From Candidatus Marinacidobacterium sp. (GTDB lineage Bacteria; Acidobacteriota; Vicinamibacteria; Marinacidobacterales; Marinacidobacteraceae), in NCBI GenBank assembly GCA_965220965.1, contig OZ244852.1, positions 2,752,001 to 2,816,000 on the forward strand: a stretch of DNA of 64,000 nt, written 5' to 3'. A program made the translations under genes and the position numbers. The notes beneath the pieces are model-generated. The model did no database searches. It worked only from the letters and a program-made list of their open reading frames with translations, and was not told where the DNA came from. Position 1 is the first letter of the stretch; every line of letters starts with the position of its first letter. Shown here one piece after another: positions 1 through 64,000 of the stretch.

Positions 1-630
1 CCGGTCCGCCGGAGCGCCGGCGTGCGGCAGATAGAGGGTCTGGCCGCCAGTCGCCTGGTTTCCCCGATCCACCGCCTCGGCGCAGGTCGTGACGCGCGTC
101 CGGAACGCCTCGAAGTCGTCGGTCAGGTTCTGGTCGTCCTTGACCAGGTCGCCGCCGCCCCGGGCGAACCCCTCGGCGATGGCGGCCAGTTCCTCGTTCG
201 ACAGCCCTCGCGGCTTCACCGCGGTGGCCAGCAGCGGCCGCCCCAGGACGCCGCGCTGTCGCCGGACCCCCTCGACCCCGTGGTTGGGCCCCCGAAGGTC
301 GTTCAGGAGCGAGGCGGGCGGTTCCAGCTCGAGGAGCCGGACCCCCGGGAACATCGAGACGTTCCCGAACGAGACATTCAGCAGCCCGAAGAGGTCCGCC
401 GCCAGCTCCGCCGGGTAGGACAGCTCCACCCGGGAGGCCTCGGGCGCCTCCGGGTCCGCGGCGATCGCTTCGATGCGGCCGACGAGCTCTGCCGAAGGGC
501 TCCCGGCGGGAAGCAGCGCTTCGGGGACCTCGACCGTCTGTTCGATCGCGATCCGGCGGGCGGACGCCTCGGCGTCCGCCTCCGCCGCCGGGATCCGGTA
601 GACCGCCCGGAGCCGGTCCTCGGTCAGCAA
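1..630 (-). CDS. RuBisCO-like protein (form IV RLP), 3' end beyond window edge
   Basis: Hand translation from TTG at 630: LLTEDRLRAVYRI...RIAIEQTVE...GLLNVSFGNVSM...GPNHGVEGVR...RPLLATAVKPRGLS...GFARGGGDLVKDDQNLT, matching RuBisCO large-chain family motifs. Starts right after the OPT stop. Absent from the ORF track because it has no stop in the window. Confidence 0.9.
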   Translation of the reverse strand, partial: MLTEDRLRAVYRIPAAEADAEASARRIAIEQTVEVPEALLPAGSPSAELVGRIEAIAADPEAPEASRVELSYPAELAADLFGLLNVSFGNVSMFPGVRLLELEPPASLLNDLRGPNHGVEGVRRQRGVLGRPLLATAVKPRGLSNEELAAIAEGFARGGGDLVKDDQNLTDDFEAFRTRVTTCAEAVDRGNQATGGQTLYLPHAGAPADR

Positions 631-631
631 C

Positions 632-2584
632 CTAAGCCGATTTCCGGGCGTATCGGAGCGGGATCGCCACCAGGAACCAGCCGAGCGCGAGGAACACCAG
701 GAATCCCGGCGCCCCCGAAGGCGTCGCCACCGGAGTCGGCAGCGTGAAGTTCCAGACCGCGAACCCGGAGAGCGCCACCCCCATCAGGGCTTCGCCGGCG
801 ATGAGTCCCGAAGCGATCAGGGTTCCGGCGCTCTCGCCCCGGGTCCGTCCGGCGGCGTCCATCGACGCCATCCTCCGGTCCGCCAGCCAGCGGAAGCACC
901 CGCCGACCAGGATCGCGAACGTCGTCTGGAGCGGCAGGTACATCCCCACCGCAATGAGCATCGGGGACGGCGCCCGGATCAGGATGAGGAACAGGCACAG
1001 CGCCAGCCCGAACACCACGAGCGGCCACCGCATGTCCCCGCCGACGATGCCCTGGGAGAGCAGCGCCATGAGGCCCGCCTGCGGCGCCGGCAGCTCTTCG
1101 CCTCCGACCCCGATGCCTCCCGCCGCGATGTCTCCCCGGTGGAGCAGCATCATCGGCAGTACGAGGAAGGCCGAGGCGAAGACCACGCCGATGATCTCGG
1201 CCCACTCCATCCGGAACGGCGTTCCGCCGAGGAGTTGCCCGACCTTCAGATCCTGGAGCATGTCTCCGGCGACCGCGCAGGCGCAGCAAACCACCGCGGC
1301 CACCCCGAGAACCGCCGTCACCCCCTGGGTTCCGGTGACGCCGAGGAAGGTCATGAGCAGCGCCGCCAGCAGCAGCGTGGAGATGGTCAGCCCGGACACC
1401 GGGTTCGAGGAGCTCCCGATGACGCCGACGAGGTACCCGGCCACCGCGGAGAAGAAGAACCCGGCCACGATCATCACGATCGCCGAGCCGAGCGCTCCCA
1501 GCGGCTGCCCGGTGTAGTAGTAGTAGAGGAGGAACGTCGGAACGATCAGGGCGACGACCCCGGCCGTCGTCCAACTGAACGGGATGTCGCGTTCCTTCTC
1601 GTCGCCGCTGGCGGCCGGACCGTGGCCGGAGCGAAGCTCGGCGATCGAGCGGCGGAGTCCCTCCCCGAGCGACTTGCGCATCCGCAGCAGCGTCCAGACC
1701 GCTCCCGCGATCATCGCTCCGACCGCGATCGGGCGGACCAGTTCGGCCCAGACGACCCCGCTGACCGCGGCCCAGTCGGCGCCGGCGGACGCCAGCCGCC
1801 CGGCGTCGGCGAAGTCCGGGTTGAAGAACAGGACCGCCGGGATCATGAACCACCAGGCGAAGACGCCTCCGGAGAACGTCAGCGCCGCCAGCCGGGGTCC
1901 GATGATGTATCCGACCCCCAGATAGGCGGGCGAGGCCGCCGGAGTCGAAAACGGCAGGACCCCGGGCTGCGCCGCGGCGCCGAAGGACTGTCCCCCCACC
2001 GCGATCGCGCCCTGGAAGGAGCCGTAGCCGAAGGCGCCGGCGATCCGGTCGGTGAAGAGCTGGATGCCCTTCGAGTTCTTCAGGACCTCGATGAGCGCGC
2101 CGGCGCCCATCATCTGGAACAGCAGTCGCCCGCCTCCCCCGGCGCCGGCGCGGTGGATCTCGGCGGCGGCGACCGATTCGGGGAAGGGCAGCTCGGGGTC
2201 GTTCACCATGCTCCGCCGCAGGATGACGACGAAGAGGATCCCGAGCAGCCCCCCCACCAGCATGAGAAGCGTGCTCTCGAGGTAGTTGAACTCCTCCCAC
2301 GCTCCGGCCATCAGGAACGCCGGCAGCGTGAAGATGGCGCCGGCGGCGAGCGCCTCGCCCACCGACGCGGTCGTGCGGGCGATGTTCTCCTCGAGCAGGC
2401 TGCCGCGGAACAGGCCGCGGATCACGACCATCGAGACGACGGCGGCCGGGAACGTCGCCGCGACCGTCTGGCCGGCGCGGATCCCCAGATAGGCGTTCGC
2501 CGCTCCGAGGACCACGGCCATGAGCAGGCCGAGCAGGAGAGCCCGGAGGGTGAACTCGCGGGGGGTTCCTTGGGAATTCGCCAT
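632..2584 (-). CDS. OPT family oligopeptide transporter
   Basis: 650 aa polytopic; EFTLRAL, NAYLGIRAG, ENIARTTASVGE, LPFPES, SSNPVSG, DLKVG and APQA motifs; GGAGG SD. Confidence 0.93.
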   Translation of the reverse strand: MANSQGTPREFTLRALLLGLLMAVVLGAANAYLGIRAGQTVAATFPAAVVSMVVIRGLFRGSLLEENIARTTASVGEALAAGAIFTLPAFLMAGAWEEFNYLESTLLMLVGGLLGILFVVILRRSMVNDPELPFPESVAAAEIHRAGAGGGGRLLFQMMGAGALIEVLKNSKGIQLFTDRIAGAFGYGSFQGAIAVGGQSFGAAAQPGVLPFSTPAASPAYLGVGYIIGPRLAALTFSGGVFAWWFMIPAVLFFNPDFADAGRLASAGADWAAVSGVVWAELVRPIAVGAMIAGAVWTLLRMRKSLGEGLRRSIAELRSGHGPAASGDEKERDIPFSWTTAGVVALIVPTFLLYYYYTGQPLGALGSAIVMIVAGFFFSAVAGYLVGVIGSSSNPVSGLTISTLLLAALLMTFLGVTGTQGVTAVLGVAAVVCCACAVAGDMLQDLKVGQLLGGTPFRMEWAEIIGVVFASAFLVLPMMLLHRGDIAAGGIGVGGEELPAPQAGLMALLSQGIVGGDMRWPLVVFGLALCLFLILIRAPSPMLIAVGMYLPLQTTFAILVGGCFRWLADRRMASMDAAGRTRGESAGTLIASGLIAGEALMGVALSGFAVWNFTLPTPVATPSGAPGFLVFLALGWFLVAIPLRYARKSA

Positions 2585-2685
2585 GGGGCCTCCTCGGTCG
2601 CCAGCCCCTTGAGGCTCTGGGGGCGAGTCGCGTTATATCACCGGCGGACGCCGGTTCCCGCGTCCCCGGCTTGCCGCGCGACGCC

Positions 2686-3750
2686 TTACCGGTATCGGTG
2701 GGAGCGGCGGGGGCCCTCCTCGCCGAGCCGCAGACCGGTGTCGGCGGTGAGCTCGGGGCCGTCCTGGTCCCCTCTGCGGAGCGCCAGCCAGCCGGCGGCG
2801 GCGATCATGGCGGCGTTGTCGGTGGACAGCAGGATCGACGGAGTGAACACCGGAAGTCCCCGCTCGGCGCCCAGCTCCTGGAACCGCTCGCGCAGCGCCG
2901 AGTTCGCGGCGACGCCCCCGGAGAGCAGGATCGAGGCGGCTTCGACGGTCTCGAGCGCGCGCTCCACCGACCGGGCCAGCGCCCGGACGACGGCCGACTG
3001 GAAGGACGCCGCCAGATCGCGGATGTCCTCGCGCTCGAACGGGTCCTCGCCGTCCCCGACCGGCGCGATCCCGTCGCGCTCGATGAGCCGCAGCACCTGG
3101 GTCTTGAGCCCCGAGAAGCTGAAGTCCAGCCGGGCCCCGTCGGAGAAATGGGGCAGCGAGAACACGTGGGCGCCGGGGTCGCCTCGGCGGGCCAGACGAT
3201 CCATGATCGGGCCGCCGGGGTAGCCGAGTCCGAGCCGCTTCGCCAGCTTGTCGTAGGCCTCTCCGGCGGCGTCGTCGCGGGTCTTGCCGAGCAGCCGGTA
3301 GTCGCCGTCGCGCTCGCTCAGGAAGAGGCTGGTGTGCCCGCCGGAGACGACGAGCGCCAGCGCCGGATGGGGGACGTCCGGGCCGTCGAGGTAGCACGCC
3401 CGGATGTGTCCCTCGATGTGGTCCACGCCGATCAGCGGGAGCCCGCGGGCGAAGGCCAGCGCCTTGGCGAAAGAGACGCCCGCGAGGAGCGCCCCGATGA
3501 GCCCCGGCCCCCGGGTGACCGCCACCCCGTCGATGTCGTCGAGGCCGGCTCCGGCGTCGGTGAGCGCCCGGTCCACCACCGGGCGCAGGTTCACCAGGTG
3601 CTGCCTCGAGGCGATTTCCGGAACGACCCCCCCGTAGGGCGCATGCGCCGCGATCTGCGAAGACACGACGTTGGACAGCACCCGCCGCCCGTCCTCCACC
3701 ACCGCCGCCGAGGTCTCGTCACACGAGGTCTCGATCCCCAGGATCTTCAT
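2686..3750 (-). CDS. tsaD: tRNA N6-adenosine threonylcarbamoyltransferase TsaD
   Basis: ILGIETSCDET, GGVVPEIASRQH, HIEGH, VSGGHT, DDAAGEAYDK, FSFSGLKT, TDNAAMIA. Confidence 0.97.
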   Translation of the reverse strand: MKILGIETSCDETSAAVVEDGRRVLSNVVSSQIAAHAPYGGVVPEIASRQHLVNLRPVVDRALTDAGAGLDDIDGVAVTRGPGLIGALLAGVSFAKALAFARGLPLIGVDHIEGHIRACYLDGPDVPHPALALVVSGGHTSLFLSERDGDYRLLGKTRDDAAGEAYDKLAKRLGLGYPGGPIMDRLARRGDPGAHVFSLPHFSDGARLDFSFSGLKTQVLRLIERDGIAPVGDGEDPFEREDIRDLAASFQSAVVRALARSVERALETVEAASILLSGGVAANSALRERFQELGAERGLPVFTPSILLSTDNAAMIAAAGWLALRRGDQDGPELTADTGLRLGEEGPRRSHRYR

Positions 3751-3842
3751 GTCCCCGGGTTATAGCGCCTCTTGCGAATCCGACTCCCCGGCGACGGCGC
3801 GGTCCGTTCGTTGTGGTCGCGATCCCTCGCTGACCAGGGAGG

Positions 3843-5315
3843 TCAGCTCCCGTCGGAGAACGCCGCCAGGATCTGCGAAACGGTCGTGTTGAGGTACTCG
3901 TCGAAATGGCCCGGGCTCGGGCCCAGCCGCACCAGGACCACGTCCTCCGACGGGATCACCATCGTGACCTGCCCCATGAATCCCGCGGCCCAGTAGGCGT
4001 CGCTCGGGATGTCGGGGTGACGTCCGCCCCGGTTCAGCCACCAGAGCCCGCCGTACTCCTGTTCCGCTGCTCCCGGGGAGGGAGCGCTCACGAAATCGGA
4101 CCAGCCCTCCGGCAGGATCCGGTCCCCTTCGAAGACGCCGTCCCACAGGTGGAGGAGGCCGAAGCGCATCCAGTCGGCGGCGCTTCCGTACTCGTAGCCG
4201 CTCAGGATGAAGTTGCCCCAGGGGTCCGGCTCAAGCACGAAATCCCGCGACCCGATCCGGTCGAGGAACAGGCGCTGCGGGTGGGTCAGGTACTCCCGGT
4301 CGTTGTTCTCGACCGTCTCCCGGACGATCCGGCCGAGGGTCAGCGGGTCCGAATTGCGGTAGCGGAACTCCGTTCCCGGCTCGATCCCGTAGGGCTGCCC
4401 GGAAGCGTGCTCGAAGACGTTCAGGGCGTCGAAGTAGACGCGCATGTGCTCGTTCTCGGGGACGAGCGACGCGGGGCCCTCGAGGCCCAGGTTCGTCATG
4501 TCGAGCCCGCTGGTCATCGTGAGCAGATGGCGCATCAGGATGGCGCCGCGAGGATCCCCTTCCTCCCTCCACTCCGCGATCGGAGCGGGGGTGTCCAGCG
4601 TGAAGTGGCCCTTCTGCATCAGCGTCCCGATGAGCGCCGCCGTCAGGCTCTTTCCCTCGGACCAACTGATCTGCGGGGTGTTTCGGGTGAAGCCGGGCGC
4701 GTACCGCTCCCCCACGATCCTTCCGCGCCGCACGACCGCGAGCGCGCGGGTGTTCTGCGGCGCCGCCATCGCGGCGTCCAGCGCGGCGTCGAGCGCCGCC
4801 CGGTCCACGCCCGCCTGATCGGGCTCCTCGGCCCCCACATCGCCGAGCGGCCAGTCGGTCTCGTCCGCCGGCGGCTGGTCCCGCGGAACCGCGACCGGCT
4901 CGAAGCGAACCGTGTCCATCCCGTCTTCCAGCAGCGTGCAGCCCTGGTCCCCGTGGTGCTTCGCGGTCCTCGGGTTCACGTCGGCGGCCCACACCGTCGC
5001 GCTCCGCGCCTCGGTGTCCACGGTCCACTCGAAGTCATCCTGCCATCCGAACGCCGGGAAGGGCTGGATGTCCTCCGCCAGCACTGTCTCCGGCGACCGC
5101 TCGGTCACCCGCCCGACGACGAACACCCCGGAACAGAGGTGGTGCGCCGCGATGCCGGCGGCGTAGCGGCGGAACCGCTCGTCGAGGTCGGCGCCCTCCG
5201 GTTCCGACCCGCCGTTCGTCATGCAGGCCGGGACCGCGATCAGCCCGATCCCGAGCAGCGCCAGCAGCGCGATCGTGAGCGTCGTTCCGACGCGGTTCTT
5301 CGTTGACTTGATCAT
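3843..5315 (-). CDS. Exported serine hydrolase, beta-lactamase (class C-like) family
   Basis: SxxK (SEGKS), YxN (YRN), LLTMTSG; signal/lipobox-like IAVPAC; start revised to MIKSTK at 5315. Confidence 0.85.
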   Translation of the reverse strand: MIKSTKNRVGTTLTIALLALLGIGLIAVPACMTNGGSEPEGADLDERFRRYAAGIAAHHLCSGVFVVGRVTERSPETVLAEDIQPFPAFGWQDDFEWTVDTEARSATVWAADVNPRTAKHHGDQGCTLLEDGMDTVRFEPVAVPRDQPPADETDWPLGDVGAEEPDQAGVDRAALDAALDAAMAAPQNTRALAVVRRGRIVGERYAPGFTRNTPQISWSEGKSLTAALIGTLMQKGHFTLDTPAPIAEWREEGDPRGAILMRHLLTMTSGLDMTNLGLEGPASLVPENEHMRVYFDALNVFEHASGQPYGIEPGTEFRYRNSDPLTLGRIVRETVENNDREYLTHPQRLFLDRIGSRDFVLEPDPWGNFILSGYEYGSAADWMRFGLLHLWDGVFEGDRILPEGWSDFVSAPSPGAAEQEYGGLWWLNRGGRHPDIPSDAYWAAGFMGQVTMVIPSEDVVLVRLGPSPGHFDEYLNTTVSQILAAFSDGS

Positions 5316-5335
5316 CCTTCCGGCCCTCTCCTGTC

Positions 5336-5426
5336 TCAGCGGAACAGGTACTTGAGTGCGGCTACGAACAGCGCCGTAGATTGAAGCACGAGCCCCCTCG
5401 CCGTCCATTCATCAAGGGCCAGCCAT
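5336..5426 (-). pseudogene. C-terminal remnant of a small membrane protein truncated at the MITE boundary
   Basis: Reads WLALDEWTARGLVLQSTALFVAALKYLFR-stop; hydrophobic tail that begins exactly at the left terminal inverted repeat. Confidence 0.4.
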
Positions 5427-5659
5427 GCAGCCCGTTGACAAAGTCCCGCGGCCCGGTTCTCCCGGTAGGGGCTCGAGCGGCGATGGCCCCCACCGGGAGA
5501 ACTGGCCCCGCCCGAATCACGCCCCTTCGGGGCGCTCATCGTTGCGCTTCATTCGGCATCCCGATGCCGGTTCTCCCGGTAGGGGCCCTCGCTCACGCGC
5601 CTTGTCGGCCGGGCGCCTCACCGCTCTCGGCGCTGCACGCGACTTTATCAACGGACTGC
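5427..5659. mobile_element. Non-autonomous MITE-like element, copy 1
   Basis: TIRs GCAGCCCGTTGACAAAGTC (5427-5445) and GACTTTATCAACGGACTGC (5641-5659), 17/19 complementary; colinear homology with 53022-53207 in inverted orientation; no transposase. Confidence 0.8.
5453..5586. repeat. Three copies of a 20-bp module CCGGTTCTCCCGGTAGGGGC
   Basis: Identical direct copies at 5453-5472 and 5567-5586; inverted copy (18/20) at 5486-5505. Confidence 0.85.
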
Positions 5660-5693
5660 TAGGCCGGAGCCCACCGGTTCGATTCCCGTCCCA

Positions 5694-6176
5694 TCAGGCA
5701 TTCGTGATCCGGTACCCCATCATGAGTTCGGAAACCCCGAACGCCCGCGCCAACCTGGGAATTGGCACATGCCGGACGGGCTTCAGAAGCGCCGACGGCA
5801 CGAGAAGGTTTGCGGCGAAGTGGTTGGCTTCCTTTTCCAGAGGATCGTCGTCCGCGGTCAGGTCAGAACGTCGCGGGAGCACGCGGTACCGCCCTGGGTC
5901 GGCCTCGTACGCCTCGCGGTGGAGTAGCCAGTGGCCCAGCTCGTGCCCCATCGTGAAGCGCTGTCTCGTGACCGGATCGGCGACGTTGACGTAGATCCTG
6001 CTGTTGGGGAAGTCGCAACATCCGGAGACGCGGTCCGAGAACTCCCCGAAGCCGGTGAAGACGAGTTCCGCGCCGTTCGCCTCGATCAACTCGGCGACCG
6101 GGATCGGCGGCGTCGGGATTGATGCGGTCAGTTCCGCGGCCCTTTGACGGGCTCTCCGGTAGTCGGGGCTCCTCAC
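5694..6176 (-). CDS. ImmA/IrrE family metallo-endopeptidase
   Basis: IYVN...RQRFTMGHELGH (HExxH)...EKEANHFAANLLVP...LARAFGVS; start uncertain (GTG 6176); the ORF-track extension to 6851 is likely spurious. Confidence 0.88.
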   Translation of the reverse strand: MRSPDYRRARQRAAELTASIPTPPIPVAELIEANGAELVFTGFGEFSDRVSGCCDFPNSRIYVNVADPVTRQRFTMGHELGHWLLHREAYEADPGRYRVLPRRSDLTADDDPLEKEANHFAANLLVPSALLKPVRHVPIPRLARAFGVSELMMGYRITNA

Positions 6177-6466
6177 GTTTCGACCCGCCAACTCATGATG
6201 CCCAACCTCCGGCTTCACAGCGTAGCTGTCAGGGAACCGCGAGCGAACGCTGTAGGTGTCGAAATCTACCACTTGCCATGAACGGTGATCTGTTCGTGAG
6301 GGCTCGAATATGACATCCACGGTCGTATCGCGCGCCGTTATCGGCTGTCGGACTGGGCGCCGAGAGTGAGCAGGCGGATCATCTCGACAGTCCCGGGTGT
6401 TGCCGGCTCCTCCGCGACGCCCGCGTGGCCTCCAGCGGCGGCCCTCCCCGCCACACCGCCCGCTTC

Positions 6467-6496
6467 TTGACAGGGAACCCGGCGGGACGGTAGGAA
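6467..6496 (+). promoter_or_regulatory. Putative sigma70 promoter of leader peptide/ABC operon
   Basis: Perfect TTGACA at 6467-6472; weak -10 TAGGAA at 6491-6496, 7 nt before ATG 6504. Confidence 0.45.
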
Positions 6497-6503
6497 TTGA
6501 CCC

Positions 6504-6779
6504 ATGCGAGGCGGTTGGCGGGGACTCCTGCGCTGGAGCGTGCTGCTTGCGCTCCTGCCGCTCGCGCTGGCGGCGGCTCCCCACTTCCACGACGACGGCG
6601 AAGTCGAGGACGGCCGCTGCGTCCTGTGCCAGGCCAACGAAGGCCCGGCCGTCATGGACGCGGATCCGCAGCCACCTCTCGCCGCTGTTCGCCACGCCTC
6701 GTTCGCCGGTGAGGCGGCGCCCCATGGCGACGCCTGTCTCGAGGGCCTTTCGGCCCGGGGCCCTCCCATCCGAGCCTGA
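6504..6779 (+). CDS. Secreted metal-binding leader peptide, DUF2946/CruR-like, with RGPP arrest-type motif
   Basis: Signal peptide, HFH, CVLC, C-terminal SARGPPIRA-stop; 137 nt upstream of ABC ATPase on the same strand. Confidence 0.75.
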   Translation: MRGGWRGLLRWSVLLALLPLALAAAPHFHDDGEVEDGRCVLCQANEGPAVMDADPQPPLAAVRHASFAGEAAPHGDACLEGLSARGPPIRA

Positions 6780-6916
6780 CAACACCCGGGCGGGCCCGCC
6801 CGCCCACGCCCGTTGTCGCGCTGACGCGGTGATTCCGCGTCCGCGCTCCATCCCCGACCAGGGGATCGTGTCCCGGAGACTCGTCTGGAGGCCCCGGGAC
6901 TCTCCGGAGGCTCTCC

Positions 6917-7705
6917 ATGAACCAGTCCGAGGACCGAGCGCGGTCCCAAACCACCGGGAACGGTTCGCTCGCCGTTCTTGAAGCCCGGGCGCTCTCGAAG
7001 CGCTACGGCGACACCGAGGCGGTGAGCGACCTCGACCTCCGGGTGCGTCCCGGCGAGATCTACTGTCTGCTGGGGCCGAACGGCGCCGGCAAGACGACCA
7101 CGATCCATCTCTTTCTCGGATTCGTGGATCCCACCTCCGGGAGCGTGCGGGTCGGCGGTCAGGACGTTTCCGAGGCTCCGCTGGAGTCCAAGCGCCGCCT
7201 CGCCTACATCCCGGAGCAGGTCATGCTCTACCCGAACCTGACCGGCCTCGAAAACCTCGAGTACTTCACCGCGCTCGGCGCCGGCGCCAACCGGAATGGC
7301 GCCGTTTCGCCCAGCGCGCTCGCTGACACCCTGGTCGCCGCCGGTCTCCAGCCGGACGCGGTCCGTCGCCGCGTGTCGGGCTACTCGAAGGGAATGCGCC
7401 AGAAGGTGGGCGTCGCCATCGCCATGGCGAAGCAGGCCGATGCGCTCCTGCTCGACGAGCCCACCTCCGGCCTCGATCCCCAGGCCTCGAACGAGTTCTC
7501 GGCGCTGCTCGGCCGACTGCGCGAGCAGGGCGCCGGCATCCTCATGGCGACCCACGACCTCTTCCGCGCCAAGGAAACGGGAACCCGCGTGGGGATCATG
7601 CGGGAGGGCCGCCTGGTCGACGAGTTCTCGACCGAAGAGATCGGACACGCCGATCTCGAACGCATCTACCTTCGCCACATGGCCCTGACGGGAGGTTCGT
7701 CATGA
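6917..7705 (+). CDS. ABC transporter ATP-binding protein
   Basis: GPNGAGKTT, YSKGMRQK signature, LLLDEPTSGLDP, THD. Confidence 0.95.
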   Translation: MNQSEDRARSQTTGNGSLAVLEARALSKRYGDTEAVSDLDLRVRPGEIYCLLGPNGAGKTTTIHLFLGFVDPTSGSVRVGGQDVSEAPLESKRRLAYIPEQVMLYPNLTGLENLEYFTALGAGANRNGAVSPSALADTLVAAGLQPDAVRRRVSGYSKGMRQKVGVAIAMAKQADALLLDEPTSGLDPQASNEFSALLGRLREQGAGILMATHDLFRAKETGTRVGIMREGRLVDEFSTEEIGHADLERIYLRHMALTGGSS

Positions 7706-9111
7706 TTCGTACGATCGCCAGAAAGGAATTCACCGATCTGCTTCGCGACGGCCGCTTCCGGTGGGCCGCCGCTCTGGTGGGAGCCCTGCTCCTCGTCTCC
7801 CTCGGCGCCGGATGGGTGCAGGCGGACCGGGCTGCGCGTGAACACGCGGCCGCCCAGGCGACCGCGCGGGATCACTGGGAGTCCCAGGGCGACAAGAACC
7901 CGCACTCCGCGGCCCATTACGGCATCTACGCCTTCAAGCCGCGCCTCCCGCTGTCGTTCCTGGACCAGGGAGTCGATCCGTACGCCGGAACCTCCGTCTG
8001 GCTCGAGGCGCATCGTCAGAACGAGTTCCTGATGCGCCCGGCGCAGGACCGGACCGCCGGCCAGCGCCTCGGCGCCCTGACCGCGGCCAGTGTGCTGCAG
8101 CACCTCGTGCCGCTGCTCGTGATCCTGCTCGGCTTCGGAGCGCTCGCCGCGGAGCGGGAGCACGGAACGCTCCGGCAGCTCCTGGCGGCCGGGGTCTCGC
8201 GGAGCCGTCTCGCCGTTGGCAAGGCGCTCGGCGTGGCGGGCGCGCTATCGCTGCTCGTCGTTCCCGCCGCCGTGCTGGGGGTCGCGGCCCTCGTGCTGGC
8301 GACGCCGGGTCCCGCAGCTTCTCCCTTCGCCCGCGGCGCGGTGCTGGTCGCGGTTTACCTCGCCTATTTCGCGGCCTTCATCGGGCTCGCGCTGGCCGTT
8401 TCCGCATGGGCCCGGACCTCGCGCGCCGCGCTCGTCGTGCTCCTCGGGATCTGGGTGGCGAACGGCCTGCTCGTCCCGCGGGTGGCGGTGGATCTCTCCC
8501 GCAACCTGCATCCGACGCCATCGGCCGTCGAGTTCGCGCGGGACATGGAGCGCGACATGGCGTCCGGGGCGCCCGGGATCGAACGGCCTGATCGCGCCGC
8601 GCTCCAGCAGCAACTGATGGAGGAACACGGGGTGCACCATGTGGAGGACCTCCCGTTCAACGAGGTGGGCGTCTATCTCCAGGCCAGCGAGGAGTACAGC
8701 AACCAGATCTTCGACCTGAACTACACCGATCTGTGGGACCGGTTCGAAAGGCAGGGACGGGTGCACGAGACCGTCGGGGTCATCTCTCCGCTGCTGGCGG
8801 TCCGGACGCTGTCCATGGGTCTCGCCGGGACCGATGTCGAACAGCACCGCCACTTCGCCGCCGCCGCCGAGGAGTACCGGCGGGATCTGATGCGCCGGAT
8901 GAACGGCGATCTCGCCGAGAACTCGCGCACCGGGGACACCTACATCGCCGACGCCTCGCTGTGGGAGTCGACGCCTCCCTTCGAATATGACGCCCCGACG
9001 CTGGGCTGGGTCCTGGCCAACCGGTCGCTCTCGCTCGGTGTGCTGGGGCTCTGGCTGGTCGCGGCGGTTCTGGCGGCGGGGGTCAGTTTCCGACGCGCCG
9101 AGGTGGCCTGA
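7702..9111 (+). CDS. ABC-2 type permease, DUF3526 family
   Basis: IARKEF, KNPHSAAHYG, LEAHRQN, AEREHGTLRQLL; ATGA overlap with ATPase. Confidence 0.85.
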   Translation: MIRTIARKEFTDLLRDGRFRWAAALVGALLLVSLGAGWVQADRAAREHAAAQATARDHWESQGDKNPHSAAHYGIYAFKPRLPLSFLDQGVDPYAGTSVWLEAHRQNEFLMRPAQDRTAGQRLGALTAASVLQHLVPLLVILLGFGALAAEREHGTLRQLLAAGVSRSRLAVGKALGVAGALSLLVVPAAVLGVAALVLATPGPAASPFARGAVLVAVYLAYFAAFIGLALAVSAWARTSRAALVVLLGIWVANGLLVPRVAVDLSRNLHPTPSAVEFARDMERDMASGAPGIERPDRAALQQQLMEEHGVHHVEDLPFNEVGVYLQASEEYSNQIFDLNYTDLWDRFERQGRVHETVGVISPLLAVRTLSMGLAGTDVEQHRHFAAAAEEYRRDLMRRMNGDLAENSRTGDTYIADASLWESTPPFEYDAPTLGWVLANRSLSLGVLGLWLVAAVLAAGVSFRRAEVA

Positions 9112-9113
9112 CC

Positions 9114-10556
9114 ATGATTCGTCGGGCTGTCTTCCGCCATGAATGGCGGCTTCTCCTCGCCGACCGGGCGCTCTGGATCGCGCTCGTCGGCTTCATCGCG
9201 CTGTTCGGCTACGCGCTGGCGAACGGAGCCGCGTGGCGATCGTTCCAGGACCGCACGGTCGAGGCCGCGCTGGCGGCTAGCGCGGAACGCGCCGAATCGC
9301 TCGCCAGCCAACTGGAGGACATCGCGGCCGGAGGGCAGCCGTCATCGCCGTTCCGGGATCCCCGGCGGGCGAACGTGCTCGGCGGAGCCGCTGGCGCGCG
9401 TTCCGCTGCGCTCGAGCCCGGTCCCCTCACCGCGCTCGCCGTGGGTCAGAGCGATCTCCTGCCCTATGTCTACGACGTCAGCATCTACACGAACGAGTCT
9501 TCCTTCCTGCAGAACGGGGAGGTCGAGAACCCGCTGAACCTGATGGTCGGCCGGTTCGACGCCGCGTTCTTCGTGATCTACCTGCTGCCGCTCGTGGTTC
9601 TCGCCATGAGCTTCCGCGTGCTCTCCGGCGAACGGGAACAGGGGACGCTGGCGCTGGCGCTGTCTCAACCGGTGTCCGCGCGGAGCCTGGTGGCTGCGAA
9701 GCTCACATTCCGGGCGCTCCTGGTCGTCGGGATGGCCATCGGGGTCTCGCTGCTCGGAGCGTTGGTGGCCGGGCAGGCGGGCGCCGACCGGATCCTGATC
9801 TGGTGCGGAACCGTTCTCGTCTACTCGCTGTTCTGGTTTGCGCTCGCCGCGTGGGTGAACAGCCTCGGGCGGTCCTCCGCCTGGAACGCGACGGTGCTCG
9901 TCGGAGCATGGCTCATGCTCGTGGTCGTGCTCCCGGCTGCGGGGAACATCGTGGCCGATGTGCTCCATCCCCTCCCGTCCCGCGTCGAGATGGTGACGGC
10001 CCAGCGGGAGGCCTCGAACGAGGCGGTCAACCGCCGCAGCGAACTCCTCGCCCGCTATCTCGAAGACCACCCGGAGATGGCGGAGGGAGTCGTTGACGCG
10101 AGCGAGAACTTCGCCGCGCTCTCCTGGGCGGCGACCGAGGCGGTGAACGAGCGCCTCGAAGAAGTTACGGCGCTCTACGACGAGCGGCTGGCCGGGCAGC
10201 GCGAGCTGATCGGTCGCTACCGGTTCCTCTCGCCGGCGCTCCTGGCGCAGGAGGCGCTTCTCGACGCCGCCGGGACCGGCGACGCCCGTTTCCGCGAGTT
10301 CCAGACGCAGGTCCGCGATTTCGCCGAGGAGTGGAGGCTCTTCTTCGTCCCGAAACTCCTGGCCGGTGAGCTGATGACGGCCGACGTGCTGGATTCGGCC
10401 CCCGGGTTCCGCTTCGAAGACGAGGCTGGCGCAGAAGTCGTGCGCCGGGCGAGCGTCCCCTTCGGCGCGCTCTTCCTGCTGCTCGGGCTCGTCTCCGGCG
10501 CGGCCGCGGTGCGGCTGGGGCGGGTCAAGCCTCGCGCAGAAGGGAACGACGGCTAG
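9114..10556 (+). CDS. ABC-2 type permease, DUF3526 family (second subunit)
   Basis: LAVGQSDLLP, ENPLNLMVGRFD, GEREQGTL, PLPSR. Confidence 0.85.
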   Translation: MIRRAVFRHEWRLLLADRALWIALVGFIALFGYALANGAAWRSFQDRTVEAALAASAERAESLASQLEDIAAGGQPSSPFRDPRRANVLGGAAGARSAALEPGPLTALAVGQSDLLPYVYDVSIYTNESSFLQNGEVENPLNLMVGRFDAAFFVIYLLPLVVLAMSFRVLSGEREQGTLALALSQPVSARSLVAAKLTFRALLVVGMAIGVSLLGALVAGQAGADRILIWCGTVLVYSLFWFALAAWVNSLGRSSAWNATVLVGAWLMLVVVLPAAGNIVADVLHPLPSRVEMVTAQREASNEAVNRRSELLARYLEDHPEMAEGVVDASENFAALSWAATEAVNERLEEVTALYDERLAGQRELIGRYRFLSPALLAQEALLDAAGTGDARFREFQTQVRDFAEEWRLFFVPKLLAGELMTADVLDSAPGFRFEDEAGAEVVRRASVPFGALFLLLGLVSGAAAVRLGRVKPRAEGNDG

Positions 10557-10637
10557 CAAGCAGCCGACCCCACGGACCGCCCCTCTTCCCCGCGCACCCG
10601 CTCGCGGGGAACGAGGGGGCGCGGCGTTTTCGGCCTC

Positions 10638-12563
10638 CTACCCGACGTGGGCGCGGATCCGCTGGAGCGCTTCCGCGATCCGCTCCTCCGACGCGAGCAT
10701 CGACACCCGGGCGTACCCGGTCCAGCGGGCGCCGAACGCGGTCCCCGGAAACATGAGGACGCGCGCCTCCCGCAGGAGACGGCGGCAGAAGGACTCCGCC
10801 GGCATCCCGAACCGGGAGATGTCCGCCCACACGAAGAACCCGCCGCCGTGCGCGGCCGTCGGGATGCCCAGCTCCTCGAGGCCGTCGAGAAGCAGGCGGC
10901 GCCTCGGCCGATAGATCTCCCGCAACCGGGCCGGGAACGCATCCCCCATCCGGAGCGCCGCCGCCGCGGCGCGCTGCGAAAACAGCGCCACCGGCCCCGA
11001 CATCGCCGCCTTGATCCGGGCGCACGCCCCGATCGCGTCGCTCGGCCCGGTCAGGTAGCCGACGCGGAACCCGGTCATCGCGTAGCTCTTCGAGACGCTC
11101 CCGAGCGTGAGCGTCCGGCGGCGCATCCCGGGAAGCGACGAGGGGGAGAGCACCGGTCCCTCCCCGTCGAGCGCCATGTCGGCGTAGACCTCGTCCGACA
11201 GCAGCCACAGGTGCGCCCGGTCCACGAGCGCCGCGAGTCCCTCGACTTCCTCGCTCCGGGTTCGCGCGCCCGTCGGGTTCTGGAAGTTCACGATCGTCAG
11301 CAGCCGGGGACGCGCCGCCCGCCCGAACGCCTCCTCCGCCGCTTCGGCGCGCATCCCGAAGTCCTCCACCCCGTCGCGCTCGAGGCCCCCGCACGCCACC
11401 GGCGCGAGCCGGCCGCCGGCCAGCGCCGCCGCCTGTCCGTAGGAGGTGTAGTGCGGATCCCCCAGCAGCACGTCCTCTCCCTCGCCCACCAGCGCCAGGA
11501 TCGCGACGGCGATCCCCTCCTGGGCGCCGCCGGTGACGAGCACTTCGGTCCGGGGGTCCCACCGGACGCCGGTGCGCGCTTCCTCCCGGTCGGCGATCGC
11601 CTCGCGCAGCCAGATCTGACCCCTCGGATCCAGCGCCTCGCCCGCTCCGGGCTGCGCGCACGCCGCCTCGATGACGGCCGCCGGCGCGTCGGCGTCCGGG
11701 TCCCCGCGGCCGAAGCTCACGACGTCGTCCAGACGGCTCGCCAACTCCATGAGCGAATACCGCGAGTCGTCGTCGCCGATCGGCTTCGGTTTCGCCTTCG
11801 CCGGCGGGGCCGCCTGGACTCGGGCGCCGAGCGCCAGGGCGGCCGCTCGCTGCGAGGGCGCCGGGGTGCAGATGGACAGCGCCTGCTTCCAGCGCCGCAG
11901 CAGCCCGATCAGGCTGCTCGGGGCGTAGAGGAACCCCACCCGGAACGGCGCCAGTCCGGGGAGGCCGTCCAGCGACCCCACGACGATCGCGCCCTCGGGA
12001 GACCCGCCGAAGGCGGTTCCCCCGGTGGGGCCCCCGCCGTCCTCCAGCAGCGCGGCGCCCAGGTCCACGATGATCAGCGGGCCCGGCGCCGCCGGGGAGG
12101 ACGCCCGCGCCGCGGTCCCGCCCGGAAGGACGGCGGCCACCGCCTCGGGCCAGTCCCCGGGGACCTCGAGCATCGGCTCGGGCGTCAGTTCGAGCGCCTG
12201 GCACGCCGCGTAGACACCGTCGAAGTCGGCGAGTCCCGGGAACAGCAGGGCTCGCCGTCCCCCGTTTTCGCCCCCGTGCTCCCGGGCCCCGGCGAGCGCC
12301 ACGAAGCGCGCCTCCTGGACGCCCGCGGTGATGACCGCTTCGCCGCCGGAAGCGACGCCCGCGGCCTCGATGCGCCGCGCGACCTCGGTCCGCAGCTCGG
12401 TAAGCCCCGGTCGGGGCGTGTAATGCGTTTCGCCGCCGAGGAGCGCCGCCCGGAGCCCGTCCCGGACTTCGGCGGCGAGCCCGGCCGACTCCGCCGGTTC
12501 GGGTGTTCCTTCGCGCAACCGGTGTGTCCGGTCGGCGATGGGAACCCCGCAGAAATGGGTCAT
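10638..12563 (-). CDS. Tandem-domain class I/II PLP aminotransferase (degenerate N domain plus intact C domain)
   Basis: N half: HYTPRPGLTELR, VITAGVQEA, GSLDGLPGLAPFRVG (no PLP Lys). C half: VTGGAQEG, NPTG, SDEVY, GSVSKSYAMTGFRVG. ATGA overlap with SDR stop. Confidence 0.85.
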   Translation of the reverse strand: MTHFCGVPIADRTHRLREGTPEPAESAGLAAEVRDGLRAALLGGETHYTPRPGLTELRTEVARRIEAAGVASGGEAVITAGVQEARFVALAGAREHGGENGGRRALLFPGLADFDGVYAACQALELTPEPMLEVPGDWPEAVAAVLPGGTAARASSPAAPGPLIIVDLGAALLEDGGGPTGGTAFGGSPEGAIVVGSLDGLPGLAPFRVGFLYAPSSLIGLLRRWKQALSICTPAPSQRAAALALGARVQAAPPAKAKPKPIGDDDSRYSLMELASRLDDVVSFGRGDPDADAPAAVIEAACAQPGAGEALDPRGQIWLREAIADREEARTGVRWDPRTEVLVTGGAQEGIAVAILALVGEGEDVLLGDPHYTSYGQAAALAGGRLAPVACGGLERDGVEDFGMRAEAAEEAFGRAARPRLLTIVNFQNPTGARTRSEEVEGLAALVDRAHLWLLSDEVYADMALDGEGPVLSPSSLPGMRRRTLTLGSVSKSYAMTGFRVGYLTGPSDAIGACARIKAAMSGPVALFSQRAAAAALRMGDAFPARLREIYRPRRRLLLDGLEELGIPTAAHGGGFFVWADISRFGMPAESFCRRLLREARVLMFPGTAFGARWTGYARVSMLASEERIAEALQRIRAHVG

Positions 12564-13360
12564 TCGGCCAGTTCCTTCCACGCCTGCAGCGGGAGGCGCG
12601 CTCCGGATGCCCGCGCTCTCTCCGCCACCCGATCACAACGGAAGCGCTGTCCGGTGGGGGCGCCGTCTTCCCCTCCGAGGAGCGCGAGCGCCACGAACGC
12701 CGCCCCGAGCGGTTCCGAAGACCCCCACGCCCGCCGGTTCGCTGTCAGCTCCCGCTCCTCCGCGACCGTCATGCCGGTCGGCTTGATCCGGGCCCCCGGC
12801 GTGACGGTGTTCACGACGACGCCGGAACCGCGGCGCTCGGCGGCGGCCGCCCGCGCCAGCCCTTCGACGCCGAACTTGCTGGCGCAGTAGGCCGCCTCGT
12901 CGGCGAAGCCCGACACTCCGGCCCGCGAGCTCGTCAGAACCACCGACCCGCCGCCTCCGGCCTCGAGCGCGGGGAGCAGTTCCCGCAGGAACACGAACGC
13001 CGAGGTCAGGTTCACCGCGAGCGTCTCGTCCCACGCCTGGTCGTCCGTCAACCCCAGGCTTCGGCGCGACAGCACGCCGGCGCAGTGGACGAGCGCCCCC
13101 AGATCTCCGCGGGCGAAAGTGGCGGCGTGCGCCGCCGCGTCGGCCTGGCCGCCCCGGTCGGCGAGGTCCGAGACCAGGACTTGTGCGCCCCCGGACATCG
13201 CGCCCGCCGTCTTCGCCAGCTCCACCGCGCTGCGGTCCACCAGCAGGCAGTGCGCTCCCGCCCGGGACAGCGCCAGCGCCGCCGAGGCGCCGAGGCCCCG
13301 CGCCGCCCCGGTCACGACGACCCGGCGACCGGCGAGCGGACCCCCGACGGTCGAACTCAC
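12560..13360 (-). CDS. SDR family NAD(P)-dependent oxidoreductase
   Basis: VVVTGAARGLG, HCAG, VNL, YCASK; GTG start overlaps DUF819 stop. Confidence 0.9.
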   Translation of the reverse strand: MSSTVGGPLAGRRVVVTGAARGLGASAALALSRAGAHCLLVDRSAVELAKTAGAMSGGAQVLVSDLADRGGQADAAAHAATFARGDLGALVHCAGVLSRRSLGLTDDQAWDETLAVNLTSAFVFLRELLPALEAGGGGSVVLTSSRAGVSGFADEAAYCASKFGVEGLARAAAAERRGSGVVVNTVTPGARIKPTGMTVAEERELTANRRAWGSSEPLGAAFVALALLGGEDGAPTGQRFRCDRVAERARASGARLPLQAWKELAE

Positions 13361-14505
13361 CCGGGCAGCCACCCCCGCAGCAGGCCCGCCGTCAGGAACC
13401 CCAGGTAGTTCCCGAGTCCGTAGCCGAAGATCCCGACGATCACCGCCGGCGCGATCCGCGCCTTCCACTGGAGCGCCATGCCGAGCGCCAGCGCCGACCC
13501 CGGCCCTCCGACGGCGGCCTGGCTCGCGAGCGTCACGGTGGCCAGGTCGAAGCGCGCCAGCCATCCCACGCCGTAGACCACGAGTGCGTGGATCGCGATG
13601 ATGAGCACCATGTAGATGAACAGCCACGGGCCCGCCGCCACGACCTCCCGGACGTCCGAGGCCGCTCCGATCACCAGGAAGAAGAGGTGGAGCGCGAAGT
13701 AGGACAACATCGCGGAACCCTTCAGCCGGGCCACCGCCGGGATCTGCCCGAGCGCCAGCGCGATCGTGGTCAGCCACAGGACTTCCGGCACGCCGGGGGC
13801 CAGCGTCCCCAGGAACCGGGCCATGGCGAGCGCCAGCAGCGGCAGCGCCGCCAGCACCGCCAGGTGGGACACCGAAAGCGCCGCCTCGGTCCAGACGCGC
13901 CGCAGCGCGTCGGAGTCGACGTTGGCCCCTTCGCCCTCGGCCTCGGGCGGCCCCGAGCGGCGCAGGAACACCGCCGCGAGCGCGGAGGCGAGGGCCACCT
14001 GCGCCAGCATCCACGGAACGGTGGACAGGTTGTCCACCACGAACGCCCCGGCGAACAGGCTCGGCGTCATCTCGAGCCCCTGACCGACCGCCGCGAAGTT
14101 CAGACCCCCTCCGAAGAACGCCCCGGCGAAGGTCCCTCCCAGCTTCCAGGTCTCGGATCCCAGCACCCGGAAGAAGAGCAGGCTGGCGATGACCGCGCCG
14201 CAGAAGGTGCCGAGTCCGGCCAGGCCGAATCCGAGCACCATCCGTGGTCCCGCCTTCCTCAGGTCGGCGAACCGGGTGGACAGGACGAACAGCACGATCG
14301 CGTAGGGGATCGCGTAACGCGACAGCGAGTCGAGGAACTCGCTGCCCCGGGGGATGACGCCCAGGTTCGCGAGCAGGATCCCGAGGAGGGTGCAGACGAC
14401 GGCGGAGCTCACCTTCCGGATCACCGGGAAGCGCTCCTCGGCCTCGCGCGCTCCCCACACCATGGCCAGCAGGAACGCCAGCAGAAGCAGCGGTTCGGCG
14501 ATCAC
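13357..14505 (-). CDS. DUF819 family membrane protein (putative transporter)
   Basis: About 10 TM; LANLGVIP, GAFFGGGLNFAAV, ASQAAVGGPGSA, GIFGYGLGNYLG. Confidence 0.82.
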   Translation of the reverse strand: MIAEPLLLLAFLLAMVWGAREAEERFPVIRKVSSAVVCTLLGILLANLGVIPRGSEFLDSLSRYAIPYAIVLFVLSTRFADLRKAGPRMVLGFGLAGLGTFCGAVIASLLFFRVLGSETWKLGGTFAGAFFGGGLNFAAVGQGLEMTPSLFAGAFVVDNLSTVPWMLAQVALASALAAVFLRRSGPPEAEGEGANVDSDALRRVWTEAALSVSHLAVLAALPLLALAMARFLGTLAPGVPEVLWLTTIALALGQIPAVARLKGSAMLSYFALHLFFLVIGAASDVREVVAAGPWLFIYMVLIIAIHALVVYGVGWLARFDLATVTLASQAAVGGPGSALALGMALQWKARIAPAVIVGIFGYGLGNYLGFLTAGLLRGWLPG

Positions 14506-15542
14506 GGCGTCTCTCCCGGCGAGCGCCGCGCGGGCGGCTCGACGTCCACGAACTCCGCCTCCCCGCAGAACAGCGTCCAGTCTCCGGCGGTCGTCGAGGG
14601 GTGCGTCCGGAAACCGAACAGGACGCCGTCGCAGGGGGCCTCCAGGCTCTCCACCGGTTCTCCCAGCAGGTCATGGATCCTGAGGAGCGGCTGCCCCTTC
14701 CGGATCGGACGCTTGAAGTGGTCGGCGGCGCCCCCCGCGAACGGGACCAGCACGCCGCTCCGGCCCGCCATGCGGACCGCCTGCCGTCCGCGCCAGAGCC
14801 GCGGCGCGTAAGCGGGTTCTCCGTCCAGCAGGCCGTAATGGCGGCAGACGTTCGTGAACGCCCGCTTCAGCGTGTCGACCATGTCCCGCAGTCGGCCGGG
14901 CAGGGTCCCCGCGCTGCCGCCGAGCTCCACCGTGATCGCCGCCCGGCCCCGCCCGGTCATCGCCGCCATCGGCGAGCCGGCGGGATGCGGCGTGTCCAGC
15001 ACGATCGTCCAGTCGGGCCCCATCGCCTGCGCCAGTTCGAGCCCCCTGGCGTCTCCCGAGGTCGTGAAGATGGTCTCGCCGAGAAAGCAGATGTTGCCTC
15101 CCGAGTGCACGGTGATCTCGAGGTCCGCGAGCGCCCCCGCGGTCTCGAAGTGGGTCGCCGCCACCCGGTCGGTCAGGTAACCGGCGGACCGACCCGGATA
15201 GATCCGGTTCATGTCGTGGGTGTGGGTGTCCCTCGGGTTCCCCCGCGACATCGCCTCGAACGCCGCCACGTTCATCAGCGGGACAGCGACCACCGCGCCG
15301 GCGAGCGCCTCCGGGTCCAGCTCCCGGGCGAACTCGGTGACCGCGATGACTCCCTCCTGTTCATCGCCGTGGATGCCCCCGTCGAGCAGGAGGACCGGGC
15401 CCGGCCGCCTCCCGTTGACGACGATCACCGGGAAGCCGAGGCCGGTCCCGTCCACCCGCTCCACCGCGGTCACGAAGCCGGACGCGCGTTCGCCCGGCCC
15501 GGCGCCGACCCCGCCGACGGCGAGCATCTCCTTGTGGCTCAT
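14502..15542 (-). CDS. Succinylglutamate desuccinylase/aspartoacylase (M14) family deacylase
   Basis: GGIHGDE, DMNRIYPG, VHSGG, TVELG; start MSHKEML overlaps upstream stop (TGATG). Confidence 0.88.
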   Translation of the reverse strand: MSHKEMLAVGGVGAGPGERASGFVTAVERVDGTGLGFPVIVVNGRRPGPVLLLDGGIHGDEQEGVIAVTEFARELDPEALAGAVVAVPLMNVAAFEAMSRGNPRDTHTHDMNRIYPGRSAGYLTDRVAATHFETAGALADLEITVHSGGNICFLGETIFTTSGDARGLELAQAMGPDWTIVLDTPHPAGSPMAAMTGRGRAAITVELGGSAGTLPGRLRDMVDTLKRAFTNVCRHYGLLDGEPAYAPRLWRGRQAVRMAGRSGVLVPFAGGAADHFKRPIRKGQPLLRIHDLLGEPVESLEAPCDGVLFGFRTHPSTTAGDWTLFCGEAEFVDVEPPARRSPGETP

Positions 15543-16552
15543 CAGGTCTCTCCTTCTCTGTTCTCGACCGCGAAGGCGTCGCGGATCGTCGAAGCCACCC
15601 GCTGGAACAGCTCCCGCGTTCCACCGGCCCCCGCTCCCCCGGTGTGCGGCGCCAGCACGACGCCCGGGGCGCCCAGGAGGGGATGCGAGGCGGGCAGCGG
15701 CTCCTCCCGGAACACATCCAGTCCGGCGCCCCCGAGCCGCCCGGAACGGAGCCGGTCCACCAGCGCCGCTTCGTCCACGAGTCCGCCCCGGGCGGTGTTC
15801 ACCAGGATCGCGCCCGGCCGCATCCGGTCGAGCGCGCCGGCGTCCAGCAGACGGTCGGTCGCTTCGGTGTGCGGCAGGTGGAGGCTCACGACATCCGAGG
15901 CCGCGAGCAGTTCCTCGAGCGAGCCCGCCTGGCGGACTTCCAGCCGGTCCGCCCACACGGTCTCCAGCGGGGTGCGCTGGAAGACCAGCACCCGCATGCC
16001 GAACCCCTGCGCTCGCCGCGCCACCTCCTGGCCGATGGCGCCGAAGCCGACCAGTCCCAGCGACCTGCCGGCGAGCGTCACGATGTCCCTCCGTCCCAGC
16101 CAGTTGAACGCGAAGGAGGACTCGGTCGTCGCCGCCGGCGTCAGGCCCCGGCCCTCGTACTCGGCGCTTCGCACCCCGCGATCCCCCTCCACCACCCGCC
16201 GCGCCACCGCGAGGAGGAGCGCCATCGTGTGGTCCGCGACCGCGATCGCTCCCGGGTGGGGAACCGCGACGACCCGGGCCCCGCGCTTTCGCGCCGCCTC
16301 CTCGTCCACGCTCATGGGGTGGCGCCCGAGGGCGACGATGAGCCGCGCTCCGGACCCTGCGATCTCGGGGGCCCCGACCCGGCGCCGGCGGGCGAGCAGC
16401 ACCCGGGCTCCGGCGACCGCCTCGAGGACCGCGGCCTCCTCGTCCGATGCCGGGATCCGGAGATCGAGGCCGGCGAGCTCCCGGGCGGCGGCCCGCTCGA
16501 CGAGTTCCGGGGGCCGCTCGGCGAACGCGACCCGGACCGGGCGCTCGCTCAA
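15542..16552 (-). CDS. D-isomer-specific 2-hydroxyacid dehydrogenase
   Basis: GLVGFGAIG, SLHLP, VNTARGGLVDE, LDVFREEP, APHTGG; TTG start overlaps yrbG stop. Confidence 0.9.
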   Translation of the reverse strand: MSERPVRVAFAERPPELVERAAARELAGLDLRIPASDEEAAVLEAVAGARVLLARRRRVGAPEIAGSGARLIVALGRHPMSVDEEAARKRGARVVAVPHPGAIAVADHTMALLLAVARRVVEGDRGVRSAEYEGRGLTPAATTESSFAFNWLGRRDIVTLAGRSLGLVGFGAIGQEVARRAQGFGMRVLVFQRTPLETVWADRLEVRQAGSLEELLAASDVVSLHLPHTEATDRLLDAGALDRMRPGAILVNTARGGLVDEAALVDRLRSGRLGGAGLDVFREEPLPASHPLLGAPGVVLAPHTGGAGAGGTRELFQRVASTIRDAFAVENREGET

Positions 16553-17478
16553 AGCAGCACGACCCCCACGTAGGCCGCATACGCCGCGAGGAGCGCCGCG
16601 CCCTTCAACCGCCCCATCCGGGGGCCGAGAAACAGCGCGGCGCCCGCCAGCAGGGTCAGGAGCACGACCCCCGGCACTTCGGCGGCGAGCAGGCGCGGTT
16701 CGACCGCCACCTCGGTGATCGCGGCGGCGAACCCGAGCGCCCCCAGCACGTTGAACAGATTCGAGCCGATCACGTTTCCGGCGGCGATCTGGGTCTCGCC
16801 CCGGCGCACCGCCGCCACCGAGGCCGCGAGTTCGGGCAGTGAGGTCCCCACCGCGACCAGCGTCAACCCGATGGTCGTCTCGGAAGCTCCCAGCTCCCGG
16901 GCGATGTCGGACGCCCCGCGCACCAGCAACTCGGCGCCCACCAGGAGGACGGCGAGTCCCACGCCGGTCGCCGCGAGGCTCCTGCCGAGGGCGGGCGGGT
17001 CGCCGTCCCCCGGGTTGGAGACGCCCCGCTTCCGGCTCCAGTGGATCGACAGCAGGTTGAACGCCACGAGGAGAGCCAGCAGCAGAAGTCCGGCGGTTCG
17101 GCCCACGCCCCCCACCGCGGCCATCGGCCACAGCAGGCAGGTCACCGCCAGCATGAAGCCGAACTCCCGGGAGAGCCCCGTCCGGTTCACCCGAAACGGC
17201 CGCATGATCGCGGTCAGCCCGAGGATGAGCCCCAGGTTCGCGGCGTTCGACCCCACGACGTTCCCGACCGCGAGCCCGGGACTGTCCCGCAGCACCGCCA
17301 CCACGCTCGCCCCGATTTCCGGCGCCGACGTCCCGTAGGCCACCACCGTCAGGCCGATGACGAGCGGACTGACGTGGAACCGCCGGGCCAGCCCCGAAGC
17401 CCCGTCGACCAGCCAGTCCGCCCCGTACGCGAGGCCCGCCAGTCCGCCGCCGACGAACAGCCAGGCGACCAGGGACAA
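16549..17478 (-). CDS. Calcium/sodium antiporter, YrbG family
   Basis: Two alpha-repeats GTSAPE...GNVVGSN and GTSLPE...GNVIGSN. Confidence 0.92.
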   Translation of the reverse strand: MSLVAWLFVGGGLAGLAYGADWLVDGASGLARRFHVSPLVIGLTVVAYGTSAPEIGASVVAVLRDSPGLAVGNVVGSNAANLGLILGLTAIMRPFRVNRTGLSREFGFMLAVTCLLWPMAAVGGVGRTAGLLLLALLVAFNLLSIHWSRKRGVSNPGDGDPPALGRSLAATGVGLAVLLVGAELLVRGASDIARELGASETTIGLTLVAVGTSLPELAASVAAVRRGETQIAAGNVIGSNLFNVLGALGFAAAITEVAVEPRLLAAEVPGVVLLTLLAGAALFLGPRMGRLKGAALLAAYAAYVGVVLL

Positions 17479-17724
17479 AGAAAGCCAGAGCCCCCGCGCG
17501 GGGCGGGAACCGACTCTACCAGAGCCGAACCGGCCCCCGGCCCCTTCCCGCGCGGAGTCGCGTCAAGGCCGCGAAGTAGGATGCCGGGGAACACCGCCCG
17601 AGAAACCATCGTTGAATCGGGGTTGCCGCGTCAGGATGCGTCGCGGCCCGGGAACGGCGAGTCCGTTCCCCTCCGTCCGGCGGCCGGCGCGCCGCCTTGG
17701 GACGTTCCCCTCGAAGGAGAACCG

Positions 17725-19323
17725 ATGCCGTCCCCCGTGTCCCGCGAACGCGGCCGCCCTCGAAGTGGCCTCCTCCTCGCGCTCGCCCTGGCGGCCGCGG
17801 CGCTGATCCCGACCTCCGTCGGAGCGCAAACCGGCGCGACGCTCACGAACGAGGTTCTCGACCAGTACCGCGACCTGATCGGTCAGGAGACCCTTCCGTT
17901 CACGATCGCCCAGGCGGTCGAAGTCGCCCAGTTGCTGCACCCGAACGTCCGCCGCAGCGCGGAGCGGCTCGAAGAGTTCCCGCACCTGGTCCGCGAGGCC
18001 CGCGCGCCGTATCTCCCCCAGCTCGACCTCACGCTGCAGGCGCTCGAGACGCGCGACCCCGGCTTCCGCAACAGTCCGTTCTTCTCCCGCCTCATCGAGG
18101 ATCCGGAGGCGGCCGGCGATTCGCCCTTCGGGGACGACCCCGAGGCCTTCGGCGGGGCGTTCACCTTCGGGACCTACGGCTGGAACTTCCAGCTCTCCCA
18201 GACGCTGTGGAGTTTCCGGTTCCGTCCCGCCATGCGGGGCGTGGACATCGGTCGCCGGATCGCCGAAGTCGACCTCGCCGAGGTCAAGAACCTGGTGGCC
18301 AGGGACACCGCCACGTCGCTCTACGGGTACCTCCTGCGGGAGCGCACCCGCGACGTGCTCCAGCAGGCGATCACCACCCGGGAGCGCGCGCTGCGCATCG
18401 CCGAGGACCGCCTCGAGCTGGGCGCCGGCTCCCGCCTCGACGTTCTCCGGGCCCGCGTCGGGCTCAGCCGTCTGCGCCGGGAGCTCCAGGAAGCGGAGGA
18501 TGCGGTCACGGTGCAGCGGGCGGCGATCAACGCCCTTGTGGGCCGCGACCAGGACCTCGCGATCCAGGTCCTCGATCCGCTGACCCTCCCCGATCCGCTT
18601 CCCCGGGTCTTCCCTCCCGAGGCCCTGATGGAGCTCGCCGGCGAGCATCGACCGGAGCTCCGCCGGTACCGCCTGGATCAGGATCGCCTGCGCCTCGAGC
18701 AGGATCTGGTGAGCGCCGACTCCCGCCCCGAGGTCCGCGCGAACGCCTCCTACGGGATCAGCACCTTCGCGATGGAGAACACCTGGGACTTCTCGCTCCA
18801 CAACTGGACCGCCGGGGTCTTCGTGAACTGGCGGCTCTTCGATGGCCTTCAGACCGGGAGCCGCGCCGCCGGCCTCCGATCGCAGGAGACCCAGAGCGAG
18901 TGGGACCGCAGTCAGTACGAATCGGTCCTCGAAGTGGATCTCCGCGCCGCCGCCGCGAGCTGGCGGGGAGCGCTCGCCGCTCTCGAGGAGGCGACGCTCG
19001 CCGTCGAGGAGGCTCGCGAGGCCGAGCGCGTCGCCGAAGAGGAGCTCGCCGCCGGCGCCGCGACTCCGCTCGTCGTTCTCGAGAGCGCCCAGGTTCGCCG
19101 GGAGATCGAGCTCGAGCTCGCCCGGAACACCCACGACGCCCTGAACGCGCTCGCGGAGATCAAGTACCTCGTCGGTTTCCCGGCGAGCGCCCCGCATTCG
19201 GTCATAGCGGACACTTCGTTCCGCACCAGCGACGCCGCGCCACCCGCGGAGGACCGAACCGCTCCCGAGACTTCCCCGCCCGCCGGACCGGCGGGCGATC
19301 CCCGGATGGAGGACCGCCGGTGA
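17725..19323 (+). CDS. TolC family outer membrane efflux protein
   Basis: AAGGAG SD, signal peptide, YLPQLDL, LGAGSRLDVLRA, RPEL, WRLFDG; upstream of MFP and RND. Confidence 0.88.
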   Translation: MPSPVSRERGRPRSGLLLALALAAAALIPTSVGAQTGATLTNEVLDQYRDLIGQETLPFTIAQAVEVAQLLHPNVRRSAERLEEFPHLVREARAPYLPQLDLTLQALETRDPGFRNSPFFSRLIEDPEAAGDSPFGDDPEAFGGAFTFGTYGWNFQLSQTLWSFRFRPAMRGVDIGRRIAEVDLAEVKNLVARDTATSLYGYLLRERTRDVLQQAITTRERALRIAEDRLELGAGSRLDVLRARVGLSRLRRELQEAEDAVTVQRAAINALVGRDQDLAIQVLDPLTLPDPLPRVFPPEALMELAGEHRPELRRYRLDQDRLRLEQDLVSADSRPEVRANASYGISTFAMENTWDFSLHNWTAGVFVNWRLFDGLQTGSRAAGLRSQETQSEWDRSQYESVLEVDLRAAAASWRGALAALEEATLAVEEAREAERVAEEELAAGAATPLVVLESAQVRREIELELARNTHDALNALAEIKYLVGFPASAPHSVIADTSFRTSDAAPPAEDRTAPETSPPAGPAGDPRMEDRR

Positions 19324-20444
19324 ACCGCCCTGACGCCGAGACCGCCGAAACACCCCGACGGGCCGCCGGGTCACCCCCGGGGTTCCTTGCAACCCGCGCG
19401 ACTGGGGTGCTGGCCGCCCTTCTGATCGGCGCCGCGCTGACCGCGGCCGGGTGCGGGGAGGGTCCCGGATACGCGGACGAACCTCCCGCCCCCGAAGCGG
19501 ACCTTCGTCCCACGGTGTCGGTTACGCCGGTCACCACCACGACGCTGACCGACGTTCTGGAGATCTCCGGACAGTTCGAACCCCGGGCCGAGGTCGTCAT
19601 CTCCTCCGAGGGGGGCGGCATGGTCGAAGAGGTGCTTTTCGACAAGGGGGACCGCGTGGAGGCCGGCCAGTTGCTCGCCCGCGTCAACACCGACCTGCTC
19701 CGCGTCGCGCTCCTCGAGGCGGAGGCCGATCTGGCCGGCGCCCAGGCGGACCATGACCGCGTCCGCCAGCTCGTGGAGCGGGAAGCGACCCCCGAGGAGC
19801 GTCTGACCGAGACCGAGACCCGGCTCCGGATGGCCGAGGCCCGGACCGAGGCCGCCCGCCTCCGGTTCGCCCGCTCCGAGGTCGTCGCGCCGGCGGCCGG
19901 GATCATCGTAAGCCGCGATCTCGAGCCCGGCGAAGTCCTCGCCCCCGGCAGCCGCGTCGCGGTGCTTCACGACACCTCGTCGCTCAGGGCCACCGTCGGC
20001 ATCCCCGAGACCGATATCGCCTGGTTCCGGGTGGGGGCGCCCGCCGAAGTGACCCTGGACGCCTACCCCGACCGGATCGTTCAGGGCCGCATCACCTGGA
20101 TCGCGCCGAACGCGACCCAGCCGGGCCGGAACTTCCTGACCGAGATCGAGGTCCCGAATCCCGACGGCTCGCTCCGTTCCGGCCTCATCGTCCGGACCCG
20201 GCTCGAGCGCCGGGTCTTCGAGGAGGCGGTCGTGGTCTCGCGGGACGTTCTGGTGGAGCGCGACGCCGTGCTCTACGCCTTCGTCCTCGAGGACGGCCTC
20301 GTCGCCCTGCGCGAGGTCACGCTTGGCCCCGACGAGGGGGATCGCGTCGTCGTCACCTCCGGGCTGGACGTCGGCCAGACCCTGCTCGTCGCCGGCCACC
20401 GGAACCTGATCGCGGGCGAGGCGGTCCGCGTCGTCGAGGATTGA
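19320..20444 (+). CDS. RND efflux periplasmic adaptor (membrane fusion protein)
   Basis: Lipobox AAGC, GDRVEAGQLLA, APAAGII, LRSGL; GTG overlapping TolC stop. Confidence 0.9.
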   Translation: MNRPDAETAETPRRAAGSPPGFLATRATGVLAALLIGAALTAAGCGEGPGYADEPPAPEADLRPTVSVTPVTTTTLTDVLEISGQFEPRAEVVISSEGGGMVEEVLFDKGDRVEAGQLLARVNTDLLRVALLEAEADLAGAQADHDRVRQLVEREATPEERLTETETRLRMAEARTEAARLRFARSEVVAPAAGIIVSRDLEPGEVLAPGSRVAVLHDTSSLRATVGIPETDIAWFRVGAPAEVTLDAYPDRIVQGRITWIAPNATQPGRNFLTEIEVPNPDGSLRSGLIVRTRLERRVFEEAVVVSRDVLVERDAVLYAFVLEDGLVALREVTLGPDEGDRVVVTSGLDVGQTLLVAGHRNLIAGEAVRVVED

Positions 20445-20514
20445 GGAAACTGACTGCCGCCCCGGCGCAGCCGGGGACGCGCCGGGCGCGCTCCCGCCGC
20501 CCCTGAGGACCCAC

Positions 20515-23500
20515 GTGCGCATCACGAACTACGCGATCCGGCACCGGCTCACGGTGTATTTCCTGATCCTGATCCTGTGTCTCGGCGGAACCGGCGTCTA
20601 CGTGTCGCTTCCGCGCGAGTCCTTTCCCGAGGTCCAGGTCCCGTTCATCGTCGTCTACACGGTCTACCCCGGGGTCAGCCCCACGGACATGGAGACGCTG
20701 GTCACGCGACCCATCGAGACCGAGCTCAAGACGCTCACCGGCGTCAAGGAAATCAGCTCCACGACGAGCGAGGGCCTGTCCAGTATTTCCGTCGAGTTCA
20801 ACCCGGAAGAGGATCTCGACACCGCGCTCGCGTCCGTCCGGGAGAAGGTGGATCTCGCGAAGCCCGACCTACCGGCGGAGGCCGAGGACCCCCGGGTCCA
20901 GGACGTGGACTTCTCGCAGGTTCCGATCCTGCTGCTGACCCTGTCCGGCCCGGTGGGGACCCACCAGCTCACGCAGGTCGCCGAAGCGATGCAGGACGAC
21001 TTCGAGGCGATCTCCGGAGTGAACCGGGTGAACCTGATCGGGAATCGCCAGCGCGAGGTTCACGTCCAGGTGGACCCGAGGCGGCTCTCCTTCTTCGAGT
21101 TGAGCCTTTCCGACCTCGTGCTCGCTGTCGCCCGCGAGAACCGCAACGTTCCCGGCGGTGAGATCGCCGTCGGCGGGCTGGACTATCTGGTCCGGCTCCC
21201 GGCCGAGGTCCGCGACCCCACCGAGATCGAGGACTTCGTCGTCAAGGTGCGCGAGGGTCAGCCGGTCTTCATCCGGGACGTGGCGGATGTGGTCTTCGGC
21301 TTCGAAGACGAAGCCACCCGTTCCCGGGTCGATGGAGAGCCGTCCGTCACCCTCGCCGTCGAAAAACGCACCGGCGCGAACCTCGTCGAGGTCGCCGACC
21401 GGGTCCATGAAGAACTCGATCGCTGGGACGAGCAGCTCCCGGCGGGCATCCAGACCGCGGTCGTCGGGGACATCTCGGTGGAGATCCGCCGGATGGTGAA
21501 CGAGCTCGAGAACAACGTGATCTCGGGGCTCCTCCTGGTCGTCGCCTGCCTCATGGCGTTCGTGGGTTTCCGGAACTCGTTCTTCGTGGGAGTCGCGATT
21601 CCGCTGTCGATGATGGCCTCGTTCCTCGTGCTCGGCTGGATGGGCTACACGCTGAACATGATGGTGCTGTTCAGCCTCATCCTGATGCTCGGCATGCTGG
21701 TGGACAACGCCGTCGTCATCGTGGAGAACATCTACCGGCACCGGGAGATGGGGAAGAACGGACCCGACGCCGCCGGCGTCGGAACCCGCGAAGTCGCCCG
21801 TCCGGTGATCGCCTCGACCATCACGACGCTCTGCGCGTTTTCCCCGCTGCTGATCTGGCCCGGGATCATCGGGGACTTCATGTCCTATCTGCCGGTGACC
21901 CTCATCATCGGGCTGAGCGCCTCGCTCCTCGTCGCGCTCATCATCAATCCGACGCTGTGCGCCTGGCTCATGAAGCCCCCGAAGCGGGCGGCGGCCACCG
22001 CGCCCGGCGAGGAGCACGCCTTCCGGCGCGCCTACCGCCGGCTCCTGACCTGGGCGCTTCAGTCGGGCGCCGATGTCGGGACCCGGGGCTGGTTCCTCCG
22101 GAACTGGCTTCTGCCCTCCGCCTTCGTGCTGTGTCTGGGAGTCGCGGTGGCGCTCGCCCTGGGCGGCATGTTCTTCCAGACGAACGCGTTGCTGCCGGTC
22201 GTGGCGGCCCTCGCCGGGATCGGGGTGGCGGCCTTCGCGCTCCAGGGCGTGCTCTGGCTCCTCTGGAGCATCGGTCGCGCGCTTCGCCGGGGCGCCGGGG
22301 CGCTGCTCGGGTCCGACGGACGTCGGTTCGGCCCCTACATCACCGACCATCGTTCCGGCCTGATCTGGACGATGTGCGCGGTCCTGGTGGCGACCGTCGG
22401 CGTCTACCTCGTCGTGGGGCAGGGGGTCGAGCTGTTCCCCGAGGTCGAGCCGAGGCAGATCGTCGTCTCGGTCGACACGCCCGCCGGCTCCACCCTCGAC
22501 GCCTCGGACTCCATCGTCCGGCGCATCGAGAACCTGACCCGCGACACCGACGACATGCTCCACCAGATCGCCAACGTGGGGAGCACCGGCGTCAGCGTGA
22601 GCCCCGACGGGAGCGGCGGCGGCGGAAGCCCGACGACGAGCCAGGTCACGCTCTACCTCGAAGAGCGCAAGGACCGGACGGTCCGGAACACCTTCACCAC
22701 GCTCGAAGTCGCCCGCGCGGCGCTCGCCGATGTGGTGGGGGCCACGATCAAGGTGGACGCCCCCCAGGACGGCCCGCCCACCGGGGCTCCGGTGTCCGTC
22801 CGGATCATCGGTGACGACCTCGACCAGATCGCCCGGCTCACCGAGGAAGCGATGTCGCGGATCCGCGGCATCGAGGGCCTCGTCAATCTCGACCACGATC
22901 TCGACCGCGGCAAGCCCGAACTTCGCGTCGAAGTGGACCGCGAGGAGGCGATGCGCGCCGGGGTCAACACCCAGGTCATCGCCGGAACCGTCCAGACGGC
23001 GATCCTCGGGACCGAGGCTTCGAAGTACCGGGTCGGCGAGGACGAGCACGACATCCGCGTCCGGCTGGCGCCCGACGCCCGCCGCTCGCTCGATGACATC
23101 GCGGAACTGACGGTTCCCGACGAGGACGGGATCCCGGTCCCGATCCGCACCGTCGCCGCGCTCTCCCACGGCGTGGGTCCCTCGGCGGTGCGCCGGGTGG
23201 ACCTGAACCGCGTCGCCACGATCGAGGGCGACGTCGTCCGGGACTCCGGGCGCACCGAAGCGGCTGTCCGCGAGGAGGTCGCGGCCGGGCTGGACTCGAT
23301 GGAGTGGCCCCCCGGTTATCGCTGGGCGTTCTCCGGCGCCAACGAGGAAGAGCTCCAGGCGACCGCCTTTCTCTCCCGCGCCTTCGTGATCGCCCTGCTC
23401 CTGATCCTGATGGTGCTCGTGACCCAGTTCGACTCGCTCGTGCTCCCGCTCACCATCATCACCTCGGTCGGGCTCTCGGTCATCGGGGTCCTCTGGGGCC

Positions 23501-23967
23501 TGATGATCACCGGCACCCCGTTCGGGATCATCATGACCGGCATCGGGGTGATTTCGCTGGCCGGAATCGTGGTGAACAACGCGATCGTCCTCTGCGACTT
23601 CATCCGACAGCTACGGGCCAAGGGGCTGTCCCGTCGGGAGGCCGTCATCGAGGCGGGTTCGATCCGTCTGCGTCCGGTGCTCCTGACCGCGGTCACGACC
23701 GTGCTCGGCCTCGTCCCGCTCACGCTCGGCCTGAACCTCGACTTCTTCAACCTCGCGTTCTCGACCGGCGGGGAGAGTTCCCAGTTCTGGGCCTCGATGG
23801 GAGTGGCGGTGATCTTCGGCCTGACCGTGGCGACGGTTCTGACCCTCGTCGTGGTCCCGGTCACCTACGACTCGCTGGACGGGCTCACGACCCGGCTCGA
23901 GGCCTGGCGCGCCCGGCGCCGGGAGGACCGCGCGCTGCCGTCGTCCACCGCCGACGCCCCCGTCTGA
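20515..23967 (+). CDS. RND efflux permease, AcrB/AcrD/AcrF family
   Basis: 1150 aa; LPRESFP, YPGVSP, GMLVDNAVV, GIVVNNAIVL, RLRPVLLT. Confidence 0.95.
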   Translation: MRITNYAIRHRLTVYFLILILCLGGTGVYVSLPRESFPEVQVPFIVVYTVYPGVSPTDMETLVTRPIETELKTLTGVKEISSTTSEGLSSISVEFNPEEDLDTALASVREKVDLAKPDLPAEAEDPRVQDVDFSQVPILLLTLSGPVGTHQLTQVAEAMQDDFEAISGVNRVNLIGNRQREVHVQVDPRRLSFFELSLSDLVLAVARENRNVPGGEIAVGGLDYLVRLPAEVRDPTEIEDFVVKVREGQPVFIRDVADVVFGFEDEATRSRVDGEPSVTLAVEKRTGANLVEVADRVHEELDRWDEQLPAGIQTAVVGDISVEIRRMVNELENNVISGLLLVVACLMAFVGFRNSFFVGVAIPLSMMASFLVLGWMGYTLNMMVLFSLILMLGMLVDNAVVIVENIYRHREMGKNGPDAAGVGTREVARPVIASTITTLCAFSPLLIWPGIIGDFMSYLPVTLIIGLSASLLVALIINPTLCAWLMKPPKRAAATAPGEEHAFRRAYRRLLTWALQSGADVGTRGWFLRNWLLPSAFVLCLGVAVALALGGMFFQTNALLPVVAALAGIGVAAFALQGVLWLLWSIGRALRRGAGALLGSDGRRFGPYITDHRSGLIWTMCAVLVATVGVYLVVGQGVELFPEVEPRQIVVSVDTPAGSTLDASDSIVRRIENLTRDTDDMLHQIANVGSTGVSVSPDGSGGGGSPTTSQVTLYLEERKDRTVRNTFTTLEVARAALADVVGATIKVDAPQDGPPTGAPVSVRIIGDDLDQIARLTEEAMSRIRGIEGLVNLDHDLDRGKPELRVEVDREEAMRAGVNTQVIAGTVQTAILGTEASKYRVGEDEHDIRVRLAPDARRSLDDIAELTVPDEDGIPVPIRTVAALSHGVGPSAVRRVDLNRVATIEGDVVRDSGRTEAAVREEVAAGLDSMEWPPGYRWAFSGANEEELQATAFLSRAFVIALLLILMVLVTQFDSLVLPLTIITSVGLSVIGVLWGLMITGTPFGIIMTGIGVISLAGIVVNNAIVLCDFIRQLRAKGLSRREAVIEAGSIRLRPVLLTAVTTVLGLVPLTLGLNLDFFNLAFSTGGESSQFWASMGVAVIFGLTVATVLTLVVVPVTYDSLDGLTTRLEAWRARRREDRALPSSTADAPV

Positions 23968-24053
23968 TCGGGAGGCCGCCCTGGAGTTCGGCGGCCTCCG
24001 GTCCCCGGGGCGGGCGCGTCCGGGCGCTCCACTAGAATCCTCCCGCCGGTCCC

Positions 24054-24140
24054 GGAGGGGTGCAAGAGCGGCTGAATTGGCCAGCCCGGAAAGCTGGTGT
24101 ACCGGCAACGGTACCGTGGGTTCGAATCCCACCCCCTCCG
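24054..24140 (+). tRNA. tRNA-Ser(GGA)
   Basis: Acceptor GGAGGGG/CCCCTCC, discriminator G, anticodon arm CCAGC-CCGGAAA-GCTGG, long variable arm GTACCG-GCAA-CGGTAC, GTTCGAATC; TAGAAT -10 at 24033-24038; CCA not encoded. Confidence 0.93.
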
Positions 24141-24180
24141 CCGCCTCGCTCCCGCGCCCGGGCTGTCAACAGGCCGCCAG

Positions 24181-25833
24181 ATGACTCCCCCCGACGCCCC
24201 GACGCTCTTCGGGGGTTCCGCGTCCGCGCCGAGCGAGCCCGAGCCCTCCACCGAGCCCTCCGCTCCCGAATCGCCCTCGCCTCCGGCCGCTCCCGAGGTG
24301 GAAGCCGCCCAGACCGCCGAGCCGGCGCCGGAAGCGGAACCCGCTCCGGAGACGACGCCCGCGGAGCCCGCCGCGGTCGAGGAGTCCGCGGCCGCCGGGG
24401 AATCCGCCTCGACGCCCGCCCCGCTCCCGGAGAAGGCCTCCCCGTCCGCCGCGTCCGATGAAGCGGCGCCGCCGCCGGTCGCGGCGGACGCCTCCGGTGG
24501 CTACCAGGTCCTTGCGCTTCGCTACCGCCCCCAGACCTTCTCCGATCTCGTCGGGCAGGAGGCCATCGCCCGCACGCTCCAGAACGCCATCACCAAGGGG
24601 CGCATCTGGAACGCCTTCCTGTTCGCCGGGCCCCGGGGCGTCGGCAAGACGACGACCGCCCGCCTTCTCGCGAAGGCGCTCAACTGCCACGCCGCCCCCG
24701 CGCCGACTCCCGAACCCTGCGGAGACTGCTCCTCGTGCCGGGAAATCGCCGGCGGCTTCTCGCGCGATGTCCCGGAGATCGACGGGGCGAGCCACAGCGG
24801 GGTCGCGAACGCCCGCGAAATCATCGAGACCGCCCAGTACGCGCCGAACCGGGACCGGTTCCGGGTCTTTCTGATCGACGAAGTCCACATGCTGAGCCGG
24901 GAGGCGTTCAACGCCCTCCTCAAGACGCTCGAGGAACCGCCCCGTCATGTGAAGTTCCTGTTCGCGACGACCGAGATCCACAAGATCCCCGACACGATCC
25001 TCTCCCGTTGCCAGGAATTCGAATTCCGCACCGTCGCCCCGAAGGCCATCGCCGATCGGTTGCGCTGGATCGCGGAGGACCAGGGGGTCGAGGTTTCCGA
25101 AGACGCCCTCGCCCAGGTCGCCCGCTTTGGCCAGGGAAGCCTGCGGGACGCGCTCTCCGCCTTCGATCAGGTCATCGGCGCGGTGGATGGCGCGATCGGC
25201 GCTTCCGATGTCAGCGACATCCTGGGCGTCCCCGATGTAGCGCTCTGCCGGCGGGTCGCCGCCGCGATCGCCGAGGCCGACCGCCGCGCGGTCTTCGAGG
25301 TCGTCTCGGAGCTGATGGAGGGCGGTCGCGACCTGCGCCACTTCGTCCTCCTCCTGACCCACTACCTGCGCGATGTCCTCGTTGTCCGGTCCGCTCCCGA
25401 ACACCTCGACCTCCTCGAATGGTCCGGCGAACGCGACCACCTCACCGCGTTCGCGAAGACGTTCTCCGAGGAAGATCTGCTCCGGAGCCTCGACGTGCTG
25501 ACCCAGGCGGAGCAGGGGCTGCGCTGGTCCGCGGAGCCCCGCTTCCACCTCGAGATGGCGCTCCTCAAGCTGGTGGAGATGCCGCGTCTCGCCGCCTTCG
25601 AGGATCTGCTCGAACAGGTGGCCAGACCTCCGGCTCGTTCCGCTCCCCGCCGCGCCGCCTCGTCGGCCGCGCCGCGCCCCGCCGCGTCGCCGGCCGCGCA
25701 GCGTCCGGCCCCTCCGCCATCAGAAGCGTCGCCGTCCCTCGAAGTCGAGCCGCCCCAGGTGGTCAAGGACTACCAGAAGGCCTTCGGCGGCGCGATCGTT
25801 TCCACCCGGCGTATCGCCCCCGACGGGGAATGA
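24181..25833 (+). CDS. dnaX: DNA polymerase III subunit gamma/tau
   Basis: YQVLALRYRPQTF, GPRGVGKTT, Cys Zn motif, IDEVHML, NALLKTLEEPP, SRC; start uncertain because of an N-terminal low-complexity extension. Confidence 0.95.
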   Translation: MTPPDAPTLFGGSASAPSEPEPSTEPSAPESPSPPAAPEVEAAQTAEPAPEAEPAPETTPAEPAAVEESAAAGESASTPAPLPEKASPSAASDEAAPPPVAADASGGYQVLALRYRPQTFSDLVGQEAIARTLQNAITKGRIWNAFLFAGPRGVGKTTTARLLAKALNCHAAPAPTPEPCGDCSSCREIAGGFSRDVPEIDGASHSGVANAREIIETAQYAPNRDRFRVFLIDEVHMLSREAFNALLKTLEEPPRHVKFLFATTEIHKIPDTILSRCQEFEFRTVAPKAIADRLRWIAEDQGVEVSEDALAQVARFGQGSLRDALSAFDQVIGAVDGAIGASDVSDILGVPDVALCRRVAAAIAEADRRAVFEVVSELMEGGRDLRHFVLLLTHYLRDVLVVRSAPEHLDLLEWSGERDHLTAFAKTFSEEDLLRSLDVLTQAEQGLRWSAEPRFHLEMALLKLVEMPRLAAFEDLLEQVARPPARSAPRRAASSAAPRPAASPAAQRPAPPPSEASPSLEVEPPQVVKDYQKAFGGAIVSTRRIAPDGE

Positions 25834-25858
25834 CGCTCTTGCCAGAGAAGAACACTTC

Positions 25859-26170
25859 ATGCTCTCGAAGCCAGGAAAGGCAATCCAGCAGATCCGCCAG
25901 CTCCGTCGGGTCAGGAAACAACTGGAGGCGATCACCACCGAAGGCGCCGCCGGGGGCGGGAAGGTCACGGTCCGGGTGGACGGCGCCCGCAAGGTCCGCG
26001 AGGTCTCCATCGCGCCGGAACTGGTCGAGGCCGGGGACGCCCGGCTGATCGAGCGGCTGGTCCAGACCGCGGTCAACGACGCGATGAAGAATCTTGACCG
26101 CCAGCTTCAGGCGCAGATGAGCCGGATGCCGGATCTCGGCGGGATGCTCGGCGGGATCGGAGGGGCGTGA
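25859..26170 (+). CDS. ybaB: YbaB/EbfC nucleoid-associated protein
   Basis: EGAAGGGKVTVRVDG...AVNDA; between dnaX and recR. Confidence 0.9.
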   Translation: MLSKPGKAIQQIRQLRRVRKQLEAITTEGAAGGGKVTVRVDGARKVREVSIAPELVEAGDARLIERLVQTAVNDAMKNLDRQLQAQMSRMPDLGGMLGGIGGA

Positions 26171-26763
26171 GCGGGTTACCCGAGCCGTTGCTGCGGCTCG
26201 TGCGCGAGCTGAAGCGGCTTCCCGGGATCGGCGAAAAGTCCGCGGTCCGCATCGCTTTCCACCTCCTGGCCGGCGACCGGGAGCGCGCCGACGCGCTGGC
26301 CGCCGCCGCCGGAACGCTCCACGATCTGGTCGCCCGCTGCCAGGTGTGCGGCAACTTCACCGAGGCCCAGCCCTGCGCGCTCTGCCGCGCCGACGACCGA
26401 AGCGAACCGGTCCTCTGCGTCGTCGAGGATCCGGCGGACATCGCCGCGGTCGAGAAGGCGGGCGCCTTCCGGGGCCGCTACCACGTCCTCGCCGGCGCCC
26501 TCTCCGGCCGTCACGCTCCCGAGGACGACCCCCAGATCCGCAAGCTGATCCGGCGCGTCCGCGAGGGTGCGTTCGAGGAAGTCCTTCTCGCCACGAACCC
26601 CACGAACGACGGTGAGTCGATCGCCGCCCTCATCGCCCATCTCCTGAAACCGGAGGAGATTCGCGTCACCCGGATCGGCATCGGCATCCCGATGGGCTCC
26701 GAGCTGGTCCACACCGACGAGACCACGATGGCGGAAGCTCTCCAGCACCGCTCGACGCTCTGA
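26167..26763 (+). CDS. recR: Recombination mediator RecR
   Basis: LPGIGEKSA, C4 zinc finger, CVVE, YHVL, ATNPT. Confidence 0.96.
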   Translation: MSGLPEPLLRLVRELKRLPGIGEKSAVRIAFHLLAGDRERADALAAAAGTLHDLVARCQVCGNFTEAQPCALCRADDRSEPVLCVVEDPADIAAVEKAGAFRGRYHVLAGALSGRHAPEDDPQIRKLIRRVREGAFEEVLLATNPTNDGESIAALIAHLLKPEEIRVTRIGIGIPMGSELVHTDETTMAEALQHRSTL

Positions 26764-26865
26764 ACCGGCGTCCGCGATCCGGACATCCCGCCCTCCGAAT
26801 CGCCGGTTCCCGGCGCTCTCGGGTCTTCGCTATGATTGCGTTGTGGTAGGGGTGTGCAATGGGGA

Positions 26866-26940
26866 TCCACGGTAGCTCAATGGCAGAGCAGCGGACTGTT
26901 AATCCGTTGGTTGTAGGTTCAAGTCCTACCCGTGGAGCCA
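26866..26940 (+). tRNA. tRNA-Asn(GTT)
   Basis: TCCACGG/CCGTGGA stem, GCGGA-CTGTTAA-TCCGT, GTTCAAGTC, encoded CCA; TATGAT -10 at 26831-26836. Confidence 0.96.
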
Positions 26941-27011
26941 CCCGGTTCCGCGTCGTGGAGCGAGGGCGGGTGACAGAGGGGGAGTCAGGTCGACATCGGT
27001 ACGCTCCGCTC

Positions 27012-28025
27012 GTGCGCGTCCCGATCGCTCCCGCTCTCCTTCTGGCTCTCCTGGCGCCGGCGGTCTTCGCCGCGGACTCCCCGCCGCGGCCCGATCCTCC
27101 GGAGGAGGGAGTCGAGGCGGCTCTCCAGGCGGATGATGAGGAGGCTCCCCCGATCGACTTCCATTTCCGGATTCGCGGGCGGTTCCTCGACGAGGTCTCC
27201 GACCCCGGAGACATTGCGTTGCAGCGCCTTTCGCTGTGGTCGGATACAAGAGTCGGCGAGCGGGTCCAGATCCGCGCGACCTGGGACGTCGGTGACGATC
27301 GCGTCCACGATCTCTGGGCCCAGGTCGATCTCGGCGGGGGCCTGAAGCTTCGCGCCGGACGGAGCGCTCCGACCTGGATCCCCGAGTTCACCGACCCTCC
27401 GTTCGCCTTCCAGATGGTCGGGTCGGCCCAGGGGGCCGCGCTGACGCGGATCCGCGAGACCGGCGCCTTTCTCCTCTGGGACCGCGGGCCCTGGAACGCC
27501 CGCCTGCATCTGGTCGCCGGCAATGGCTTCCAGCCCGACGAAAACTCGAATCAGGACGTTCTCTTCAGCGTGGGCCGCTCTTTCCCCGCCCTGGGCCGGT
27601 CGTGGGATCTGGACGTTGGCCACTACGAGGGAACCGACGGGCCGGACGACGCGCTCACCCCGGTGCGCGAGACGGCGGTTCACCTCGACGGGGACCTCGG
27701 CGACGCGCGGTACCTCCGGGCGGTGGTCTTCCGGCGCGAGGAAGAGGGGCACCAGCACCTCGGCGCTTTCGTCCGGGCGCGCAAGCGCTGGCCCAATGGG
27801 CTCTGGGGCGCGGTCGAGGTCGCGGGGGAGTCGAACCACGAAGCCGGCGAGCACGGCGACCCGAAGAACCTGAACTCCGTCAAGGTCGGCGCGCGCTACG
27901 AGCTTCCGTGGGTCCTGACCCACATTGCGGCGGACTACCGCTGGTACTTTGGCGCGGTGTCGGATCACGAGGTGCTCGTGGTGTTCCAGTGGGTCTTCGA
28001 CTTCCGGAACCCGCGCCGGAACTGA
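27012..28025 (+). CDS. Outer membrane beta-barrel porin (OprO/OprP-like)
   Basis: Signal peptide, amphipathic beta-strands, DLWAQ..LKLRAG, RETG, aromatic-rich C-terminus. Confidence 0.55.
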   Translation: MRVPIAPALLLALLAPAVFAADSPPRPDPPEEGVEAALQADDEEAPPIDFHFRIRGRFLDEVSDPGDIALQRLSLWSDTRVGERVQIRATWDVGDDRVHDLWAQVDLGGGLKLRAGRSAPTWIPEFTDPPFAFQMVGSAQGAALTRIRETGAFLLWDRGPWNARLHLVAGNGFQPDENSNQDVLFSVGRSFPALGRSWDLDVGHYEGTDGPDDALTPVRETAVHLDGDLGDARYLRAVVFRREEEGHQHLGAFVRARKRWPNGLWGAVEVAGESNHEAGEHGDPKNLNSVKVGARYELPWVLTHIAADYRWYFGAVSDHEVLVVFQWVFDFRNPRRN

Positions 28026-28121
28026 ACCTCGCGCGCCGTCAGGTCGTTTTCTGGTCCGGGTCCTGCACCCTCTGACCACCGGCTCACGAACCGAGCCTCT
28101 TCCGGCGAAGGAGATCCCCCC

Positions 28122-28616
28122 ATGGCCAAGGCGGCCCACTACATTCCTCCCCGCGCCCACGGCGTCACTCCCTACCTCGTGGTGGATGAGGGTCAGAAGG
28201 CGCTCGCCTGGTACACCGCGGTGCTCGGCGCCGAGGTGGAGTCCGTGATGGACGGTCCGGGCGGGGCGGTCATGCATGCCGAGATCAGGATCGGCGACGC
28301 CCAGGTCTACCTCTCCCAGGAGTTCCCCGGGGCGCCGGGCTTCGTCTCCCCGAAGACCCTCGGCGGGACGGCGACCAGCATCCACCTCTACGTTCCCGAC
28401 ATCGACGCGACCCACAAGCTCGCCCTCGAGAACGGCGCGGAGGAACTCGCTCCTCCGACGGATCAATTCTGGGGAGACCGCCACTCGACGGTCGTGGATC
28501 CCTTCGGCCACCGCTGGTCCTTCGCGACCCACAAGGAAACCCTCGAGCCCGAGGAGCTCGAGCGCCGCGCCCGGGAAGCGGCCGCCGAGTTCGCCGCCTC
28601 CGGGGGAGGCTCCTGA
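28122..28616 (+). CDS. VOC/glyoxalase (PhnB-like) family protein
   Basis: VTPYL, HAEIRIGD, DQFWGDR, DPFGHRW; AAGGAG SD. Confidence 0.92.
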   Translation: MAKAAHYIPPRAHGVTPYLVVDEGQKALAWYTAVLGAEVESVMDGPGGAVMHAEIRIGDAQVYLSQEFPGAPGFVSPKTLGGTATSIHLYVPDIDATHKLALENGAEELAPPTDQFWGDRHSTVVDPFGHRWSFATHKETLEPEELERRAREAAAEFAASGGGS

Positions 28617-28621
28617 GAGCC

Positions 28622-29203
28622 ATGACGCGCTGCGCCGCCGAGCCCGCTCGGGCGCTGCGCGCTCGCCGCGCGCATCGGGTCCGTGAGTTTCTTCCGGTGG
28701 CCGCGCTGCTCGCCGCGTTGCCGGCGGCCTTCGCCTGTCAGACGGCTTCGACCCCGGACGAGCCAATGACGGATCCGGCCGCGGACGCGACCGTGGTCGC
28801 CGCCGCGGATACGACGCCTCCTCCGTCCCCCGCGATGGGGGCCGTCGTGAACGCCGGCGGTGATGCCGCCCTCGGCGATGACGCCTTCGAACTGAACTCC
28901 GCGGCCATCGTCGATGACCGGCTGGAAGTCTCGGTCTCCTACGGCGGCGGCTGCGCGGAGCACGAGTTCACCCTCGTGCTGGCGGAGGCCTTCCGCGAAA
29001 CCTTCCCCCTGCGGCTGCCGGTCGATCTGCGCCACGAAGCGAACGGCGATGCCTGCGAGGCCTGGCTGACGACCGACTACGTATTCGACCTGACGCTGGT
29101 GCGGACGCGCTACCGGGAGGGCTACGGGTCCGGCCCCGGGAGCGTCATCCTGCAGCTCGAGGGAGTCGGGCCCGACAGCCTGCTCTACGAATTCCCCGGG
29201 TAG
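28622..29203 (+). CDS. Hypothetical lipoprotein with NigD-like C-terminal domain
   Basis: Lipobox AFAC; SYGGGC.EHEF...LRHEANGDACEA..FDL. Confidence 0.6.
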   Translation: MTRCAAEPARALRARRAHRVREFLPVAALLAALPAAFACQTASTPDEPMTDPAADATVVAAADTTPPPSPAMGAVVNAGGDAALGDDAFELNSAAIVDDRLEVSVSYGGGCAEHEFTLVLAEAFRETFPLRLPVDLRHEANGDACEAWLTTDYVFDLTLVRTRYREGYGSGPGSVILQLEGVGPDSLLYEFPG

Positions 29204-29225
29204 GCGGACGCGCGCCGCCCGGCGG

Positions 29226-31079
29226 TCAGAGCGTTCGCAGGAACGCGATGAGGGCGGGGAGATCGCCCTCGGAGACCACGATCCCGTGTCCCGGATGGAC
29301 CCGGAGCACTTCCTCCAGCGAGTGCGCGGAGCCGTCGTGGAGAAGGCGGCGGCGCGTGCGGACCCCGCGCAGCGACGGCGGATTGAAGTGCGCGTTTCCG
29401 CGCTCGTCGGTCAGGCCCACATCGTGAGCGCCGGGGGAGGTGTAGAGCGGCTCGGTGTGGCAGCGGTTGCAGGTGTAGGCCGAGAAGGCGTCCCGCCCGC
29501 GCGCCACCAGCGCGGCGTCGGTTGAGGCCTCTCCCATCTCGGGAAGTTCGAGCGTCAGCAGGTAGGCCGTCAGGTCGTCCACCTCGCGGGGGGCGAGATC
29601 CCGGCCGCGCAGCGTCGTCTCGACCGACTTGACGACCTGGTGCTCGAGTTTCCGGATCTTCCCGTTCCAGGCCCACGGGCCGGTGTCGCGGACGCCCAGC
29701 AGCGAGAGAACCCGCTTCGGAGCGCCGTAGGCCCCGTCCCCCAGCGTGTCGGAAAGCCGGTGGTTCGTGTGCCCGTTCGTGTGGCAACTGTTGCAGCTCA
29801 TCCAGCCGCGGAGCGACAGGGTCGCGTCGTGGAACAGCAGTTCGCCCCGGTCCGCCGCGGTCAGCGCGGCGGGTGGGCCGAGCGGCATCCGGGCGGTCTC
29901 GGTGCGGTCGGTCAGCGAGACCACCGACACCGAGTCGGACCAGGTGTTCGCCACGAACAGCTCGTCGCCGCTGAGCGCGAGCGCCGAGGGACCGGCCCCG
30001 ACCCGGACCTGACTGACCTGTCGGGCCGCCGGAGCGCCGAAGGCCAGCCGCCCGACGCCCGAGAGCGCCACCACGAGCTGTCCGTCCCCGGCCGCCAGGA
30101 TGGCCGCCGGATCGCCCGAGGGGGAGGAGACCGTCCCCAGGTCCAGGACCCGGGCGCGCCGGTGCATCCGGGGATCGCCGGCGATCAGGTCGTCCACCGG
30201 AAACAGCCGGACGCTGTTCGTCAGGAACACTCCCCAGCGAATGTCATCCGAACTGGTGTGCATCCCGGAGTGGAGCTGCTGATGGACGATGGCGACCTGC
30301 TCCCGGTCCGGAGTGAGCGCGAGTCCCCGCAGGTTGTGGCTGGGCAGTTCGAACGAGCGCTCGAGCGCGCCGGTCGCCGCATCGAGCAGGGCGAGTCCCC
30401 CGCCGAAGGCGTCCGCCACCAGCAGATGCTCCGGGTCGAGGAAGAGCAGCTCCCCGGCCTCGAACGGCAACCGTCCGGTCCAGGCGGGCTCGAGCGTCAC
30501 GCCCGCCCCGATCCCGAGCTCGTAGCCCCGCACCTCGCGCGGCCACAGGCACGAAACGGCGAGCGCCTGCTCCTCGATGACCGCGCGCCGGGGGTTGCGG
30601 CAGGTCGGGAACGCAGCGTCCACCGCAAGGACCGGTCGGCTCCGCGCCGCCGGGAAGAGATCCCCGCCCGGCGGGCCGGGCCGGACGTCGTCCTCCACCC
30701 GGAGGACCAGCAGCCGGCCCCCCCGGTGGTCCACCGCCAGCAGCCGGGGCGGGTCGCCGGCGGCGCCCGGCAGCACGGCCAGCGATGTGATGTCGCCGCC
30801 CACCGGCGTCTCCCCGAGGAGCGTGCGGTCCGAGGCCCGGATCACGCTCACCGCGCCGGTCCGGTGTCCCACGACGACGGCGTCTCCGCCCCCGGGGAAT
30901 GAAGCGACCGCGATGGCCTGCGGCCTCCGTCCGCCGCCGGCCCCCGTCCCGAAGTCTCCGTCTCGCGCTCCGGCCCGCTCTTCGGGATTCCCCGGCGCGA
31001 ACGCGCTCAGCGCGAGCGCCGCAACCGCCGCCAGAGTCCGGCGAAGCGTCCGACCGGGGGGCGGGAACGAACCGCGCAT
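29226..31079 (-). CDS. Beta-propeller plus di-heme cytochrome c peroxidase-like protein
   Basis: Signal peptide, YVTN-like repeats (VANTWSDSVSVV), GELLF..SCNSCH, SLLGVRDTGPWAWNG, CNRCH, PSLRG..LHDGSA. Confidence 0.8.
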   Translation of the reverse strand: MRGSFPPPGRTLRRTLAAVAALALSAFAPGNPEERAGARDGDFGTGAGGGRRPQAIAVASFPGGGDAVVVGHRTGAVSVIRASDRTLLGETPVGGDITSLAVLPGAAGDPPRLLAVDHRGGRLLVLRVEDDVRPGPPGGDLFPAARSRPVLAVDAAFPTCRNPRRAVIEEQALAVSCLWPREVRGYELGIGAGVTLEPAWTGRLPFEAGELLFLDPEHLLVADAFGGGLALLDAATGALERSFELPSHNLRGLALTPDREQVAIVHQQLHSGMHTSSDDIRWGVFLTNSVRLFPVDDLIAGDPRMHRRARVLDLGTVSSPSGDPAAILAAGDGQLVVALSGVGRLAFGAPAARQVSQVRVGAGPSALALSGDELFVANTWSDSVSVVSLTDRTETARMPLGPPAALTAADRGELLFHDATLSLRGWMSCNSCHTNGHTNHRLSDTLGDGAYGAPKRVLSLLGVRDTGPWAWNGKIRKLEHQVVKSVETTLRGRDLAPREVDDLTAYLLTLELPEMGEASTDAALVARGRDAFSAYTCNRCHTEPLYTSPGAHDVGLTDERGNAHFNPPSLRGVRTRRRLLHDGSAHSLEEVLRVHPGHGIVVSEGDLPALIAFLRTL

Positions 31080-31182
31080 CCCCGCATTGTATGGCCCTTC
31101 GGGGGGCGGACGCCGGGCCCTCCCGGGGCGCCCTCCCGCTAAAATTCCCGGTTCCCCTCTCCCCGAACTTGAGGTACCTCGA

Positions 31183-31950
31183 ATGACCGAACCGATCATG
31201 ATCGAGGCGCGCGATCTCAGCAAGTTCTACGGCCCCTTCGTGGCGGTCGAGCGCGTGCGCTTCGCGATTCCACGGGGCCAGATCGTGGCCTTTCTGGGTC
31301 CGAATGGCGCCGGCAAGACGACCACGATGAAGATGTTGACCGGCTATCTGGCGCCGAGCGAGGGGTCCGCCCATATCGCCGGTCTGGATGTCCGCGAGGA
31401 CCGCATCGGAGCTTCCAGGCGCCTCGGCTACCTGCCCGAGAACGGCCCGCTCTACCCCGACATGACCCCGGCGGAACTCCTTCGCTTCTTCGGCGAGGCC
31501 CGCGAGATTCCGGCCACCCGCCTCCCCGGCCGGATCCGGGAGGTCGCCTCGCTCTGCGCGCTCGAGGAAGTCCTGGAAAAGCCCATCGGGAAGCTCTCCC
31601 GGGGCCTCCGCCAGCGGGTGGGGGTCGCCCAGGCGCTCCTCCACGATCCCGACGTGCTCGTCATGGATGAACCCACCTCCGGGCTCGACCCGAACCAGAT
31701 CCGGGAGTTCCGGACGAACATCCGCCGGATCGGCGCCGAGAAGACCGTGCTCATTTCCACTCACATCCTCCGCGAGGTCGAAGCGGTCGCCGACCGGGTC
31801 CTGCTGGTGAACCGCGGCAGGCTGGTCTTCGACGGCGCGCCCGCCGACCTCGAGAAGGACGGATCGCTCGAGGAGACGTTCTACCGGCTCACCTCCGATC
31901 CGGCCGCGAGCGGCGCCGAGGCGCCGACGACAGCCAGGGAGGCCGCCTGA
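31183..31950 (+). CDS. ABC transporter ATP-binding protein (GldA-like)
   Basis: GPNGAGKTT, LSRGLRQR, MDEPTSGLDP, STH. Confidence 0.93.
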   Translation: MTEPIMIEARDLSKFYGPFVAVERVRFAIPRGQIVAFLGPNGAGKTTTMKMLTGYLAPSEGSAHIAGLDVREDRIGASRRLGYLPENGPLYPDMTPAELLRFFGEAREIPATRLPGRIREVASLCALEEVLEKPIGKLSRGLRQRVGVAQALLHDPDVLVMDEPTSGLDPNQIREFRTNIRRIGAEKTVLISTHILREVEAVADRVLLVNRGRLVFDGAPADLEKDGSLEETFYRLTSDPAASGAEAPTTAREAA

Positions 31951-31951
31951 C

Positions 31952-34663
31952 ATGCCCGGCTTCGCAGGCCTTCCCGACGTCCGCCGCAACGTCGTCGCCG
32001 CGCTCATGCGCCGCGACCTGCGGATGTATTTCTCGAACCCGTCGGGCTACGTCTTCCTGACGCTGTTCATCCTGCTGAGCGCGGCCGCCGCCTTCTGGCA
32101 GGACCGGTTCTTCCTGAACAACCTGGCGAACCTCGACCAGTTGAACGGGCTGTTGCCCTTCATCCTCGTGTTCTTCATCCCGGCGCTCACGATGTCGGTC
32201 TGGGCGGAGGAGAAGAAGCTGGGGACCGATGAGCTGCTGCTCACCCTCCCGGCCACCGACCTCGAGATCGTGCTCGGCAAGTACGCCGCGGTGCTCGGGA
32301 TCTACGGCGCCGCGCTGCTGCTCTCGCTGAGCCACGCGCTCGTCCTGATCTTCCTCGGGAGTCCCGACTGGGGTCTGCTCTTCGCCAACTACCTGGGCTA
32401 CGCGCTCTTCGGCGCGGCGCTCGCCGCCGCCGGCATGACCGCGTCGCTGCTGACGTCGATCCCGACGATCGCCTTCATCCTGGGGGCGGTGTTCTCGGCG
32501 TTTCTCGTCCTGCCGGGGACCTTGCTCGGGAGCCTCAGCCCGGGCCTCGCGCGCATGATCGAGCCGATCTCGGCGACCGCCCACTTCGCCGAGTTCGGCC
32601 GGGGCGTCGTCCCGGTCACCTCGGTCCTCTACTTCGTCTCGGTCGCCGGGTTCTTCCTCTACCTGAACGTTCTGTTCGTCGGGCGCCGGCACTGGCCGGC
32701 GACCGCCGACGGCTACCGGATGTCCACGCATCACGCCGCCCGCGCGGTGGCGGTCGCGCTCATCCTGCTCAGCGGCGGCGTTCTCGTCTCCCGGCTCGGG
32801 CTGCGGATGGACACGACCGCCGAGCGCCTTCACTCGCTCTCCGGCGAGACCACGGAGCTCCTTCGCAGCCTCCCCGACGACCGGCCGGTCTTCGTCCAGG
32901 CCTACCTGAGCCAGGACGTTCCCGAGCCGCTCGTCCAGACCCGGGTGAACCTCGAGAGCATGCTCCGGGAGATGGAGTCGGTGAGCGGGGGCCGGGTCCA
33001 GGTCCTCATCGAGGACACCGAGCCCTTCACCGAGGCGGCCCGCGAGGCGCGCGAGAAGTTCGGCATCCTGCCCCGGCAGATCCCGAGCGTGACTTCGGCG
33101 CGCACCGGGGTCAGCGATGTCTTTCTCGGCGTCGCGTTCACCTGCGCCGCCGAGGAGCAGGTCATTCCCTTCTTCGACCGCGGGCTCCCGGTCGAGTACG
33201 AGCTCGCCCGCAGCATCCGGGTGGTCGCGAACACCGCGAAGCGCCGGATCGGGGTCATCTCGAAGGAGCTCCAGATCTTCGGCGGGCTCGACTTCCAGAC
33301 GATGCGTTCGAACCCCGAGTGGTCGGTCGTGGATGAGCTTCGCAAGCAGTACGAGGTCGTCCAGATCCGGCCGGACTCGGCGATCACAGAAGACGTTGAC
33401 GGCCTCCTCGTTGTGCTCCCCTCGACGCTCGCCGACGACGAGATGGCGAACGTGACCGACTTCATCCGCAGCGGCGTCCCGGCTCTCCTGCTGGTGGACC
33501 CGCTCCCGGTCGTGAACATCGGCCTCGCGCCCTCCGAGCCTCCCGGCGCCTCGCAGAACCCGTTCATGCGCCAGGGCCAGCCGCCTCCGACCCCGAAGGG
33601 GAACGTGCAGTCGTTCCTCGCCGGGCTCGGGTTCTCGTGGGATCCGGGCGGCATCGTGTGGGACACCTACAACCCGCACCCCGACCTCGGCCATCTGCCG
33701 CCGGAGGTCGTCTTCCTGGGCCCGGGCAACGGGAACCCGGAAGTCTTCTCCGCGGCCTCCCCCGCCAGCGCCGGGCTCCAGCAGGTCGTCCTGATCTACC
33801 CGGGCTACCTCGAGCCGCTCGCCGGCTCCACCGCCGAGTTCGAGCCGCTGCTCACCAGCGGCGAGGTCTCGGGCGTCCTCCCCTACTTCCAGATGGTCCA
33901 GCGGAACTTCCTCGGTTCCCAGTTGAACCCGAACCTGCCCCACCGGCCGGACCCGATGACCTACGTGGTCGCCGCCGAGGCCCGCACCTTCCGCCCCGAC
34001 GAGACCGGCGAGGATGGCGAAGCCCAGGCGCCCTCGACCGGGGCCGACAGCACCCGCGTCATCGCGATCGCCGACCTCGACTTCATCTCCGAGCAGTTCT
34101 TCGAGCTTCGCCGGATCGGTCCGCCGAACCTGAACTTCGACAACGTCTCGTTCTTCCTGAACGCGATGGACGTTCTCGTCGGGGACGAGTCCTTCGTCTC
34201 GCTGAGGAACCGCCGCGTCCGCCACCGGACGCTCGAGGCGGTCGAACAAAGGGTTCTCGCCTACACCGAGCAGCGCAGCGCCGAGGAGGACGAGGCGGAG
34301 GCCAGCGCCGACGAGGCGCTCCGGCAGGCGCAGGAGCGGCTCGACCGGCGGATCGCCGCGGTCCGGGAGCGTGACGACCTCGACGCCCAGGCGAAGGACA
34401 TCATGGCCCGCAACCTGGAAGAGGTGGAGCAGCGCCGCTTCCAGGTCCTCGAGGCGAACATCAACGCGAACAAGGAGGCCGAAGTGCGCGCCAGCGAGGA
34501 GCGCATGGAGGCCCAGATTCGCCGGATCCAGAGCGGGATCCGCACCGCCGCGGTCCTGCTGCCGCCGATTCCGGTGTTTCTCCTCGGCGTCTGGACCTTC
34601 GTCCGCCGACGCCGGGCCGAACAGGAGGGGGCGGCCGCCGCGCGCCGCCTGCGTCAGCGATGA
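31952..34663 (+). CDS. Fused ABC-2 permease plus GldG-family periplasmic domain
   Basis: YFSNPSGY, EEKKLGTDELLLTLP, DTTAERLHSLS, EYELARSI, IADLDF, C-terminal coiled coil and TM. Confidence 0.85.
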   Translation: MPGFAGLPDVRRNVVAALMRRDLRMYFSNPSGYVFLTLFILLSAAAAFWQDRFFLNNLANLDQLNGLLPFILVFFIPALTMSVWAEEKKLGTDELLLTLPATDLEIVLGKYAAVLGIYGAALLLSLSHALVLIFLGSPDWGLLFANYLGYALFGAALAAAGMTASLLTSIPTIAFILGAVFSAFLVLPGTLLGSLSPGLARMIEPISATAHFAEFGRGVVPVTSVLYFVSVAGFFLYLNVLFVGRRHWPATADGYRMSTHHAARAVAVALILLSGGVLVSRLGLRMDTTAERLHSLSGETTELLRSLPDDRPVFVQAYLSQDVPEPLVQTRVNLESMLREMESVSGGRVQVLIEDTEPFTEAAREAREKFGILPRQIPSVTSARTGVSDVFLGVAFTCAAEEQVIPFFDRGLPVEYELARSIRVVANTAKRRIGVISKELQIFGGLDFQTMRSNPEWSVVDELRKQYEVVQIRPDSAITEDVDGLLVVLPSTLADDEMANVTDFIRSGVPALLLVDPLPVVNIGLAPSEPPGASQNPFMRQGQPPPTPKGNVQSFLAGLGFSWDPGGIVWDTYNPHPDLGHLPPEVVFLGPGNGNPEVFSAASPASAGLQQVVLIYPGYLEPLAGSTAEFEPLLTSGEVSGVLPYFQMVQRNFLGSQLNPNLPHRPDPMTYVVAAEARTFRPDETGEDGEAQAPSTGADSTRVIAIADLDFISEQFFELRRIGPPNLNFDNVSFFLNAMDVLVGDESFVSLRNRRVRHRTLEAVEQRVLAYTEQRSAEEDEAEASADEALRQAQERLDRRIAAVRERDDLDAQAKDIMARNLEEVEQRRFQVLEANINANKEAEVRASEERMEAQIRRIQSGIRTAAVLLPPIPVFLLGVWTFVRRRRAEQEGAAAARRLRQR

Positions 34664-36096
34664 GCAACGAGCGGGAGACGAACGCGATGTCCGAGACCGG
34701 AACGAATCAGGCCGCCGCCAAGCCGCCGCCGGGCCCGGTGCTGCGGCGCACCCAGACGCTCGTCGGCGCCGCGCTGCTCCTCACCGTGCTCGCCGCGGTG
34801 AGCGCGCCGCGGAACCCCGAGCCGACCGACTTCGTCGACCTCGGCGAGCGGTTCTTCCCGGCCTTCGAGGACCCCGCCGAAGCGATGTCGCTCGAGGTCA
34901 TCGAGTTCGACGCCGACACCGCCGAGGCCATCCCCTTCCGGGTGCAGAACGAAGGCGGGATCTGGACGATCCCCAGCCATCACGACTACCCGGCCGACGG
35001 GGCGGACCGGCTGGCGCAGACCGCCGCCGGGATCCTCCTGCTCGAGAAGGACGACTTCCGTTCCGAGAACGTGGCGGACCATCCGCTGCTGGGCGTCGTG
35101 GACCCGCTCGACGAGGGCGCCGTGTCCCTCGTGGGGCGGGGCCGCCGCGTCACGGTGAAGGCCTCCGGGGACCGGATCCTCGCCGACCTGATCATCGGCG
35201 ACGCGGTCGAGGACCGCGAGGGGTCGTACTTCGTCCGCGTTCCCGGCCAGAAGCGGGTCTACGTCTCGAACCTGGGAGTCGACATCTCCGGGCGGTTCGC
35301 CGACTGGATCGAGCGCGATCTGCTGCTGCTGGACCGGGACCGCGTCATCTCGGCCACGATCGAGGACTACTCGATCAACGAGCGCACCCTGCGGGTGGAC
35401 CGCCGGGACGGGCTGTCGCTCGTGAAGGAAGACGATGCCTGGACCGCCGACGGTCTCGGTTCCGGCGAGGAGCCCGACTCGTTCGGGATCGGCGAGATGA
35501 TCCGGGCCGCCGACGAGCTCGAGATCGTGGGCGTCCGTCCCAAGCCCGCCGGGATCGCCGCTTCGCTCACCGGCGAGGTGGCGGCCGTCTCCAGCGCCGA
35601 CATCCTCTCACTCCAGAGCCGGGGCTATTACCTCACCCAGGACGGCAGCCTGCTCTCGAACGAGGGCGAGGTCCGTCTCGAGACCGATGAGGGCATCCGC
35701 TACACGCTTCGTTTCGGCGAAGTGGTCTACGGACGGGGCGACGAGATCACCGCCGGGACGCCGACCGAGCCGGATGACCCCTCGATGGCCACCGGTCCCG
35801 CGGAGAACCGCTACCTCTTCGTCACCGCCGAGTTCCTCGAGTCGCGCTTTCCCGAGCCGCCGCGTCCTCCGAACCGCGACTACCTCGACAAGCCGGCGGA
35901 CGAGATCACCGACGAGGACCGCGCCAACCGGGACCTCGCCCGCGAGTGGGACCGCTGGGAGGAGGACGTCCGGAAGGGCCGCGAACTCCAGGACACGCTG
36001 ACCCGTCGCTTCGCCAACTGGTACTACGTGATCTCCCAGGACTCCTTCGAGGACATCCGCAAGGGCCGCGACGACCTGATCCGCGAATCCGCCTGA
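34660..36096 (+). CDS. DUF4340 domain protein (Gld-type ABC accessory)
   Basis: N-terminal TM, WTIPSHHDYPAD, YFVRVPGQKRVY, DWIERDLL; usual position after GldG. Confidence 0.75.
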   Translation: MSNERETNAMSETGTNQAAAKPPPGPVLRRTQTLVGAALLLTVLAAVSAPRNPEPTDFVDLGERFFPAFEDPAEAMSLEVIEFDADTAEAIPFRVQNEGGIWTIPSHHDYPADGADRLAQTAAGILLLEKDDFRSENVADHPLLGVVDPLDEGAVSLVGRGRRVTVKASGDRILADLIIGDAVEDREGSYFVRVPGQKRVYVSNLGVDISGRFADWIERDLLLLDRDRVISATIEDYSINERTLRVDRRDGLSLVKEDDAWTADGLGSGEEPDSFGIGEMIRAADELEIVGVRPKPAGIAASLTGEVAAVSSADILSLQSRGYYLTQDGSLLSNEGEVRLETDEGIRYTLRFGEVVYGRGDEITAGTPTEPDDPSMATGPAENRYLFVTAEFLESRFPEPPRPPNRDYLDKPADEITDEDRANRDLAREWDRWEEDVRKGRELQDTLTRRFANWYYVISQDSFEDIRKGRDDLIRESA

Positions 36097-36130
36097 CGCG
36101 GGAGCCGTCCCCGCTGCTGACCGGGGCGGC

Positions 36131-37273
36131 TTACGTGGGCGCCTCTCCGAGGCGTTCGAGGATCCAGCGGTCCACCGCCCACAACTGGTCCTCGCGGTTC
36201 GAGTAGGGCCCCGGGCGGTAGGCGGACGAGCCGATCCCCGCCTGCGCCAGTTCGGACACCCGCCAGTCCTGACGGTTCGTCGTGTCCCAGAAGTCCACCG
36301 CCGGGGCGGGATCGAACCCGGGCGCCTCGACCGCTTCCGGGGAGAACAGCCACTGGCAGCGGATGACCGTCGCGCCCACGCCTCGCGGCTCGAGGATGTA
36401 GCGCACCACGTAGTCCGGATGGAGGCACAGCATGAGGTTCGGCAGCAGGATCTCGTAGCCGATACGCCGCAGCGCCTTCCCGGTGAGTCCCGGCAGCGGC
36501 CGGCCCACGAACCGGCCGTCGGGCGACAGGGTCTCCGCTCCCTCCGCCAGGTCCATGGTGGATCCGACCGCTCCCGGCGTCAGCGGGAAGTTCTCGCCGG
36601 TGAGGTAGTGGGAGAGCTGCTGAAGCTGCGGATGGATCACCGGGCAGTGGAGGCACTCCGAGAAGTTCTGCACCACCAGCTTCCAGTTGGCCCGCAGCTC
36701 GTAGCGCGCCGACCGCGCGGTCACGAGCGCCTCCATGCCGTAGGGCCGCACCCGGTCGGCGGCGGGTCCAAGCTGTTCCGGAAGGTCGGGTCCCTCCGGC
36801 GCCACCCGGACCCAGACCACCCCGCCCCACGTCTCGCAGGCCGCCGCCGCCAGCGGCCATTCGTTGGTTGAGAACCCCGGGACCTGATCCATGTGCGGCG
36901 CGCTGCGAAGCCGGCCGTCGAGTCCGTAGGTCCACGCGTGGTACGGGCACTGAACCGCTCCCGGCAGGCGCCCCGATCCCTCGTCCACCAGCCGGGTTCC
37001 CCGGTGGCGACAGACGTTGTGGAAGGCGCGGAACTCCCCGTCCTCGCCCCGCGCCACGAGGAGCGAGTCGCCCCCCACCTCAACGACCCGATATCCCCCT
37101 TCGCCGGCGGGGATCTCGTCCACTCCGCAGGCGGCGCTCCACATCGTCCGGTGGACCCGTTCGTTCTCCCGCTCGAAGACCTCCGGGCTCACGTAGAACC
37201 GCGCCGGGAGCGTCCTCGCCCCGGTCGGCGCGGGCGGGCGCTCGCGCGCCGCCACCCGCTCCGAAGGGCTCAC
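36131..37273 (-). CDS. Rieske non-heme iron oxygenase alpha subunit (choline monooxygenase/GbcA-like)
   Basis: NVCRHRG...CPYHAW Rieske motif; NWK..NFSECLHC..IHP; QD. Confidence 0.9.
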   Translation of the reverse strand: MSPSERVAARERPPAPTGARTLPARFYVSPEVFERENERVHRTMWSAACGVDEIPAGEGGYRVVEVGGDSLLVARGEDGEFRAFHNVCRHRGTRLVDEGSGRLPGAVQCPYHAWTYGLDGRLRSAPHMDQVPGFSTNEWPLAAAACETWGGVVWVRVAPEGPDLPEQLGPAADRVRPYGMEALVTARSARYELRANWKLVVQNFSECLHCPVIHPQLQQLSHYLTGENFPLTPGAVGSTMDLAEGAETLSPDGRFVGRPLPGLTGKALRRIGYEILLPNLMLCLHPDYVVRYILEPRGVGATVIRCQWLFSPEAVEAPGFDPAPAVDFWDTTNRQDWRVSELAQAGIGSSAYRPGPYSNREDQLWAVDRWILERLGEAPT

Positions 37274-38472
37274 CCGGCGGGCGCCGCCCGCTTCCGCGGC
37301 GGATCGAAGAACGGCAGCGCGGCCACCACCGACCTCGCCCGGAGCCGCTCGTACTCGACGGTGAGTTCGATCTCCACCGGAGTTCCCGGCCGCTCGAACC
37401 CCCGGTCCACCGTCGCGAGCGCAAGCTGCCGCTTCAGCAGCGGCGACCAGACGACGCTCGTCGCCCTCCCCACCTGCTCGCCCCCGGAATAGACCGGGAC
37501 GCCCCCCCGGTCGACTTCATCCGCCATTTCCGGCGACAGATCGAACCGCCCGAAGAGCCGCTCGAACTCATCGATCCCGGTCTCGATCCCCACGAAGAAC
37601 CGCTCGGTCCCCCGGTCGCGCTCCGCCCGGAGCGCGGCGTCCCCGATGAACGGCCGCTTCTTCTTCGCGCTCACCGCCCACCCGAGTCCCATTTCGTAGG
37701 GGGTCGATTTCTGGTGCTCGGCGAGCGCCCGCTCGGCGTTCCAGAAGTCCACATCGATCAGCGGGTAGCCGGCCTCCACCCGCGCCCGGTCGAGCGCCAC
37801 CATCCCCGCCGGGACGAGTCCCCGGGGCGCCCCCGCCTCCATCAGCAGGTCCCAGAGGGAAAGCGCGTGATCGCGTTCGACCCATACCTCGTACCCCAGA
37901 TCCCCGGTGTATCCGGTCCGGGTCACGACCACCGGGACGCCGCCGAGGCGGGTCTCCCGCAGACGGAAGTACCCGACGCCCCCGAGGTCCTCGTCGGCCA
38001 GCGTCTGGAGGATGGCGAACGAGGTGGGGCCCTGGAGCGCCAGCGCGCCGTAGCGCTCGGACACGTCCTCGATCGTCACGTCCATCCCGAAGGCGACGTC
38101 CTCGAACCACGGCAGCGTCGGGTCGACCGCGGTGGCCCGCACCAGCTCCTTCGAAATCCGCTGGAAGCACCCGTCCTGCATGAGCTTGCCCGCCGGGTCG
38201 CACCACCCCGAGTAGAGCACCTGTCCCACCCGCGAGCGGGCCACGTTCCGGGTGATCAGCCGGTCCGCGAGCGCGGTCGCGTCCCGCCCCCGGAGGTCGT
38301 ACTTGTAGAGCGGCGAGACATCGAACATCGCCGTCCCCGACCGCACCGCGTGGTACTCCGGGTCATGGAACGGATCGAACGTCTCGGCGACGAAGTAACC
38401 CGACCACTCCTTCCAGCGCAGACTCCGGCTGAGCGCCTCGGTGCGGGGATGGAAGGGGGTGCCGACGGCCAA
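37270..38472 (-). CDS. GcvT-family aminomethyltransferase/demethylase
   Basis: TPFH, EYHAVR, FDVSPLYK, LQGP, RTGYTGDLGYE, ARVEAG, PFFDP. Confidence 0.9.
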   Translation of the reverse strand: MAVGTPFHPRTEALSRSLRWKEWSGYFVAETFDPFHDPEYHAVRSGTAMFDVSPLYKYDLRGRDATALADRLITRNVARSRVGQVLYSGWCDPAGKLMQDGCFQRISKELVRATAVDPTLPWFEDVAFGMDVTIEDVSERYGALALQGPTSFAILQTLADEDLGGVGYFRLRETRLGGVPVVVTRTGYTGDLGYEVWVERDHALSLWDLLMEAGAPRGLVPAGMVALDRARVEAGYPLIDVDFWNAERALAEHQKSTPYEMGLGWAVSAKKKRPFIGDAALRAERDRGTERFFVGIETGIDEFERLFGRFDLSPEMADEVDRGGVPVYSGGEQVGRATSVVWSPLLKRQLALATVDRGFERPGTPVEIELTVEYERLRARSVVAALPFFDPPRKRAAPAG

Positions 38473-38582
38473 TCGAGAGAGCTCCCGGAGCCTCCGGGAA
38501 GACCCGCCATTATCCCCACCCCGGACGCTCCTCCCATGGAGCGTGCAGGCGGTTGGTATCCTCGGTCCGGGAGGTCAGGACG

Positions 38583-39380
38583 ATGAGACTCTCGCCAGAC
38601 CCCGCCCCGAAGCGTCTCCGAGGGCTTCTTCCGATCTTTGCGGCGGCGCTCGCGCTGGCGCCCGGGATCGCCGTCAGCCAGGAGCAGGGGCAGCGGCTCT
38701 TCGAGGTCCACTGCGCGCGCTGCCACGGGCTCGACGGAGCCGGCGGCGAGGGCCCCAGCCTCTTTCGCGAGAACCTGCGCCGCGCCACCGACGAGGAGAC
38801 GATGCGCGAGATCGTGGACCGTGGGATTCCCGGGACCGACATGCCTCCGGCGAGTTCGCTGAACAGCCAGGAGATCGGAGCGGTCGCCGACTACGTGCTC
38901 TCGTTCGGCGTCGTCGCCCAGGTCGATCTGCCGGGCGATGCGGCGGCGGGCGAAGAACTGTTCACCGCCGCGGCGTGCGGGGCCTGCCATCTGGTGAACG
39001 GCGTGGGGATCGCCTTCGGGCCCGACCTCTCGGACATCGGTCTGCTGCGGGGGCCCGCGTTCCTGCGCGAGTCCATCGAGGCGCCCGAGGCCGCAGTGCT
39101 GCCCCGACATCGCACCGTCCGGATCGAGGAGGCCGGGGGCGCCCAGGTCATGGGGATCCGGGTCAACGAGGACACCTTCTCGATTCAGGTCCTCACCCCG
39201 GCGGGCGAACTGCGGTCCTACCGCAAGGGGGAGATCCGCGAGTTCGCCCTGCTGCCCGGGGAGAGCCTGATGATGAGCTACGCCGGCCAGTTCACCGACG
39301 CGGAGCTGGACGATCTGGTGGCGTACCTGGCTTCGCTTCGAGGCCGGAATGACGAAATGACGGGAGGCCAGCCGGAATGA
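38583..39380 (+). CDS. Di-heme c-type cytochrome (partner of PQQ dehydrogenase)
   Basis: CARCHG and CGACH, GIPGTDMP, GPDLSDIG, SLM..DLVAYL; GGAGG SD. Confidence 0.88.
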   Translation: MRLSPDPAPKRLRGLLPIFAAALALAPGIAVSQEQGQRLFEVHCARCHGLDGAGGEGPSLFRENLRRATDEETMREIVDRGIPGTDMPPASSLNSQEIGAVADYVLSFGVVAQVDLPGDAAAGEELFTAAACGACHLVNGVGIAFGPDLSDIGLLRGPAFLRESIEAPEAAVLPRHRTVRIEEAGGAQVMGIRVNEDTFSIQVLTPAGELRSYRKGEIREFALLPGESLMMSYAGQFTDAELDDLVAYLASLRGRNDEMTGGQPE

Positions 39381-41023
39381 ACCGTCCGAAGATGACCCGG
39401 GGTCGCGGCGCGTGGGCGGCGGCGGCCCTCGCCGGGCTGATCCTGCCCTCGGCCGGGGTGGCCCAGGTTCCGTATTCGCGCCTCACCGGCGCGGACGCCG
39501 AGCCGCACAACTGGCTCACCTACTCGGGGAACTACCGGGCGGAACGTTTCTCCCGGCTGGACTCGATCCACCGCGACAACGTCCACCGGCTGCGCCCGGC
39601 CTGGGTCTACCAGACGGGAACCGCCGGACGGGTCGAGGTCACTCCGCTCGTGGTGGACGGGATCATGTACATCGCCGAGCCGCCGAGCACGATCGCGGCG
39701 CTCGACGCCCGGACCGGGCGCCGGTTGTGGCGCTACGACCCCGGCGTGCCCGATGAGACGCTGAACATCGGCTTCCCGAGGGTGAACCGGGGCGTCGCGC
39801 TGCTGGACGACGGAGTGTTCTTCGGAACGCTCGACGCCTTCGTGATGGCGCTCGACCGCTCCACCGGGGACGTCCGCTGGCGCGTCCCGCTCGGCGACAA
39901 CCGGATCGGCGTCGCGATCACCGCCGCGCCTCTCGCGGTGGACGGGAAGATCATCGTGGGCATGAGCGGCGGCGAAGCCGGAGTGCGGGGCTTCCTCGAC
40001 GCCTACGACCCGGCGACCGGGGAGCGCCTGTGGCGCTTCTGGGCGGTTCCCGAGCCCGGCCAGCCGGGCGGCGACACCTGGGAGGGCGACGCCTGGAAGA
40101 CCGGAGGCGGCGCCACCTGGCTGACCGGCGCCTACGACCCCGAACTGAACCTGCTCTACTGGGGCCTCGGCAACCCCGCCCCCGACTGGAACGGGGACCT
40201 GCGGCCGGGGGACAACCTGTTCACCTGCTCGATCGTGGCGATCGACGCCGACACCGGCGAGCTCCGCTGGCACTTCCAGTTCACCCCCCACGACACCCAC
40301 GACTGGGACGCCAACCAGATCCCGGTCCTGGTGGACGCCGAGTGGGAGGGTTCCCCCCGGAAGCTCGTGATCCTCGCCAACCGGAACGCCTTCTACTACG
40401 TCCTCGACCGCGAGACGGGGCAGTTCCTCCGCGCCACCCAGTATGCGACCCAGACCTGGGCGGAGCGGATCGACGAGAACGGGCGGCCGGTCCTCATCCC
40501 GGGGATGGACCCGAGCGAGGAAGGCACGCTCGTCTGGCCGAGCCTCGCCGGCGCCACCAACTGGTACAGCCCTTCGTTCGATCCCGGGCGGAACCTGCTG
40601 TTCGTGCCCACCCGCGAGATGTCCTCCTGGTACTACAAGAGCGACGCCGAGTACGAGCCCGGCCAGCCCTTCCTCGGCGGCGGCGAGCGCCGGGTCGAGG
40701 ACGAAAACACCTACGGAGCGGTTCGCGCCCTCGAGCTCGGCGGCGAGCTCCGCTGGGAGTTCCGCCAGCTCACGCCAGCGGTCTCGGGGGTGATGGCGAC
40801 CGCCGGCGACCTGGTCTTCAGCGGCACCGACGAGGGCAACATCTTCGCCCTCGACGCCGATACCGGCGAGGCGCTGTGGGACTACTACGCCGGGGGCCGG
40901 GTGCGGGCCGCTCCGATGTCGTTCGCCCTCGACGGCGAGCAGTTCATCTCGGTCGCCGCCGGGCAGTCGGTGTTCACCTTCGGGCTGGCGCCCGCCGGAG
41001 CGACGACGGAGGACCCGGAATGA
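39377..41023 (+). CDS. PQQ-dependent dehydrogenase, methanol/ethanol family
   Basis: NWLTYSG, TPLVVDG, VNRG, GGEAGVRG, YWGLGNPAP, PHDTHDWD, Trp-docking repeats. Confidence 0.92.
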   Translation: MNRPKMTRGRGAWAAAALAGLILPSAGVAQVPYSRLTGADAEPHNWLTYSGNYRAERFSRLDSIHRDNVHRLRPAWVYQTGTAGRVEVTPLVVDGIMYIAEPPSTIAALDARTGRRLWRYDPGVPDETLNIGFPRVNRGVALLDDGVFFGTLDAFVMALDRSTGDVRWRVPLGDNRIGVAITAAPLAVDGKIIVGMSGGEAGVRGFLDAYDPATGERLWRFWAVPEPGQPGGDTWEGDAWKTGGGATWLTGAYDPELNLLYWGLGNPAPDWNGDLRPGDNLFTCSIVAIDADTGELRWHFQFTPHDTHDWDANQIPVLVDAEWEGSPRKLVILANRNAFYYVLDRETGQFLRATQYATQTWAERIDENGRPVLIPGMDPSEEGTLVWPSLAGATNWYSPSFDPGRNLLFVPTREMSSWYYKSDAEYEPGQPFLGGGERRVEDENTYGAVRALELGGELRWEFRQLTPAVSGVMATAGDLVFSGTDEGNIFALDADTGEALWDYYAGGRVRAAPMSFALDGEQFISVAAGQSVFTFGLAPAGATTEDPE

Positions 41024-42093
41024 CATCGAAAGACGCCCTCTTCCGGGCGACCGTCCGGACGGTTCCGGCGGCGCTCCTGGCGGCGGCGCTCGCCGCCGGC
41101 TGCGGCGAAGCCCCACCGGCCGAGCCCCCGCCGCCCGAGCCCTCGCCGGCGCCGCTGCTGCTCGTGAGCAACGAAGTCGGCGGCTCCATCAGCCTCGTGG
41201 ACACCGCCTCGCTCGAGGTCGTCGCCGAGATCGAGGTGGGTCGGCGCCCGCGCGGCGTCCGGGTGGCGCCGGGCGGTCGGATGGCCTACGTGGCGCTCTC
41301 CGGCTCGCCCCGCTGCCCGCCGTGGATGGACGAGGACGAGTGCGGGGAGGCCGACAAGAGCTACGACGGCATCGCCGAAGTCGACCTCGGCGAAAGGCGG
41401 CTGCTGCGCGTCCTGCCGGGCGGATCGGACCCCGAGACGTTCGACATCACCCCCGACGGCGCGCGGCTCGTCGTCTCGAACGAGGACTCCGACGAAGCCA
41501 GCCTGGTGGATGTCGCCTCCGGCGCCGTCATCCGGACCGTCCCGGTGGGGGCGGAGCCCGAGGGGGTCCGGATCAGCCCGGACGGGGCCCTCGCCTACGT
41601 CACCGGCGAGACCGATCACGACGTCACCGTCCTCAGCACGGCGACCGGCGACGAGATCGCCCGCATCCCGGTGGGAACCCGTCCCCGCGACGCCGTGTTC
41701 ACCCGCGACGGCTCGCGGGCCTACGTTTCCGCCGAGATCGCCGGGAACGTGTCCGAGATCATCGTGACCGAGAACCGCGTCGAGCGCACGTTCACCCTGC
41801 CGGAGGGCTCGCTCAGCATGGGGGTGGCGCTCTCTCCCGACGACCGGACGCTCTACGTGGCGAACGGCCGCGCCCGGACCGTTTCGGTCATCGATCTGAT
41901 GGAGGGCGTGATCACCCACGAAGTCGAGGTTGGCGAGCGCCCCTGGGGGATCATCGTCTCCGCCGACGGTTCGCGCCTCTACACCGCGAACGGCCCCTCG
42001 AACGACGTCAGCGTCCTCGACACCGCGACGCTGCAGATCCTCGCCCGGATCCCGGTGGGCGAGTCGCCCTGGGGCCTGGCGCTGACTCCCTGA
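41020..42093 (+). CDS. YVTN beta-propeller lipoprotein (PQQ catabolism-associated)
   Basis: Lipobox AAGC; repeated VG..P.G...SPDG..YV; ALSGSPRCPP. Confidence 0.82.
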   Translation: MTSKDALFRATVRTVPAALLAAALAAGCGEAPPAEPPPPEPSPAPLLLVSNEVGGSISLVDTASLEVVAEIEVGRRPRGVRVAPGGRMAYVALSGSPRCPPWMDEDECGEADKSYDGIAEVDLGERRLLRVLPGGSDPETFDITPDGARLVVSNEDSDEASLVDVASGAVIRTVPVGAEPEGVRISPDGALAYVTGETDHDVTVLSTATGDEIARIPVGTRPRDAVFTRDGSRAYVSAEIAGNVSEIIVTENRVERTFTLPEGSLSMGVALSPDDRTLYVANGRARTVSVIDLMEGVITHEVEVGERPWGIIVSADGSRLYTANGPSNDVSVLDTATLQILARIPVGESPWGLALTP

Positions 42094-42120
42094 AGAGTCC
42101 CGTCGGGTAGGCCGGCCGGC

Positions 42121-42843
42121 TCAGGCGGACTCTTCGGACCGCCGCCGCGCCACGAACTCCGCGAGACTCCCGAAGCGCAGGTCGGGCTCGACGACCCCGG
42201 AGGGCCGCGCCGTCGCTCCGCCTTCGCGCCCGCCGCGGCGGTCGATCCAGGCGGTGCGAAGCCCCATCGCCTTCGCCGGAACGTGGTCGTGGAAGAGGCT
42301 CTGCGCCACATGGAGGATGTCCCCCGGCCCGGCGCCGAAGTCCTTCGCCACCCGCTCGAGCAGGAACTCGAAGTTGCGGCGCGAGGGCTTCCAGTCGCCG
42401 ATCTCCTCGGCGGTGAACACCGCGTCCCACGGATCCCCGAGCCGCGCCGCGCTTCTGCTGTAGCTCTTGTGGTCGCAGTTCGTGAGCGTGATCAGCCGGT
42501 GATGCCGCTTCAGGAAGGCGAGGCCCTCCGCCGCATCCGGGAACGCCGGCCAGTCGCCGACGGAGCCCCCGAAGGCCCGGCTCTCCCGGACGTCCGGCTC
42601 GGCCCCCCACCTCAGCGCCAGCCGGTCGTGGACCACCGCAAGCAGGTCGGAGTAGAGGAGTTCCGGCCGCTCCGCCTGGACCGACGACTCGGTCTCGGCG
42701 AAGGCGGCGAGCGCCGCCTCCGGCCCGACCTGCCCCTCCAGGCGCGCGAGGAGCGGGCCGAGCGCCGCCGCGATGCCGGCCTCCCAGTCGATGAGCGTGC
42801 CGTAGGTGTCGAAGGTGAGAACCTGGAAGTCGCGGATCCGCAC
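42121..42843 (-). CDS. Haloacid dehalogenase type II-like HAD hydrolase
   Basis: LTFDTYGTLIDWE, LTN, KP, HVAQSLFHDHVPA. Confidence 0.88.
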   Translation of the reverse strand: MRIRDFQVLTFDTYGTLIDWEAGIAAALGPLLARLEGQVGPEAALAAFAETESSVQAERPELLYSDLLAVVHDRLALRWGAEPDVRESRAFGGSVGDWPAFPDAAEGLAFLKRHHRLITLTNCDHKSYSRSAARLGDPWDAVFTAEEIGDWKPSRRNFEFLLERVAKDFGAGPGDILHVAQSLFHDHVPAKAMGLRTAWIDRRGGREGGATARPSGVVEPDLRFGSLAEFVARRRSEESA

Positions 42844-42857
42844 GGTGGTCAGGGAGG

Positions 42858-44918
42858 CTATCGGCCCGCGTAGAGCCGGCGGACGGCGGCGGCGAGCCGC
42901 GCCGGGAATCCGGCGTCCCCGATCGTGAGGAGCGCGTCGAGCGCGTCCTCGCGGCGGCCCTCGGCCTCCGCCACCCGTCCCAGGTTGTAGCGGACCGCGG
43001 CCTCGTCGACCGGAGCGCCCGGCCCGGTCCGGGCGGCCGCCCGCCGGAACGCCTCGCCCGCGGCCCCGTAGTCCCCGGCCCGGAAGGCCTCGAGCCCCGC
43101 AAACAGCGCCGCCGCCTCCGGCGGCTCGCTCCCGCCGTCCACCCGCCGCCAGATCCACGGTCCCTCGTTGTCCGTCGAATCACCACCCGCTTCAACGAGC
43201 TGGGACACCCGGACGACCGGCATCCGGTGCGCAACGACCGCCGGGCATTCCTCCCGGAAGCCCCCGTCGCCGGAGATCCAGCCCACGCACCCGTCGCCCT
43301 CGGGCGGGCGACGCAGGAAGAGGAATCCGTCCTCTCCCGAAACGACCCCCTCGGCGCGCCCTTCGGACGCCGCCAGCGCCTCGAGCTGGCCGCCGATCCT
43401 CCCGGCGAGGACGACCCGCGTCCCGTCGCCGCGCTCGTACTCCCGCTGGAATCCGACCGTCTCCTCCTCGACCGCGATCCGCGTCCGGGCCCCCGGCACG
43501 GCGCGGACGATCTCCGGGTCGAGCGTCTGCGCCGCGGCGAGGCCCTCCTCGCCGAACCCCGGCCAGGCGGCGGCCAGCAGTCGCACCCGGGCCGCGTCGC
43601 CCGTCCTCAGCTCCGCGGTCAGCGGGAGGAGGCGCCGGGCGTAGGCCGCCGGATCGGCGGCTTCCCGCAGTCCGCCCCGCACCCCGCGGAGCAGCAGGTC
43701 ACCGAGATCCTCCAGCGGCTCGACCCCGGCCTCCAGCGCCGGGAGGGCTTCGAGCAGGCGGGCCGGGTCGTCGGCCAGATTGACGAGCGGCGTCTGGCTG
43801 TCCGGGACCGGTGAGTCTTCGAGGAACCGGAAGAGCGCGGCCAGCGGTCGCGGCGCCCCGTCGAGCGAGAGCCGCCAGACGGAGAGGCCCGACCGCGCCA
43901 CCAGGAACAGTTGCTCTCCGACGCCCGGCGGAGGGTCGAGGTCGCCCGCCGGGAACGGGACGACCGCGCGGCGGACGGAATGCCCGATCGGGCGGCCCTC
44001 GAGGCCCGACCGTCCGGCGGCGGTCCCCGGCTGCGGCCGGAACAGCCCGGCGCCGGTGAGCCCGGCGATCTGCATGAGGACCGGGAGGTCCTCGTCGGCG
44101 GAGGCGGCGAGCAGGTCCACGCTCTGGCCGCGAAGCGCGGCCTGGAGTTCCGAGACGACGCCGCCACAGCCGCCGCAACCGTCGCCGGAGAAATAGAGCA
44201 GCAGCCGCCGCCCCTCGCCGAACGACTGTTCGCTGGACCAGACCCCGCCCTCGACTGCGACCGAAGCCGGCGGAAAGACCTCGTCGAAGGGCGTGACCCC
44301 ATCGGGGAGCCCGGTGCGCCGACCGCTCGCCGCGCGAAACCGGGCCCGGTCGAGCGCCGCCGCGAGCCCGGCCTCGGTCCGGAAGGCCCCGGAGTCGCGC
44401 AGCTCCGACAGGACTTCGTCGCGGGTCGCGCGGTCTTCGGCGGCGTGGGTCCACGCCTCGAGCAGCCAGGCGACCCGGTCTCCCACCGGGATCCCCGGGA
44501 GCCCGGCGAGACGCCGGTAGACCGCGGCGCCCGGAGCGAGTTCCGTCGCGCGGCGGAGTTCCTGTTCCGCCCCGGGCGCATCGCCGGCCGCGGCCAGCGC
44601 CGCCCCCAGCGTGGCGCGGTAGCGCGCCCGTTCGCCCCGGTAGGCCGCCGCCGCCGCCCCGGTGAACTCGTCGAGGACGAGCCCCCCTTCAGGGGCGACC
44701 GAGCTCCACTCCGGCGGCGAGAACTCGCGCGAAGCGGTCAGCGCGCCCCAGGCGGCCTCGACCGCGCCCGGTCCGTCCCCCGCCTCGAGGAGGCGGATTG
44801 CCTCGGCGTGTTCCGCCGCGCCCGGAGGCTGGCCGGCGGCCGCGAGCGGCGCCAGCCAGGCGGCGAGTGAAGCGGCGAGGACGACCGCGGCGCGCGCCCG
44901 CCGTCTTCCGCTCAGCAA
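42858..44918 (-). CDS. Exported TPR protein with thioredoxin-like CxxC region
   Basis: Signal peptide, TPR-like helices at both ends (YNLGRVAEAEG), LLLYFSGDGCGGC; TTG start overlapping upstream stop. Confidence 0.6.
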   Translation of the reverse strand: MLSGRRRARAAVVLAASLAAWLAPLAAAGQPPGAAEHAEAIRLLEAGDGPGAVEAAWGALTASREFSPPEWSSVAPEGGLVLDEFTGAAAAAYRGERARYRATLGAALAAAGDAPGAEQELRRATELAPGAAVYRRLAGLPGIPVGDRVAWLLEAWTHAAEDRATRDEVLSELRDSGAFRTEAGLAAALDRARFRAASGRRTGLPDGVTPFDEVFPPASVAVEGGVWSSEQSFGEGRRLLLYFSGDGCGGCGGVVSELQAALRGQSVDLLAASADEDLPVLMQIAGLTGAGLFRPQPGTAAGRSGLEGRPIGHSVRRAVVPFPAGDLDPPPGVGEQLFLVARSGLSVWRLSLDGAPRPLAALFRFLEDSPVPDSQTPLVNLADDPARLLEALPALEAGVEPLEDLGDLLLRGVRGGLREAADPAAYARRLLPLTAELRTGDAARVRLLAAAWPGFGEEGLAAAQTLDPEIVRAVPGARTRIAVEEETVGFQREYERGDGTRVVLAGRIGGQLEALAASEGRAEGVVSGEDGFLFLRRPPEGDGCVGWISGDGGFREECPAVVAHRMPVVRVSQLVEAGGDSTDNEGPWIWRRVDGGSEPPEAAALFAGLEAFRAGDYGAAGEAFRRAAARTGPGAPVDEAAVRYNLGRVAEAEGRREDALDALLTIGDAGFPARLAAAVRRLYAGR

Positions 44919-46093
44919 ACGGCGGGGAGCCGCCGCAACCGTTCGACAGCCTCCTCGAGCGTCTTCCGGGTCTTGCAGAAGGTGAAGCGGAGCCGCTGCG
45001 CGCCGGCCGCCGGGTCGGCGTAGAAGCTGGATCCCGGCACCGCCGCGACGCCCACCGTCTCGACCAGGTGGCGCGCGAAGTCGGTGTCCGAGCTCCACCC
45101 GAACCCCGAGATGTCGGTCATCACGTAGTAGGCCCCCGCCGGCGGAAAGCACCGGAACCCCGCCTCGGTCAGCCCGGCGATGAGGAGATCCCGCCGCTCC
45201 TGGTAGCCGCTCCGCAGACTCTCGTAGTAGGAGTCCGGCAGCCGGAGCGCGGCGGCGCCGGCCTCCTGGAGCGGGGCCGCCGCCCCGACGGTGAGGAAGT
45301 CGTGGACCTTGCGGATCGCGCCGGTGATCGCTTCCGAAGCCATCGTCCACCCCACCCGCCAGCCGGTCACCGAGTAGGACTTGGAGAGGCCGCTGATCGT
45401 GACCGTCCGGTCCTCCATCCCCGGAAGCGAGGCGATGGGAAGGTGGACGGCCCCGTCGTAGGTGATGTATTCGTAGATCTCGTCGGTGAACACCAGCAGG
45501 TCGCGCTCCACCGCGAGCGCGGCGATCTGCTCCAGCTCGGACCGGGAGAACACCTTGCCGCTCGGGTTCTGCGGCGTGTTCACGATGATCGCCCGGGTCC
45601 GGGGACCGATCGCCGCCCGCAACTCGTCGAGGTCGAGCGAGCCGTCGGGCTCGTGGAGCCGGACGTAGCGCGGCGCGGCGCCCGAGAGCACGGTGTCCGG
45701 GCCGTAGTTCTCGTAGAACGGCTCGAAGACGATGACTTCCTCGCCCGGGTCCACGAGCGCCAGCATCGTCGCGATCATGGCTTCGGTCGAGCCGCAGGTC
45801 ACCGTGATGTGCCGCTCGGGATCGAAGTCGAGGCCGTAGACCTGCCGGTAGCGGTCGGCCAGCGCCTCGCGAAGCGGTTTCGCTCCCCAGGTGATCGCGT
45901 ACTGGTTGATGTCCTTGCGGATGGCCCGGACCGCGGCCTCCTTGATTTCGGGGGGCGCCGGAAAGTCCGGCATCCCCTGCGCCAGGTTGACCCCGCCGCG
46001 CCGCATCGAGAGCCGGGTCATCTCGCGGATGACCGACTCGGTGAACTGCCGGGCCTTCGCGCTCGCCGGCTGACGCGCCGCGAGCGGGCTCAC
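44912..46093 (-). CDS. Class I/II PLP-dependent aminotransferase
   Basis: ESVIREMT, NLAQGMPDF, NQY, NTPQNPSGK, DEIY, SKSYSVTGWRVG. Confidence 0.93.
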   Translation of the reverse strand: MSPLAARQPASAKARQFTESVIREMTRLSMRRGGVNLAQGMPDFPAPPEIKEAAVRAIRKDINQYAITWGAKPLREALADRYRQVYGLDFDPERHITVTCGSTEAMIATMLALVDPGEEVIVFEPFYENYGPDTVLSGAAPRYVRLHEPDGSLDLDELRAAIGPRTRAIIVNTPQNPSGKVFSRSELEQIAALAVERDLLVFTDEIYEYITYDGAVHLPIASLPGMEDRTVTISGLSKSYSVTGWRVGWTMASEAITGAIRKVHDFLTVGAAAPLQEAGAAALRLPDSYYESLRSGYQERRDLLIAGLTEAGFRCFPPAGAYYVMTDISGFGWSSDTDFARHLVETVGVAAVPGSSFYADPAAGAQRLRFTFCKTRKTLEEAVERLRRLPAVC

Positions 46094-48336
46094 GGAGAGT
46101 CCGGTTCGCCGAGCTCCGGATAGAGCCGGCGGTAGAGCATCTCGTTCCGCATCACCAGCTTCACGTAGTTCCGGGTTTCGGTGAAGGGGATCTCCTCGAT
46201 GAAGAGTTCTTCGGGGACGGTGTAGTCCCGCCCGGTCCAGGCGCGCACCCGGTGCGGACCGGCGTTGTAGCCGGCGAGCGCCAGTTCCGGCCGGTCGGCG
46301 AACTCGTCGAGCAGCTCGCGCAGGTAGCGGGTTCCGAACCGGATGCTCACTGCCGGGTCGTAGAGGCGCGAGGTGCGGAACGTGATGCCCTCGGCGCGGG
46401 CCAGCGCCCGCCCGGTCGCGGGCATGACCTGCATGAGGCCGCGCGCCCCGACGCTGGACCGGGTCCGGGGCACGAACGCCGACTCCTGCCGGATCAGCCC
46501 GGCCACCAGCGGGGGGTCCAGGTTCCAGCGCTCCGACCGGGTCCGGAGTTCCTCTTCGAACCGAAGCGGGTACTGGAGCCGGCGCCACTCGGCGGGGAGG
46601 GCTTCGCCGGCCGCCGAGGTGTGGAAGGGGGCGGCCCGACGGAGCGCCTGGATCGCGGGGACCATCTCCTCATCGTCGGAAAGCAGCCAGCCGTGGACCG
46701 CGTGGAAGGCGGGGTCGTCCGGGAGTCCGGCGCGCGCCGCGCGGGACGCCGCCGCCTGGGCGCGGTCATTCAGTCCGGCGGCGTGGAGCTCCTCGATGCG
46801 GGCGATCGCGGTCGCGCGTTCGATCCGGAAGCGCTCCATCAGGAGTTCCGGCTCGCGAAGCGGGCTCTCCAGCGCGGAAGGCGGCCCGATCTCGGCGAGC
46901 CGCTCGGCGGCGCGCCGCCCGTAGAACGAGTTCTGGTAGCCGAGGAAGATCTCCCGGTAGAGACCGGCGGCCCCCTCCCGGTCTCCGGTCCGCTCCCGGA
47001 CCCGGGCGGCGAAGTAAAGGAACTGGCCCGCCATGAAGGCGCCCGGGTTTTCGCGGGCGGTCTGTTCCAGCTCGGCCCCCAGCCCGTCGAAGTCCTCGTT
47101 CCGATAGCGGTCCCAGAGGACGTGCCAGTTCGCGAACAGGACGTGAGGGCCTCGCCGGTAGGCGTCGGCGAGCCGCTGGAGGAACGGCAGCGCCTCCTCG
47201 CGGTCGTTGTCGGCGAGGCGGCTCCGCGCCAGGCTGTAGAGCGCGCGCTGTCCGAAGGGGTGGTCCGCCTCGAGCGCGAGGAGCTCCTCGAGGATCCGCG
47301 TCTGGGTCGTGATCCGCTCCAGCCGCCGCAGCGACTCGCCCCGGTAGTAGAGCGCCTCGGGCCGCAGGTCCTCGCGCTGGATCCGCCCCAGCGTCCGGAG
47401 CGACGCGCTCAGGCGTCCCCGGTGGAACTCAGAGACGCCGATCCGCAGGCGCACCGCGTCGCGATCCACCGCCGCGCCGAAGCGGCGCAGCGCCTCGAGG
47501 TAATTCTCGTGCGCCTTCCGGTGGTTCCCGGCCCGCGCGAACCCATCCGCCCGCTCGAGCGCCCGCGGCCCTCGCTCGGCCGCGGGCGGCGTCTTCACGT
47601 CGGACCGCCGGTAGAGCCGCGACAGCCGCCGGCCGGCGTCGAGCGAGTCGTCGTGGGTCGGCATCCGGTAGTAGAGCGTCTCCAGCCGGCGCGCCGCCTC
47701 CTCGCGCCGTCCGAGCCGCTCCAGCAGGCCGGCCGCCGCGACGAGCGTCTCGCCCCGCAGCCCGAAGCCGGCCCCCGAGCCGTCGGCCAGCACCGCGTCG
47801 AAGTGCGCGAGCGCCTCGTCGCGATGCTCCCCCTGACGGCCCAGCCGCAACCCCAGATCCCGGTGCGCCTCGGCCCGCCGCGAGTACCCGGGAAAGTCCG
47901 CGAGCAAGCGCTCCAGCGTCCCGATCGCCTCGGTGTCGAGCGCCCGGGGAAGGCTCGCCCCCAGCAGATGCAGCGCATCCGCGGTGAGCGCGCTGCCGGC
48001 GAAGACCTCCGCGGTCAGCCGCGCCCGCGCTTCGGTCCACCGACCCCGCTCGAGGGCGTCCACCCCGAGACGGAAGGAGGCCGCGGCGCGCGCCCGGTCG
48101 GAGCGCTCCGGATCGTCCGCGACCGCCTCGAGCGCCTCGGCTCGGGCGGCGCGATCCTCAAGAGCGGCGGCCCGCACTGCGGCGAGGTCCGGAGCGGGGG
48201 AGGCGAGCCCGCTCCAGGGGAGGGGCGGCGGCTCGGGCGCCCGCGCTCCGCCCCCGAACGACCCGGAGGCCGGCCGGAAGGCGAGGGTCAGGAGCCCGGC
48301 CCCCAGCAGAAGGGCGGCCCGAGAGATCCGTGGCAT
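46090..48336 (-). CDS. slt: Soluble lytic transglycosylase with TPR repeats (Slt-like)
   Basis: IRQESAF, GARGLMQVMP, YNAG, IPFTETRNYVK. Confidence 0.9.
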   Translation of the reverse strand: MPRISRAALLLGAGLLTLAFRPASGSFGGGARAPEPPPLPWSGLASPAPDLAAVRAAALEDRAARAEALEAVADDPERSDRARAAASFRLGVDALERGRWTEARARLTAEVFAGSALTADALHLLGASLPRALDTEAIGTLERLLADFPGYSRRAEAHRDLGLRLGRQGEHRDEALAHFDAVLADGSGAGFGLRGETLVAAAGLLERLGRREEAARRLETLYYRMPTHDDSLDAGRRLSRLYRRSDVKTPPAAERGPRALERADGFARAGNHRKAHENYLEALRRFGAAVDRDAVRLRIGVSEFHRGRLSASLRTLGRIQREDLRPEALYYRGESLRRLERITTQTRILEELLALEADHPFGQRALYSLARSRLADNDREEALPFLQRLADAYRRGPHVLFANWHVLWDRYRNEDFDGLGAELEQTARENPGAFMAGQFLYFAARVRERTGDREGAAGLYREIFLGYQNSFYGRRAAERLAEIGPPSALESPLREPELLMERFRIERATAIARIEELHAAGLNDRAQAAASRAARAGLPDDPAFHAVHGWLLSDDEEMVPAIQALRRAAPFHTSAAGEALPAEWRRLQYPLRFEEELRTRSERWNLDPPLVAGLIRQESAFVPRTRSSVGARGLMQVMPATGRALARAEGITFRTSRLYDPAVSIRFGTRYLRELLDEFADRPELALAGYNAGPHRVRAWTGRDYTVPEELFIEEIPFTETRNYVKLVMRNEMLYRRLYPELGEPDSP

Positions 48337-48425
48337 CGGGTTACAATGCTAAAGCCTGTGCGCCCGCCGTGATCGAACGGCCGCTCCAGTAGCGTAGTCG
48401 CGCACGAGGTCAATCACTTACAGGA

Positions 48426-48797
48426 GGGGGCGTACTGGGTTCGACGAAGGTACAGGAAGCAGCGACTGCATGCCGGGGGTCCACCTTCCGCAAACGGTGG
48501 AACAAACACAAACGCCAACGATCATCAGCTGGCTCTGGCTGCTTAAGCCACGTCCTTCCCGACCGTGCCTGCCGGGACGGGAAAGGACGACGACCAGGCG
48601 GGCTCGACTGACGGCTCTCCCGAGCCGTCCGTGACACCCAGGGATAGCCGCCGCCCCCCGATTCGCCGGGTTGATGCGGGGTGGTGGCGAACGTGGCCGG
48701 GCGCCTCGGCGCGCCGGCCGAATACAACCCGGCTAAGCATGTAGAGGTCTCTGTGGAAGGCTTTCGGACGCGGGTTCGATTCCCGCCGCCTCCACCA
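48426..48797 (+). ncRNA. ssrA: tmRNA; tag peptide ANDHQLALAA (48514-48546)
   Basis: 5' GGGGGCG...GGTTCGAC; 3' GGACGCGGGTTCGATTCCCGCCGCCTCCACCA with G3-U pair; tag ORF ending LALAA-TAA. Confidence 0.97.
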
Positions 48798-48859
48798 GTT
48801 CCCCCGCGAGTTCTCGCGGCCCGGACCCCTTTCCGAGGCTCTTCCGGCCGGAATCTCCT

Positions 48860-49753
48860 GTGACTTTCGGGCGTTCGCTCGGCCGCGGCGCCAAGCAGGC
48901 TCTTGCCGGCGCGGCGCTGAACAGATTCCTGCTGCAGAAATACGGGCGAACCTGGGACGATGCTCCGATACCGGGGGTTGGCCTCAAGGATCTGGATGGC
49001 CGCGCCTTCGAGGAGTTTCGCCAGCGCGGCGCGAAGAGTCAGCGACTGCCGACGGACATTCTGAGCGAGCCCGACGATGGGGTCATCGAGAGGCTCCAGT
49101 TGCGCGAGGCTGCGCTCCTGAAGCGGGCCGCAGTGCTGCTCTTTCATCCCGCGCCGCATCGGGTCGTGATGGAGGCCTGCGTCAAGATCGGCTATTTCCG
49201 TGGATCCGAGTTGCTGTTTCAGGACGTGGTCGAAGGCGACCTGTTCACGCAGGTCGACCGGGCCATGGACCTGCTGTTCACGAAGTACACGCGAGCGCTG
49301 GTTTCGTACGACGGCGTGTACCGCGTCGAGAATGTACCGGTGCCGCGCGCCGCCATGCGCGAGGCGATCATCAATGCGGTCATTCATCGGGATTACGCCA
49401 GCGCAACCACGATTCAGATCCGCGTCCACGACGACCGGATCGCCATCTGGAATGCTGTGCAGTTGCCCTCCGACTGGATTGCGGATCAGCGCGCCGGGAA
49501 ACTGTCGTCAAGGCCCCACAACCCCCGGATCGCCTACGCCTTTTTCCGGGCCGGGATGATCGAAGCGTGGGGACGTGGCGTCCAGCGCATCGCGGACCTG
49601 TGTCTGGAGGCTGGCAACCCGCGGCCAGAGTGGGAGCTCCAGTCCGGTGGCGACGGACTCTGGCTGCGATTTCCGTTTTCGGCGACCTACCGGTCCGCCG
49701 ATCCGGCGGCGCATGGCGCGGAGGACAGCGGCGGCGCGCCGGTTCCGAACTAG
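48860..49753 (+). pseudogene. Truncated ATP-binding protein (HATPase_c_4; Schlafen/AlbA-associated type)
   Basis: KRAAVLLF, REAIINAVIHRDY, SRPHNPRIAYAFFRAGMIEAWGRG; the N-terminal AlbA_2 domain and C-terminal HTH of typical homologs appear absent; no SD. Confidence 0.6.
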
Positions 49754-50376
49754 AGATCCACGAACGGCAGCGCGCTGACGCCCTCGCCGAGCGTCTCAGG
49801 TCGATTCTGTGCATTTGGATTGCACAATTTCCACTTGCGGCAGGTCGGACGGCGCCGAACCCGCCTGGAGCCCCCGCGGGGCCCCGGACGCCGATCCCCG
49901 ACCGAGGATCAGCGGCGGAGAACCGCCAGCGGACTACCCGGAGCGCCAGTTCTGCAGCGCCGCGTCCAGCCCCTCGACCAGCGGCTGGATGTCGCTGTCT
50001 TCGCGCTCGAACTCCAGTCGGCCGACCAGGCGACAGATCTCCGATGGCTCCCGGCCGACCCCCTGCGACAAGGCAGGCAGCTCCTCCCGCTCCGTCCGGC
50101 GCCGGCCTCGGGGGGCTGGTAGACTGCGGAACCGGTGGCGACCGATCGTCTGGACGGAACCCGGGTTCTTACCCGTTCCTCCAACCCTCCCTGTGTTCCG
50201 CGGCTTGCCCCCCCGCGCCACCGTCACGAGGCCGCCGCCGTCCTCGCCGCTGAGGACAACAGCGACGCCCGGAGGCCAGCCGGCCTCGACGGCGTCCTGA
50301 TCCCACCCCCTTTCCTACGCCCTTCCTGACCGGCGTTCCGCAGGTCAATTCCTTTTCAATACGGGAGATCGTCCCC

Positions 50377-51576
50377 ATGAAGAACAACCGCAGAAGCTTC
50401 TTCGGGTCCCTGGCGGGGCTCGGAGCGGCGGCGGCGGCGCCTCGCTCGCTGTTCGCCCAGTCCGGCGGAGGGGGCAGCGAACCCGTCCCCGTCGTCCACC
50501 CCGACCTGAACACGCTCAAGCCGCGGCGGGTCAACGAAGACGGGGTCAACAAGGAGTTCCACATCATCTGCGAGCCGGTCAAGCGCGAATTCGTGCCCGG
50601 CCGCACGATCGACTGCTGGGGCTTCAACGGGACCTGCCCCGGTCCGACGATCGAGGTCACCCAGGGAGACCGGGTGCGGCTCGTCGTCGAAAACCGGCTG
50701 CCGGAAGCCTTCTCGATGCACTGGCACGGCTTCGAGATCCCGATCGACATGGACGGCGTGCCCGGAGTCACCCAGGACCCGATCCCGCCGGGCGGGACGT
50801 TCGTCTACGAGTTCGACCTCCATCAGCACGGCACGTTCTTCTACCACTCCCACTTCCCGATGCAGGAGCTGATGGGCATGATCGGCCTGTTCATCATGCA
50901 TCCCAAGGAGGCCTACCGGCCGACCGTGGACCGGGACTACGGGATGATCCTCCAGACGTGGGACCTCAAGCCGAACGCCACGATCCCGGCCACCCTCGGG
51001 ATGAACTTCAACTGGCTCACGATCAACGGGCGGGCCGGACCGCATACGACCCCGCTGCTCGCCAAGCTGGGTGAGCGCGTGCGGTTGCGGATGGTCAACC
51101 TCAGCTCGATGCACCATCCGATCCACCTCCACGGCTTCACCTTCCAGACGGTGGGCACCGAGGGTGGACGGATGCCGGAGTCCACCTGGGAACCGGGCAA
51201 CACCGTCCTCGTGGGCGTCGCGCAGGCGCGGGACGTCGAGTTCAAGGCGGAGTACCCCGGCGACTGGATGATCCACTGCCACCTGCCGCACCACATGATG
51301 AACCAGATGGTCGCGCTCGTGGGGCCGCGTCACATGGCCCACATGGAGCACGGTGGCGGCCAGATGGATGCCGCTGCGGCCATGGAGGTGCCCGGGTTCC
51401 GTCAGGACATGTTCATGCCCATGGACGAAGCGGTTGCGAAGCCCGAGACCCGCGGCATGCGGCCGACCTGGTCGGCGGGCATCATGGGCATGATGAGCGT
51501 GGTTCGGGTTCTGGACGAGGCGACCTTCGACTCGATCCAGGCCGAGATCGCCGCCGGCGGCGGAGGAGACGCGTGA
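50377..51576 (+). CDS. Tat-exported two-domain multicopper oxidase
   Basis: NRRSFF Tat motif; HWHG, YHSH, HPIHLHG, HCHLPHHM; Met-rich tail. Confidence 0.92.
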   Translation: MKNNRRSFFGSLAGLGAAAAAPRSLFAQSGGGGSEPVPVVHPDLNTLKPRRVNEDGVNKEFHIICEPVKREFVPGRTIDCWGFNGTCPGPTIEVTQGDRVRLVVENRLPEAFSMHWHGFEIPIDMDGVPGVTQDPIPPGGTFVYEFDLHQHGTFFYHSHFPMQELMGMIGLFIMHPKEAYRPTVDRDYGMILQTWDLKPNATIPATLGMNFNWLTINGRAGPHTTPLLAKLGERVRLRMVNLSSMHHPIHLHGFTFQTVGTEGGRMPESTWEPGNTVLVGVAQARDVEFKAEYPGDWMIHCHLPHHMMNQMVALVGPRHMAHMEHGGGQMDAAAAMEVPGFRQDMFMPMDEAVAKPETRGMRPTWSAGIMGMMSVVRVLDEATFDSIQAEIAAGGGGDA

Positions 51577-52892
51577 TGGTTCGCCTTCCAATGACCCTGG
51601 GAGCCGCCGCGCTGGCGGTCGGGCTGGCCGCGCCCGCGGCGCTCGCCCAGGAAATGACCCTCGAAGACCTCCAGCGGATCGCGCTGGAGCGCAACCCGAC
51701 CCTCGTCCAGGTCGATGGGCGGCTGCGCGCCGCGATGGCCGACTCGGACCAGGCCGGACTCTGGCCCAACGTCCACGTCGCCTACGCAACGGAGACGGTG
51801 AACGGCCACGAGTCCCACGGCGTCTTCTTCCGGCAGACGCTTCCCATCAGCGGCATCATCGGAGCTTCCCGCAGGGTGCACGACCGCGACGCCGATCTCG
51901 CCCGGGCCCTCGTCCAGGAGCAGCAGATGAAGGTGGCGACTTCGGTCCGGCTGCTCTATCGCGAGGCGCTCATGGCCGAGCACCACATTGCGCTCCAGGA
52001 AGAAGTCGTCGAGCATCTCGAGGAAGTCCTGGTGACGATCAAGCAGCTCATGAACGTCGGGCTCGAGGACCCGACCGATGTGCTCGAGACCGAGATCAAG
52101 ATCCAGCATGCGCGCCTCGACCTCAGCGAGGAGCGCCTCGAGCAGCGGCACATCTGGACCGAGCTGGCGCAGATGGTGGGCGACCCCTCGCTCACGATGC
52201 AGCCGCTGGCGGGGGACGCGCTCGAGCTGCCGCCCGAGCTCGATTACGACACGGAGCTCGACCGGATGCTGACGAACAGTCCGGAACTCGAGAAGGTGCG
52301 GATGGACATCGCGCGTGGCGAGGCCGCCGTCGGGTTCGAGCGCACCGAGACGCGGCCCGACCTCGGAGTCACGCTCGGTCGCCGCTACAACCGCGGACTC
52401 ATCGGGTTCGGTCACGAAACCGAGGTTCTTCCGTCCTGGGAGCTGGCGCTGGAGCTTGATCTTTCCGCACCGATCTGGAACCGGAACCAGCACGGGATCC
52501 GGGCCGCCGAAGAAGATGTTCGCATGGCGCGGGCGGATCTCGACCGCGAAATCCTCCACCTTCGGTCCAAGTTCGCGGACGAGTTCCACGAGTACCAGAT
52601 CGAACGGGATGAGGCCCGGGTCTACCGCGAGGAGATCCTGCCCCGGGCCGAGCAGGTCCACGAACTGGCGCTCGGTCGGTACATGGATTTCGGCGAGGAC
52701 TACGGCGAAGTGCTCGAGGCGAAGGGGCACATCCTCGAGGTGCGCGGCGAGATCCTCCATTCGCTGTCCGAGGCCTGGCATCACACCGTGATGATTGAGG
52801 GGATGCTGCTCCACGGCGGCCTCCTGGTTCCGGAGTTCGAGATCCTCGAGAACACCGGGATGGGCAGCGCCGACACGCCGTACACCAGGTAG
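51573..52892 (+). CDS. TolC family outer membrane protein (copper resistance-associated)
   Basis: Signal peptide, ALERNPTL, NSPEL, PIWNRNQ; His-rich; coupled to MCO. Confidence 0.82.
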   Translation: MMVRLPMTLGAAALAVGLAAPAALAQEMTLEDLQRIALERNPTLVQVDGRLRAAMADSDQAGLWPNVHVAYATETVNGHESHGVFFRQTLPISGIIGASRRVHDRDADLARALVQEQQMKVATSVRLLYREALMAEHHIALQEEVVEHLEEVLVTIKQLMNVGLEDPTDVLETEIKIQHARLDLSEERLEQRHIWTELAQMVGDPSLTMQPLAGDALELPPELDYDTELDRMLTNSPELEKVRMDIARGEAAVGFERTETRPDLGVTLGRRYNRGLIGFGHETEVLPSWELALELDLSAPIWNRNQHGIRAAEEDVRMARADLDREILHLRSKFADEFHEYQIERDEARVYREEILPRAEQVHELALGRYMDFGEDYGEVLEAKGHILEVRGEILHSLSEAWHHTVMIEGMLLHGGLLVPEFEILENTGMGSADTPYTR

Positions 52893-52904
52893 TAGCCCGA
52901 CTGT

Positions 52905-52947
52905 CGGGGGCGCGGGCTCGCTCGCCCGCGCTCCCCCGTTACCTTCT
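52905..52947 (+). terminator. Terminator-like hairpin after MCO-TolC
   Basis: CGGGGGCGCGGGC/GCCCGCGCTCCCCCG stem followed by TTACCTTCT. Confidence 0.5.
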
Positions 52948-53021
52948 CAATCCGGGGTGCGGGGCCGAAACCTTCGGCCCCCGGGCCGGCTGGCGTTTGC
53001 CACGCCCCCGCGCTGATCCCT

Positions 53022-53207
53022 TAACAGTCTGTTGATGAAGTCCCGTGCAGCGCCGAGAGCGGTGAGGCGCCCGGCCGGCAAGGCGCGTGAGCGAGGAATA
53101 TCGGCAATATTCCGAGCGAAACGGAACGATGAGCGCCCCACAGGGGCGCGGTTCGGCCGGGATGGATCGCCGCTCGAACGCCGCGTGACTTTGTCAACAG
53201 GCTGTTA
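53022..53207. mobile_element. Non-autonomous MITE-like element, copy 2
   Basis: TIRs TAACAGTCTGTTGATGAAGTC / GACTTTGTCAACAGGCTGTTA (18/21); reverse-complement homolog of 5427-5659 without the 20-bp inserts. Confidence 0.8.
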
Positions 53208-53260
53208 GCATGCGGCAAGCCGCGTCCGACGCGGCTCACCAGCGAAGAAGGAGGTGGCGT

Positions 53261-55580
53261 ATGCGCCGTTTCTTCGGGATGGTCTTTCGGACGGCGTTTG
53301 TCGTCCTGATGCCGGCGACGGTCCTTGCGGGGGGGCGTTGCGGCCCAGGCGCCTGGCGTTTCGGGCTCGGTGGTCGACCAGCAGAGCCTCGCGCTGCCCG
53401 GCGTCCGGATCGAGCTTCACACCGAAGACGGGGCCCGGGTCGAGGTCGCCATCACCCGCGGTGACGGCTCGTTCGCCATCGACGTCGCCCCCGGGACCTA
53501 TTCGCTGACGGCGCACCTCGATGGCTTCGAGCCGGTCGAGCGCGCCGTGACCGTCACGTCGGAAGGGGTCGTCGTCGACCTGCTCATGGCGATCCGTCCG
53601 TTCGAGCAGACGCTCCCCGTGACCGCCGCGCTCCCGGAGATGGCGACGGAGCAGGTCGTCCCTTCGCGTCAGGTCGAGCAGCGGGTCGCCCAGGACCTCG
53701 CGCTCTCGCTCCGGGAGCAGGCCGGGGTGACGGCCCTGCGGCGAGGCCAGGTGAACCTCGACCCTTCGGTGCGCGGCCTCTACGCCGAACAGATCGGCGT
53801 CTTCGTGGACGGCACGCGCACCTTTGCGGCGGGACCGGCGCGGATGGACTCCGAACTGAGCCATGTCAGCCCCCACGCGCTCCAGTCGATGCGGGTCGTT
53901 CGCGGACCGTTCGCGCTGACCTGGGGCGCCGGAACGCTCAGCGCCATCCGCGTCGAGACCTTCAAGCCCGACTTTCGCGCGGACGGGTTCCGCTTCGGCG
54001 GGCGGGCCGGCTTCAACTACGGGAGCAACGGGGCCACCAAGGACGGCTACGGCAGCTTCTGGGGCAGCAGTGAGCGGTTCCGGTTCACCCTCCAGCACAA
54101 CACCCGCGCCGGCGACGACTACACCGACGGCAACGGAGAGGCGGTGCCCGGCGGCTACGAGTCGTTCGACACCCAGTGGAGCGTCGGAGGCCACCTGACC
54201 GAAGACACCCTCCTTGAGTACAGCGGCGGCCACCAGCAGCAGAACGACCTCGAGTATCCGGGCCGGATCCTCGACGCCACCTTCTTCACCACGAATTCCC
54301 ATGCGGTGGAGCTGACGCACGCTCCGGACGAGGGCCTCGTCCGCGAAGTTGTGGCGCAGGCCTACCGGAACGCGAAAGACCACCGGATGAACAACGACGA
54401 CAAGCCGACGGCGATGGACATGCCGGGGCGCAGGCCTCCCTTCGCCCTCGACGTGGACCTTCCCGCCGAGGCGACCACCACCGGCGGCCGGTTCCACGTC
54501 GCCATGGGCCGGGGCGCCCTCCGCTCCCGGATCGGCGGCGACATCTACCGGTTGGATCAGACGGCGACCCGGACGATCTCCCGGCGCAGCAACGACATGG
54601 TCCTGTTCAGCGACCGGGTCTGGCCTGACGCCCGGGTGAGCAACGCCGGCGCCTACGCGCAGCTCGTGCGTCGGTTCGCCTCGGCGACGCTCGGCGGGAC
54701 CGTGCGCCTCGACCATGAGCGCGCCGATGTTGGCGAGGTCTCTCCGTACTTCCGGGACAACGCCAGCCCCGACCTGTCACAGCGCAACACGAACCTGAGC
54801 GCCGCCGCCAGCCTGAGCTGGAACGTGCGGCCCGGCGTGGTCGTGAACCTCGGCGCCGGCCGCGCCGTGCGCAACCCGTCGGCGCTCGAGCGCTACTCCG
54901 ACCGCTTCCCCGCAGTGAAGTTCCAGACCGCCGCCGAGTTCATGGGGTCTCCGGAGCTCACGCCCGAGAAGAGCCGGGAGCTCAACGCCGGCGCCGTCAT
55001 CGTGTACCGCGACCTGGTGGTCGAGGCCGACGTGTTTCACCGGGTCATCGACGACTACATCACCGTGGCGCCCGATCCGACGCTGACGAAGCGGCTCCCG
55101 CTCAGCCCGCCGGTGGTCTTCCGCTACGTGCAAGGGGGGCAGGCGCGCTACATCGGGGGCGACCTGCGCGTCCAGATCTTCGTGAACTCCTGGCTGACCG
55201 CCCACAACACCGTCTCGTATGTCCAGGGAGACGACACCCGTTTCGATGAACCCCTGTTCGGCCTTCCCGGCCTCGAAAACCGGTTCGGGCTGCGGGCCGA
55301 TGCGCCAGGCCGGAACGTCTGGGCCGAGTTGGTCGTTGCGTCGCAGGCGGAGCAGGACCGGGTCGCGGCCCAGCGGTTCGAGGTTTCCACCAAGGGATGG
55401 ACCACGATCGATCTGAACGCCGGCTTCGCCCTCCGGGATGGGATGGAGATCCGGGCGGGCGTCCAGAACCTGACGAACGCGTTCTACGCCAACCACCTCA
55501 ACTCGTTCAACCCGTTCACGAGGCTGCGCATCGCCGAGGTGGGACGCAGCGTTTACGCCGGCGTGACGGTCGGTTTCTGA
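53261..55580 (+). pseudogene. OprC/NosA-like TonB-dependent receptor with +1 frameshift in signal-peptide G7 tract
   Basis: SD AAGGAGGT, ATG 53261 signal peptide frame; mature frame (VAAQAPG...) is reached only if G7 at 53329-53335 is G6; plug DPSVRG, PARMD, VVRGP; DHRM; terminal F. Confidence 0.8.
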
Positions 55581-55625
55581 ACGGGTTGCGGCCCGCCCCG
55601 CGCCCTCGGGGAGAGCCCTCCCCCC

Positions 55626-55654
55626 TTGATTCGCGGGGGGGAGACTCCTACCCT
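55626..55654 (+). promoter_or_regulatory. Putative sigma70 promoter of amt-glnK-glnA operon
   Basis: TTGATT-N17-TACCCT. Confidence 0.45.
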
Positions 55655-55716
55655 TGCGCGCAGGAAGCGGCGGCGACGCGCGCTTCGCGTCGCCCGCCGC
55701 AGGAGGAGGAGCGCTG

Positions 55717-57039
55717 ATGTTCAGGCGAAACCACGGAATCGCCCTTGCCCTGCTCCTCCTCGCGGAGCCGGCGCTCGCGCAGGAATCGGGGGGTCCCCTC
55801 GCCAGCGTCGCCGGGCTGGACACGATGTTCGTCCTCTTCTCGGCGTTCCTCGTGTTCCTCATGCAGGCGGGGTTCGGGATGCTCGAGGCGGGGTTCATCC
55901 GCGCCAAGAACACCTGCAACATCCTCACGAAGAACTTCCTCGACTACTGCATGGCGTCGCTCGGGTTCTTCGTGTTCGGCTACGCCATCATGTTCTCGGA
56001 TGGGAACCCCTTCTTCGGGACGAGCGGTTTCCTGCTGGTTGGCGCGGAATCGGGGGCCGATGTTCCGCTGTGGGCCTTCTGGCTCTTCCAGGCGGCGTTC
56101 TGCGGCGCGGCCGCGACGATCGTGGCCGGAGGCATGGCGGAGCGGATGCGGTTCCCCGCCTACCTCGCCTACTCGTTCGTCATCTCGTCGTTCGTCTACC
56201 CGGTCGTCGGCCACTGGACCTGGGGGGGCGGCTGGCTCGCCCAGCTCGGTTTCTTCGACTTCGCCGGCTCCACGGTGGTGCATCTGACGGGAGGGGCCAC
56301 CGCGCTCGTGGGCGCCTGGATGCTCGGTCCCCGGCTGGGCCGCTACAACGCCGACGGCTCCCTGAACGCGATCCCCGGACACTCGGTGCCGCTCGCCTCG
56401 CTCGGGGTCTTCATCCTCTGGTTCGGGTGGTTCGGGTTCAACCCGGGTTCGGCGCTCTCGATGGGCGACGGAGAGCTCGTCTCGCTGATCGCGATCAACA
56501 CGAACCTGGCCGCCGCCGCGGCGGCGGTGACGACCACGTTCATCTCGTGGACGCTCTACCACAAGCCCGATCTCTTCTTCACGATGAACGGGGCGCTCGC
56601 CGGACTCGTCGCGATCACCGCCCCCTGCGCGGTCGTGAGCCCGGCGGCGGCGGTCTGGATCGGCATCGCCGCCGGGTTCGTGGTGGTCGCCGGCGAGAAA
56701 CTGCTGAAGATCATCCGGGTGGACGATCCCTGCGGAGCATTCCCGGTCCACGGCCTCTGCGGCATCTGGGGAACGCTCGCGGTGGGGCTGTGGGGACGCG
56801 AGGGGCTGGGGCTCGGCCAGGAGGGACTGTTCTACGGCGGTGGTTTCGAACAGGTCGGGATCCAGGCCCTCGGGGCGATGGCGTCCGGGCTGTTCGTCAT
56901 GCTGTCCATGGGTCTGGTGTTCCTCACGATCAAGTCGGTCATCGGGCTCCGCGTTTCCCGTTCCGAGGAGATTTCGGGCCTCGACGCCCACGAACACGGC
57001 ATGGAGTCCTACCGGGGCTTCCAGATCCTGGGGTCGTGA
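55717..57039 (+). CDS. amt: Ammonium transporter
   Basis: FLMQAGF, FQAAF, AER, HWTWGGGWL, DFAGSTVVH, WFGWFGFN, NGALAGLVAIT, DD..GAFPVHG; AGGAGG SD. Confidence 0.96.
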   Translation: MFRRNHGIALALLLLAEPALAQESGGPLASVAGLDTMFVLFSAFLVFLMQAGFGMLEAGFIRAKNTCNILTKNFLDYCMASLGFFVFGYAIMFSDGNPFFGTSGFLLVGAESGADVPLWAFWLFQAAFCGAAATIVAGGMAERMRFPAYLAYSFVISSFVYPVVGHWTWGGGWLAQLGFFDFAGSTVVHLTGGATALVGAWMLGPRLGRYNADGSLNAIPGHSVPLASLGVFILWFGWFGFNPGSALSMGDGELVSLIAINTNLAAAAAAVTTTFISWTLYHKPDLFFTMNGALAGLVAITAPCAVVSPAAAVWIGIAAGFVVVAGEKLLKIIRVDDPCGAFPVHGLCGIWGTLAVGLWGREGLGLGQEGLFYGGGFEQVGIQALGAMASGLFVMLSMGLVFLTIKSVIGLRVSRSEEISGLDAHEHGMESYRGFQILGS

Positions 57040-57067
57040 CGAAGCCGGTCCGGCGAGGGTTCACTGC

Positions 57068-57409
57068 ATGAAGCTCATCACTGCTCTCATCCAGCCCGAT
57101 GTGCTCCCTCTGGTCCAGGAGGAGCTCTTCGGGGCGCAGGTCCGCAAGTTCTCGATCACCGCCGGCGTGGGCCACGGAACCCAGAAGGGCTACGAGGCCA
57201 CCTTCCGCGGCGTGACGTCGCAGGTGAATATCCTCAAGCGGGTGCGGGTGGACGTCGCCGTGAACGAGGACTACGTGGACCGCACGATCGCCGCGATCCT
57301 GCGGGGCGCCCAGACCGGGGAGGCCGGTGACGGGAAGATCTTCGTGACCGATCTCCACGACTGCATCCGGATCCGCACCGGCGAGCGCGGCTCGCAGGCG
57401 ATCGGCTGA
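57068..57409 (+). CDS. glnK: P-II family nitrogen regulator
   Basis: MKLITALIQP, TGEAGDGKIFV, IRIRTGERG; adjacent to amt. Confidence 0.9.
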   Translation: MKLITALIQPDVLPLVQEELFGAQVRKFSITAGVGHGTQKGYEATFRGVTSQVNILKRVRVDVAVNEDYVDRTIAAILRGAQTGEAGDGKIFVTDLHDCIRIRTGERGSQAIG

Positions 57410-57418
57410 GGGGGCGTC

Positions 57419-58834
57419 GTGTCGCTGCGCAATGTCCGCCGGCTGATCGCCGACCGCGACATCCGGTTCGTGGACTTCCGGTTCACCGACCTCCTCGGCG
57501 GCTGGCGGCACATCAGCTACGCCATCAGCGCCTTCGAGGAAGAGATGTTCGTCGACGGCATCGGGTTCGACGGGTCCTCGGTGCGGGGCTTTCAGGGCCT
57601 CGAGAACAGCGACATGCTGCTCCGGCCCGACCCCGAGACCGCGTTCGTGGACCCGTTCTGCGCCGAGCCCACCCTCGCCTTCATCTGCAACGTGAAGGAC
57701 CCGGTGGACCTGAGCCTCTACTCGCGGGACCCCCGGAACATCGTCGAAAAGGCCACGCGCTACCTCGAGGCGTCGGCGCTCGCCGACACCTGCTATTTCG
57801 GACCCGAGGCCGAGTTCTACATCTTCGACGACGTGCGGTTCGACCAGACCGTGAACGAGGCCTTCTACCGGGTGGACGCCGCGTCGGGCGCCTGGAACAG
57901 CGGGCGTGTCGAGGAGCCGAACCTCGGCCACAAGCCCGGCCTGAAGCAGGCCTACTTCCGGATGCCGCCGACGGATCCTTACCAGGACGTGCGGTCCACG
58001 ATGGTCACGAACCTGCTCGATTGCGGCGTGGAGGCCGAACTCCACCACCTCGAGGTGGGAAGCGGCGGCCAGTGCGAGATCGGCATCAAGTACGGGCGCA
58101 TGCTCCACATGGCCGATGCGCTCATGAAGTTCAAGTACATCGTGCGGAACACCGCGTTCAAGCACGGCCGGACCGCGACCTTCATGCCGAAGCCGCTGTT
58201 CGGCGACAACGGCTCCGGGATGCACTGCCACGTCAGCCTGTGGAAGAAGGGCGAGAACCTCTTCTACGACGCGAACGGCTACGCCGGGCTGAGCGACATG
58301 GGTCGCTGGTTCATCGGCGGGATCCTCCACCACGCCGGGTCGCTGCTCGCCTTCACCTGTCCCACCGCGAACTCCTACCGCCGGCTGGTGCCCGGGTTCG
58401 AGGCCCCGGTGAAGCTCGTCTACTCCGAGCGGAACCGCTCCGCCGCGGTGCGCATCCCGATGTACTCGGCGAGCCCGGCGGCGAAGCGCGTCGAGTTCCG
58501 CTGTCCCGATCCGAGCGCCAACCCCTATCTCGCCTTTGCGGCGATCCTGATGGCGGGCCTCGACGGGGTCCGGCGGCAGACCGAACCGCCTCCGCCAGTC
58601 AATGTCGACATCTATGAGATGCCCGAGGAGGAGCAGCGGAAGATCGGGGACACCCCCCCGACGCTGAAGGCCGCGCTCATCGCCCTCGAGGAGGACCACG
58701 ACTACCTGATGGAGGGAGGGGTGTTCACCCCCGATGTCGTGGAGATGTGGGTGCGGTACAAGCGGGCCAACGAACTCGCCTATATGGACCAGCGCCCCCA
58801 CCCGGCGGAGTTCGCCCTTTACTACGACTGCTGA
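57419..58834 (+). CDS. glnA: Glutamine synthetase type I
   Basis: FDGSS, FGPEAEF, HHLEV, ATFMPKP, NGSGMHCH, NSYRRLVPGFEAP, NRSA, EFRCPD, DIYE adenylylation-site Tyr. Confidence 0.97.
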   Translation: MSLRNVRRLIADRDIRFVDFRFTDLLGGWRHISYAISAFEEEMFVDGIGFDGSSVRGFQGLENSDMLLRPDPETAFVDPFCAEPTLAFICNVKDPVDLSLYSRDPRNIVEKATRYLEASALADTCYFGPEAEFYIFDDVRFDQTVNEAFYRVDAASGAWNSGRVEEPNLGHKPGLKQAYFRMPPTDPYQDVRSTMVTNLLDCGVEAELHHLEVGSGGQCEIGIKYGRMLHMADALMKFKYIVRNTAFKHGRTATFMPKPLFGDNGSGMHCHVSLWKKGENLFYDANGYAGLSDMGRWFIGGILHHAGSLLAFTCPTANSYRRLVPGFEAPVKLVYSERNRSAAVRIPMYSASPAAKRVEFRCPDPSANPYLAFAAILMAGLDGVRRQTEPPPPVNVDIYEMPEEEQRKIGDTPPTLKAALIALEEDHDYLMEGGVFTPDVVEMWVRYKRANELAYMDQRPHPAEFALYYDC

Positions 58835-58846
58835 GGAGATCGCTCG

Positions 58847-60097
58847 ATGACTCCAGGAACCATCGGAATCGGCATCGCTCTGGGAGCGGTCGCCATCATG
58901 GCGATCCTCGTCTTCATCCGGACCCACGTGGTCGTCTGCGCTCCGAACGAGGCGGTGATTTTCTCCGGACGCAAGGGCCGGTTCCGCATCATGCGAGGCG
59001 GCCGCGGCTTCCGGCGTCCGCTCATCGAGACCGTCTCCCGGATCTCGCTCAACACGATCCCGATCGAGGTGAAGGTCGGCAAGGCCCTGTCGAAGGGCAT
59101 GATCACCATGAGCGTCGAGGCGATGGCGACGGTCAAGATCTCCGGCGACGAGGAAGGCGGGCTCCAGAACGCCGTCGAGCGGTTCCTCGGCAAGAGCCCC
59201 CACGAGATCCAGACGGTGGCGCGCCAGACGCTCGAGGGAAGCCTGCGCGGCGTCCTCGCCACCCGGACCCCCGAGGAGGCGAACGCCCAGCGGCTCCAGC
59301 TCGCGCAGGACGCTTCCGGCTCCGCCCGCGACGACTTCGAGCGGCTGGGCCTGGTCCTGGACACGCTCCAGATCCAGCACCTCTCCGACTCCGAGGGCTA
59401 CCTCGAAGCGATCGGGCGGAAGCAGAGCGCCCTCGTCCGTCGCGACGCCAAGATGACCGAGGCGCGGGCCGAGGCCGAGGCCCGTGACGTGGCGGCCCAG
59501 GCGAAGCAGGCCGCCGTCGTGGCGGAGACCAGCGCCGAGCAGGAGATCGTGGACGCCGAGCACGGCGTGCGGATGCGCCGCGCCGAACGCGCCGCCGTCG
59601 CGAACCGGGCGGAGGAAGTGGCCGAGGTCTCGCGGGCGATCTCCCGCGCCGAGCAGGAGCGCGCGCTCGAAGAGATCCGGGTGGAGCGGAACCGCCTCCG
59701 CGAGCAGGCGGACACCGTGGTTCCGGCGGAGGCCGCCCGCGAGGCGGCGGGCCTCACCGCCGCCGGCAAGGCCGCCAAGATCCGCGAGAACGGCAAGGCG
59801 ACCGCCGCCGCGCTCGCCGAGATCAAGGGCCAGTGGACCGACGAGGAGACCCGGGAGATCATGCTCATGCAGATGCTCCCCCACCTGGTCGACAAGGTGA
59901 CCCAGGTGCTCCAGGGCAACCTGCACGTCGAGCGCCTCACCGTCGTGGACTCGGGAGATGGCGGCGCGCTGCCGAACCACGTGCGCGGCCTCACCGGATC
60001 CATCGCCGCGTTCTTCGAGCAGCTCAAGACGTCGACCGGCGTGGACGTCCCCGCCCTCCTCAGCGGCCAGCAGAAGAAGGACGGCGCCGACAACTGA
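58847..60097 (+). CDS. Flotillin/SPFH domain protein
   Basis: N-terminal TM, PNEAVIFSG, AVERFLG, LEGSLRGVLA..TPEE, GYLEAIG, AEA-rich coiled coil. Confidence 0.9.
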   Translation: MTPGTIGIGIALGAVAIMAILVFIRTHVVVCAPNEAVIFSGRKGRFRIMRGGRGFRRPLIETVSRISLNTIPIEVKVGKALSKGMITMSVEAMATVKISGDEEGGLQNAVERFLGKSPHEIQTVARQTLEGSLRGVLATRTPEEANAQRLQLAQDASGSARDDFERLGLVLDTLQIQHLSDSEGYLEAIGRKQSALVRRDAKMTEARAEAEARDVAAQAKQAAVVAETSAEQEIVDAEHGVRMRRAERAAVANRAEEVAEVSRAISRAEQERALEEIRVERNRLREQADTVVPAEAAREAAGLTAAGKAAKIRENGKATAAALAEIKGQWTDEETREIMLMQMLPHLVDKVTQVLQGNLHVERLTVVDSGDGGALPNHVRGLTGSIAAFFEQLKTSTGVDVPALLSGQQKKDGADN

Positions 60098-60136
60098 CGC
60101 GCCGCCGGGCGCGACGCCGACCGTCAGGACCGCCGA

Positions 60137-60880
60137 CTAAGGCCGGTGGGCCGCCTTCTTCAGGCCTGAACGGAGTTCTTCCTCGTCAGCGAGGAACGCC
60201 GAGGACAGCACCGCGTTCGCCGGGTCCAGCCGGTAGAGCAGCGGGATCCCGGTGGGGAGGTTCCGCTGGCGGATCGCTTCCGGCGTCAGGCCCTCGAGGT
60301 GCATGACGAGCGCCCGGAGGCTGTTCCCGTGCGCCGCGACCAGCACCGGTCCGGCGGCGAGGTCCGGCGCGATGGACGCGGTCCAGTAGGGGACGACGCG
60401 CTCCAGCGTGTCGGCCAGCGATTCGCCCCGGGGCAGGCGTTCCGGGGGCGCGTTCGCGTAACGGGGATCGCGCTTCGGGTTCCTCGGGTCGTCCTCGGGG
60501 ACGAGGGGGGGCCGGTCGTTGAAGCCGCGCCGCCAGGCGAGCGTCTGTTCCGCCCCGAACTCCCGCTCGGCCTCCGCCTTGTCGCGGCCCTGGAGCGCCC
60601 CGTAGTGGCGTTCGTTGAGCTCCCAGGCGCGTCGCGCCGGGACGCCCTCCCAACCGGCCGCGGCCGCCGCCTCGGTCAGGGTGTCCTGGGCCCGGGCGAG
60701 CATCGAGGTGTGCGCGACCCCCGGTCGGAAGCCGGCCTCCAGCAGTGCGAGGCCGGCGCGCTTCGCCTGCTGGCGCCCGGTGTCCGTCAGGGGAACGTCG
60801 GTCCAGCCGGTGAACCGGTTCTGGAGGTTCCACAGGCTCTCGCCGTGGCGCAGCAGCGCGAGCAGCCGCGGGGACGGCAT
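60137..60880 (-). CDS. gpmA: 2,3-bisphosphoglycerate-dependent phosphoglycerate mutase
   Basis: LRHGESLWN..NRFTGW, LNERHYGALQG, WRR, AHGNSLR, PTG. Confidence 0.95.
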   Translation of the reverse strand: MPSPRLLALLRHGESLWNLQNRFTGWTDVPLTDTGRQQAKRAGLALLEAGFRPGVAHTSMLARAQDTLTEAAAAAGWEGVPARRAWELNERHYGALQGRDKAEAEREFGAEQTLAWRRGFNDRPPLVPEDDPRNPKRDPRYANAPPERLPRGESLADTLERVVPYWTASIAPDLAAGPVLVAAHGNSLRALVMHLEGLTPEAIRQRNLPTGIPLLYRLDPANAVLSSAFLADEEELRSGLKKAAHRP

Positions 60881-60903
60881 GAGCGTCGTAGCCGACCTGG
60901 CGG

Positions 60904-62565
<1,662 letters not shown>

Positions 62566-62763
62566 CTCGCGCGCCCGCTCCGGGCGCGGAGCGCGGACGC
62601 GGCGACGGAACGTCCCACCGCTCGGGGCTCGCTCCGCCGCGATGCGGGGGTGTGCTGCTGGGAGCCCCGAGGGCCCCGGAAGGACCTGCTCCGGTCCCTC
62701 CGGCGCGATTCTAGCTAGCGATCGCGCGCCCGCAAGCCGCTCTCCGGCGGTCCCGTCCCGGCC

Positions 62764-63564
62764 TCAGTCCGTTGGCCCGGAAGCCGCTTCCGCCGGCAGC
62801 CCGGAGGCCACGGCGCCGCGCACCTCGTCGATGAGCCGCCGGATGGCGACGCGGTCCCGCTCCTCCACCCCGGCGGTCTCGACCTGGTCGTGGTAGCGGA
62901 CGCGCACCCGGCCCGGGTAGACGAGGCGGCTCCCCGGCGGAAGGATCTCGCGCGCTCCCCGGACGCTGATCGGGACCACCGGGACCCCGGCGCGGGCCGC
63001 GATGCGGAAGCCCCCGGAACGGAAGCGCCCCAGCCTTCCGGTGCGGCTCCGGGTGCCTTCGGGGGCGATCACCAGCGAGTGCCCGTCCCGGATGCGCGTC
63101 GTCAGCGCATCGAGGCTCCGGCGCGCTGACCGGGCGCTGCCCCGGTCCACCGCGGTGAAGCCCACCGCCCGGAACCCCCAGCCGACGAGCGGCCAGCGGA
63201 ACGCCTCCGCCTTGATCAGCGTGCCGTTCGCGCCGGGAAGCACATAGAGCACGACCGGCATGTCGACCAGCGACTCGTGGTTCGGCATGTAGATCCGCGT
63301 CGCCACCGGTTCGATCCGTCGCCGGTCCTCTTCCTCCACCCGGATCCCGCCGATGCGGAAGCACGCCCCGCAGATGGCGCGTCCGATCTCGTAGCCGAAC
63401 TGGCGACGTCCGCTCGCTAGGTTCGCCAGCGGAATCAGCGCCAGCCCCACCAGGAGCATCGGGGGCAGCGCGAAGGCGATGCCCAGTGTTCCGAGGACCG
63501 CCCGCGCGTGCTGCGGCCAGCCGCGCCGCCGTCCGGGCGCCGGGGGATCCGCTGCGGATTCCAA
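62764..63564 (-). CDS. Lysophospholipid acyltransferase (PlsC-like)
   Basis: NHESLVD, VDR, APEGTRS, VPVVP. Confidence 0.9.
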   Translation of the reverse strand: MESAADPPAPGRRRGWPQHARAVLGTLGIAFALPPMLLVGLALIPLANLASGRRQFGYEIGRAICGACFRIGGIRVEEEDRRRIEPVATRIYMPNHESLVDMPVVLYVLPGANGTLIKAEAFRWPLVGWGFRAVGFTAVDRGSARSARRSLDALTTRIRDGHSLVIAPEGTRSRTGRLGRFRSGGFRIAARAGVPVVPISVRGAREILPPGSRLVYPGRVRVRYHDQVETAGVEERDRVAIRRLIDEVRGAVASGLPAEAASGPTD

Positions 63565-63600
63565 CGGTGGGATGTCAGCCGGACGAACGCCCGGCGCGCG

Positions 63601-64000
63601 TCAGTAGCGCTGGATCGAGATCGTCACCGGCCGACGCTGCCGGTCGCCGCGGATCGCCCGCCGCCGCTTGATCGGCCGCGACGGGGTGACCGAGGTGGCG
63701 GGGGAGTGGTTCGCATCGGCCGTCTCGCGCACCTCGCCGTCGATGCCGTTCCGGCTGCGGCGGAGCGCCTCCACGACCTTGCGCTCCACGTCTTCGGGGA
63801 GCTCGTCGGCGACCTCGGCGAGTTCGGTCACGGTCAACTGGTGGGCCCGGTCGAGCATGCGCTTCTCGCGGAAGGACAGCGTCTTGCGCTCGCTGAGATA
63901 GAAGAGCCCCTTCAGCACGCCCGCGACCTCGACCGGCGAACCGCTCTTCATCCGGTCGGAGTTGTCCTTGTAGCGGGCCTTCCAGTTGAGGTTCTCGTTG
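63601..64000 (-). CDS. carD: CarD family transcriptional regulator (5' end beyond window)
   Basis: NWKARYKDNSDRMKSGSPVEVAGVLKGL...LSFREKRMLDRA...ELA. Confidence 0.88.
   Translation of the reverse strand, partial: NENLNWKARYKDNSDRMKSGSPVEVAGVLKGLFYLSERKTLSFREKRMLDRAHQLTVTELAEVADELPEDVERKVVEALRRSRNGIDGEVRETADANHSPATSVTPSRPIKRRRAIRGDRQRRPVTISIQRY

Follow-up and report, generated by a model that had tools for sequence, protein, structure and literature searches.

The small open reading frame (ORF) at positions 6504–6779 of the window, by which we mean the whole 64,000-nucleotide stretch analysed, probably encodes an arrest leader of the CruR/CutF type that regulates the genes behind it, namely an ABC transporter ATPase and two DUF3526 permeases. 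We place the probability of this reading at about 0.8, a figure that applies to the core claim alone, with the sub-steps rated separately. From its sequence, we read the leader as a diverged metal-sensing arrest leader; its stalling and metal response would be those of its homologues. Leaders of the CruR/CutF kind are already known; the pairing of such a leader with DUF3526 transporters was found in no paper. The locus is laid out as follows.

6467–6496, + strand: putative promoter (TTGACA at 6467–6472, 18-nt spacer, −10-like TAGGAA at 6491–6496)
6504–6779, + strand: leader ORF, 91 aa plus TGA (6777–6779), putative CruR/CutF-like exported arrest peptide
6504–6578, + strand: signal-like N-terminus as read from sequence, aa 1–25, with R2, R6, R10 and hydrophobic core SVLLALLPLALAAA
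6582–6590, + strand: H27-F-H29 motif, H27 and H29 kept in at least 90% of 18 members
6618–6629, + strand: C39-V-L-C42 (CxxC) motif, C39 and C42 invariant in 18/18 members
6756–6767, + strand: R85-G86-P87-P88, putative arrest motif, R85, P87 and P88 invariant in 18/18 members
6778–6817, + strand: stem-loop 1 of the minimum-energy fold (GACAAC 6778–6783 with GUUGUC 6812–6817; inner hairpin 6788–6794/6799–6805)
6818–6846 and 6850–6866, + strand: two further spacer hairpins of the minimum-energy fold
6884–6920, + strand: start-site hairpin, predicted in the pair table to pair the Shine-Dalgarno (SD) sequence (GGAGG, 6906–6910) and AUG (6917) of the ATPase gene
6917–7705, + strand: ABC transporter ATPase, 262 aa (PF00005, ABC_tran, 1.9e-28)
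7702–9111, + strand: permease 1, 469 aa, NosY-like ABC-2 core plus DUF3526 (99.5 bits), ABC2_membrane_2
9114–10556, + strand: permease 2, 480 aa, ABC-2 core plus DUF3526 (99.6 bits)

The leader ORF is a real gene. Inspection of the letters and the ORF list bore out the initial annotation, which had described a 91-aa ORF with a signal-like N-terminus, HFH and CVLC motifs, and ARGPP three codons before the stop. The N-terminus, MRGGWRGLLRWSVLLALLPLALAAA, reads as a basic n-region, a hydrophobic core and an A-x-A end, and a hydrophobic N-terminal stretch is present in all 18 aligned members; at the other end, A84-R85-G86-P87-P88 is followed by I-R-A and TGA. The genome is 71% G+C, and 264 of its stop-to-stop frames of at least 50 aa have an R[AG]PP that lies at most 12 residues from the end. 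Adding a hydrophobic N-terminal stretch, a CxxC and a motif no more than three residues from the end reduces these to five frames of identical build. By codon-position G+C, the ORF (0.84/0.57/0.79) looks less like a gene than its neighbours do (0.70/0.48/0.86).

Conservation extends across related loci. Searches with tblastn detected the leader peptide in 14 of 17 orthologous loci from the same taxonomic family; one of the three missed ends before the ATPase gene, and another (L019) was recovered by its motif in L051, which is presumed to be the same place. The initial annotation had suggested looking for such ORFs upstream of DUF3526 operons in related genomes. A motif scan of a wider collection placed a CxxC...R[AGSD]PP ORF directly 5' of the ATPase gene in 65 of 80 loci, and three further loci have variant Cys motifs, such that a leader precedes the orthologous operon in 68 of 80; the other 12 comprise two without upstream DNA and ten without such a leader. 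The distance from CxxC to R[AG]PP is 42 residues in 15/15 orthologues (counted by hand from the second CxxC in the case of L035) and 42–44 in four paralogues. A family profile retrieved 245 cluster representatives at E ≤ 0.001. Nearly all of the 150 representatives listed are 80–130 aa long, and 137 of 143 checked share the same build, with a CxxC-to-motif distance of 42–47 residues (mode 44); the H-x-H is kept in at least 90% of 141 wider relatives in the alignment.

The median dN/dS of the leader is 0.58 (28 pairs), and its parts differ. Residues 79–89, the last 11 considered, show 14 non-synonymous against 54 synonymous differences, whereas the 34-residue linker shows 388 against 172, its sequence drifting at fixed length. 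These counts indicate that the ending is selected as protein and that the linker is kept in length only. Downstream of PP, the window reads IRA* and a same-genus relative IRLDNSRRR*, from different frames of similar DNA, suggesting that residues beyond the stall point do not matter.

Matches to DUF2946, the family that the initial annotation had proposed searching, were obtained for relatives of the window peptide rather than for the peptide itself, which matches nothing in Pfam or NCBIfam even at E ≤ 10. Weak matches occur in 14 of the 18 members at E ≤ 10 (best 3.2e-4) and in 48 of 141 profile hits at E ≤ 0.01 (best 7.1e-7), and a scan of the genome for DUF2946 yielded one paralogue only, at 18.3 bits against a cut-off of 23.7. 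There are five such leaders in the genome, the window ORF and four paralogues, and three of the four paralogues precede TonB-dependent receptors; one of these receptor operons continues with CobN, and another with an amidohydrolase and a cation-efflux protein. Together, the 68 of 80 loci, the invariant Cys pair and R-x-P-P, the fixed spacing, the paralogues before TonB receptors and the weak DUF2946 matches in relatives support the arrest-leader reading.

We then considered the nucleic acid around the leader. A consensus scan returned no canonical promoter, and no intrinsic terminator was found. In 12 of 14 orthologous loci, a TTGAC lies 36–38 nt upstream of the leader ATG, with an A/T-rich hexamer about 8–17 nt upstream of it. 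If used, the putative promoter might start the transcript 0–2 nt before the leader ATG, making the mRNA leaderless or nearly so. The spacer between leader and ATPase gene is, as previously described, 137 nt long and foldable: the region 6756–6935 folds at −94.2 kcal/mol compared to −78.2 ± 4.8 for 200 shuffles (z −3.3; one shuffle as good), and the GACAAC/GTTGTC stem that had been proposed is in the minimum-energy fold. A second proposed stem stood only in part, since the repeats CCGGAGA (6873–6879) and TCTCCGG (6901–6907) exist but do not pair in the predicted fold. The SD sequence is nonetheless predicted to be sequestered, through local hairpin arms at 6884–6898 and 6903–6920, while 6870–6877 pairs into the ATPase coding region.

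We propose the following sequence of events. Transcription would begin at or just before the leader ATG, and the signal-like N-terminus would bring the nascent chain to the Sec translocon. The ribosome would then stall on R85-G86-P87-P88, as published RAPP and RGPP behaviour suggests; by analogy with the CruR toeprint (PMC12992588), the Pro87 codon (6762–6764) is expected in the P site and the Pro88 codon in the A site. At such a stall, the CxxC would be 45 residues and the HxH 58–60 residues from the peptidyl-transferase centre, distances that would put the His2Cys2 cluster just outside the exit tunnel. If the cluster binds metal or is oxidised, the pull on the chain may change, and with it the length of the stall. 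Following both studied precedents, the ABC genes would be expressed more readily in the stalled state. We lean slightly towards CruR logic, under which an adequate metal supply would end the stall and shut the operon down, because the paralogous leaders stand before operons for TonB-dependent uptake and some relatives have DUF3526 systems next to such receptors.

The coupling of the stall to the ATPase start is the weakest part of this explanation. Our tentative proposal, held at somewhat less than even odds, is that the stalled ribosome frees the sequestered start site directly or via refolding of the spacer, because the RNA of a sister subtype strongly suggests the same. In the consensus fold of 21 subtype-B loci, CAUCUCUC (+11 to +18 from the P-site codon) pairs with GAGAGAUG immediately upstream of the ATPase AUG; this pairing survives one C-G to G-C swap, and the two inner hairpins covary. 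The model is clear for this sister subtype, with the helix that masks the start site predicted to lie under the stalled ribosome. In the window, the 5' end of stem-loop 1 lies 16 nt past the first base of the P-site Pro codon, and equivalent stems begin at +15 to +17 in a same-genus relative and a neighbouring genus, as counted on the sequences. The fold prediction for the window gave 0.0 expected base pairs between stall footprint and ATPase start site, and masking the footprint left start-site accessibility at 0.36–0.37. Over 60 distinct loci, footprint and start site make contact over at least 4 bp in 30, and masking raises accessibility by at least 0.1 in only 14; the contact is absent in subtype A of Vicinamibacterales-labelled MAGs and in subtype C.

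Masking opens no start site in the window, a gap that a transcriptional route would close. Coupling might proceed as in CruR, with stalled and queued ribosomes keeping Rho off a C-rich site at the leader end or spacer start, and release of the stall letting Rho terminate before the ATPase gene. This would alter the coupling step only and sits inside the preferred explanation; we regard it as possible, at distinctly less than an even chance. C exceeds G by 0.14–0.18 over 6720–6860, the spacers of 15/15 orthologues examined also have more C than G, the genome holds two Rho_RNA_bind matches above cut-off, and the long G+C-rich spacer resembles the 162-bp cruR-bfrG spacer (PMC9426467). However, the C-rich stretch is predicted to be tightly folded and thus poor for Rho loading, its C excess reaches only about the 95th percentile of the window, and a pure Rho model has no need for the SD and AUG to be sequestered, as they are predicted to be in the window and relatives.

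Other readings concern the ORF itself. Its product may mainly be a working periplasmic metal-binding partner of the ABC system, acting in chaperoning or substrate delivery, with no regulatory role for RGPP. We consider this improbable, even with a signal-like N-terminus, a conserved His/Cys cluster and a constant place beside the transporter, and even though cofitness data first led to DUF2946 being put forward as a copper homeostasis protein (bioRxiv 10.1101/072470). It does not fit a linker free to change at fixed length, frame-shifted residues after PP among close relatives, or strong constraint that falls, apart from the Cys and His, on the terminal arrest motif alone; moreover, proteomes are reported to avoid RAPP and RGPP strongly, other than where small exported upstream ORFs end (PMC12992588). 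The partner and arrest-leader roles do not exclude each other. Still less probable is a secretion monitor like SecM, ApdA or ApdP that reports Sec activity and not metal: a small exported peptide with C-terminal R[AG]PP is the defining build of that class (PMC7897499, PMC10987492), but the downstream genes encode an ABC-2 transporter and not sec or yidC products, paralogues head TonB-receptor operons, and the model has no role for the invariant Cys and conserved His pairs. A chance open frame in G+C-rich DNA, the conserved element being RNA only, is very improbable: although long spurious frames abound, with a 385-aa frame overlapping the ORF on the opposite strand, and although the ORF has weakly gene-like codon-position G+C, the amino-acid motifs are maintained across 33–40% identity, the last 11 codons favour synonymous differences and the family profile recovers the same build.

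The arrest-leader reading also bears on the transporter. No TonB receptor lies between leader and ATPase gene in the window, in agreement with the initial annotation; DUF3526 systems adjoin TonB-dependent receptors in some relatives. The conserved residues of permease 1 are H68, H72, E102, H104, H382 and H384, of which the five histidines are kept in at least 97% of 76 sequences; those of permease 2 are H285 and H319. Among solved structures, the permease 1 profile matched NosY only (E 1.1e-6), and the ten best Foldseek matches of its model (pLDDT 80.9) were all NosY chains. The transporter is a NosY-like ABC-2 machine with periplasmic histidine clusters, and what it handles in the periplasm is most likely a transition metal or a complex of one, for which zinc or copper are the leading candidates. 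The leader probably gives an uncharacterised DUF3526 transporter family a link to metal handling.

Among known systems, ApdA, ApdP and the Streptomyces lividans set (Fujiwara et al., 2025; PMC12992588) resemble the window peptide in being small exported proteins that have RGPP close to the C-terminus and are encoded upstream of a gene on the same strand. That study describes RAPP and RGPP as causing robust arrest unrelieved by EF-P, RGPP as the strongest and most avoided such motif, and CruR as stalling in vitro. The first characterised of these peptides regulate Sec or YidC components, and the main text makes no mention of ABC transporters.

CutF of Rhodobacter capsulatus (Ozturk et al., 2023, PMC9973294; bioRxiv 10.1101/2025.02.05.636593), the second studied precedent, is likewise described as a leader that is exported, carries a Cys motif and has a proline stall site at its C-terminus; the stem-loop behind it shields the next gene's start site. 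The window peptide has all four properties used in CutF-like screening: it is shorter than 150 aa, has PP among its final 15 residues, begins with a signal-like stretch and has a neighbouring gene on the same strand no more than 1000 nt away. In contrast, CutF has CxxxC and an EF-P-sensitive PPP, its target is a multicopper oxidase rather than an ABC transporter, and its stem-loop is close to the stall site, whereas the start-site hairpin in the window lies ~120 nt downstream with no predicted footprint response.

CruR (Bp2923) of Bordetella pertussis is the prototype of Pfam DUF2946 (Roy et al., 2022; PMC9426467). As described there, it is similarly the small first ORF of its operon, the distance from its CxxC to the motif is fixed, a long spacer rich in G+C separates it from the regulated genes, and it heads a TonB-receptor operon as paralogues of the window peptide do. 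The window peptide differs in lacking a DUF2946 HMM match, in having RGPP instead of RAPP and a spacing just outside the 45 ± 1–2 of CruR and DUF2946, in its conserved HxH nine residues before the CxxC, and in its length (91 versus about 145 aa). Its target is a DUF3526 ABC-2 transporter, neither a TonB receptor nor a PepSY gene is present, and the Rho-dependent mechanism belongs to CruR, being a rival reading only in the window.

For the transporter, ZnuGHI (CC1518–1520) of Caulobacter crescentus offers a lead only: it too has one ATPase and two ABC-2 permeases, adjoins a TonB-dependent receptor and is under Zur repression in zinc-replete conditions (Mazzon et al., 2014; PMC4176598). A DUF3526 match was present in one of 14 control genomes, that of Caulobacter vibrioides, and ZnuH and ZnuI are just candidates for the DUF3526 proteins of Caulobacter. 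Their regulation is transcriptional, and the account of that study reports no leader peptide. By sequence, permease 1 has a single relative of solved structure, namely NosFY of the NosDFY(L) copper-delivery machinery (PDB 7o0y and related entries), which also combines an ABC-2 permease with a separate ATPase. The window operon has two different permeases and no adjoining NosD or NosL gene, and permease 1, at 469 aa compared to about 270, adds a periplasmic loop with conserved His and a helical DUF3526 insert.

The features around the putative leader lie as follows in the window, which has a G+C content of 70.8%:

6467-6472, plus strand: TTGACA element of a putative promoter
6491-6496, plus strand: TAGGAA, a -10-like A/T-rich hexamer
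6504-6779, plus strand: leader ORF of 91 residues, with H27-F-H29, C39-V-L-C42 and A-R85-G-P-P88, followed by I-R-A and TGA
[quoted passage not shown]
6917-7705, plus strand: ABC ATPase, with its ATG at 6917
7702-9111, plus strand: permease 1 (DUF3526)
9114-10556, plus strand: permease 2 (DUF3526)
upstream of the leader, minus strand: IrrE/M78 peptidase gene

The leader is thus the first gene of the operon, with its upstream neighbor on the opposite strand and a 137-nt spacer between its stop codon and the ATPase ATG; in most relatives this spacer measures 76-218 nt. Each of the four sequence words singled out in the initial annotation is present where it had been placed. The N-terminus, MRGGWRGLLRWSVLLALLPLALAAA, is basic and hydrophobic, with three arginines, a 14-residue hydrophobic core and an A-x-A end, as judged by inspection. 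Frames with R[AG]PP near their end are common in this genome (264 cases), as are long open frames, and the codon-position G+C of the leader is only weakly gene-like; it is its conservation that marks the ORF as real. A 385-residue minus-strand frame (5694-6851) was considered as a true gene here and rejected: its family support, an IrrE/M78 domain, is confined to residues 283-383, its composition is gene-like only up to about position 6200, and the part opposite the leader looks like a G+C-driven extension of the peptidase gene.

Among 24 genomes of the same family, 18 carry a permease orthologue, at 72-77% identity; 16 genomes from two sister families carry none. An ORF 33-40% identical to the window peptide was found by tblastn in the same place in 14 of 17 orthologous loci; of the three loci without such a match, one is cut before the ATPase and a second (L019) was recovered by motif in a locus taken to be the same place (L051). 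When 14 orthologues and four paralogues are aligned, C39, C42, R85, P87 and P88 are invariant (18/18) and H27 and H29 nearly so. All 15 orthologues keep exactly 42 residues between CxxC and R[AG]PP, and all 15 end in TGA, the motif being RGPP, three residues short of the stop, in the window and RAPP, one residue short of it, in most orthologues. Eight close orthologues gave a median dN/dS of 0.58, with 14 non-synonymous versus 54 synonymous differences in the last 11 codons and 388 versus 172 in the linker; these counts indicate that the ending is selected as a peptide, whereas the linker is kept in length only. After PP, the window reads IRA-stop and a same-genus relative IRLDNSRRR-stop, from similar DNA read in different frames, which argues that residues past the stall point are not under protein selection. 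Such a pattern of conservation would be expected of an arrest leader, unlike that of a folded domain.

In 12 of 14 orthologous loci, a TTGAC motif is found 36-38 nt ahead of the leader ATG, and in the window it forms part of the TTGACA at 6467-6472. If the putative promoter at 6467-6496 is used, the leader mRNA would be leaderless or nearly so. A simple consensus scan called no promoters, the putative TTGACA/TAGGAA pair included, and no intrinsic terminators.

The initial annotation had tied the leader to a DUF3526 transporter, and this pairing holds well beyond the window. A scan with the permease alignment, keeping one genome per species, yielded 80 loci with permeases of 50-77% identity; 65 of them carry an ORF with CxxC and R[AGSD]PP directly before the ATPase, and three more carry one-Cys or CxxxC variants, for a total of 68. 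Two of the remaining loci are without upstream DNA and ten are without a leader. Record titles assign the loci to Gemmatimonadota/Longimicrobiales (including Candidatus Palauibacter), Acidobacteriota (Vicinamibacterales, Holophagales) and Latescibacterota MAGs, submitter labels that may be unreliable. Permeases of 70-77% identity occur in this set (L039-L118) under the titles Gemmatimonadota, Acidobacteriota, Latescibacterota and even Gammaproteobacteria and Bifidobacteriaceae MAGs, a pattern that reflects either misassigned bins or movement of the operon between lineages living together. Judged by their CxxC to R[AG]PP spacing and their ending, the leaders form three main subtypes, with two singletons (spacings 44 and 45) outside them:

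Subtype A: spacing 42, ending RAPPA-stop; 30 loci, together with the window (RGPPIRA-stop) and the same-genus relative
Subtype B: spacing 45, ending RAPPLPISL-stop; 22 loci, and one with a longer tail
Subtype C: spacing 46; 9 loci

A TonB-dependent receptor gene stands just upstream on the same strand in eight loci, and downstream in two or three. In about 18 subtype-B loci the first DUF3526 permease pair is followed by another, 35-38% identical to it and not accompanied by a further ATPase (L045-L047, L053, L054, L057, L058, L060, L063, L064, L071, L073, L089, L104, L106, L108, L111 and L118; about 7030-9400 in each). Two other loci, L040 and L055, have an extra DUF3526 permease pair upstream of the leader. 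Tandem leader ORFs, with spacings of 44 then 42 and both ending in R[AG]PPA, precede a single ABC operon in L095 (about 2200-3090) and L096 (about 1730-2600).

Both permeases match DUF3526 (PF12040) strongly, at 99.5 and 99.6 bits against a gathering score of 25, and each also contains ABC2_membrane_2; the genome holds four PF12040 matches above the cut-off. Searched against solved structures, the permease 1 profile matched NosY only (E = 1.1e-6). An AlphaFold model of permease 1 built from 33 sequences (pLDDT 80.9, pTM 0.82; loop 97-124 below pLDDT 50) retrieved NosY chains of the NosDFY(L) copper-delivery machinery at all of Foldseek ranks 1-10, with TM-scores of up to 0.73 on the target. 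At this locus, no NosD or NosL was found among the ORFs around the operon. Compared with NosY, permease 1 has an added loop between its first two membrane helices and a helical DUF3526 insert before the last; from the helix order, both additions would face the periplasm, given an N-terminus inside the cell. At least 97% of 76 sequences keep H68, H72, E102 and H104 in the loop and H382 and H384 in the insert, and permease 2 retains H285 and H319. The HxxxH (H68, H72), ExH (E102, H104) and HxH (H382, H384) motifs in these two predicted periplasmic parts form a candidate metal site. A protein atlas search returned DUF3526 clusters only, with no functional names, and among 14 named control genomes the domain occurred in Caulobacter vibrioides alone. 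Caulobacter znuGHI is described as a Zur-repressed gene set next to that for the zinc receptor ZnuK, encoding one ATPase together with two ABC-2 permeases (PMC4176598). These permeases, ZnuH and ZnuI (CC1519 and CC1520), may be the DUF3526 proteins of that organism, which we offer as a lead. The modelled NosY-like fold, the periplasmic histidines and the possible identity with ZnuGHI would fit, though not prove, a metal-related role for the transporter.

The genome encodes five leaders of this build, including that of the window. The other four have a signal, a His/Cys cluster and R[AG]PPA followed by the stop, located as follows on contig G000:C1, outside the window:

stop at 116826: paralogous leader, locus L034
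stop at 444770: paralogous leader, locus L036
stop at 1397793: paralogous leader, locus L035
stop at 2304911: paralogous leader, locus L037

Three of the four directly precede TonB-dependent receptors; one of these operons continues with a CobN-type chelatase, and another contains an amidohydrolase and a cation-efflux (cation-diffusion-facilitator) gene. The fourth paralogue precedes a 390-residue protein without a Pfam match. The window also contains a TonB-dependent-receptor-like match at about 53346-53960 (G000:C1:2805346-2805960), 43 kb downstream of the operon, and a motif scan found no leader-type ORF beside it.

RAPP and RGPP are reported to cause robust arrest that is not relieved by EF-P, and CruR stalls in vitro with its two proline codons in the P and A sites (PMC12992588). 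For CruR, the E. coli PURE system proved workable. The CruR stall is described as keeping its operon on, with copper acting through CxxC to release the stall and allow Rho termination (PMC9426467); for CutF, periplasmic copper is reported to prolong the stall, upon which a stem-loop over the next start site melts (PMC9973294; bioRxiv 10.1101/2025.02.05.636593). Since the stalled state corresponds to expression in both systems, we adopted the same rule for the window leader and hold with fair confidence that, by analogy, stalling would turn the operon on.

The coupling may occur by unmasking of the ATPase start site, a route that we hold at somewhat below even odds. The stretch 6756-6935 is predicted to fold at -94.2 kcal/mol, compared with -78.2 ± 4.8 for shuffled sequences (z = -3.3). 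Two spacer stems had been drawn in the initial annotation: GACAAC/GUUGUC (6778-6817) appears in the predicted fold, with an inner G+C hairpin, whereas the second (6873-6879/6901-6907) is absent, 6884-6898 pairing instead with 6903-6920 and covering both SD and AUG. In the window (at 6778), the same-genus relative (L040) and a neighboring genus, the first stem starts 15-17 nt past the P-site proline codon, at the edge of the ribosome footprint, and this position is constant despite the differing positions of the stop codon. The expected number of pairs between footprint and start site in the window is 0.0, and start-site accessibility stays at 0.36-0.37 when the footprint is masked; over related loci, the thermodynamics of footprint masking gave no consistent switch and are not counted as support for unmasking in the window.

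Clearer wiring is predicted for subtype B. A consensus fold computed from 21 loci forms a helix between CAUCUCUC, which occupies +11 to +18 counted from the P-site codon, and GAGAGAUG, situated 8-10 nt ahead of the ATPase AUG. The pairing survives one swap of C-G for G-C, and the two arms enclose a pair of covarying hairpins; much of the 5' arm of this modelled helix would be hidden beneath a stalled ribosome. The L-P-I-S-L tail is conserved as nucleotides (CCCAUCUCUCUG), and its pairing partner is GAGAGAUGG, immediately ahead of the ATPase AUG (e.g., L054:3117-3256; loci within L046-L118). Nearly all of the 21 loci retain UCU at a synonymous site, a sign that the RNA itself is under selection. 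The subtype-A loci nearest the window pair CUGACUC, which overlies the stop codon, with GAGUCAG immediately ahead of the AUG. A window counterpart of the subtype-B helix, GAGCCU (6772-6777) with AGGCUC (6908-6913), was considered and set aside: these 6 bp cost 3.9 kcal/mol over the minimum-energy fold, making the helix possible and not favored.

Coupling through Rho, with transcription terminating before the ATPase gene once the stall is released, is nearly as probable. Rho-domain genes are present in the genome, and C exceeds G by 0.14-0.18 over 6720-6860, at about the 95th percentile of the window, yet this C-rich stretch is predicted to be folded.

Kinship with the DUF2946 proteins, to which CruR belongs, had been suggested at the outset, and the window peptide itself returned no match to the DUF2946 HMM at E ≤ 1 or E ≤ 10, nor to any NCBIfam or Pfam model. 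A six-frame scan of the genome with PF11162 (gathering score 23.7 bits) gave a single score, 18.3 bits, for the paralogue at C1:116623-116820. Among the 18 aligned family members, 14 match DUF2946 at E ≤ 10 (best 3.2e-4). A profile of these members, searched against 1.84 billion cluster representatives, recovered 245 proteins at E ≤ 0.001, and nearly all of the 150 matches listed are 80-130 residues long. Within the best 143 of the 245, 137 have CxxC and R-x-P-P no more than 12 residues from the end at a spacing of 42-47 (mode 44), with RAPP in 101 and RGPP in 29; DUF2946 was matched at E ≤ 0.01 by 48 of 141 profile matches scanned. Because its relatives match DUF2946 weakly or in part while the window peptide does not, the window leader belongs, on these profile comparisons, to an outlying part of the DUF2946/CruR superfamily, one barely touched by the Pfam model. 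The branch escapes that model, and domain-based surveys consequently miss it.

The mechanism itself is not new, since CruR and CutF have been known as metal-sensing arrest leaders from 2022 on, and a catalogue of 2025 covers RAPP/RGPP ORFs upstream of varied genes. In the literature searched, no paper names DUF3526 and none has the leader-DUF3526 pairing. Neither the CruR nor the CutF papers use "ABC", "DUF3526" or "permease" in main text or figure legends, and the 2025 RAPP paper (PMC12992588) does not contain "ABC transporter"; the supplementary neighbor tables of all these papers may list such cases. In passages from some of the papers naming both DUF2946 and ABC transporters, no link between the two was found.

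A bolder reading, to which we assign a probability of about 0.3, is that the H-x-H-(9)-C-x-x-C-H cluster would fold with zinc or copper on leaving the ribosome or translocon, pull on the chain and release the RGPP arrest. As a sensor facing the periplasm, it would thereby control how much is made of a ZnuGHI-type, NosY-like DUF3526 machine that moves metal, or a TonB-imported metal complex, through the periplasm. If true, this would be the first functional and regulatory assignment for the whole DUF3526 family, and a single arrest-peptide design would have been recruited to one transporter in three length variants (42, 45 and 46), across MAGs whose labels name several phyla. The tight and wide link between leader and DUF3526 (68/80 loci) is a testable hint that a transition metal is what these ABC-2 transporters handle. 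The occurrence of three leader subtypes on a single type of operon, one of them with a very clear helix that masks the start site under the stall footprint, also provides a natural comparison of stall wiring.

Set against known systems, the leader shares with CruR and DUF2946 proteins the CxxC motif, R[AG]PP near the C-terminus and a position at the head of an operon, separated from the next gene by a long spacer. CruR has 45 residues (± 1-2) from CxxC to RAPP and the window branch 42, one below the published range, the distance being fixed in both. The CutF-like screen is described as selecting proteins under 150 residues with PP in the last 15, a signal peptide and a same-strand neighbor within 1000 nt (PMC9973294); the leader has 91 residues, PP at 87-88, a putative signal by inspection and the same-strand ATPase 137 nt downstream. 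Unlike the Sec/YidC-monitoring peptides ApdA and ApdP, which lie directly upstream of a sec or yidC gene, it precedes an ABC ATPase and two DUF3526 permeases. Overall, the leader is real and well conserved, a diverged representative of an already known class of regulatory leaders, and its target is new and informative.
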